From positions 18,538,001 through 18,602,000 of the forward strand of contig NC_073395.1 in NCBI RefSeq assembly GCF_028641065.1: a stretch of DNA of 64,000 nt. The letters run 5' to 3'. Source of the DNA: Leucoraja erinacea. Lineage: Eukaryota. The notes beneath the pieces are model-generated. The model was not told the DNA's origin, did no database searches, and saw nothing but the letters and a program-made list of their open reading frames with translations. A program made the translations under genes and the position numbers. Shown in pieces: positions 1-64,000 of this stretch; position 1 is the first letter of the stretch, and each line of letters starts with the position of its first letter.

Positions 1-104
1 ACCCTGGGGAACAGACTGTGATCTTGTACACTTCAATAAGGTCACTCCTCAGCCTCCTACACTCCAAAGAAGAAGATCTCCTCCTGAGCATTAGACCGGA
101 GCAG

Positions 105-246
105 TATAGTTAACCCCGTAGTACAGTTATCACCGTGCTACAGTCAAATCTGGGCTGCAGTCATCCCTATGGTACAGCAACCCTGGGCTACAGTCATCCC
201 TATGGTACAGCAACCCTGGGCTACAGTTATCCCCGTGGTACAACCA
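105..246. repeat. 33-bp minisatellite (3-4 units)
   Basis: CAGTCATCCCTATGGTACAGCAACCCTGGGCTA repeated. Confidence 0.85.
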
Positions 247-1879
247 TGTTCCCAGACATTGCCACACTTCAGCTCGCGGCTGGGTCCGCGGGACATTAGA
301 TGCCGGGTTGCACACTGTCTCCTGAGTCTCAGGTGTAAACGAGACACTCCCTCAGGATTTTCTATCAACTAAGGACATGACAATGCTGAACCAGGAATGA
401 TGAGCTGCGGTTGTAACACACCCTGGTTCACTGTCCCTTTTGGCTTCTTTTCACCTCCCCCCTTACTCCCCCCCCCCCCCTCATCTGCATCCACCTATCA
501 CTCGCCAAGCTTTGTCCCACCCCCTGCCTCCCTTTTCTAGCTTTCTCCCTGCTACTACGAATCAGTCTGAAGACTCGAAACATCGTCTGTCTGTTCCATC
601 CACAGATGCTGCCTGACCTGCTGTGTTTTGCTGAACAATACAGCCCCAGCCCCATTGAGGTACTGTGAGATTTTACAGTGTAGCAATAAAATGAAGGCAC
701 CAAAGACCTTGAACAAAACGTGGTTGAGCTTCTCCTCGAGTCCCTGGTTTGTTGGGTCTCTCTACGGTTTGCTTAAGTCACCGATTCAATGATTCTGTGA
801 TTCTTTAATATCACATGTTACCCATGTACAGTGAAATACTTTGTTGGCATTCAATCCGCTAAAACCAAACTATAGAAAAGCACACACATAGATAAATACA
901 ATATGCAACAACAATTGTGATGTAATACAGTAGTAGACTTCACCATCAACGTTCTTAAGAGACTAATCTTGGCACCGCTTCAAAACCAGTGACCATTGCT
1001 CAACAGGGCAGAGATTTGAGGAAGGAAATTGTATTGTCGAATTTTATCCACAATGACCAGTTTGTGCTGATGGAAGACAACCGTGTGCATCTGAGAGGTT
1101 GCGGTGTGTGTCGGATAGCGAATGGAATCTCACACTGCGGATGTCCGCAGAACCTAACGTCCACCTTGTCTCACCAGACACCGCTCTGTTGGTGGGACGG
1201 CCAGGCCGCAAACCCCTACGCTGCTGTCACAGAGTCATTGAGCAACACTGCATGGAGACCGAGATCTACGGTTTCCTCCCACACTCCAAAGACGTACAGG
1301 TTTGTAGGTTAATACAATACAATACAATGGGTCCTTCTGCTGCTGGACATTGGGGGCCGAGTGTGGTGGATATACCCCTTAAACAAGGGAAGGGATATCA
1401 CTCCAGGGGGCCACATAAGTGGCAAAGATGCTTGCTATAAGGATAGCTTGTAAACACTAGCAAAGATATAACTAATAAATATATATATATATAGCCGCTG
1501 AGAATTTCAGAAGTGTTTTAGCACTGTTTATCTTTTGTATATCGAATAGAGGGTAAATGCACAGTCTCTTGCCCAGAGTATGGGAATCGTGAACCAGTGG
1601 ACAAAGGTTTAAGGCGAGGGGGGAAAGATTTAATAGGAACCTGAGGGGTAACATTTCTACACAAAGGGTGGTGGATGTAAGAAACAAGCTAGTTGAGGCC
1701 GGTACCATCACACAGTCAAGAAACATTTAGACAAGTACATGGATAGGGCAGGTTGAGAGGGATATGGGTCAAACGCGGGCAGGTGTAGACAGGACATGTT
1801 GGTCGGTGTGGGCAAGTTGGGCAGAAGGGCCTGTTTCTATGCTTTCTATGATGCTACATATATTTTTTTTTCTGAAGAG

Positions 1880-1885
1880 TTTATT
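1880..1885 (-). other. Putative polyadenylation signal (AATAAA) of GCIP
   Basis: tttatt on plus strand, about 77 bp downstream of the TGA at 1962-1964. Confidence 0.55.
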
Positions 1886-2007
1886 TTTGGATGGAGGTCC
1901 TCGTGCTTCTGCGGTCTCACTGACGGTGGGGAGGACCAGCGATGGAGTGGGTGGAGGGTCCTCAGCAGGAACACAGAGTGTCCGTCACTGCCGCTGGCTC
2001 CGTGTCC

Positions 2008-3262
2008 AGGCTGGGGTTCAGTTGTTGCTGGGTGGGGCTGGGGTTCAGTTGTTGCCGGGTTGGGCTGGGGTTCACTTGTTGCCGGGTTGGTCCAGGTTCT
2101 TGTTGTTGCCGGGTGGGGCTGGGGTTCGGCTGTTGCCGGGTGGGGCTGGGGTTCAGTTGTTGCCGGGTGGGGCTGGGGTTCACTTGTTGCCGGGTTGGGC
2201 CAGGGTCTTGTTGTTGCCGGGTGGGGCTGGGGTTCGGCTGTTGCCGGGTGGGGCTGGGGTTCAGTTGTTGCCGGGTGGGGCTGGGGTTCGGCTGTTGCCG
2301 GGTGGGGCTGGGGTTCGCTTGTTGCCGGGTGGGGCTGGGGTTCACTTGTTGCCGGGTGGGGCTGGGGTTCACTTGTTGCCGGGTGGGGCTGGGGTTGGGC
2401 TGTTGCCGGGTGGGGCTGGGGTTGGGGCTGTTGCCGGGTGGGGCTGGGGTTCAGTTGTTGCCGGGTTGGGCTGGGATCTTGTTGCCGGGTGGGGCTGGGG
2501 TTCGGCTGTTGCCGGGTGGGGCTGGGTTCGGCTGTTGCCGGGTGGGGCTGGGGTTCGCTTGTTGCCGGGTGGGGCTGGGGTGGGCTTGTTGCCGGGTGGG
2601 GCTGGGGTTGGGCTGTTGCCGGGTGGGGCTGGGGTTGGCTGTTGCCGGGTGGGGCTGGGGTTGGGCTGTTGCCGGGTGGGGCTGGGGTTGGGTTGCCGGG
2701 TGGGGCTGGGGTTGGGCTGTTGCCGGGTGGGGGTTGGGGTTGGGTGGGGCTGTTGCCGGGTGGGGGTGGGGGGCTGTTGGGGTGGGGCTGGGTTCACTTG
2801 TTGCCGGGTGGGGCTGGGTTGGGCTGTTGGGGTGGGGTGGGGTTGGGCTGTGGGGTTGCCGGTGGGGCTGGGGTTCGGCTGTTGCCGGGTGGGGCTGGGG
2901 TTCGCTTGTTGCCGGGTGGGGCTGGGATCTTGTTGCCGGGGGTGGGGCTGGGATCTTGTTGCCGGGTGGGGCTGGGGTTCGGCTGTTGCCGGGTGGGGCT
3001 GGGATCTTGTTGCGGGGTGGGGCTGGGGTTCGGCTGTTGCGGGTGGGGCTGCGGTTCAGTTGTTGCCGGGTGGGGCTGGGGTTCACTTGTTGCCGGGTGG
3101 GGCTGGGATTCAGCTGTTGCCGGGTGGGGCTGGGGTTCTTGTTTGCCGGGTGGGGCTGGGATCTTGTTGCCGGGTGGGGCTGGGGGTTCGGCTGTTGCCG
3201 GGTGGGGCTGCGGTTCAGTTGTTGCCGGGTGGGGCTGGGGTTCGCTTGTTGCCGTGGCCGGG
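2008..3262. repeat. 27-bp G-rich minisatellite (about 45 units, CCGGGTGGGGCTGGGGTTCAGTTGTTG) inside the GCIP last exon
   Basis: Directly visible tandem periodicity; minus-strand translation NPSPTRQQ[L/V/A/P]. Confidence 0.95.
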
Positions 3263-3364
3263 CTGACGTTGGCACCTCCACGGTGCTTGGGTCACACTCG
3301 AGCATCGCACGCACCCAGGCGTCTTCCAGCGCTCCCTCCACAAACTCCCGCTGGCTGATCACAG
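2451..3364 (-). CDS. GCIP: GCIP exon 5 as assembled (EF4 end plus repetitive tail; true stop probably at 1962)
   Basis: cctag|AVISQREFVEGALEDAWVRAMLECDPSTVEV, then open reading into NPSPTRQQx repeats; first in-frame stop at 2451 comes only after register slips in G-runs. Confidence 0.7.
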
Positions 3365-4689
3365 CTAGGAAAAGATGCAGGAACATCATCATGACATCCT
3401 GAGCAATGTTCACACAAGCCTGCAGCCCCCCAGCTGGGTGAACTCTGCCTTGGACTGTCGGAGAGCTCAGTTTCACAAGTCCTAGGAGTAGAATTAGGCC
3501 ATTCGGCCCATCTAGTCTACTCCACCATTCAATCATGGTTGATCTATCTTTCTCTTTCAATCCCATTCTCCTGCCTTCGCCCCGTAACCTTTGACACACT
3601 TACTAATCAAGAACAATAATCTCTGTTTTAAAAATACCATTGGCATGGCCCCCACAGCCGTCAGTGGCAATGAAAGCCACAGATTCAACATCCTCTCACT
3701 AAAAATAAATGCTCCGCTTCTCCTTTCTAAAGGTACTTCCTTTAATTCCGAGACTGTGCCCTTTGGTCCTGAAACATCCTCGCCGCTTCCACTCTATCCA
3801 GGACTTTGGCTATTGGGTAAGTATTGTCCTCTCACCCTCTACTCCAGAGCCAGCCTCTCCAGTCTGTCCTCACGAGTCAACGGTCCATCCCAGCGAATCT
3901 TCCTTGCACCCACCCCACCACTCACATTATCCCACTGCCAATCTCCACCAATGCAGAGCGGTTACTCTTCTGATGTACAGAAATCAACAACATCCCACAA
4001 CGCAATGAAATCCTACAATGCCTCTCAATGTCTCTCAAGCCTCACACAGAGTACTGGAGGAACTCAGCGGGCCAGGCAGCATTTGTGGAGGGAATGGACA
4101 GGCAACGTTTCAGACCAATGAAGGGTCCCGACCCGGAACGTCACCGATCCATTCCCTCCGCAGATGTTGTCTGACCCTGAACCCACTGAGTTCCTCCAGC
4201 ACTTTGTGTTTTTTTCAAGATTCCAGCATCTGCAGTTCCTTGTGTCTCCAAGTTGGACCATCTCTTTGATCGAAATAAGGACATCCATTTTTGTAGCAAC
4301 TTCCATGCCCGCCAGTCATAAAAGGCCTGGAGTAACTCAGCGGGTCAGGCAGCATCTCTGGAGAACATGGATAAGCGATGCTTTGAGTCAATATCTTTCT
4401 TCAGACTGATTGTGTTGGGGGAAGGTGGGGGAGAGAAAGGTGGGAGAGAAGAGAGGCAGGACAAAGCCTTACAGTTACTGCCAGACAGGTACATGGATAG
4501 GAAAGGTTTAGAGGAAAATGGGCCAAACACGGGCAGGTGGGACTAATGTAGATGTCGGCCGGTGTGGGCATGTTGGGCCAAATGGTCTGTTTCCGTGCTG
4601 TATGAATCTATGACACTAAGTGATAGGTGGATATAGGTGATGGATGAGGGGGACCTTTGATAGGTAGATGGCTGGACAAAGGCCAGAGT

Positions 4690-4985
4690 CGGCACAGTGG
4701 AGCAGTGGTAGAGTTGCTGCCTCACTGCCTCACAGCACCAGAGACCCAGGTTCGATCCTGACTACAGGCGCTGTCTGTACGGAGTTTGCACAATCTCCCT
4801 GTGACCACGTGGGTTTTCTCCGGGTGCTCCGGTTTCCTCCCACATCGCAAAGACATGCAAGTTGGTAGGTTAATTGGCTTCTGCAAATAGTAAATTGTCC
4901 CTATTGTGCTTGTGTACAGGGTGATGGCTGGTCGGCAGGCACACGGTGGGCCGAAGGGCCTGTTTCCACGTTGTATCTCTGATGT
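4690..4985 (+). mobile_element. tRNA-derived V-SINE (HE1-like)
   Basis: A box TGGAGCAGTGG, B box GGTTCGATCC, V-domain GGGTGCTCCGGTTTCCTCCCACA, LINE-like tail. Confidence 0.85.
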
Positions 4986-5165
4986 CTAAAAGACGAAGAT
5001 ACAAAACGTGTCTCAAAAAGAGATAAGGGTAGAAGAGGTGGGAATTGTGAAGCCAGAGGAAGGAATGTAAGTGGAAGGGGATTGGGGAAGGGGGAAAGGG
5101 AGGAATGGGTGCCAGTCTTTCCCCTTTGTCTGGCTGCTCCCTGGCGCAATATTCCATGCACTCAC

Positions 5166-5271
5166 CGTCTCTATCCTTGTCTAGACGTGTGAACATGCGC
5201 TCGGTGCATTCTTCAGCCGTCTGCAGGTCAACATTCGTCAGCGACGCTGCCAGGCTCATTTTGTAGATGGC
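5166..5271 (-). CDS. GCIP: GCIP exon 4 (EF4 start)
   Basis: tacag|AIYKMSLAASLTNVDLQTAEECTERMFTRLDKDRD-G|gtgag; 106 bp, phases 0 to 1. Confidence 0.92.
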
Positions 5272-5661
5272 CTGTACAGAGAGATATCCCCTCACAGGAG
5301 ATTAGTTTAGTTTAGCCTAGTTTTATTTCAATTTGTTTCGTTCACTGTCATGTGTACCGAGGTACCGCAAAAAGCTTTTTTTGTTGTGCGTTATCCAGAC
5401 AGCGGAAAGGCTGTACTGGATTACAATCAAGCCGCCCTCAGTGTACAGATACAGGATAAAGGATATCTAGTGCAAGATAAAGTCCAATGAGTTAGATGGT
5501 TGGTCAGGACTGCTTGCTAGTTGACGATAGAATGGTTCAGTTGCCTGATAACAGCTGGGAAGAAATAGGGAAAAAGATGGAACTCATCTAAAGATTCCCC
5601 CAGGTTTGGAACATGAGGATAAGCAGTCGCACTTTTTCACTGTATCTGGATACACATTAAG

Positions 5662-5990
5662 GGCGGCACAGTGGTGCGGCGGGTAGTGCCGCTGTCCCAG
5701 TGCCAGAGATCCCGATTCAATCCTGACCTGGGGTGGTCTCTGGATAGAGTTTACCCATTCACCCCGGGACCACATGAATTTCCTCTGGGTGTTCTGGTTT
5801 CCTCCCTCATCCCAAAAAACGTGCGGGTTTGTAAGTTAAGGTTAATTGGCCCTCTGTACACTGCCCCTAGTGTGTAGGGAGTGGATGAGAAAGTGGGATA
5901 ACATGGAACTACTGCGAATGGGTGGTCGATAGTCAGGGTGGACTCAGTGGGCTGAAGGGCCTGTTTCCATGTTGTACGTCCAGACTAAAC
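5662..5990 (+). mobile_element. V-SINE (HE1-like)
   Basis: Same family, more diverged. Confidence 0.78.
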
Positions 5991-6019
5991 CAAGCAGTGC
6001 GGAGAGGTTGGAAGCTGAC

Positions 6020-6169
6020 CTGCATAATCTCCAGCATCTCTGCCCGGCTGATGGCTCCGTCCTTATCCTTATCGTAGAGTTTAAAGGACCACCTCAACTT
6101 CTCCTCCGCCGTGCCCTGTATCAGCAAGCTGACGGCTGTTACATACTCGCTGTAATCCACCAGATCATC
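6020..6169 (-). CDS. GCIP: GCIP exon 3 (EF2 end, EF3)
   Basis: DDLVDYSEYVTAVSLLIQGTAEEKLRWSFKLYDKDKDGAISRAEMLEIMQ|gtcagc; 150 bp; canonical EF3 loop DKDKDGAISRAE. Confidence 0.93.
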
Positions 6170-7114
6170 CTTCATCGCACGCACAAGGCAAGAGAGACAA
6201 GTGAGGTCATTACCAGAAACACAGGAACTACAGATGCAGGCATTAAAAAAACCCCCCACATATTGCTGGAGTAACTCAGCAGGTCAGGCAGTATCTCTGG
6301 AGAACATGGATAGGGCTGCTGAAATCAGCCTGAAGAAGGGTCCTGACCTAAACGTCACCTATACATGTTCTCCAGAGTTGCTGCCTGGCCCGCTGAGGTA
6401 CTTGTGTTGTATTGTGTCTTATTTGAGTTTAATGATCAAATTCACCAGGAATAGTGACATTCTTACCTGTTGCAGATTTACAGACACTTTAAGCACAAGA
6501 ACACACAGATAAATGCTGAGGGGTGATCTTATAGAGGTGGATAAAATCACAGGTGAAATAAATAGAGTGAATGCACAGAGTCTTTTACCCAGCGTTGGGG
6601 AAGCAAGAATCAGAGGGCACAGATTTAGGTGAGAGGGAAGAGGGTGGTTGATAGTCAGGGTGGACTCAGTGGGCTGAAGGGCCTGTTTCCGTGTTGTACG
6701 TCCAGACTAAACCAAGCAGTGCGGAGAAGTTGGAAGCTGACCTGGAACCCAAGAGACAACGTTGGGTGTATGGAACAAGCTGCCAGAGGATATAGTTGAG
6801 GCAGGTATTATAATAACATTTAAATGACATTTGAACAAGTACATGGATAGGAAATGTTTAGAAAGATATGGGCCAAACGTTGGCAAATGGGACTAGTTTA
6901 GGTGGGGTATCTTTGTTGACATAGACGAGATTGGCCTAAGGGCCTGTTTCTGTGCGGTATGACTGATAATTCAGGTAGAAAGCAATAAATGAACCAAATA
7001 AACCACCAGTCCGTGTGAGCCGGATCCCAAACTAAGATCAGCTGACTCACCTGCCACAGTGTCTTGTGTTGAATCATAGAGTCATATGGCAGGGAAACTG
7101 ACCCTTTGTTCATG

Positions 7115-7252
7115 CCAACCAAGATGCCCCAACTGACCAATTCTGCCCCATCTGACCAATTCTGCTCCATCTGACCAAGATGCCCCATCTGACCAAGATG
7201 CCCCATCTGACCAAGATGCCCCAACTTACCAATTCATCCATACCAACCAAGA
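7115..7252. repeat. 19-bp tandem expansion within a LINE/SINE tail
   Basis: TGACCAAGATGCCCCATC-like units, about 7 copies. Confidence 0.8.
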
Positions 7253-8282
7253 CGGAACCTAAGCTAGTTCCACTTGCCCATGTTTGGCCCATTTCCCTCT
7301 AAACCTTTCCTACCAATGTACCCGTCCAAATGCTTTTCCAGGTGGTGTCAGGATGGCATTAAGTCAATTAGAGCAAATAGCATTACAAGGGGCCCAGAGG
7401 GACTCTGTGGAAGAGGGTTAACGGCTTAGGTCAGCATCACGGCACGTAGAAAGCAGACCCCAGGGAGTGAAGTAATTAGTGTTGCTGATGTAAGTGGATG
7501 AATTCTCTGTTCCTTTCGGTGACATTTCCAGCTCTGTGACTTTAATCCAGGCTTGAGATTCTCACTTGAAGTGCAGGCTACTCCACTACACTAATTCGAT
7601 GGGAGATTTGATCTGAAATCAGCTTGTACGCTATAATACCTGAAATAACCGACACTTGCAGCCTCATCGTGGTGGGGCATTCGACGAACCTTGACATCTA
7701 AAAGAGGCCATATCAAGCTGCACATCTAAATCGGAGAAGCTTTCCGGACGGGGTCACCATGGGTGGAGCACAGGAGTCCACCATATCGGTTTAAAGGTAC
7801 ATGTAGGCCCTTTGGCCCACTGAGTCTATGCTGACCATCGACACTCAAAGGGCAATTTACGGAGACGTCCTGGATTAGACGGTTTCAGTTACAAGCAGTG
7901 GTTGGATGAACTTGGATTGTTTTCCCTGGTACAGCAAACGTTAAAGGAGAGACTTGATAGAATTATATAAAATGATGAGTCATAGATAGGGTAGACAGTC
8001 AGAACCTTCTTCCGCGGGTGGAAATGTCCAGCATTAGAGAGCATTGAGGTGAGAGGGGGAAGGTTTCCATTCCCTCCCACATTCCAAATACGTACGGGTT
8101 TGTAGGTTCATTAGTCTCTGTAAATTGCCGGGAATGGATGAAAAAGTGGGATAACATAGAACAAGTGTGAACAGATGATTGATGGTCGGCGTGGTCGAAG
8201 ACCCTGATTCCCTGCTGTATCACTAAACTAAACAGACCCGGATGGGAAAGGTCGGAGCCCGGGCGGTGCCTGCCTGCCTCAC

Positions 8283-8415
8283 CCTGTTATCGTCCAAAGT
8301 CCGGAAGATCTGCTCGGCGTACTCCGACGATCCTGGGCCCACGGTCCCATCGCAGAAGTGTCTCCGGAACTCGTGCAGGGTGATCAGCCCACTGGGACAT
8401 TCCTCAATGAATTTC
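8283..8415 (-). CDS. GCIP: GCIP exon 2 (EF1 with CPSG motif, start of EF2)
   Basis: ttgcag|G KFIEECPSGLITLHEFRRHFCDGTVGPGSSEYAEQIFRTLDDNR|gtgagg; 133 bp, phases 2 to 0. Confidence 0.93.
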
Positions 8416-9012
8416 CTGCAACAGAGAAAGCTAATAATAACCTCGCTCGACAACTGACCGGTGACCCAGTCCCGAGGCTGTGTCCAGCACCGTACTGAAG
8501 GAGTGTTACTCCATTGGCAGAAACTTGCTGGGACAAATTCTTCTTTGTAGAAGAATTCTTTGTAGGGAGTGGATGGGAAAGTGGGATAACAAAGAGCTAT
8601 TGTGAAGGGCGTTGACGGTGGGCTGAAGAGCCGGTTCCCATGCTTTATCTCAACTAAATCCCCTGTGCTTTTACAGCAGATTTGTTTGAAAGACGACCTG
8701 AAGATTGTAAGGCCACAGAATGAGAGGCTCACTCTTGTAATCGCAAAGTGTAACTTCCTCAAACTCCTTCTGGTCACTGAAGTTTGAACCCCACTCTGAG
8801 CTGGACTGTAAATAGCTGCAACCGGAAGCTAAAGCAGCAATGTGTTGGATGCACTGAGTTCCTCTGTAGGAAGCAGATAGATTCACTCTGCACATGATCG
8901 GAAATTATCTCTCTTCCATCTCGTGCCTGGTGTGTGTAATTATTGGTTCAGTGAGAGTATAAAAACGTTGTAACAAGAAACTGCTGATGCTGCAATCTTG
9001 AGCAAAACACAA

Positions 9013-9636
9013 ACATAGAAACATAGAATAGAAAATAAGTGCAGGGGTAGGCCATTCGGCCCTTCGAGCCTGCACCGCCATTCAATATGATAATTGCTGA
9101 TCATCCAACTCAGTATCCTGTACTTGTCTTCTCTCCATACCCCCTGATCCCTTTAGCCACAAGGGCCACATCTAACTCCCTCTTAAATATAGCCAATGAA
9201 CTGGCCTCAACTACCTTTTGTGGCAGAGAATTCCAGAGATTCACCACTCTCTGTGTAAAAAATGATTTTCTCATCTTGGTCCTAAAAGACTTCCCCCTTA
9301 TCCTTAAACTGTGACCCCTTGTTCTGGACTTCCCAACATCGGGAACAATCTTCCTGCATCCAGCCTGTCCAACACCTTAAGAATTTTGTAAGTTTCCATA
9401 AGATCCCCCCTCAATCTTCTAAATTCTAACGAGTACAAGCCGAGTCTATCCAGTCTTTCTTCATATGAAAGTCCTGCCATCCCAGGAATCAATCTGGTGA
9501 ACCTTCTCTGTACTCCCTGCATGGCAAGAATGTCTTTCCTCAGATTAGGTGACCAAAACTGTATGCAATACTCCAGGTGTGGTCTCACCAAGACCCTGTA
9601 CAACTGCAGTAGAACATCCCTCCTCTTATACTCAAG
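9013..9636 (-). mobile_element. CR1-clade (HER1-like) LINE 3' fragment
   Basis: LYRVLVRPHLEYCIQFWSP...VQRRFTRLIPG...LSYEERLDRLGLYSLEFRRLRGDL; (TTTCTATG)n tail. Confidence 0.9.
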
Positions 9637-10534
9637 TGCTGGAGAAAGGTCTGGCTGCATCTGTGGAGGGAATGGGCAGATGACATTTCAGGTCGGGACC
9701 CTTTTTCAGACAAATATATTTGACTATAAAATCAGATTCATGTTCATAAGTCATAGGGATAGAATCAGGCCATCCAGTCCATCAGGTCTATTCCACCATT
9801 CATGGCTGATTTATCTTCCCTGTCCCTGCCTTCTCCTCATAATCCTTACTAATCAAGAACCTGGCAATTTCTGCTTTATAAACTCCCATCGACTTGGCCT
9901 CCACCACTGTCTGTGGCAATGAACTCCACAGATTCATCACGCTCTGGCTATTGACATACCTCCTCATCTCCTTTCTAAAGGTATGTCCTTTTATTCTGAG
10001 CCTGTGGCCTCTGGTCCTAGACTCTCCCACTAGTGGAAACATCCTCTCCACACCCACTCTATCCAGGTCTTTCAATATCAGGGAAGTTTCAATTAGGTCC
10101 TCTCTCCTAAACTCCAGTGAGTACAGGCTCAGAGCCGTCAAACGCTCAAAGATTATAAAAAAATAAAGCTTTTTCAAAATGATCATTAATTGTGCAGATA
10201 TGCTGGAGCGGCTTGATAAGGCTTGATAGTGGAGTAAATAAGCTGGGGTAAATACCCAGAGGAAACATACAGTTGCAGACACGTTTGTTGTACCTCGTGC
10301 ACAGCAGGTGTAGGCTCGAGCTAATTTCCTGTCAGTTACAAAGAACAACAACATAACCAGTATGAACTGAGCGTTTATCCTTCCGAATCAGCCTCAGAGA
10401 GAGCCAGGCACACTCATGAGAAATATGGAGGGAATGGGCAGGCGATGGGTGTGGAGGAAGGAACTACAATGAAGATAGATGCAAAATGATGGAGTAACTC
10501 AGCGGGACAGGCAGCATCTCCAGATGAGTTTAAG

Positions 10535-10712
10535 AAGGAACTGCAGATGCTGGAAAATCGAAGGTGCACAAAAATGCTGGAGAAACTCAGCGGGTGCAGC
10601 AGCATCTATGGAGCGAAGGAAATAGGCAACGTTTCGGGACGAAACGTTGCCTATTTCCTTCGCTCCATAGATGCTGCTGCACCCGCTGAGTTTCTCCAGC
10701 ATTTTTGTGTAC
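10535..10712. mobile_element. Palindromic Penelope-terminal-repeat element
   Basis: Near-perfect arms of about 70 bp centred on GTTTCG-gga-CGAAAC. Confidence 0.85.
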
Positions 10713-11349
10713 TAGCATCTTCAGATAGAAGGAATGGGTGACGTTTTTCGGGTCGAGACCCTTCTTCAGACTGAGAGTCTCCTGGCGAGCCGCAACCAAA
10801 TCCCAACCGCAGGCTCGGCTCACCGGGAACCTGCACGTAGAGGGAAGATGCCGCGCCATACACCCACCACCCTCTGTGTGTGAAGAAGTTGCCCCTCATG
10901 TTCCTATTAAATCTCTCCCCTCTCACCTTAAACCTGTGCTCTCTAGTTCTTGATTCCCTTGCCCTGGGTAAAAGACGAGCGTGCATTGGACGCTGGGCAA
11001 AAGGCTAGGGGGGTGGGGGGGGGGGGATTTACCTTCCGCACCCTCAAAGTCGGCTACAGTAGTCACCCCCCAAGGAACAAAGGCTAAAGAGGGCCGTGCA
11101 AGGAGCGGGATGAACGGTTCGCTGAATGACCAGAAAGGAGACGACGGCTGCAACGGAACCTTTGTGGCCATGCTTTGGTGCCTCTTGCACATGGTCTCAG
11201 TGGACTCATTGGGATGTTCTGAGCCCATTGAGAGGGCTGGGGAGATTGTACCTATGCCTGGTGATGGTCTTGCTGAGCTGAATGCAAAAAAAAGATTTTC
11301 ACTGCACCCTTGGTACACATGATAATAAAGGGACCATTTGAACGATTAC

Positions 11350-11420
11350 CTGCACCATATGTGAAGTTCCAGGGCATACGTGTCCTTTCTCCTCGGAGGC
11401 AGCACCGCAGTCTGGCCCAT
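11350..11420 (-). CDS. GCIP: GCIP (guanylyl cyclase inhibitory protein, NCS/GCAP-related EF-hand protein) coding exon 1
   Basis: MGQTAVLPPRRKDTYALELHIWC-R, then donor AG|gtaatc; 71 bp, phase 2; resembles the amphibian GCIP N-terminus (MGQ...TYxLELHxW.RKF). Confidence 0.88.
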
Positions 11421-11474
11421 CTCCCACAAGCTGCAAATCACCTTCAGGCCACTGTAGCACCGCTATGTACCCCA

Positions 11475-11575
11475 GGCAAGATTAACGAGTGCAGTTGAGA
11501 GTGTGTTGAGAATTAACTTTAAAGCCATATAATCCTCCCTGTTCTGCACAAAGGGGATTACTGTGTGATTACTAA
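11475..11575 (-). promoter_or_regulatory. GCIP proximal promoter with clustered CRX/OTX-type sites
   Basis: AGATTA 11479-84, TAATCC 11530-35, GGATTA 11555-60, TGATTA 11566-71, all within 60-150 bp of the ATG; TTTAAA near 11518-23. Confidence 0.6.
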
Positions 11576-25514: not shown

Positions 25515-25883
25515 AATGGATTGGACAAGCTAGATGCAGGAAAAATGTTCCCGATGTTGGGGGAGTCCAGAACCAGGGGTCACAGTTTAAGATTTTGGGG
25601 TAGGCCGTTTAGGACTGAGACGAGGAAAAACCTTTTCACCCAGAGAGTTGTGAATCTGTGGAATTCTCTGCCGCTGAGGGCAGTGGAGGCCAATTCACTG
25701 GATGTTAACAAAGGAGAGCTAGAGTAAGCTCTTAGGGCTAATGGAATCAAGGGACATGGGGAGAAAGCAGGAATAGGGTATTGATTTTGGATGCTCAGCC
25801 ATGATCATATTGAATGGCGGTGCTGGCTCGAAGGGTCGAATGGCCTACTCCTGCACCCATTTTCTATGTTTTGATGTTTCTAT
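25515..25883 (+). mobile_element. CR1-clade (HER1-like) LINE 3' end
   Basis: LDKLDAGKMFPMLGESRTRGHSL...VVNLWNSLP; ttctatg tail. Confidence 0.85.
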
Positions 25884-26202
25884 GAGCCGGGCAGGAGTCT
25901 CACTCAGGGGAAGGTCTGGAAATAACAGGCACACTGTCGCTCCTACCCTTTGCTCTGGACATTTGATTTTCCCCATTTGTAGTCACAACAATCACTTTTA
26001 AGAAACAAACCACTTTATACAATTTAAGTTTAACGTGACCTGTCATTAATTGTACATCTACATTGCAACAAACTTGAAAAGCTCGGGAGAAATTAACACT
26101 AACTGCGGACAAAGTTCAGAAATTGTTAAGACTTTAGCATCTCTGAAAAACTCCAAGCAATACAATCACCGACACAACGATGGGACACGGTGCCCGACTT
26201 AC

Positions 26203-26265
26203 CGCGAATATCAAGTTGAGAGCAATCAGGCAATATTTGAAACATTTTGCGTGTATCTGCGGCAT
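26203..26265 (-). CDS. CD9: CD9-like tetraspanin exon 1
   Basis: MPQIHAKCFKYCLIALNLIFA|gtaagt; 63 bp; KC.KY...N..F TM1 signature. CD9-like; strict orthology not established. Confidence 0.85.
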
Positions 26266-26325
26266 TGTGACGGACTGGAGCACGGAATCACTCTGCTCTG
26301 CTCTGCTCAGAGAGCGAGACTCTGG

Positions 26326-26383
26326 TATTTAAGGGAAGGCAGAACACTTCCTGTGCCACTTGCCGCCTGACTCGTGGAATTCC
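26326..26383 (-). promoter_or_regulatory. Core promoter of the CD9-like gene
   Basis: TTAAATA TATA-like box (26326-32, minus) about 60 bp upstream of the ATG; ETS core ACTTCCTGT 26346-54; GGAATTCC 26376-83. Confidence 0.5.
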
Positions 26384-26575
26384 TCCGTGGAGACGGACAC
26401 AGACACACGGCCTGCGTTGCAGACAGAGTGCGCTGAGGAAGTCTGTGGTCAGGGTGAGCTGCACACTGCACAACCCTTCCTCCCATCGCCGCACCCGGCT
26501 GACTGCTTACTCTGCTACACATCTGGAAATTTGCATACTTTTGATCGCCGGGCATGTAGTTGTTCAATAATAAAC

Positions 26576-26866
26576 AGTGGCGCAGCGGTAGAGCTGCGAC
26601 CTCACAGCACCAGAGACCCGGGATTGATACTGACTATGGGTGCTGTCTCTACGGAGTTTGTACGTTCTCCCTGTGACCTCGTGGGTTTATCCCGGGTGCT
26701 CTGGTTTCCTCCCACACGCCAAAGCCGTACGGTTTGTAGGTTAATTGGCTTTGGTTGCAAATTGCCCCTAGTGTGTAGGGTCGTGCCAGTGTGCGGGGAT
26801 CGCTGGTCACCGCAGACTCGGTGGGCTGAAGGGCCAGTCTCTGCACTGTATCTCGAAACTAAATTA
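26576..26866 (+). mobile_element. V-SINE (HE1-like)
   Basis: A/B boxes, V-domain and tail. Confidence 0.82.
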
Positions 26867-27160
26867 AACAAGCAAAATTAATGCAATGTAAACGTGTGTA
26901 AAGTGACCTAGACCATCTCTCAGTTTAACTAGAGTCAAGAGTGTTCTATTGCCAATATCATGTAACGGAACAATGAAATTCTCACTTGCCTTTAGCACAA
27001 TGGATATGTAAACATAGTACATTGTGCTCTGTAAAACACCATAACAAACAACACAAACAGTTCAGTATACAGTGCTTGTGGGACACTGCAGTTTAAGTGA
27101 TGGGGAGTACCCATGGTGACCACAGCTAGCAGACCAGCTGGCACCAACTGCCCGCTGCTG

Positions 27161-27868
27161 GTAGACAAAAGTGCTGGAGAAACTCAGCGGGTGCAGCAGC
27201 ATCTATGGAGCGAAGGAAATAGGCAATGTTTAGGGCCAAAACCCTTCTTCAGACTGATGTAGGGTGGGGGGAAGAAAGGAAAAGGGATGAGCAGGAGCCC
27301 AAGGGCTGAAGGAGAGCTGAGAGGGGGAGGAGACAGCAAGGGCTACCGGATATTGGAGAATTCAATGTTTATGCCGCTAGGGTGCAGACTGCCCAAGTGG
27401 AATATGAGATGTTGCTCCTCCAATTTCCGGCGGTGCTCACTCTAGCCATGGAGGAGGCCCAGGACAGAGTGGTCGGATTCGGAATGGGAGGGGGAGTTGA
27501 AGTACTGAGCCACCGGGAGATCAGGTTGGTTAATGCGGACCGAGCTGAGCCTGCGCTTGGTCTCACCGATGTAGATCAGCTGACATCTAGAGCAGCGGAT
27601 GCAATAGATGAGGTTGGAGGAGATGCAGGTGAACCTCTGTCGCACCTGGAACGACTGCTTGGGTCCTTGAATGGAGTCGAGGGGGAAGGTGAAGCGACAA
27701 GTGTAGCATCTCTTGCGGTTGCAAGGGAAAGTGCCCGGGGAGGGGGTGGTGCGGGAGGGAAGGGCAGAATTGACCAGGGAGTTACTAAGGGAGTGGTCTT
27801 TGCGGAAAGCAGACAGGGGGGGGGGAGATGGGAAGGTGTGGCGAGTGGTGGGGTCACGTTGGAGGTGC
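27161..27868 (-). mobile_element. Penelope-like element 3' fragment (GIY-YIG endonuclease plus terminal repeat)
   Basis: TFPCNRKRCYTC...FTCISSNLIYCIRCSRCQLIYIGETKRRL. Confidence 0.87.
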
Positions 27869-28978
27869 CCTCTGCTGGTCCTTGTACACACACCTCCATC
27901 AGACTCACAGAGCATGGAAGCAGGCCCTTCGGCCCAACTCCTCCATGCTAACCAATCTAAACCATTTACCCACGTTTAGCCCACATCCCTCTAAACCTGT
28001 CCTCCTATCCATGTACCTGTCCAGGTTTCTTTAATAAATGTTGAAACAAGGAACTGCAGATGCTGGTTTACAAAAAAAGGACACAAAGTGCTGGAGTAAC
28101 TCAGTGGGTCAGGCGGCATCTTTGGAGAGCTTGGATCGGACTGAAGAAGGGTCCTGACCCAAAAAGTCACCTATCCATGTTCTCCAGGGATGCTGCCTGA
28201 CCCGCTGAGTTACTCCAGCACTTTGTATTTTTATTTGTAAACTTGTTGTCATCTTTTAAATTCCGTTATTGCACCTGCCTCAACTACCTCCTCTGGCAGC
28301 TCATTCCATATACCCACCACCCTCTGTGTGGAAAGGTTATCCCCTTGGGTTCCTATTAAATCTTCCTCCCTCTCATCTTAAACCTATGTCCTCTAGTTCT
28401 GTAAAGTCCCACCTCTGCCAACTGCATTCCAAAGAAAAATGTCCTGGCCTGCCCAGTCACTCTTTAGATCAGATTCAGATTCAATCTTTATTGTCAGTGT
28501 ACAGTACAGAGACAACGAAATGCAGTTAGCATCTCACCCAGAAGAGTGGACATAGAATAAAGAGCAATTATTATTCTATGTTCGAACAATTCAAGTCAAG
28601 AATGTTTTATTGTCCTCTGTCCCAGGTAGAACGATGAATTCTTACTTGCAGCAGCGCAACACAATATGTAAACATAGTACACTGTAAACAAAATAATAAA
28701 CAAAAACAAGTTTGGAATGCAAACATTCAACTTGTCCATGCTGCCTCATATGCCAGCACCAGGCCCATATCCTTCAAACCTCTCCTTGGTCCACGGAGAT
28801 TAGTGTTTGGGATTGGGGAGATGGGGAGTGGTGCAGGGAAGTGGGGGCGAGGATGGGGTGCGAGGGGCCGAGCGGTGTGCTCCTGTGAACGGCAGGGTCC
28901 CAGCAGCAGCAGCACCAGTTGCTGGAGATGGGGTGGAGGTGTGACCAGGCCGGGAGGTGTGTACTGAGCATCGGCAGG

Positions 28979-28995
28979 TATATATCCGGGCCAAT
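28979..28995 (+). promoter_or_regulatory. Plakophilin core promoter elements in a CpG-rich region
   Basis: TATATA 28979-84 and CCAAT 28991-95, upstream of a strong Kozak GCCGCCGCCATG. Confidence 0.45.
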
Positions 28996-29063
28996 CGGCC
29001 GCACCCTCCTCCCTCCGTCTCTACCCCGGGCCAAGCCGCCCTTTTCCGCTCCCCGCCGCCGCC

Positions 29064-29256
29064 ATGATCTCCTCCCCGACCGGCTTCCTCCGCACGGCGC
29101 TGCCCCAGTCGCCGCTGTCCGACCGCGACTCCAGCCTGGCCCTGCCGTCCAGCCAGCGGCAGCCCCGGGACCGCGACCGTGACCGCGACTTGGACCGGAG
29201 CCTCAGGCTGCGGCGGCAGGTTCACCTCAGCCTCGTCCGCAGGAGGAGCTCGTCCG
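29064..29256 (+). CDS. PKP2: Plakophilin-2-like exon 1 (HR2 head motif)
   Basis: MISSPTGFLRTAL...DSSLALPS...RLRRQVHLSLVRR; G|gtgagg; 193 bp. PKP2-like; orthology versus paralogy not established. Confidence 0.88.
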
Positions 29257-30734
29257 GTGAGGAGAGAGGGAGGCGAGGGGGAGGGAAGGGGCAGGTGAGC
29301 GGGTCTGAGAGGGGGGCAGATACTGGGAGAGGTAGAGGGGGCAGGTAACTGGGGGAGAGGGACAAGTATCCCAGGGAGAGGGGGCAGGTGAGGCTCAGTG
29401 GGGGTGAAGGGGTATTTGACTGAGTTATCCTGGTACTTGGAGGGTGACAGGTGACCGGGAAGGGGGTAGGTAGATGCTTAAGTGTGGGGGAGAGATTGGG
29501 ACAGGTATCCAGGTTGCTGCGGGGAGGAGTTGCTACCTGTCTAAGTGTCCAAATGGGTAGGCTGGGCCAACACAGGTGGGCAGGAGTCTGTAGACTTTAG
29601 AGATACAGCGCAGAAACAGGCCCTTTGGTCCGCTGAGTCTGTGACGACCAGTGATCACCGCTTGTACTAGCTACTAATAACACTACACACTAAGAACAGT
29701 TTACAGAAGCCAACAAACTAACAAACCTGTACATCTTTGGAGTGTGGGATAAAACTGGAGCACCCGGAGAAAAGCCACACAGTCACGGGGTGTACGTACA
29801 AACTCCATGAAGACAGCACCTGTAGTCAGAATCGAACCCGTGTCTCTGGCGCTGTGCCACTGTGCTGCCCATGGTTCCACTGTAGACTTTGGTTTTTGGA
29901 CTGTTATAGTTACCTGGTATTACTTTTAGTAATGTATTGTATTATTAATTATTATAGATTTATTGGTGTGTCATCATGTTTATAGGCCTATTAAGGTGAA
30001 TCAAGTGAGGATTTTATTATTCCTTTGCTGGTGTGAATAACAGTTAAACACTCTTGAATCCATCACTGTTTACCCAGTCCAGCTGACAACACTGTGCTTG
30101 GGGAAGGCTCTGTATTTTCTGTAAAGCATACATTTCTATGGGCAACGTCTGAGCAGTAAAACTCTCTCGCTTGGGGAGCGACATGAGGAACATCAGTGTA
30201 AAGTTTACTTTGTTGTCACGTGTACCGAGGTACAGTGTAAAGCTTTTTTTGTTGCGCGCTAACTCTCTTTCTCTCAAGAGTCACTGCAGCACCAAATTTA
30301 TTCTCTCCCCACCAAGAGGCCCCACATTCGCCAGGCGGAAGAGGGCTCTGCCCGAGCCAGCTGCCTGCCGCTTGCGTCCGCGCCCTGCCCCTTACGCCCG
30401 AGAGGGACTACGCGCTGTCCATGGGCACCCTGGGGGATTTCCGGGGCCGTTGGGCACCGCGGGGGTTGAATGCACCCTAGACAAGGATTGTAACATAGCT
30501 GCATATAGAAACATAGAAAATAGGTGCAGGAATAGGCCATTCGGCCCTTCGAGCATAGTAGTTTATTTTGTATATAATTGTTTGTCGTGTCTTATGGTGG
30601 TGGGTTGTGGTTTGCTTTTATTGTATTGTAAATATTATTTTTAATAATTGAGTTTATTTTTATTACAAAAACATTAGACGTGGACACTCTGCGCTGTTCT
30701 CCAGTTGACCGAGTGGCCGCTGCAGGGGTTTTGC

Positions 30735-31170
30735 AGCCCAGACCATCTCAAAAACCAACCTCCCTTCCATTCACTCCATCTGCACTTCACGCTGCCTCGG
30801 CAAGGCCACCAGCAGAATCAAAGACCAGTCTCACCCCGGTCACTCCCTCTTCCCTCCTCAAGCAAGAGGTACAGAAGTGTGAAAACTCACACCTCCAGAT
30901 TCAGGGACAGTTTCTACCCAGCTGTTATCAGGCAGCTGTGCCGTCCAATCACCAACCAGAGAGCGGTCCTGACCTCCCATCTACCTCATTGGAGACCCTC
31001 AGGCTATATTTAATCGGACTTTATCCTGCACTAAAGATTATTCCCTTTATCCTGCATCTGTACACTGTGTATAGCTAGATTGTAATCGTCTATAGTCTTT
31101 CTGCTGACTGGATAGCAGGCAACATAAAAATGTTTCACTGTACCTCTGTACATGTGACAATAAACTAAAT
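30735..31170 (+). mobile_element. Rex1/Babar-like LINE 3' fragment
   Basis: KRYRSVKTHTSRFRDSFYPAVIRQL plus the shared 3' UTR. Confidence 0.72.
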
Positions 31171-31224
31171 TAAATATGAACTGAACGCTGTGGCAGATTG
31201 TTCATTGCATCGTTTAACTTGCAG

Positions 31225-31334
31225 GTACCTTGCTGCAAGCACGTACTTACTCTGAGCCCGCTGGTTACCAGACTGCACCGCTGTTCGATTCGTTCACAGT
31301 CCCATTGCTGGACAGCGGCTATGGATACTCCAAG
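31225..31334 (+). CDS. PKP2: Plakophilin-2-like exon 2
   Basis: ttgcag|GTLLQARTYSEPAGYQTAPLFDSFTVPLLDSGYGYSK|gtacgt; 110 bp; phases 1 to 0 fit its neighbours. Confidence 0.75.
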
Positions 31335-31656
31335 GTACGTTTCTGCTTTAACGTAGCTCAGTACAGCACAGGAGTAGGCCTTTCGGCCCATCATGACCGT
31401 GCGGAGTGTGGTACCAGGTTAAACTAATCTTTGCGTCCATGCAATATCCCTCCATTCAGTGCATCTATTCAGAAGGTTCTGAAACACCATGGCACAGTGG
31501 TGCAGTGGTAGAGTTGCAGCCTCACTGAGCCAGAGACCCAATACTGACTACGGGTGCTGTCTGTACAAAGTTTGTACCTTCTCCCTATTACCGCGTGGGT
31601 TTTCTCGGGCGCTCCAGTTTCCTCCCACATCCCAAATACATGTGGGTTTGTAGGTT

Positions 31657-31843
31657 GTTCAAGAAGGAACTGCAGATGCTGGAAGATCAAAGGTACACAA
31701 AATTGCTGGAGAAACTCAGCGGGTGCAGCAGCATCTATGGAGTGAAGGAAATAGGCGACGTTTCGGGCCGAAACGTCGCCGATTTCCTTCGCTCCATAGA
31801 TGCTGCTGCACCCGCTGAGTTTCTCCAGCGATTTTGTGTACCT
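31657..31843. mobile_element. Palindromic Penelope-terminal-repeat element inserted in a V-SINE
   Basis: Arms of about 75 bp; 14-bp flanking duplication TGGGTTTGTAGGTT (31643-56 and 31844-57). Confidence 0.87.
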
Positions 31844-33189
31844 TGGGTTTGTAGGTTAATTGGCTTCTGTAAATTGTCCCTAGTGTGTAGGATAGAACTA
31901 GCCTGTGGGTGATTGTGGTTGGTGTGGCCTCAGAGGGCCAAAAGGCCTGTCTCTATGCTGTATGTCTAAAAACTAAACTTAAAAAAAACACGATCTTTCT
32001 CCATCACCACCCTCGGCAGCACATTCCAAGCACCCACCTCTCTCTGTATAAGAAAAGCTCCCCTGCACATCTCCTTCCACCACTCGGACCTTAAAGCTAT
32101 GCCCTCTATTGTTTGGCATTTTCACCCTGGCAAAATGGTTCTGTCTCGTCTACCTACGCCTCTAAAGTGCTGTCAGGTCTCCCCTCAGCCTCCGATGTCA
32201 GAGAAAATAAAACAATGTATGTCGTCTCTCCTCATAGGTAAATTCCTCTAGTCATCTAGTCTCCTCTGCATCCTCTCCAAAGCCTTCACATCCTTCCTGC
32301 AATGGGGCAACCAGAACTGAGCACAACATTCCACATGTGATGTAAACAATGTTTCGTAAACTTGCCGTTTGACTTCCTGACTCTTATACCCAATGCCCCG
32401 ACCGATGAAGGCAGGCATACTGTACGCAGCCTTTACCACTCTATCTGATTGACCTGGATGTCAAGATCCCTTTGTATGACTGGATTAAACGAAATCTACC
32501 ATTTCTACACCCATACCTGCAGCCAATCTATGTCCTTTGATGGCTTTTCTCATCGTCTGCAATTACACCAGTTTTGGTGTTATCTTCAAACTTACGAACC
32601 ATTCCACCAATCTTCGTGTCTAACTCTTTTATACATATCACAAACAATGCAGGTCCCCGCCAGAATAACATACCTCCAACAGAACCCAGTCTTCTCTGAG
32701 TAGAGAGAAGACATTAGCTCTGAATCCATTTGACCAAGTCACTGTAGACCCATCAATCTTTCTGATCAGATAACCATGAGGGACAATCAAATGTCTTGCT
32801 AAAGTCCATGTAGAATAACATCCACTTAGTCATACAGCACAAAAACAGGCCCTTCGGCCCATCTCACCCATGCCGACCATGACGCCCCAACTAACCTAGC
32901 CCTATTTGCCAGGCAACTGAACCGTCTTCTTACCAACTAGAGAGCAGTCCTGTCTTACCATCTACCTCATTAGAGACCCTTGCAACATCTTTAATCGGAC
33001 TTTACTGGACTTTATCTTCCACTATAAAGTGATCCTGTATTTGTACATTGTGGACGGCTTGATTGTAATCTTGTTTAGTCTTTCCACTGACTGGATAGCA
33101 CGCAACAAAAAGCTTTTCACTGTACATCAGTACACGCATGGCTGTCCGAGGGGGGGGGGCAATGAGTGCAAGGCGCAATATTTTTTTAT

Positions 33190-33495
33190 TCAACACCAGG
33201 ACAGAGGGTGCCTTGCCTTTGGGCTCCTTGGCCTTCTTGCAGCCGGACAGCCACTGGATGACCCTGGCGTTGTGCTCGATGACCGAGTGGGCAGAGGGCG
33301 GGGGATTGTTCTTCCCCCAGAGCGGCTCGTTGCCGCTACTGTGCCGGGACGACTCGCTCTCCGAGTCTGGGCAGTTCACGCTACAAAACTTGAGGGCAAG
33401 GCTTTCGAAGGCGGCGCCGGCGGCAAACTTCTCCATGACCAAGTTCACGATCACCTCGGGCTCGTGTCCGCAATGCTCGAAGTAACTGTCGAAGC
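33190..33495 (-). pseudogene. FAM110-family C-terminal domain fragment
   Basis: FDSYFEHCGHEPEVIVNLVMEKFA...SLALKFCSV...HSVIEHNARVIQWLSGCKKAKE resembles the FAM110_C motifs (FFxxCGLDP...L..E.F; S.IERNAR.IKWL); no N-terminal part or start codon. Confidence 0.72.
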
Positions 33496-34397
33496 CCGTA
33501 TGACTTTGGGGGGGGGGGAGGGGGTGACGTCACCCGCAGCGCATGGAAGTGTAGTACGTTCTATTGCATTTAGGTGAGATATCGATTTCCCCAATAAAAT
33601 ATAGATTTTCAGCCATCAAAATACGTAAATGTTCGGTGAAATAATTATTATTCACAATCACATTGTGTTTGAGAAATCAAAATGTGATTTGCGATCTTGT
33701 TTATGAGTCATCATGGAACTAGAATTTGTTATAATAGTATGCCAGTAAAATAGGTTAGATTGAAATTGATCATAGTAATGTAAATGCTCTTCAAATTGAC
33801 TTCAATTTTCATCATGGAAATTGGCCAAACTAAATGTTGTATTCACATCACTATTCCATGTTGAAATTGACACGTGAAGTTGTTAGGTTAGGAGGACCAT
33901 TAAAGGTGCACTGCACACACTAACACAGTCTAACAGTAACAGGCAATCAAATCAACACACAAAACATTTTCGAAAAAAAGGTTTTCTTTACTGCGAAAAC
34001 TTACAGTATTTTATTTGCAGTTTTTGCATGCTCCTGTATAACATTTTGCATAACATTTTACAACAGTACAACATGATTATTAAAACAAGGACAACTTCAA
34101 TTCATGATTTTTAAAAAACGTATACATGTAAACATTGACCCCAATCACCTCATTCCACCCACTCATTACTCTTGACTCAACCAAAAATTATTTATGAAAT
34201 ATTGCTCATTAATGTGGTGCAAAAATGCTCCAAAATAAGGCTCAGAATGCACCAGAGAGAATATAAAAGCCCAGACCTAAAACCCTAGACCCTGGCCGCG
34301 AGGGACATTGTGCTTCATCCTTGTGATGTTATTTCACATAAAATGTTTGTAATCCTGTCATGCCACCCCCCTTTTTGAAAAGCTTCATACGGGCCTG
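33491..34397. mobile_element. Non-autonomous DNA transposon-like element (hAT-like ends)
   Basis: Terminal inverted repeats gaaGCCCGTATGA (33491-503) and TCATACGGGCctg (34385-97), each with a subterminal G/C run; AT-rich non-coding interior. Confidence 0.6.
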
Positions 34398-35089
34398 ACA
34401 GATGACAATAAACTAAACCAAACCATTGCAGAAGTCGAGCATGGGATCAAATTCTCTCTCTAGTCATCTAAAAGCAGTGATATATTTACGATTCACGTGG
34501 TTTAAATCAAGTCAAGTCAAGAATATTGTGAGAGGGAAAGGATTTAAAGGCAGCCTGAGGGGCATCTTGTCAAGGCTAGTCGAGTTTATTGTTATCTCCA
34601 TAAATACAGGAAGGTGCAGGTGCAATGAAAAGTCATGCTGCAGCAGCAGCAGTGCCTCAGACAACACACAGGAACATCAATTATACAGTAAAAATAAAAA
34701 ATAGTCTATTCTTAAAAAAAACAAGATGATCATGTAAAATAAAAAAAAATAAAAAATCAAGTCCATGGTCGTGCAAGAAGTAGTCCATAGTCCATAATCG
34801 AGGTAGAATTAGGGCTGTGACGATCAGTTCAATAACCTGATAGTTGTATAAACATAAGTTGTAAATTCAATGTAGGCATTGGTGCAGCATTCCCCTGGGA
34901 ATCTGCTGAATAGAATCGCAGCTTCTGTACCTGGTGTTGGATTATTGTTGTCATGTGTACCAGTTGTTTGTGTGCTATCCAGCCTAAGCATCCTGTACAC
35001 GAGTACAGTCAAGCCACACACGTGCAACAGGTAGTGTGCAAAGAGACAAACGCCAGGGTGCAGAATATAGTGTTGCAGTGTTCAGATCA

Positions 35090-35395
35090 GTTTAGAGATA
35101 CAGTGCGGAAACAGGCCCTTCGGCCCACCGGGTCCGCGCTGACCAGCGATCCCCGCATATTAACATTATCCCACACCCGCTAGGGACAGTTTTTTTTACA
35201 TTTACCAAGCCAATTCATCTACAAACCTGTACGTCTTTGGAGTGTGAGAGGAAACCGAAGAACTCGGCGTAAACCCACGGGGAGAACGTACAAACTCTGT
35301 ACAGACAGCACCCGTAATCGGGATCGAACCCGGGTCTCCGGCGCTGCATTCTCTGTAAGGCAGCAACTCTACCGCGGCGCCACCGTGACTGCCCT
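35090..35395 (-). mobile_element. V-SINE (HE1-like)
   Basis: Reverse complement of the same family. Confidence 0.82.
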
Positions 35396-36864
35396 ACCAG
35401 TTACAAAGTGCAGACTAACACAAAAGTGCAAGGTCCACAATAAATTAGGTTGGAAGATCGGGACAATAGCCGATCTTATGAAAGACCATTCAGTAATATG
35501 TTAACATGCAGTATCCAAGGAGTGGGGCTGTTCCAAGATTATAGTCATCCACTGGGACCAGGCTCAATCTGATCATCAGGTGAAAAGCATTGCTCATCTC
35601 AGTGGTACAGAGGCAGCCTCGATCATCAAAGACCCACAGCGCCCTGACCATGCTCTCAAATCGCTGCTACAATCGGGAAGAAGGTACAGGAGTCTGAAAA
35701 CCGTGACCCCCAGTAATCATCCCAGCAACTATCAGGCTCTCGAACACTGCACAACACTAACCTCAGCAACTGTGATCTACTTTGGCAGGAATGGAGGGAT
35801 GTGGATCATGTGTAGGCAGATTAGATTAATTTATCATGATACCATGTTTGCACAGACGTTGTGGGCTTAAGGGCCCATCCGTACCTGTGCTGTACTGTTC
35901 TATGTTCTACATGTGCTCCACGGACTTTGGTTATGCACTAACGGTCTTGTAATTACTGATTATTAATTGATTGTATTACTGATTATTGTATATTTATTTG
36001 TTTGTGTTATTGAGGTAATGGGCCTGTAAAGCTGCAGCAAGTCCAAATTTAATTGTTCCATTGCCGGTACATCTGACAAATAAATACTCTTGACAGAGGG
36101 TTGTAGATGTTTGATGCTTCTGCACGCATGGACCCCCCAGAGTAATCTGGTGTAGTATCGGTGAAGTGCAGCTGAGTCTGTCTGAGCTCTGGTGTGTTTT
36201 GCAGGGCTTGAGCTCCTCTTGTCTGAGCTCTCCTCCACTCTATTCCACTCCCCTCCCCTCTCCTCCGAGCTCCCCTCCCCTCTACATTGTACTCCACTCC
36301 CCTCACTCCACATCAGGTTGCTGCACACGCAGGCAGGTGGCAGGCGTGCTAACGTCTGGGAATGATCCAAGTTGGCTCAACAACCAACTTGCCCCGAAGG
36401 CAATTATCACAGCAGGACTGCGGGAGAGGGAGTTAGGTGCCAGCTAAGGGAGGGGGTTGCCAAGCCTCTGGCTGTTGTCAGGTCAGTGTGCTCGTTGCAG
36501 TTGATGGACAACGCTGGGGGCAATGAGAGTGCAGTGTCAGCTAGTCTGTGGAGCTGTTTGTTCAAGGTCCCTGGGTTTGAACAAGCATGTTCCCACGCAA
36601 TACTGAAACACACCCTTGTGTATGGTGTTCATTACTCGAGCACGTTACAACCTCTTTACACAAAGGGTATTGGTGTATGAAACGAGCTGCCAAAGGCAGG
36701 TACAATCACAATGTTTAAATAATCATTTGGACAGGTACATAGATAGGATTGGTTTAAGAGGGACATGGGCCAAAAGCAGGCAGGTGGGACTAGTATAGAT
36801 GGGGTATGTTGGTCAGCATGGTGAAATTGGGCCAAAGGGCCTGTTTTCATACAGTATGACACTG

Positions 36865-37330
36865 TGTCCAGCTTTGGTCGCCCCTGCTCTGGGAAGGATG
36901 TTTTTAAACTGGAAAGGGTGCAGAGAAGATTTACAAGGATGTTGCCAGGACTCGAGAGCCTGCGCTATGGATAGAGGCTGGGCAGGCTAGGACTTTATTC
37001 CTTGGAGTGCAGGAGGCTGAGGACGATCTTATAGAGGTGTGCAAAATCATGAGGGGAATTGTTGGGGTGAACGACAGTCTTTTTCCCAGGGTGAGGGAAT
37101 GAAGAACCAGAGAACGCAGATTTAAAGTGAGGGGGAACAAATTTCATAAGAACCTGAGGGGTGAACTTTTTACACAAAGTGTGGTGGATATTTGGAACAA
37201 GCTGCCAGAGGAGGAAATTGAGGTAGGTACATTAAACGTTTGGATAGGTACATGGCTAGGAAGGGTCTAGGGGAATATGGACCAAACAGGGCAAATGGGA
37301 CTAAGTTAATGGTCAGCATGGATGAGTTAG
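36865..37330 (+). mobile_element. CR1-clade LINE 3' fragment
   Basis: Degenerate RT C-terminal coding sequence and 3' UTR shared with other copies. Confidence 0.75.
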
Positions 37331-37709
37331 GTTGAGGGCCCTCTCTGTATCATTGCCATCGATTCACACAGCATGGAAACAGGCCCTTCAGCCCAACTTG
37401 GTCCCACCAGCCAACATGTCCCATCTGCACTTGCCCCACCTATCTGAGTTTGGCCCATATCCCTCCAAGCCTATCCACTCCATGTACCTGTCTAAATGTT
37501 TCTTAAACATTGTGATGTTACCTACAACCCGTAGGTCTGCGCCACAAGTGAGCGCCATGTGTCGGGTGAGGTGTGAATGGTGAGAGGTTGTGCAGACACA
37601 GGGCCCCGAGTCGCTCACTGGGCTGGGGTGGGAGGTACAGGCTGAGGGGGATGACTCTCCCTTGACTTCACGCTTGTGACCTTGGTCGTGCCTATCCTTC
37701 CTCCCCCAG

Positions 37710-38512
37710 CACCGGAGCCAGGTGGATGGAGCTGACCCAGGGCAGAGCCGCCAGGACACCCGGTATTCCTCAGAGACTGGCCGTTTCCTGTCCCAGGGCT
37801 TGCAGTGCCGAGCCACCAAACCGACACGCAGGATCGAGGTTACTGTGGACGACAGCCCGGTCTTGGTGCGCGCTCAGGGGCAGAAGGAGTCCAGGTATCG
37901 AGGTGGGAGATCCGGTGGGAGAATCCGGGCAAGGTCCTACGGCCAACGCAGCTCCTCCGTGGACGTGGTTCCGACAGGTTGGTGGAGCGGGCCAAGGCCC
38001 TCATTGTGGCGGCATCCCACGTACCAGGCATCGGCCTTCGGCGGCTCCACCCGGCAAACCCACTACTCCAGGTCCTGGTCCCACCTCGCCCAGAGACAGA
38101 GTGAGCAGGCAAGGCAAGCGGCTCGGTGTGTCCGTGGCACCTTCGTTCACCGTGTACCCACTGACTTGGTGGGCCAACTCCCCTTGGTGGGCCACCACCC
38201 CGATCCTGTGCCATGGGCGGCCAGGGCTTACCGGAGGGCCCTGAGCTCGCCCCTGGAGGAGCAGCTCCACGCCGTCTCGGTCAGTGTCCGCAGCTCCTCA
38301 CAGAGGCTGGACCGCGTGGTGAAATACAACTGGAACCAAACCTCAGTCCAGACCAGCGCAGACAACGATGCAGTCACCGAGGAGTTCATTGCAGCCGAGA
38401 CCGCCGAGACCGCCGATCTTCAGGACCAGGCACAGACCCAGAGCCTCGGCGATCTCTCCAGTACTCCAGAAACCCAGGAAGCAAAAGTGCCATCCATGAC
38501 TGCTTCTTGCAG
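37710..38512 (+). CDS. PKP2: Plakophilin-2-like exon 3 (large head-domain exon)
   Basis: ctcccccag|; 803 bp open; RRIEVTVDDSP resembles the PKP2 head motif; AG|gtaagc, phase 2. Confidence 0.82.
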
Positions 38513-38569
38513 GTAAGCTTGTCAACTTAAGGTAAGGCCTATGACTCCCTATAACTTCATGCATCAGTC

Positions 38570-39208
38570 ACCTAGTCCATAAAGTGGCAACACAAGCAGA
38601 TAGAATGGTATAGAAGGCACATGGTACGCTTGTCTTCATCTATCGGGGCATTGAGTTATGAAGTCATGATTCAGCTTTATAGGACTTTGTTTAGGGTGTG
38701 TTTGGAGTATAGCATACATTTCTGGTCACCCTATTGCAGGAAGAATGTGGAGGCTTTGGAGGGGGTGCAGAAGAGGGTTACCAGAAAGATGCCTGGATCA
38801 GATGCCTGAGAGGTTGGACAAACTTGAATTGTTTTCCCTGGAACGTCGGAGGATGTGGGGAGATCTGATAGATGTATATAAAATTATGAGAGGCACAGAT
38901 AGGCAGAAACTTTATCTCAGGGTGGAAATGTCAAAGATTGAAGGGCATAGGTTTAAGGGGAAAGTAGCAAAGCTTAAAGGAGATGTGCGGGGTTAGTGTA
39001 TTACACAGAAGTTGGTCGGTGCCTGGAATGTGGTGGTGGAGGCAGATAAAAATAATGGCATTTAAGAGGCTTTTAGGAAGGCACATGGGTATGCAGGGAA
39101 TGGAGGGATATGGATCACATGCAGACATAAGAGATTAGTTTAACTAGGCCATGTTCAGCACCGATATTGTGAGCTGAAGGGCCTGTTCCTGTGCTGTACT
39201 GTTCTATA
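38570..39208 (+). mobile_element. CR1-clade LINE 3' fragment
   Basis: LYRTLFRVCLEYSIHFWSP...ERLDKLELFSLERRRMWGDLIDVYKIM. Confidence 0.82.
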
Positions 39209-39596
39209 TAAGAGGGGCGATGGGCGGGGTGCTGGAGTTGTTCTACGTACCGACAGACATGATCAGTACAAATGTGTGGCCTCGTCCTGTGCGTAACTCT
39301 CTGTGATCCCACCGTCGCCTCAACCCCTCTGGCCGAAGCTGAACTTACACAATGACCGGGCGGTCAGTCGGGTCCCAGTCAATGTCTCAATGGTTCAATA
39401 GTTAGATGGGACGATCGCAGCGAACACCTGCTGGGAACAGGCAGACCACTGATCTCCTGTCCACACACCCCAGACCCTGGGACTCCATCACTGGCAGTGA
39501 TCACCAGGGTACCTTCTGGAGAGCTGTCACTCGGCTGCTGTGGTTGCCGTTTGGTGTCACCGCTGCCGGTGAATTAACCAGTGAGTGTGTTGCCAG

Positions 39597-39729
39597 CACG
39601 AGTGTCGATGGGGAGTGGACCATGGACACCGCCGTCGCCGCCCTGGCCCATGACAAGATGGAGTACGTGGTGTACGGAGCTAACTTCATCCAACACGAGT
39701 GCTTCCAGAGGCCCGAAGCCAAGAAGGAG
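39597..39729 (+). CDS. PKP2: Plakophilin-2-like exon 4 (ARM1)
   Basis: TSVDGEWTMDTAVAALAHDKMEYVVYGANFIQHECFQRPEAKKE|gtaact; 133 bp. Confidence 0.9.
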
Positions 39730-40626
39730 GTAACTCTGACTTCTGCTCGCTTTTCCAATCTGGAGCATCTCGGGCAAGGACGCCCGGCATTGTTGCCCTT
39801 CCCTCTTGTCCCCTTGAAGGTGCCGGTGACCCACCTCCCTGAATCACTGCATTCCTTCTGGTGAGGGTCTCTCTCCCTCTCTCTGTGTTGGCGAGGGGGT
39901 TTCCAGGGTTTAGCCAGTGGCGATGAAGGGTCGGTGGTGTGTTTCCAGGGCAGGACAGTGCCTGACCTGGAGGGATCCTGCAGATGGAGGTGCTCCCGGG
40001 TCTCCTGCCCCTGCCGTTGACTGAGCTCATGGGATAGGAGGTGCCCAACGCATCATGTCGCCCAAGATGCCCCATCTAAGCTAGTCGCATTAACCTGCGT
40101 TTGACCCCAATCATTTGAAACCTTTCCTATCCATGTACCTGTCCTAATACCTTTCCAAAGTTGCTATATATAGTTTCTGCCCCAACTAACTCCTCTGGCA
40201 GCTTGTTCCAGATACCCACCACCCTCTGAGTGAAAATGTTGCCTCTCTGGTTCTTATTAAATCTTTCCCCTCTCACCTTAAACCTCTGTCCTCTGGTTCT
40301 TGATGCCCCTACCCTGGGTAAAAGACTTTGTGCATTCACCCTATCTATTCCGCTCAGGATCTTTTCACCTCTGCAAGATCGCCCCTCAACCTCCTGTGAT
40401 CCAAGGAGTGGAACCCGAGCCTGCCCAACCTCTCCCAAGGGTAAATCCCTGCTTCCCACAGTCGCCCTGCTTGGATCTCCTCCCCCTGAGGTCCTACAGT
40501 TTAGTTGCACGGCTTGGACAGACGCATCTCGTCTTCTTCTTCTTTGGAGTTTTACGGCAGCCGGCATCCACAATGTTGCATTGCTGCCACCTTCTGGCTT
40601 CATTCCACAGTACTCATGACTTTACA

Positions 40627-43600
40627 TTATATCCTTTTTATAAGCCCAGAGGCCCTCAAGAAATCAAACAACAACTTTATTCCTTTTCCTTTCCCTCCAC
40701 ACTCTAGAATGTTCTTTACTGATATTTCTGTCAATCCAATTTTCCTCATTTCAATGATCATAAGTCCTCTTTCTGTCTCATATCTCCTACATGCAATTAG
40801 GGCATGCTGAACAGTTTCTGGCTGATGGTATTCCCCACACAGCCCAGTAGGGTGTTTTCCCAATATTTTTAATGTGCTGTTCAGGTGAGTGTGTCCTATC
40901 CTCAATCTTGTTAATACTACCTGTTCCCTCCTGTTCCCCCCTCTTCTTGCTGTAATGCCCACTCTGTTTTGTATCGAATAGAGGTGTCTCCCCTTTGTCT
41001 CCTGTTCCCAGTATTGTTGCCATTCCTGATTTATTTTCTTCCACACAATGTGTTTTCCTTCAGATTTGGATAGTTGTAAGTTTACCTCTATGTTTCTTTT
41101 TTTTTAAAGCCTCCTTTGCTAATTTATCCACCTTTTCATTCCCTAGAACACCAATGTGAGCTGGGTCCCACAACAAAGTCACGTCACTGCCCCTCCTTGT
41201 CACTTGGCTTAATAGTAGCAGGATTTCATAAACTAAGTCAGGCCGCCTATGGGATGCACCAGACCCAATATTCTGGATTGCAGATAATGAGTGGCTACAT
41301 ATTAATACTTTACATGGTTGCATCAGTTCCATCCACCGAACTGCCATCAAAATAGCGTACAGTTCCACTGTATATACTGTCAAATAGTTATTTGTTCTTT
41401 TGTAAAGCTCAACATTCATCCCCTGGACTACCACCGCCGCCCCTGTTGTTTCAGCTACTGGGTCCTTTGATCCATCTGTGAAAATTAAGAGGTGTTCCCT
41501 GTATCTATTATCTATATGGTTATGATATTCTGTCTTTAGGTCTGAATTTTTGTTCCTCCTTTTTGCCTCCCATATCTCCAGATCAACTTTTGGGATGTTC
41601 AGTAACCATATTGGCACAGATGGCCACAATACTGCAGGGCAGAACTCTTTGTCCTCTACTCCCATGTCCCTTGCCACAACTCCTCCAACCCAGCCGAAGC
41701 TTCCAGACTGAGCCACCCCTCTCTCCCAGCATTCCTGTACTACCTGTTTTGTTGGGTGGTTCTCTCCATGACCCTTGAGGCTTAGCCAGTAATTAGCCAT
41801 TAGTTGTCTGCGGCGCAGTCTCAACGGCATCTCCCCAGTTTCCACCTGTAGTGCACATACAGGTGACGTCCGCACACCTCCTATACAGATTCTTAGAGCT
41901 TCTGCTTGGACTTTGTCCAACTCGGACAACACTGACTTAGATGCTGACCCATACGCTATACTGCCATACTCTAGTCTGGATCTGATCAATGATACATAAA
42001 TACGTTTAAGAGATGATACATCTGCTCCCCACTCTAAACCTGCCAAGCATCTCATTACATTGATGACTTTTTTGCATTTTTCAATTATTTTTGTAATGTG
42101 GACCCTCCATGTTAATCTGGAGTCAAAATGAACCCCCAGGAAATGGAAATCTTTTACTCTTTCCAAATTGTTGCCGTATAGTTTTAACTGGACATCCTCT
42201 TTAATTTTTTTCCTTGTGAAAACCATTGTCTTTGTCTTCTTTATAGAGAATTTAAAACCCCATTTCCCTCCCCACTCTTCCACCTGGGCTATCCCTTGCT
42301 GTACTTTTTCCACGATAAAATCTATATTCCTCCCCCTTCGCCATAGGCTGCCATCATCTGCAAAGAGCGATCACCGCATCACTGGTTGAATGTTTGCAAA
42401 TATATCATTGATCATGATTGAGAATAGGATCGGGCTTATCGCACTTCCCTGGGGAGTTCCATTCTCGACTACACATTTACTAGAGATGTCTGACCCTATT
42501 TTAACTTGGATACTTCTACCGTTGAGAAAATCCATTATCCAGTTAAAAATATTTCCTCCTACTCCCATTAAATGCAGCTTTATTAGAAGACCTTCTCTCC
42601 ACAACATATCGTAAGCCTTCTCTACATCAAAAAATATGGTAACTACAGATTCTTCTTTGACTTGTGCTTTCCTTATATCATCTTCCAAGCACAGAACTGG
42701 ATCATTAGTACCTCTCCCTTTTCTAAAGCCACTCTGATAATTAGCCACTATACCTTTTTCTTCCATTAGATGCATTAATCTTTCATTTACCATTCTTTCC
42801 ATCAGTTTACACATGTGTGCTGTTAAAGCTATAGGTCTATAATTTACTGGATTACTTGCATCTTTCCCTGGTTTTCTAATAGGCACAATGATTGCTTCCT
42901 TCCACCTCTCCGTTCTTCCCGTACCTTGTTATATAGTGCAAGTATCTTTTGGAGTCCCTCCTCACTTAGATACATTATGTAACAAATATCATCCTTCCCT
43001 GGGGCTGAGTTCTTACACTTGGCCAGAGCTCTCTTTAGCTCCCCCAAATTAAATGGAATATTGTACTTGTCCTCTGTGATACCTTTCCTGTGTAAGGCCT
43101 CAACATTTTCCTCTCTTGTTCTTTCCCTACCTCTTCTTCCTTCCTCTGATAAGTTGTGGGAGCTGTGAACCCTACTAAAAGTGTTAACCATTAGTTCTGC
43201 TTTGTCTTTATTTGAGACTACAGTTTGATCTCCATATGTTAGGATAGGATAACTCCACTCCCTTTTATCACCTTCCATTTTTTTAATCATCCCCCATATC
43301 TCCCCTACCTGTGTTGTGTTTCCAATGGAATCACAATACTTCCTCCAATATGCTCTTTTTGTTTGTCTTATAGTCCTCCTTACAATTGCCTGAGCCTGTT
43401 TGTAATTAATCATGTGTTGGTAGTTATGAGTTCTTTTTAATAATCTGAATGCTCTGTTTCTATTCACCACCACCTCTTTACACTTATTGTCCCACCACGG
43501 CACAGCTTTCCTTTTTGATCTTCCTTTACTTTTAGGTATGGAAACTAATGCTGCTCTTTTGATACCTTCTGACAATTTATTCTCAAAGCTTTCTATATCA

Positions 43601-44364
43601 GTCTCGTCTTGTATCGGTTTTACATATCTATCACTTTCCTCCTTAAATTGCTCCCAATTAGCCTTTCCAAAAACCCATCGTCCACTTCTGTTTTCTTTAC
43701 TCATAATTAAAGTAACATTTATTTTGCATAGCACAGGATGATGATCACTTCCTATGGTACCCTTTTCATATACTCCCCAGTCACATTTAGCAGCAATCCG
43801 ATTAGAAACAATTGTAAGGTCCAACACAGACTTCTTCCCTGTCCTAACATCTACCCTGGTCTTCTTTCCATCATTTAGACATACTAGGTTACCACCATTC
43901 AATAATTCCTCAATTACCTGTCCATTATTATCTGACTTTCCACTGCCCCATAATGTATTATGTGCGTTAAAGTCCCCACACCAAATAACATTAGATTTGC
44001 TCTGGCCTTCTACTTCCTGTAACTTACTGACCTCTAATCGCTTACATGGATTATAGTAATTTATTACCACTATTTTCCTCCTCTCAGACCACACTTCTAT
44101 TACCACATATTCCTGTTCCTGCCCAATTCCTAATACCCTGTATGGTATCCCTTTTTTAATGAAAGTGGCGCAACCCCCTCCTCCCCCATTTCCCCTATCA
44201 CATCTCACTGCAACATAATCATAAAGAACAAAATCTAAACTTGGTTTTAACCAGGTTTCCTGGATACATACGACATCTGGTTTTTCCTTCCTACTGTCTA
44301 TGAATTGCTTAAAGTCTTGCCCATTGGCTAACAAGCTTCGTGCATTCCATTGTAGGATTAACAT
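40627..44364 (-). pseudogene. LINE ORF2 (APE endonuclease, reverse transcriptase, RNase H), several frameshifts
   Basis: QWNARSL, IQETWL, GDFNAH, SDHHP (APE); YRPIAL, QSGFR, DVEKAYD, GTPQGS, LFADD (RT); FTDGS...ELYAI...PAHIGVLGNEKVD (RNase H); split over four ORFs. Confidence 0.92.
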
Positions 44365-44372
44365 TAATATTA

Positions 44373-45555
44373 TTAACCCACACATGTTGACTCTTGGCTC
44401 CCCTGGATACTGAGACCATCATGTATTTCCTCCCACTTCAATCCTGCCATGCCCAAGTGGTGGACTGCAGCCTTTACAATGATTTCTGTTTTGGATTTTA
44501 TTTCTGCTGTCGCATTTATTACTCCTGCTATAAATATAACCAGGTTTTTCTTTTCTTTCCATATACTATTTTCTTTTTCTTTTATTGTCTCCATTATGCC
44601 CACATCTTGCTCCCTCCTGATCCTTCTTTCATTCATCTGTTTTGTAGGGCCAGCCCTCTTTGCTGCCTCTGCATAGGAGACCTTTTCCTTCACTCTTATG
44701 TTTTGTACTACAGCTTCGTGTTTCATCACCTCACAGCCCCAGTAAGCCACACTATGCTCTCCTCCACAATTACAGCACTTTGGTCTGACCCCCTCTCCAA
44801 CACTGACCATATTCATGGTCCCCACTACACCTTGCACATTTCCTCGCCCCCTTGCACATTTTAGCTATATGCCCAAATTTCTGACATTTGAAGCACCTCA
44901 TTGGTTTGGGTACATACTCTCTTACGCTATATCGCATGAATCCAAAATGGACCACTTTTGGAAGGGATTCTGTCTTGAATTCGACCAGGACTGACTCGGT
45001 TTCCTCTTTCTTTGCTCCTTTGGTCATTCTTTTGGCACTCATAATTAATTCACATCTCTTCCTGAGTTCCTGAACCAGTTCACTCATATTAACTTTGAGA
45101 GAGATTCCATAGATAACCCCTTTACACCCTGCCCTCCTCCGTTCTCCTACTCTCACTACTTTGATTATTTTGGTTTTGTCAATCTTGTTCATTTTCATTG
45201 CCTTTTCAACTTGAGCCTCACTGTTGCACCCTATTAGCATGTTTCCATCCTCCAGCACTCTTGCATACTTTACTTCCCCAACCTGGGCCCTGATTATTTT
45301 TGTCAGCTTCAATGGCGCTATCTTCTTTACTCCTCCTTTTCCTTCAAACCTCGCCACTACATTTAACGAAATTTCCTTTTCTGGTTCTTTGTCTTCACTC
45401 TCCGATCCACCAGTATTGTTTTTCCTTCTTTTACGGCTGCTCTTCCTGGGACTACCCCGTGCTCCCACGGTTTCCCACTCCTCCTTCTCAACACTTTGTT
45501 CGTTATCCTCTCTTCCACTGGCCTCCATACCACTAGACCCACTCTCACAGATCAT
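44373..45555 (-). pseudogene. LINE ORF1 (gag-like nucleic-acid-binding protein), one frameshift
   Basis: CFKCQKFGHIAKMC, CARCSGDHEYGQC, CCNCGGEHSVAYWGC; frameshift near 44790-44810. Confidence 0.88.
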
Positions 45556-45843
45556 TTTGTAACAGCAGGGAATAGTAACAGAGCACCATTTACCGGACCT
45601 ATACGGGCCATCGGCCGATACCCCGATACAATATGCCCTCCGCGTCTGCGACCGCTTTCACTGCAGTCTATCTCCCTTCTTCTCCGACTCGCAACTCTCT
45701 CCCCCTGACGCATCTCTGCTGCAGTGAAGCTGCTTTGGAGGTTGCTGTGCTGAGTGTTGCGTGGCTGTGCGGGTCACGGGGCTGGGAGGGGTGGGGTGAT
45801 ACCTGGGCCCTCTGCTGATCGCCTCACTGCCCGTTTCCCACAG

Positions 45844-46051
45844 CTGTACGAGTTGGATGGGATTGAGCGGCTGATGGAGCTGCTGAGCAACGAGGAGGTG
45901 GAGGTGCAGCGGGCAGTGTGCGGGGCCATCCGGAACGGCGTGTTCGAGGAGAACGACAGCAAGCTGGAGGTGAGGGACCAGGGCGGGCTGCAGAAGCTGG
46001 TGCAGCTGCTGGGCCACACCAAGGACATCGAGACAAGGAGGCAGATTACCG
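45844..46051 (+). CDS. PKP2: Plakophilin-2-like exon 5
   Basis: LYELDGIERLMELLSNEEVEVQRAVCGAIRNGVFEENDSKLEV...ETRRQIT-G|gtgagt; 208 bp. Confidence 0.93.
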
Positions 46052-46065
46052 GTGAGTGGTGAGAC

Positions 46066-46360
46066 CTTAGAGATACAGCGCGGAAACAGGCCCTTCTTCC
46101 CACCCAGTCCGCACCGACCAACAATCACCCCGTAAACAAACGCTTATCACTATAAACTACACTAGCACTATCCTACACACTAGGGGCAATTTGCAATCTT
46201 TACCGTTGCCCATTAACCTACAAACCCGCACGGCTAAGGCGTGTGTGAAGAAACCGGAGCACCCAGAGAAAACCCACGAGGTCACAGGGAGAACGTGCAA
46301 ACTCCGTATAGACAGCACCCACAGCCAGGATCAAGCTCTACCGCTGCTCCACTCCGCTGC
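46066..46360 (-). mobile_element. V-SINE (HE1-like) filling most of plakophilin intron 5
   Basis: Reverse complement of the same family. Confidence 0.75.
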
Positions 46361-46406
46361 CCAGAATTCTCCGCCGCCCCTATGTAACACGCCGGCTTGT
46401 CTTCAG

Positions 46407-46578
46407 GTTTAATGTGGAACCTGTCTTCGAATGAGCAGCTGAAGAGTGAGCTGATCGAAGAGGCCCTGCATCCACTCAACTCGTCGATCATCATTCCGTA
46501 CTCGGGTTGGCCCGACGGGGACGTCAAACCCGTGGACGTGGATCCCGACATCTTCTACAACACCACCGGCTGCTTGAG
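46407..46578 (+). CDS. PKP2: Plakophilin-2-like exon 6
   Basis: [39 protein letters not shown]...[11 protein letters not shown]; 172 bp. Confidence 0.93.
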
Positions 46579-46764
46579 GTGAGCTGCTAGCGGGTGCTGT
46601 CAGTCCACGAGACCTTCTCCTTGATCTCCTCTCCGTGGAGAGCGAGGCCCGCGGCAGGCACCAGCCTAACCTGCTGAGGGGGCTCGGTGTTCTACAGCAG
46701 AGGTCGATAGATGGATGGATGGATGGTATAGATAGGTATAGGTAGACCCGGTACATTACCTATT

Positions 46765-47205
46765 CCATAGAAACATAGAAAATAGGTGCAGGAGTAGGCC
46801 ATTCGGCCGTTCGAGCCTGCACCGCCATTCAATATGATCATGGCTGATCATCCAACTCAGTATTCTGTATCTGCCTGAGTTTCTCCAGCAATTTTGTGTA
46901 CCTTCGATCTTCCAGCATCTGCAGTTCCTTATTGAACACTTCCGTATCTGCCTTCTCTCCATACCCCCTGATCCCCTTATCCACAAGGGCCACATCTAAC
47001 TCCCTCTTAAATATAGCCAATGAACTGGCCTCGACTACCTTCTGTGGCAGAGAATTCCACAGATTCACCACTCTGTGTGAAAAATGTTTTTCTCATCTCG
47101 GTCCTAAAAAAACCTCCCTCTTATCCTTAAACTGTGACCCCTTGTTCTGGACTTCCCCAACATCGGGAACAATCTTCCTGCATCTAGCCTGTCCAACCCC
47201 TTAAG
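46765..47205 (-). mobile_element. HER1-like LINE 3' end interrupted by a Penelope-derived fragment
   Basis: Near-identical to 9013-9380; about 70 bp Penelope terminal segment at 46875-46940. Confidence 0.82.
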
Positions 47206-48504
47206 AGGTGGACAGGAGATATCGGTGGAGAGGTAGATATAGAGAAGAGATGGAGATATATAAAGTTATTATATAAGCTACTATAATGTGTTGGAACAAA
47301 ACTTCTTAAACGCCAACCTCTTTACAACACAGGCCAATGGCTGCTTGACTTCATAACAACTAGTTGAACCTGTCTGAACTGAATAAAAATATATATGCGT
47401 GTTATATAATAACACACACATGATACAGGCCAGCCATGATGATACCAGATGGTGGGGCAGAGTAGAGGGGCAGAGTGGCCTGCTGCTGTTTCTGTAACTG
47501 CGGTGAGGGAGCGCCGCGCTGTCCGCTGCTGTGGGAGGGGCGGGACTGAGAGGGCATCAATCTATTGTGCTTAGCTCTCAGACGACGAGGAGTGGGGGAG
47601 TGGGGGGGGGGGGGGGGGCTGCGAGTTAAGGAGGGGTGAAGTGGACAGCTTTTCAAAGAGTCAGCACACTAACAAAAGCCTGAGAGGGTTTCATCTGCAC
47701 TCAATGGTTCTTCTAAACTACTTGAAACACAAACAGAGCCAGAGTCAAACGTGTTACCAAGGAGATGGTTTACTGTGGTTAATGGATAACAGGGTGTAGT
47801 AACGCTGTCCCGGCCGGAATTATTTGATGTCGGCTGCACTAAGGATCCTTGGCTCACTGAGGGCCTGAAGAAGGGTCTCGACCCGAAACCTCACCTATTG
47901 CTTTTCTCCAGAGATGCTGCCTGACCCGCTGAGTTACTCCAACTTTTTGTGTGTATCTTCGATTTAAACCAACAACTGCAGTTCCTTCCTAAACACAGAG
48001 GATCATTTGCATTTGGTTATCACCCCGATGCCCCTGGGTTTTGTCTGCACCCCCTAGGTGGGAGGGAGCTCTTGTAACAGAGCGTTCAAACACACCCACC
48101 GAGGAACACATCGCGGTTGCTGCAAACCCGAAACTAAAACAGAGTGCTGGGACGGGCAGCTGGTCAGGTAGCGTGTGGGGTGAGGAAGGGTCCGTGTTGC
48201 AGGCCGGGACCCTGCACCCAAACAGGAATGGTGTCTGGTTCTGGGGGTCGCTACAGAGTGGGGGCTTTGGTGGAATTGGCAGTGGATGGGGAGGGAGGGA
48301 GTTCTGGTTTTTATTTACATACTGGGGGGGATGACATGAGCTCTGAACTACATTCAAGAAACATGTAGATAGGTACATGGATAGGACAGGTTAGATGGGT
48401 ATGAGCCAAACGCAGGCAGGCAGGACTAGTGTAGATGGGGCATCCTGGTCCGTGTGGATAAGTTGGGCTAAAGGGCCTATTTCCGTGCTGACAGCTCACA
48501 GTGT

Positions 48505-48548
<44 letters not shown>

Positions 48549-49031
48549 GGGGGAGAGGGGACCTGAGTGAGAGGGGCTGCAAAGAGAGGGCTGAGGGTTG
48601 ATGCAGTTTCTTGGTTGTAACCTCAACGTGGCTGGTCTACGACAAGTTGTCATGGATATTGAATTAATATTTACACCAGGGACTGAAGCTGGCGACCTTG
48701 TAACCCTTGCCCCCAATGATCAGCCTCTGCGGGTGTGCCCGTGTCCCACTCCCTGCCCGCAGGCATCCTGCTCATTACAGCTGGCTGGGGCGTGAATCAC
48801 CACAGATCAGCTCGCACTGAAAGGCTTTAACTCGTCACGTCCCGTCGAGTCAGCGATCCACGGGGCGCGTAGGCGTGTTGACATCAGGCTTGGGCTGGGT
48901 GGGGAGTTCCTGCCCAAAGATCTTATAGCTCTGCTATAAGATCTTTGTTCCTGCCTACGGCATTCCCTGGACAGCGGGGATACGCTGCCGATCTTCCTGG
49001 GACACTGATTGGAACGAGATCCCGGGTGGGT

Positions 49032-49067
<36 letters not shown>

Positions 49068-50094
49068 AGGGGGGAGGAGAGGGTGGGGAGGGGAGGGGGG
49101 GAGGGGCAGGGGGGGGGGGGGGGGGGAGGGAATCTAGGACTATGTGGGAAAAGCCAGAACGGGGGTGTTGATTTTGGATGATCAGCCATGATCATATTGA
49201 ATGGCCTACTCCTGCACCTATTTTCTATGTTCAAGGCAGCATTTTGTGTTGGTTTATTGTTGCCACGTGTACCGAGGTACAGTGCAACACTTTGTGTACT
49301 ATCCATTCAAATATTGGATTTATGTTAGGAAGCAACGTCAGTCGCTGCTTTACACTTATAATTCTGGAGTAACTCAGCCGGTCAGGCAGCATCTCTGGGG
49401 AGATTCCCCAGTAGGTGACATTTCGGGTTGAGACCTTTCTTCAGACTGAGAGTCAGGGAGGGGAAAAACTAGAGGTATGAGAAGGTACAGAACAAAGCAG
49501 AGTATTTATGTGTAGTATTGTGTGATCTGAACAAAACAAAGCCTTGTATGCAAAACAAGGTTTTTCGCAATACCTTGGTACATGTGATAATAATGAACCA
49601 ACATAAACCTAAACAAAACCATACCATACACAAGTACAAGAGGTACTTCCCTCCCCCACGCAGTGTGGGTGCAGTGACCGTCAGTGGTCTCCCCTCCCCC
49701 TCCCCTCCTGACGGCCGCTGAACCAGTGCAGGGGAGCCCAGTGTTACTCCATGGAGCACCGGTCCCGCTGGTGTTCATCGGCCAGCCACCCCTCCATGAC
49801 TTTAGATACAGCGAGGAAACGGACCACTCGGCCCATCGAATACGTGCTGACCAGCGATCCCCATACACTATACTATCCTGCACAATAGGGGCAATTTACA
49901 TTTTTTACCAAAGCCAATTAACCTACAGGTGAGAGAGGGTCCTGCCTCTTTTTCCAAAGATCTGTTGTTTATGGGTTGGTTTTGGGCACTATGGGTTCTG
50001 GGTCTCTGGCGCTGTAAGGCAGCATAAGAGATTAGTATACAAACTTAAAGCACAAGGCATTGGGGGTTCAGAATTGATGTGGATAGAGAACTGG

Positions 50095-50497
50095 AGTTTC
50101 ACTGGAGTTTAGAAGGATGAGGGGTAATCTTATAGAAACATATAAAGTTATAAAAGGACTGGACAAGCTAGATGCAGGAAAAATGTTCCCAATGTTGGGC
50201 GAGTCCAGAACCAGGGGTCACAGTCTTAGAATAAAGGGGAGGTCATTTAAGACTGAGGTGAGAAAAAACTTTGTTGTGAATTTATGGAATTCCCTCCCAC
50301 AGAGGGCAGTGGAGGCCAAGTCACTGAATGGATTTAAGAGAGAGTTAGATAGAGCTCTAGGGGCTAGTGGAGTCAAGGGATATGGGGAGAAGGCAGGCAC
50401 GGGTTATTGATAGGGGACGATCAGCCATGATCATAATGAATGGCGGTGCTGGCTGGAAGGGCTGAATGGCCTCTTCCTGCGTCTATTTTCTATGTTT
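50095..50497 (+). mobile_element. CR1-clade (HER1-like) LINE 3' end
   Basis: MRGNLIETYKVIKGLDKLDAGKMFPMLGESRTRGHSLRIKG. Confidence 0.87.
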
Positions 50498-51213
50498 CAA
50501 AAATGCTGGAGTAACTCAGCGGGACAGGCAGCATCTCTGGATAGAAAGAATGGGTGACGTTTCGGGTCATGACTCATCTTGTCGAGAGGAAACGTCACCC
50601 ATTCCTTCTATCTAGAAATGCTGCCTGTCCTGCTGAGTAACTCCAGCGTTTTGTGTCTATCTTCAAAGTAAACCAGCATCTCTAGTTCCTTCCTACACAC
50701 TGTAAGGCAGCAACTCTAACTATGCCGCAGTGCCGTCCTACATAACATTGCTAACCGTTGTGGCCTAAACCAACCTATAAACAACACATCTTTGGAAAAA
50801 GAGGCAGGACCCTCTCTCACCTCCATGTCATGGGGTCAATATTTATGTCGCTAACAACACTAATGATTTGGAATAAATTGGGTAAACACACAGAGTCCTT
50901 TACCAAGAGTAGGGGAATCACAAACCAGAGGACATAGATTTAAGGTGAGGGGGAAAAGATTTAATAGGAACCTGAGGGGCAACTTTTTTTTTCCCACACA
51001 AAGGGTGGTGGATGTATGAAACAAGCTCTTAGAGGAGTTAGTTAAGGCAGGTACTATTGCAATGTTTCAAATACATTTAAACAGATACAGGGATACTGAA
51101 GATGAGGTTGTGGTGACGGGTGCCAGACTCTGCCATGGGTGGTCTTTGGTCAACGTTGCCGCCTTTGATGGTGCGTTGGCGTGAGGAAGTTGACCCTCTC
51201 CCTCCTTCCACAG

Positions 51214-51331
51214 GAACCTGAGTTCAGCGAGTCCCGAAGGCCGGAAACAGATGCGGGAATGCGAGGGGTTAATCGATTCGCTGGTCCTCTACATCCAGTT
51301 CACCATCGCCAACAACCAGGAGGACGATAAG
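51214..51331 (+). CDS. PKP2: Plakophilin-2-like exon 7
   Basis: [39 protein letters not shown]|gtttgt; 118 bp. Confidence 0.93.
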
Positions 51332-51907
51332 GTTTGTGGCGGGACGACGGTGGTGTGGCCAGGGTCAGGAGACGGGAGCAATGGCGTTGTGGTGGGTTTG
51401 CCTGTTCAGCCTTCATTGGAAATCACCGTCGTACAGGCTGGAAACAGGCCCTTTGGCCCAACTTGGCCGTGCTAACTAAGATGCCCTATCTACACTGTGT
51501 TGGAAGAAACTGCAGAATCTAGTTTATACCGAAGGTATACACAAATAGATGATGTGGGTATTCTCCGGGATCTCCGGTTTCCTCCCACACTCCAAAGACG
51601 TGTAGGGTTGCTGGTTAATTGGCTTTGGTAAAATTGTAAATTGTCCATAGAGTGTGTAGGATAGTGTTCGTGTATGGGGTGATCGCTAGTCACTGTCAGT
51701 GAGCCATCACTGGTTCGGGGGATCACTGGTCGGTTTGGATTCAGTGGGCCGAAGGGCCTGTATCTCTGAACTAAACTAAAACCGCATGGCCTCCTGCGCT
51801 CCGAGGTGTAAAGACATAAGTGTCGGGGTGTTTGCTGCGGTAATGTTTCTGCGGCCGGGACGGGGCAGGTTGGTGTGCGATTGTAAATCCACTGTTTCTC
51901 TCCTCAG

Positions 51908-52063
51908 TCGACAGAGAACTGCACATGTGTCCTGCACAATCTGGCCTTCCAGTTGGAGAACGAACTGCCCAGTGCCTACACCGAGCGTCTGGGCTGGAGG
52001 AAACACCTGGGGCAGCAGAAGTCGCCTGGGTGTTTTGGAGGTCGCAGCCCCAAGATGAAGGAG
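51908..52063 (+). CDS. PKP2: Plakophilin-2-like exon 8
   Basis: STENCTCVLHNLAFQLENELP...KSPGCFGGRSPKMKE|gtacgg; 156 bp. Confidence 0.92.
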
Positions 52064-52289
52064 GTACGGACTGTCGCGTCCCTCGCACTGCCCCACGCCA
52101 CTACACTGCACTCCCTGACGGGCTGGTGCGCGGAACCACCATGGAACTAGACAGGGTGAATGCACTGAGACCTTCCCCAGGGTTAGGGAATCAAGAATTA
52201 AAGGGCAGAGAATGTCCATCCACATTACCTGCACTGGGCTACTTGACCCGGGTTGAATCGTACATTTGAAGTATCGGTGAACCAGGGCT

Positions 52290-52787
52290 CTCCTGTTGGT
52301 TTGGGAGCAGATCCATCCAAGACCACGAGAAATTGCAGTCGCAGCCTAGACCATCACGCAAACCCACCTCCCTTCCATTGACTCCATGTACACTTCACAC
52401 TGCTTCGACAAGGCCACCAGCATCATCATAGACCATTCACTCCCTCTTTTCCCCTCTCCCATCAGGCAAGAGGTACAGAAGTGTGAAAATGCACACCTCT
52501 AGATTCAGGGACAGTTTCTTCCCAGCTGTTATCAGGCAACTGGGCCATCCCATCACCAACTAGAGGGTAGTCCCGACCTGCCATCTGCCTCATTGGTGTC
52601 CCTCTTTAATCAGACGTTATTGGACTTTATCTTGCACTAAACATTATCCCCTTCATCCCGTATCTGTGCACTGTGGGAGGCTTAATTGTAATCATATATA
52701 GTCTTTTCATTGACTGGATAACACGCAACAAAAAAGCTTTTAACTGCACCTCGGTACACGTGACAATAATAAACTAAACTGAACTAA
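52290..52787 (+). mobile_element. Rex1/Babar-like LINE 3' fragment
   Basis: Same family as 20262-20745. Confidence 0.72.
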
Positions 52788-52833
52788 GGGTTTAAGGTGA
52801 GAGGAGGGAGCCTGACGCTGGTGTGTTGTGTAG

Positions 52834-53010
52834 GAGGGTGTGACGGAGAATGTGTGGGCGGAGGAGATGAACCCACCGCAGGGCGTGGCGTGGCTGTGGC
52901 ATCGGCTGGTAGTGCGGATGTACCTCTCCCTCATCGCCCGCAGTACCCGCACCTGCACACAGGAGGCGTCGCTCGGAGCGCTGCAGAACCTCACGGCCAG
53001 CACTGGACCC
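52834..53010 (+). CDS. PKP2: Plakophilin-2-like exon 9
   Basis: [59 protein letters not shown]|gtaagc; 177 bp. Confidence 0.92.
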
Positions 53011-53015
53011 GTAAG

Positions 53016-53016
<1 letters not shown>

Positions 53017-53056
<40 letters not shown>

Positions 53057-53685
53057 CAACGTGAGTGGGAGGGGGGTGCTGTCGGAAGGGGGGGGGGGTT
53101 GCTGTCGGAAGGGGGGGGGGGGTTTGTGGGTGGGGGGTCTGTGGGGGGGGGTCTGGGGGGGGGGTGGGGGGGGAGTCTGTTGTGGGGGGGGGGTCTGTGG
53201 GAGGGGGGGGGTGGGAGGGGTGGTTTGGGGGGGGGGGTCTGTGGGAGGGGGGGGTGTGTGGGAGGGGGGGGGTCTGTGGAGGGGGGGTCTGTGGGAGGGG
53301 GGTCTGTGGGAGGGGGAGTCTGGGGGGGGGGGTTGGGAGGGGGGGGTCTGTGGGGGGGGGGGGTCTGTGGGAGGGGGGTCTGTGGAGGGGGGGGGGTCTG
53401 TGGTGGGGGGGGGGGGGTGGGGGGGGGGGGGTCTGTCTGTGGGGGGGGGGTCTGTGGGAGGGGGTCTGTCGGGGGGGGGGGGGTTGGGGGTGGGAGGAGG
53501 GGGGGGGGGTCTGTGGGGGAGGGGGGTGGGGGGGTCTGTGGGAGGGGGGTCTGTGTGGGGGGGGGGGGGGGAGGGGGGTCTGTGGAGGGGGGGGTCTGTG
53601 GGAGGGGGGTCTGTGGGGAGGGGGGGGTCTGTGGGAGGGGGGGGTCTGTGGGGTGGGAGGGTGGGGTCAGTGATGGGTGGGGGGT
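53017..53685. repeat. G-rich minisatellite (GGGGGTCTGTGGGAGG-like) filling plakophilin intron 9
   Basis: Recurrent TCTGT cores between variable G-runs. Confidence 0.9.
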
Positions 53686-53705
53686 AATGTCCTGTGTTCC
53701 CACAG

Positions 53706-53861
53706 ATGGGGACAGCCATCACACAGAGCATCAGCCGGGGGGGAGCGGGGGCTGCAGCATCTCCGCCGCACGCTGCACTCCCCCCAACTCCCGCGTCTGC
53801 AACGCCACCCTCTGCCTGCTGCGCAACATGAGTCGCCACCCTGGGGTGCAAGCCGAGCTGG
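53706..53861 (+). CDS. PKP2: Plakophilin-2-like exon 10 (two apparent +1 homopolymer frameshifts)
   Basis: Removing one G from G7 and one C from C6 gives MGTAITQSISRGERGLQHLRRTLHSPNSRVCNATLCLLRNMSRHPGVQAEL, 154 bp, phase 1. Confidence 0.8.
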
Positions 53862-54156
53862 GTGAGGCCCGGGGGGGGTGGGGGGGGGGTGGGGCAGAGG
53901 GAGGGGGTCAGGAAGGTGAGTAGGGTCAGGGGACAGTCAGAGAGGGGAAGAGGTCAGGGTCCAGAGGGGTGTTGATGGGGAGGGGGAGGGTGGTTGAGGT
54001 CAGGCGGGGAGAGGGGCTAGGGGATGGGGGGGGGTCGGGGGGGAGGAGGGTTGGCGTTCGGAGGGTGGGTGGGGGGGGGGGGGCGGTTTAGGTTGGGTTG
54101 GGGGGGAGAGGGGAAGGAAGAGGGTCGGGCTGGATGGAGAGAGGTTGGGCAGGTGA

Positions 54157-54215
<59 letters not shown>

Positions 54216-54439
54216 GGGGGGGGGGGGGGACAGGGATTGATGGGGTCCGTGGAACAATAAGCTGTTCCAGTCTGTGATGGGACAGGAGGAGGTGGGCAGT
54301 GTGGGAGGCAGAGGGAGTGGTCACTTGGACAGGTGTGTGGTTGGGGCAGCGGTGGGCTGGAGACATTGACCCCCCACCCTGACCCCTCCCTCTGACACTC
54401 CCTCTCTGTCACCCCTGCTCCATCCCCCACCCCTCACAG

Positions 54440-54626
54440 CGGACACTCTGGTGCCGGACCTGGCTGCGGTGCTGCCTGTGGCGGTGAACTCAGCGACGCC
54501 GGACGACACGACTGCCCTGATCTGCCAGGTGCTGCATGCGTTGCTGCAGGGACGGCCGCAGCTGACCCGCACCATGGCGCAGGGACCCGCGCTGCCCTGC
54601 CTCGTGGAGCTGAGCCGCCGCGAACA
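54440..54626 (+). CDS. PKP2: Plakophilin-2-like exon 11
   Basis: tcacag|ADTLVPDLAAVLP...ALPCLVELSRRE-CA|gtgagt; 187 bp, phases 1 to 2. Confidence 0.85.
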
Positions 54627-54881
54627 GTGAGTCACAGGGCAGGGTAGGGGGAGAGGGACAGGGGCAAGTGGGACTAGTCTAGATGGGCATCTCGGTCAGC
54701 ATGGGTGAGTTGGGCCGAAGGGCCTGTTCCTGTACTGTGTGAACTGTGAGTGGCTTCGCCTGTGGCCCACTCTGGTAGGCAGCGATCTCCGCACTCTGGG
54801 GGGAGGGGTTCCCGTCTCTTTGACCCCCCCCCCCACCCACTCTGTCCCTGCCCCCCCCTGACTCTCCCTCTGTCTCCCAGC

Positions 54882-55113
54882 NNNNNNNNNNNNNNNNNNN
54901 NNNNNNNNNNNNNNNNNNNNNNNNNNNNNNNNNNNNNNNNNNNNNNNNNNNNNNNNNNNNNNNNNNNNNNNNNNNNNNNNNNNNNNNNNNNNNNNNNNNN
55001 NNNNNNNNNNNNNNNNNNNNNNNNNNNNNNNNNNNNNNNNNNNNNNNNNNNNNNNNNNNNNNNNNNNNNNNNNNNNNNNNNNNNNNNNNNNNNNNNNNNN
55101 NNNNNNNNNNNNN
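54882..55113. other. Assembly gap (N run)
   Basis: 232 N; lies in plakophilin intron 11. Confidence 1.
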
Positions 55114-55343
55114 GGGGAGGGGAAGGGCAGGTCTGTGTGGGAGGGAGGAGGATGGAGGAAGCCCCCCCCCCACCCCCTCCCACCCATGAGGAGCGAGGAA
55201 CGGAGGGGTGAGGATTGTCAGCTGGTGGTGAGGAGGGTGGGTGCATTGTGTGGTGACTGGGGGGGGAGGGGCAGCACGAAGTGGACTGGCTGAATGGCCT
55301 TTGGCAAAGCGGGCAGTAGAGTGGGGCACTGGGTGTGTTTCAG

Positions 55344-55431
55344 GAATGCCCCCAGCAGTGCCAGCAAGGCTGCATCCAACCTGCTCTACAACCTCTGGCT
55401 GTTCCGGGACTTGCAAAGTGTGTACAAGAAG
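55344..55431 (+). CDS. PKP2: Plakophilin-2-like exon 12
   Basis: NAPSSASKAASNLLYNLWLFRDLQSVYKK|gtatgt; 88 bp. Confidence 0.92.
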
Positions 55432-56619
55432 GTATGTTCTGGAGGGGGGGGGCTGGCAGGGGAGTGGGGGGGGGCTGGCAGGGGGGGGGGGGGGGTGGCA
55501 GGGAGGTGAGGTGCGGTGCAGTGACTGCTGGCTGTGGGTGTCTCTATGCACATGCTGCTGCTGCAGAGGCAGGGAGAAAGTGCCCAGTTAAATCCATAAC
55601 TCCGCGAGTTCATTCACCCCGACAATACAATAAAACAGAGCCCTCCACTATAACGCAAGACAAACAGATATACTAAATAAACTACTATATAACTATATTA
55701 CAATCCTTGCCAAGGGTGCATACAACCCCCTGCGGTGCCCAGCGGTCCCGGAAATCCCCCAGGGTGCCCATGGACAGCTCATAGTTCCTCTCCAACACCA
55801 CCCGGGTGCGGATGTAAAAGGGGCAAGCATCTGGCTCGGGCAGAGCCCTCTTCCGCCAGCTTGGCCAGGCCTAGGAACTACCCAACCAGGACATCTTCAG
55901 CCCTACCCTCTCCCCTACACACAGGGTGTCCATAGATGAGGATGGTTGGGTGTGAAGTGCAGCCAGCTGGCAAGGGACAGCCCATTTATGTCTTAGAACT
56001 GGGGCTGCAACCTCATGCACTTGTCCAGCCTGCAAAAGTGGCAGAGTCTGTGATGCTCGGAGCTGTATCCTCCACCTCACGTCCCCGATGTAGAGGGGCC
56101 GCCACTGAGAGGGGAGCGCCTCATTGTGGGAGGGGTGGTGCTGAGGGAGTGCCGCATTGTCATAGAGTCTGCGGCCGTCCTGTCTAACTTTGTGTGCCTT
56201 CTTCTATTCATCCCTGCTGGTCGCGGGAGGAAGGAGGGTGGTGGAAGCCCCCCCCCCCCCCATGAGGAGCGAGGAAGGGAGGGGTGGTGATTGGCAACTG
56301 GTGGTGAGGAGGGCAGCTGTGTCGCGGGCAGCTTTGTCTGAAACACTTCCCAATATCTATCTATCCCAGAATTGTTCTGTGGCTCGCTTTGGGAGGTCTG
56401 TGCTGATTTAATGCTCTACACAATTTAAAAAAAAAATATATTAGTGATATATATCATATATTTTTTCTTTTTTTAATGTAGAGCATTAAATCAGCACAGA
56501 CTGTATATATATATATATGAAACTCGGAGAGAGCGAGAGAGATTCTCTGTGTCTCCCTTTCTCTCCCTTGCCACTGGTTTGGTTGTTGTGAAATCTCTCT
56601 CTATGTTCTCTGTTTGAAG

Positions 56620-56703
56620 GCCGGTTTCACAAAATCGGATTTCATCAACACTCGGACGACCAAGGTCTACCACTCACTGCGGGATCGTAAGACGTCGCTG
56701 TGA
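56620..56703 (+). CDS. PKP2: Plakophilin-2-like exon 13 (last coding; about 860 aa total)
   Basis: ttgaag|AGFTKSDFINTRTTKVYHSLRDRKTSL-TGA; close to the PKP2 C-terminus (F.K.DF.N.RT.K.YHSL.D). Confidence 0.9.
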   Translation, partial: AGFTKSDFINTRTTKVYHSLRDRKTSL

Positions 56704-57070
56704 ATCCGGCCGCCTCTCACTGGTCCTCACTGATGGAAGACCCTCCGCTCCGGGCCAGATACCCTCGGGGGAGTGATCGGTGAAATCCCAACAATCCCGC
56801 CTCTTTGTCCACATGGAAACTGCCTAGCGACGCCTTGGAAGTTTCCAGAAGTTGGCCGCATGCACGGCCCCATATTAACAGATGCTCAAACAACAGTGGT
56901 GGAGTTAGATCGCCCACTGTGGGCTGACTCTGCAGAACATTAGTGTGTGCATAATCCATGGCTAATCTTCAAAGAGGAAGTTAACAGGACATAGGACACT
57001 ACAGCACAAGAACAAACCCTTTAGCCCACAATGCCAGTGCCGAACATAATGCCATGACCAGCTCTTATCT

Positions 57071-57169
57071 TTTTATTTTATTTATTTTTTTTAAATATTT
57101 TTATTAGAAGCAAACACATATTATGGTAAAGACATTTCATGTATATCAGTCGTACCTTATTAATATTAA
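57071..57169 (-). mobile_element. Short poly(A)-tailed retro-insertion with a 15-bp TSD
   Basis: GACCAGCTCTTATCT at 57056-70 and 57170-84 flanking a T-rich head (A-tail on minus) and AATAAA. Confidence 0.75.
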
Positions 57170-57996
57170 GACCAGCTCTTATCTGCCTGCACATCCTTTC
57201 ATATCATTCCATTCCCTGCATATCCATCTAACAATCTCTTAAATCGGCCTCATGTTCCGGGCACCCACTTAAAAAAAACTTGCTCCGCACATCTCCTTTG
57301 CCCCTCTCACCTTAGACTATGCCCGCTAGTCTTTGATTTTTCCACCCAGGGACTACCTATGGTCGAACTTTACTGGACTTTATCTTGCACTAAATGTTGT
57401 TCCCTTTATTCTACATCTGTACACTGTGGGCGGCTTGATTGTAATCGAGTATATTCTTTCCGCTGACTCGATAGCAGGCAACAACATTTTTTTTCACTGT
57501 ACCTCAGTGCACGTGACAATAAACTAAACTCAAACTCAAAGGTTCTGACTGTCTACCCATCTGTGCCTCTCATCATTTTATATCCTTTTATCAGGTCTAC
57601 CCGCAACCTTCGACGATCCAGATTAACTCGCGTGGTATGTGGGGGGGGGGAACCAGCCCCATCCCCCAGTCACTTGAGAGGGTAATGCTGGCTTATTGAT
57701 CCACTACAGCCCCTCTGTTGAAGGTACTCGCAGTGCTGGTGGAGAGGGAGTTCCAGGATTAGACCCAGTGAGGATGAAAGGACAACAGTGATCTATTTCC
57801 AGACCAGGATAGTTTGGGGTGGATTTCAGATCTGGAAAAAAAGGTGTCGGAGGAACTCAGAGAGTCCATCAGCGTCTGTAGGGGAAGAAGGAATGGTTAA
57901 TAGACCATCATCTGCGGTCTCAGAAACTCTTTGCTTAAACCATCTCCGTAAAGCCACCGACACGCCCACGTGCTGTACTCTCACTTTGTGTTATTT

Positions 57997-58280
57997 GTTT
58001 AGAGATGCAGTGCAGAAACAGGCCCTTCAGCTCACCGAGTCCGCACCGACCAGCGATCCCCGTACACTAGCACTGCCATGCACACTAAGGACAATTTACC
58101 GACACCAATCAACCTACAAACCTGCATGCCTTTGGAGTGTGGGTGGAGATCGGAGCATCCGGAGAAAACCCACATGGTCATAGGGAGAAGGTGCAAACTC
58201 TGCACAGACAGCACCCGTAGTCGGAATCGAGCCTCGGCCTCTGGCGCTCTGAGGCAGCAGCTCTGCCACTTGGCCACTGT
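57997..58280 (-). mobile_element. V-SINE (HE1-like)
   Basis: Reverse complement of the same family. Confidence 0.82.
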
Positions 58281-59529
58281 TGAGCTTAGTTTCTGATGGG
58301 TGTTTGGTGTTTTGGGGAAGAGGGCGAGTGTTCAGGGGTGAGCAGTAATTCCAGCACTGGAGCCAGGTGTGTCCATTGTGTAGTATTGAAAAAATAAAAG
58401 GCAGCTGCCATGGTCTGGCACACAGCCAGTGTTGGAGTGGGACGACTGCACTATTGAACAACCCGTGTAGGAAGGAACTGCAGATGCTGGTTTACACCGA
58501 AGATACGCACAAAGTCCAGGAGTAACTCAACGGGACAAGCAGCATCTCTGGAGAGGAAGGAGTCACGGTTTCGGTCTTTAACAACTTAATCCCTGCTTTT
58601 GTTGTCTCTGAATATCGCAGGTCCTTCTAGCTTAGTTTATTGTCATGTGTACCGAGGTACAGTGAAAAGCTTTTTTGTTGCCTATTATCCAGTCAGCGGA
58701 AAGGCAATACATGATTATAATCAAGGTGTCCACAGTGTACAGATACAGAAATAAAGGGTGTAACGTTTAATGCAAAATAACATCCAATAAAGTCTGATCA
58801 AAAGTAGTCCAAAGGTCTCCAATGAGGTAGATGGGAGGTCAGGACCGCTCTCTAGTTGGTGATGGATGGTTCATTTGTCTTTCAGTGGACACCTTTCCTA
58901 TTATACTGGACTCGCTGAATGTCCCCATCCAGCTATCTAGCAAGTTAAACAATGAATCCAATAAAGACCCATAGACACGAGATGTCGTTGATGCTTTACT
59001 GTATTGAACTGTGAAACTGTAACATACAAGCAGAAAAGGAAACAGCATATTTAGTTACGTTATACACTTGTTATGGGAACATAAACTATGATGCCACTGC
59101 AAAATACAGTGCTGTTATGTGAGAAACCAGCCAGGGGACATGAAATATTCTTAACTGTGTTAATAATAACAATCCTGCTCAATAACGGTTATAGTATATA
59201 AAGATGCTGTTATAACGAACATAATTACTCACAGACATTGCGTCTAACAAACTGGTGGGGTAGGATGGCGATAGATTACACGCTGAGAATTACACCGTCT
59301 AAACACCGTGAGGTGCCCTCTCTGAGCTGGACTAGTTTATGATAACTTCTTGTATAACGGGAAAGGTAACTCAAAGCTGTAGGAACCCGAATATCCAGCA
59401 GGTGGCATTAATGCATGTAAACAGAATGTGGTCCAGCACACCTATCAATGCACCTGTCCAAGTGTGTCAAATGTTATGGGGTGAAGGCAGGAGAATGGGG
59501 TTGAGAGGGAAAGATAGATCTGCCTGATC

Positions 59530-60010
59530 GACAATGGGTGCAGGAGTAGGCCATTTGGCCCTTCGAGCCAGCACCCCCATTCACTGTAATAATGGCTGAT
59601 CATCCACAATCAGTACCCCATTCCTGCCTTCTCCTCATATCCCCCGAGTGACTGCTATCTTTAAGAGCTCTATCTAACTCTCTCTTGAAACCATCCAGAG
59701 AATTGCCACCATTGCCTTCTGAGGCAGGGAATTCCACAGATTCACAACCCTCCGTGCGAAAAAAAAATCCTCATCTCTGATCGAAATGGCTTCCCCCTTA
59801 TTCTTAAATTGCGGCCCCTGGTTCTGGACTCCGCGAACATCGGGAACATGTTTTCTGCCTCTAGCGTGCCCAAACCCATAACAATCTTATAAGGTTATTA
59901 ATCAATAAGATCCCCCTCATCCTGCTGAATTACAGAGTATCTAGGCCCAGCCGCTCCATTCTTTCAACATATGACAGTCCCGCCATCCCGGGAATTAACC
60001 TCGTGAACCT
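59530..60010 (-). mobile_element. CR1-clade LINE 3' fragment
   Basis: Collinear similarity to 9040-9500. Confidence 0.78.
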
Positions 60011-61252
60011 TATGACGGAGTAGACTCAATGGGCCGAATGGCCTAATTCTGCTCCAATGACGGAAACTTCAGACTCCTTTCATGTTGAGGCTGAATTAAA
60101 CCTCGGTTAAGTCGTAATCGTGAAACTGTCCCCTCGCCTGAGACATTGCAACCAGTGAGAACATCTCAACATCTACCTGGACAAGCCACCCCAGGGTGCT
60201 GTACGTTGCAATGAGACCACCCCTGATTCCAACCTCAACAAGTAGTGAACAAGTGGTGTAACCTCTCTCTAGTCATGGCCAGCATTGGTGGAGGTGAACC
60301 TTCTGCGAGGGCCCCCATGCTACAATGGGGTGTAGTAACAAGGAACGCCAGTTGCTGGTTTACCAAAGAAAGACACAAAGGGCTGGAGTAACACAACGGG
60401 TCACGCGCCATCTCTAGAGAACATATATCGGTAACGTTTCGGGACGGAACCCTTCTTCAGACTGACCCGAGACGTCAAGTATTCTACAGAAACTCGTCCA
60501 TGCCGACCAAAATCCTCATCTACACTAGTCCCATTTGCCTGCGTTTAGCCTTTATCCCTCCAAACCTTAGTGTAATAAAAATAAACTGCAGAGGCTGGTT
60601 TATACTAACGGTAGACATAAAATGCTGGTCAGGTGGTATCTCTGGAGAACATGGAAGATGTTTTGGATCGGGACCCTTCTTCAGACTTCAGTCAGCGAAA
60701 TGCCACCCATCCATGTTCTCCAGAGATGTTGACTGGCCCATAGAGTTACTACCGCACTGTGTCTGTCCCTTCAGACCTTTCCTGCCCATGTATGTATTTA
60801 CAGACTGTCTGCCATCGGGTAAGAAGAACAGCAGACCCGTTTAGTCCAGCCACTGAATGCCATCACTCTTTGCTCCATTTCCCCATTGCCCTCCATGCAC
60901 CATGACTGGTCTCTGCTCTACCTGCAGTCAGCAGTTTCCTGGGTAGAAGGTTTCTCTGGACCTCGGCATCTCACCCCTAGCCAAGACCCTTGATCCCCAG
61001 CCCTGAGGTAACACCCAGCCCGACCATCCCTGACAGAAACTCTAGCAATCTCATTTTGGATTCCTGGTCGTCACTCCAAAGAGAACCGCATGGAGCTCCA
61101 ATCTTCCGCCCCACCAAAGTCGCGCAGGTTTGTATGCAATTGGCTTCTGTAATTAGCATAACATAGGATATAATTAGTGTTAGGGGTGATTGTTGGTCGG
61201 CATGGACTCTTTAGGTAAGCTGTGTCTCTAAACAAACTAAGTAAAGATAACC

Positions 61253-61439
61253 GGAGGTACACAAAATTGCTGGAGAAACTCAGCGGGTGCAGCAGCATCT
61301 GCAGTCTGTCTGAAGAAGGGTTTCGGCCCGAAACGTCGCCTATTTCCTTCGCTCCATAGATGCTGCTGCACCCGCTGAGTTTCTCCAGCAATTTTATGTA
61401 CCTTCAATCTTCCAGCATCTGCAGTTCCTTCTTGAACAC
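61253..61439. mobile_element. Penelope-terminal-repeat element with inverted ends and a hammerhead core
   Basis: 14-bp flanking duplication AAGTAAAGATAACC (61239-52 and 61440-53). Confidence 0.85.
61305..61342 (+). ncRNA. Minimal hammerhead ribozyme motif (Penelope type)
   Basis: CTGAAGA-aGGG-tttcgg-CCC-GAAA-cGTC: CUGANGA and GAAA boxes, helix II and a GUC triplet. Confidence 0.6.
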
Positions 61440-63941
61440 AAGTAAAGATAACCATTGATTTTCAGCGCTAAGAAGAACAGCCAGTTTTATTTTTTAAAGA
61501 AAGAGTCATCGGCTGTTTGTGGAGGGGGGGGTGTAGTGGGATTATTATTTAAGGGACCACAGAGTGGGCTCCGGAGTCACCTCTGAATCCTCGACATCCG
61601 GAGACCCGTCTCAGTCTTCAATGACAATTAAATTGAATCTTGAATCTTGAATCTTGAGAGTGGGAGCCCCCTGGCGAGTGGAGAAACAGACCTCAGACTC
61701 ACTGCCTGCCACTAGTAACTGCAACTAATCACTACTGATCACATGAATTGGCAATTCATTAATTGAAGAAAACCCCCATCATTTTCCCCCAGGTGATGCT
61801 GCCTGACCCGCTGTTAATCCAGCATTTTGGATATCTTCAATATAAACCAACATAAGAAGTAATCATTGTTAATCAATGTCTTAAGATGTCACCCATTCAT
61901 AGAAACATAGAAACATAGAAATTAGGTGCAGGAGTAGGCCATTCGGCCCTTCGAGCCTGCACCGCCATTCAATATGATCATGGCTGATCATCCAACTCAG
62001 TATCCCTTCTCTCCAGAGATGCTGCCTGGCCCGCTGAGTTACTCCAGTATTTTTGTCTCTATCTTCGGTGTAAATCAGCATCATTGTGGAAACTTACACA
62101 ATCTAATAAATAATTTGTTGCTTTTTAAATTATTTTGTTTTACTATAATAAACATAGTTGTTTGCAACCGTGAAATGTTCTTTCTCCATTCATTGATCTG
62201 AATCCTCTAAACTGGCTCAGATTTGTAATCTCCCCAACCCTCCCACACCCTCCCCCCTATCCCCGTAGTAAACACCAACTACTCCTCTGCTGCCTGACGT
62301 CGCGACTCCTGGGAAAGGAGACTTAGATACGTAGCTCCACTCTCAAACCATTCGGCCCATCGATCCTATCCCGCCACAATCATGAGGACACCTGTAATGA
62401 TGCCGAGTGAGTGGACCAGGCAAGATTTTCTTTCTCAAGGACGTCAGAGTGCTGATATAATACATATGTAATAGAAAGGGGGTCGTGCGACCTCCCGATA
62501 ACCGCAGACTGTGCAATCACCTTATCTAATCCCCTCATGATCTTATACTTCTCTATAAGATCACCCCAGCCTCCTGCGCTCCAAACAACCCTATTGTAGG
62601 TAAAAAAAATACCCCTAACTCTAGATCCTCTCACTAGGGACACCGTAGGCCCGGGTTTAAACACGCAGGAGTCACGTTCTACATAATTAGTTTGCCTTTA
62701 TTAAATATCTGTCTGGGTGATGTTTCATCCAACTAATTTCCTTTCCAATCTCCAGCAGCTTGCTGTGTTTATGGGAATATTAATCATGCATCTCCATCTA
62801 GCCACAAATCTGCTAAAGCCACAGATTAGCGGTGAGGATGGGGAGCGCGGTGCTTTGTTTACCTGTGGACATCCGGAGATTAGTTACCGAGCAGCATAAA
62901 TCCACAGGAGTCTTGAGCCTGGGACCAGAGGCACTGACATCTCCAACGCCACACACAAGGTAAGATTGTCTCTCTGCCTCGCTGTCATCTCTGGCCGTTC
63001 CTTCTCTGCCCCGGTGTGTTCCTCGAATCTCCTGAATGTCCATTCCTCGTTTTCCCGACTGTGGAACCTAGGACGCATTTATCCCAAGGATACAGAACAT
63101 GTTGGGGAGGTCCACTGATAGTCAGTTGTACAGCGTGTAAACAGGTCCTCCTTGCCCACACCGGCCAACATGCCCCACTATATCTACACTGGTCCCGCCT
63201 GCCTGCGTTTGGCCCGATTCCCTCTGAACCTGTCCTGTCCATGTACCTGTCCAAATAGTTTTAAAACGTTGTGATAGTACCTGCCTCAACTACTTACATA
63301 GAAACATAGAAATTAGGTGCAGGAGTAGGCCATTCGGCCCTTCGAGCCTGCAGCGCCATTCAATATGATCATGGCTGATCATCCAACTCAGTATCCCGTA
63401 CCTGCCTTCTCTCCATACCCTCTGATCCCCTTAGGTTACTCCAGCACCTAATTCCATATACCCACCACCCTTTGTGTAAAAAAATATTTCCCCTCAGGTT
63501 CCTATTGAAACCCCCCCCTTGTGAGATTGTAGCTTCTCAGGGTGATGGTTAGGAGCTGCATTAGCCCTGGGCCACTGAACACGGACATCCGTGCCTAAAG
63601 CCCCTTCTCCTTGCTTGCCTGTTACCCTGGGGTAATGTGTAAGGAACTCCAGATGCTGGTTTACATGGAAAATAGACAACATGCTGCAATAACTCAGCGG
63701 GCCAGGCAGCATCTCTCGGAGAGCAATCCAGTGGATTGAACACATTTGTTCTGAACCTTGTCGACCTCTCCTCTGACTCTGTCTGAAGAAGCGTCTCGAC
63801 CCGAAACACCATCTATCCAGTTTCTCCACAGATTCTGCCCGACCCGCTGAGTTCTTCCACCACGTTGTGCTGAAGGCAGGGGGAGGGGGAGTGTGGAGCT
63901 GGTGATATGTGACTGCTGTACTTGTTGTGATGTGTTGCAGC

Positions 63942-64000
63942 ATGCGGGTGCTGAGTCTCCTACCTCTGCTCCTGTCTCTGGCCGCGGCGAGGGCCCAGTG
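63942..64000 (+). CDS. 5' end of a secreted or membrane protein gene (signal peptide), truncated by the window end
   Basis: Acceptor-like tgtgttgcag|C then ATG; MRVLSLLPLLLSLAAARAQ with hydrophobic core and A-x-A cleavage motif. Confidence 0.6.
   Translation, partial: MRVLSLLPLLLSLAAARAQ

What the first reader, a model, noticed from the sequence alone, without database searches (positions are those of the whole stretch)
1880..3364. GCIP with a ~400-aa tandem NPSPTRQQx C-terminal tail ending in -CSC
Seen: GCIP exon 5 has no stop after the conserved LECDxSTVE end and reads straight into 27-bp (9-codon) repeats in the NPSPTRQQ[L/V/A/P] frame. The distal ~15 units keep perfect register and exit into unique SLDTEPAAVTDTLCSC-TGA (1962), with AATAAA about 77 bp later. 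Register slips in the middle fall mostly in G homopolymers. Known: NCS/GCAP-family sensors, including amphibian GCIP, are compact ~200-aa proteins, and S-P-x-R is the full CDK/CDK5 consensus. Inference: the real protein may be ~620 aa with a disordered, multiply phosphorylatable tail (reminiscent of neurofilament KSP arrays) and a terminal Cys-x-Cys that could be lipidated. This would be an unusual architecture for a photoreceptor Ca2+ sensor. If the species is a skate (rod-only retina that adapts to bright light), it is more interesting still.
Basis: partly seen in the sequence, partly recalled or inferred. Interest (0 to 1): 0.8.

Follow-up and report, generated by a model that had tools for sequence, protein, structure and literature searches.

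The report
Skate calcium sensor grows repeat tail
In skates the gene for the small calcium-sensor protein GCIP lacks the stop codon that ends it in sharks and other rays, so its last exon reads on into a tandem DNA repeat that would add a predicted unstructured tail (87 residues in thorny skate, likely about 430 in little skate), which is likely tolerated rather than selected because its length, sequence and end motif differ between skates and no transcript has been seen.

Summary
The feature is real, but the functional story is weak. The window holds little skate GCIP. All 17 shark and non-skate ray GCIPs compared stop at residue 188; skates read on. Here exon 5 runs into about 47 copies of a 27-bp G-rich minisatellite and ends at TGA 1962, in net frame (620 aa). 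Thorny skate has 8 in-frame units and the same ending (275 aa).

Eleven of 46 units slip frame as assembled. Two short-read contigs stop matching exactly at the first slip, so it is likely an assembly error; the other ten are untested.

The EF-hand core shows no significant rate increase, though skates replaced the EF2 glycine (G70D).

Best reading: stop-codon loss followed by growth of a coding minisatellite, likely tolerated. New variant of a known kind; interest 0.4.

The parts
11479..11560 (-). Three CRX/OTX-type homeodomain sites 64-140 bp upstream of the ATG (motif recalled; function not shown)
   Evidence: 3 sites in 500 bp; 4 of 122 background windows have as many
11350..11420 (-). GCIP coding exon 1 (Met-Gly start)
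8283..8415 (-). GCIP exon 2 (EF1 with CPSG, start of EF2)
6020..6169 (-). GCIP exon 3; first codon is Asp70, where 139 of 140 orthologues have Gly (EF2 loop position 6); EF3
5166..5271 (-). GCIP exon 4 (start of EF4)
3261..3364 (-). Exon 5, conserved part, residues 154-188
3258..3260 (-). Codon 189 (CGG, Arg), the position at which 17 of 17 shark and non-skate ray GCIPs stop
2009..3254 (-). 27-bp minisatellite, 46 full units and one partial, reading (N/D)PSPTRQQx; five units are an in-frame 24-bp variant; 70% GC, + strand G-rich
3182..3182 (.). First frame slip: fifth G of a G run; short-read contigs of the same species stop matching here
   Evidence: X2 record 2; X1 record 8
2409..3200 (-). 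Noisy part of the array: 11 out-of-frame units, no two identical
2009..2408 (-). Clean distal part in perfect register, including a duplicated four-unit block
1962..2008 (-). Unique tail end and TGA stop; ends C-S-C here, G-S-C in thorny skate and organisms C and D
1863..1885 (-). AATAAA (1885-1880) followed by a genomic run of nine A (1871-1863)
428..454 (-). Last exon of the RefSeq little skate model; lies in a dispersed repeat, has a purine-rich acceptor, and shares a 7-nt word with the donor side; likely a prediction artefact

Best explanation
Skate GCIP lacks the stop codon that ends shark and other ray GCIPs at residue 188, so exon 5 reads on into what was likely 3' untranslated sequence, where a G-rich minisatellite has likely expanded in frame to encode a predicted unstructured tail that is likely tolerated rather than selected. 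Shown: stop absent in three skate genomes; 8 in-frame units and the same stop in thorny skate; about 47 units in net frame here; a different, frame-shifting 37-aa tail in Rhinoraja. Inferred: (1) one stop-loss mutation in the skate ancestor; (2) a 27-bp unit has no stop in this frame, so each expansion lengthens the protein, whereas Rhinoraja's 28-bp unit caps it; (3) G-quadruplex-prone sequence drives both the expansion and the assembly noise; (4) the true little skate allele is open to 1962 (about 620 aa, probably variable between alleles); (5) the EF-hand core still works as a Ca2+ sensor, perhaps with altered EF2, and the tail hangs off it as a coil. Loss of cones, where frog GCIP is expressed, may have eased constraint on the C-terminus; this is a correlation in one lineage.
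For: 17 of 17 non-skate elasmobranch GCIPs are 188 aa. The longest of 141 non-skate orthologues is 240 aa (search limited to 103-329 aa). Thorny skate model: 275 aa, in frame, same end. Organisms B, C and D carry both ends of the exon, and none of the 13 distinct codon changes worked out is a stop. The Rhinoraja tail fits only period 28 among 15-40, against 0 of 500 shuffles. Recurrent unit types are 24 or 27 bp; out-of-frame units are singletons. X1 and X2 contigs match from 3183 with 0 differences and leave 2 and 9 letters unaligned beyond. G4Hunter-type score 1.31 for the clean part; contig depth beside the array is 8.2 against 22.7 just upstream in X2. Residues 182-275 are coil, pLDDT 39-56. 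Tail-end changes among relatives are mostly non-synonymous.
Against: No RNA evidence either way. Ten of 11 slips are untested, and no contig spans the array. The letters beyond the contig break were not shown, so the missing G is inferred. No ray or shark DNA behind the stop was seen, so the 3' UTR origin is inferred from protein ends. The frame, stop and last Cys are kept in little skate, thorny skate, B, C and D, with a synonymous change in the Cys codon in C and D, which hints at some constraint. The core shows no significant rate increase (60 tests, lowest p 0.19), so general relaxation is not shown. All comparison proteins are predicted models.
Confidence: 0.6

Rival explanations
1. The tail is a selected regulatory module in hardnose skates: a multisite proline-directed kinase substrate with a lipidated terminal Cys that retunes or relocates GCIP in the rod-only retina.
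For: S-P-T-R fits the CDK/CDK5 consensus (established knowledge): 7 sites in thorny skate, 11 in the clean distal part here. Frame, stop and final Cys are kept in five rajid-like genomes; 0 of 141 other GCIPs end in Cys. Skates share G70D, P134L and K28E. Three CRX/OTX-type sites lie upstream.
Against: C-x-C is not conserved, and C-x-C prenylation needs a Rab fold and its escort protein (recalled). Rhinoraja has 0 S-P-x-R sites. Copy number differs about six-fold. The motif is fixed by the DNA unit, so its repetition needs no selection. GCIP transcripts were not found in ray or shark eyes.
Confidence: 0.12
2. Some mid-array slips are real, so little skate makes a shorter protein (about 240 aa, like Rhinoraja's 225) and the rest of the array is untranslated.
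For: If only the slip at 3182 is an error, the frame stops at 237 aa. The second slip (unit at 3148) is not a simple run-length change. Rhinoraja shows that a frame-shifted short tail is tolerated.
Against: Out-of-frame units are all singletons clustered in one zone, while the distal 14 full units are clean. The net frame to the shared stop is kept (one in three by chance). The assembly has many long G-run tracts.
Confidence: 0.16
3. The array is spliced out as in the RefSeq little skate model (191 aa), leaving a normal-sized GCIP.
For: XP_055506895.1 is 191 aa and leaves exon 5 after residue 183. A GT is present at 3275.
Against: The added exon lies in a dispersed repeat (40 of 40 scored candidates match, 2127 candidates). 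Its acceptor is purine-rich, and both junctions share GGAGGTG, a known sign of template-switch or alignment artefacts (recalled). The thorny skate and Rhinoraja models read through.
Confidence: 0.05
4. The gene is barely expressed and on its way to becoming a pseudogene after cone loss, so the tail has no consequence.
For: Little skate has pseudogenised pde6c, arr3 and gnat2. Frog GCIP is a cone protein. Skates broke the near-invariant Gly70 and Pro134.
Against: All five exons and splice sites are intact. Only 2 core differences from thorny skate and 7 from Rhinoraja. Relative-rate tests are not significant, and stingrays break as many invariant sites (5-7 against 4-5).
Confidence: 0.07

Closest known systems
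GCIP (guanylyl cyclase inhibitory protein; frog O73763, shark and ray orthologues), NCS/GCAP family
   Same: Colinear 184-residue core, 85-87% identical to ray and 80-86% to shark orthologues (thorny skate as reference); four EF-hands with CPSG in EF1; Ca2+ ligands kept in EF2-4.
   Different: No stop at 189; repeat tail of 37 to about 430 aa; Asp for Gly at EF2 position 6.
C-terminal extension by stop-codon loss (Andreatta et al. 2015, PMC4494051; abstract seen)
   Same: Non-coding sequence is co-opted into a protein's C-terminus by loss of a stop.
   Different: Those cases are short and still polymorphic; this one is shared by two skate families and has been amplified by a minisatellite.
Coding VNTRs (mucin-type arrays, DRD4, aggrecan; recalled)
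   Same: Unit length a multiple of three, GC-rich, copy number differs between genomes, Pro/Ser/Thr-rich coil.
   Different: Sits on a small cytosolic Ca2+ sensor and is young; within-species length variation was not measured.
Neurofilament KSP arrays and RNA polymerase II CTD (recalled)
   Same: Repeated Ser-Pro motif in a disordered tail.
   Different: Those repeats are conserved over long times and shown to be phosphorylated; this one is not conserved across skate families, has no Pfam hit and is untested.

Membership tests
GCIP | Orthology: best matches are GCIPs | tested here: met
   Residues 1-184 identical to the little skate protein; groups with ray GCIPs, 98/92 support; only one such locus in the genome
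GCIP | EF2-EF4 loops with D, D/N, D/N/S, E at positions 1, 3, 5, 12 (criteria in PMC6170504) | tested here: met
   D65-N67-D69-E76; D101-D103-D105-E112; D149-D151-D153-E160. Position 6 of EF2 is Asp, against Gly in 139 of 140 others
GCIP | Compact length, about 190-220 aa | tested here: not met
   Genomic frame gives 457 aa as assembled or 620 aa in net frame; thorny skate 275 aa
GCIP | N-terminal myristoylation | tested here: inconclusive
   Gly2 is present; no predictor run
GCIP | Photoreceptor expression and Ca2+-dependent competition at guanylyl cyclase | not testable with these tools
   RNA runs of unknown tissue gave no test; literature finds none in shark or ray eyes
Stop-loss C-terminal extension | Outgroups stop at a position that is a sense codon in the ingroup | tested here: met
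   17 of 17 non-skate elasmobranch proteins end at 188; codon 189 is CGG here and Arg in three skates
Stop-loss C-terminal extension | Extension aligns to outgroup 3' UTR DNA | not testable with these tools
   No ray or shark DNA for this locus was available
Coding VNTR | Unit a multiple of 3 and frame open through the array | tested here: inconclusive
   Met in thorny skate and in the distal part here; 11 of 46 units slip in this assembly
Coding VNTR | Copy number varies | tested here: met
   Between species only: 8 against about 47 units; within species not measured
Rab-type C-x-C prenylation substrate | Conserved terminal C-x-C | tested here: not met
   G-S-C in thorny skate, C and D; both states in B
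KSP/CTD-like phospho-array | Repeat conserved across the lineage and phosphorylated | tested here: not met
   0 S-P-x-R sites in Rhinoraja; phosphorylation itself not testable here

The most novel reading that the evidence does not exclude
Along with losing cones, skates turned a cone calcium sensor into a new protein: a tail born from untranslated DNA grows by minisatellite expansion (8 to about 47 kinase-consensus repeats) and, with the EF2 change, sets how GCIP acts on guanylyl cyclase in the bright-light-adapting skate rod, with repeat number as a tuning knob.
Probability: 0.12. Interest if true: 0.78.

Novelty: new variant of a known kind. Interest (0 to 1): 0.4.

Why it matters
GCIP length is fixed at 188 aa in every shark and other ray model compared, and is broken only in skates, the lineage that includes the cone-less little skate. 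That gives a placed example of a protein tail likely born from untranslated DNA and then amplified by a minisatellite, with three different outcomes in three skates. It also suggests the public little skate gene model is wrong at its 3' end. If the gene is expressed in skate rods, it offers a concrete test for the old question of how these rods work in bright light. If it is not, it is a modest case of tolerated drift.

Tried and rejected
Expression: no RNA holder was listed for the stretch. Three raw RNA runs of the same species (X22, X23, X24; about 1, 3 and 5 in 100 read; tissue unknown) gave 5, 7 and 0 laid reads, all partial and under 95% alike, none on the unique part of exon 5. This is no test, and counts neither for nor against.

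Other long GCIPs: a search of 110-2000 aa proteins with the exon 5 plus repeat query found 2 of 36 candidates, both Rhinoraja clusters, one holding the little and thorny skate proteins; weak evidence of absence.

Faster core evolution: 60 relative-rate tests, none significant; low power. dN/dS could not be computed without orthologue DNA. Absence of stops in the repeat frame was not used as evidence of selection: too few independent changes. Homopolymer placement of slips was dropped as evidence (see observation check).

One search was swamped by flanking repeats (96 substitution rows and 69 indel rows hidden), so 'no stop among relatives' covers shown rows only. One search timed out and was redone. 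One search was a bacterial promoter scan and is irrelevant. A strict four-tract G4 pattern found only 1 match in the clean part because the between-unit loop is 13 nt.

Literature: searches listed no paper on a skate GCIP tail; most subscription journals are not covered. PMC10061024 had 0 hits for my five terms. The supplement of PMC12324554 could not be read and may hold expression values. Earlier-finding look-ups returned nothing.

Full report
Gene and species. Five coding exons on the minus strand (11420-11350, 8415-8283, 6169-6020, 5271-5166, 3364 onward) have AG/GT junctions and encode GCIP. Residues 1-184 are identical to the little skate RefSeq protein XP_055506895.1. Its contig length equals that of the window's contig, so that model is probably built on this assembly and is not independent evidence. 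GCIP has one locus in the genome.

Observation. Exon 5 has no stop after the conserved end and enters a 27-bp array of 46.8 copies at 2009-3254, found only here (25 of 25 exact matches). The distal 14 full units and a partial unit are in register and lead to TGA at 1964-1962, with AATAAA 77 bp later. The spliced length to that stop is 621 codons, in net frame. As assembled, the frame slips at the third unit and stops at codon 458. Eleven of 46 full units have out-of-frame lengths, all between 3200 and 2409, no two identical; recurrent unit types are 27 or 24 bp.

Are the slips real? Two short-read contigs of the same species match from 3183 with no difference and carry 9 and 2 further letters that do not align (X2 record 2, X1 record 8). 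The break falls at the fifth G of the run 3182-3186, which is the first slip. The unaligned letters were not printed, so a four-G run is inferred. These runs may come from the assembled sample: a different technology, not necessarily a different animal. Contig depth beside the array is 8.2 against 22.7 just upstream, and most of the array has no X1 or X2 contig. The + strand scores 1.31 on a G4Hunter-type scale, and the window has many long G tracts. Poor polishing, or two alleles of different length, would explain a noisy middle with a clean distal end (inference). The other ten slips are untested. If only the first is an error, the protein ends at 237 aa.

Relatives. All 13 shark and 4 non-skate ray proteins compared are 188 aa. 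I left out one Mobula model with an aberrant N-terminus (it has the same C-end) and a second Rhinoraja isoform. The next codon here is CGG, and all three skates read Arg there, so the stop was likely lost in the skate ancestor. The thorny skate model is 275 aa, with 8 in-frame units and the same ending but P-G-S-C for L-C-S-C. Rhinoraja's model has a 37-aa tail, a 22-residue segment of which fits only a 28-bp period among 15-40 (0 of 500 shuffles fit any): it walks through the frames, stops early and has no S-P-x-R. Three unnamed relatives carry both ends of the exon. Their listed changes keep the frame open and give G-S-C in C and D and both states in B; the last Cys codon has a synonymous change in C and D. 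No contig spans the array, and 96 substitution rows were hidden. All proteins compared are predicted models.

The RefSeq little skate model splices after residue 183 to a 27-bp exon at 454-428. That exon lies in a dispersed repeat, has a purine-rich acceptor and shares a 7-nt word with the donor side. I read it as a prediction artefact, not yet excluded by RNA.

The core. EF2-4 keep the ligands listed in PMC6170504. All three skates have Asp for Gly at EF2 position 6 (Gly in 139 of 140 others) and Leu for Pro134 (Pro in 127 of 141); two have Cys for Tyr23. Against decay: no relative-rate test was significant (lowest p 0.19 of 60), and stingrays break as many invariant sites, though mostly with milder swaps. 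AlphaFold2 on the thorny skate protein (42 sequences, mean pLDDT 61, pTM 0.48) gives a helical EF-hand core and coil from residue 182 on. The tail has no Pfam hit. Three CRX/OTX-type sites lie just upstream of the ATG; 4 of 122 background windows have as many.

Expression. I have no evidence for this gene (no test). PMC6170504 (passages seen) lists no GCIP transcripts in bluespot ray or reef shark eyes and calls the gene lost in cartilaginous fish, which the shark models contradict. bioRxiv 10.1101/2025.10.31.685797 (passages seen) finds the gene in their genomes but no eye expression, never mentions skates, and places frog GCIP in cones. PMC12324554 (abstract and passages seen, supplement unreadable) reports pseudogenised pde6c, arr3 and gnat2 in little skate and does not mention GCIP. 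PMC4494051 (abstract seen) describes C-terminal extension by stop loss as a known process.

Verdict. The proposed function rests on motifs that relatives do not keep. The best reading is stop loss followed by in-frame growth of an unstable minisatellite, giving a disordered tail that is likely tolerated (0.6). Rivals are true truncation near 240 aa (0.16), a selected phospho-tail (0.12), a silent decaying gene (0.07) and splicing out (0.05). I found no description in print. New variant of a known kind; interest 0.4.

Noticed in passing
window 40627-45657 (-): Near-complete non-LTR retrotransposon: zinc-knuckle ORF, endonuclease, reverse transcriptase and RNase H pieces, separated by stops.
   Followed up: partly
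window 33002-33529 (-): Open frame with a FAM110 C-terminal domain hit, E 2e-15.
   Followed up: partly
window 48505-48553, 49024-49130, 53018-53662, 54158-54229: Very long G runs and a G-rich 15-17-bp array; likely noisy consensus in G-rich tracts.
   Followed up: no
window 6167-6169 (-): G70D at EF2 loop position 6 in all three skates, against Gly in 139 of 140 other GCIPs; may alter Ca2+ binding whatever the tail does.
   Followed up: partly
window 121-242 and 7118-7232: Two other small minisatellites near or inside the gene, 33/17-bp and 18-bp units.
   Followed up: no
window 1500-1860: A very high-copy repeat begins just beyond the polyadenylation signal (depth table).
   Followed up: no
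P0133, P0135: Heterodontus has two near-identical GCIP models; shark GCIPs contradict the 2018 statement that cartilaginous fish lost the gene.
   Followed up: no
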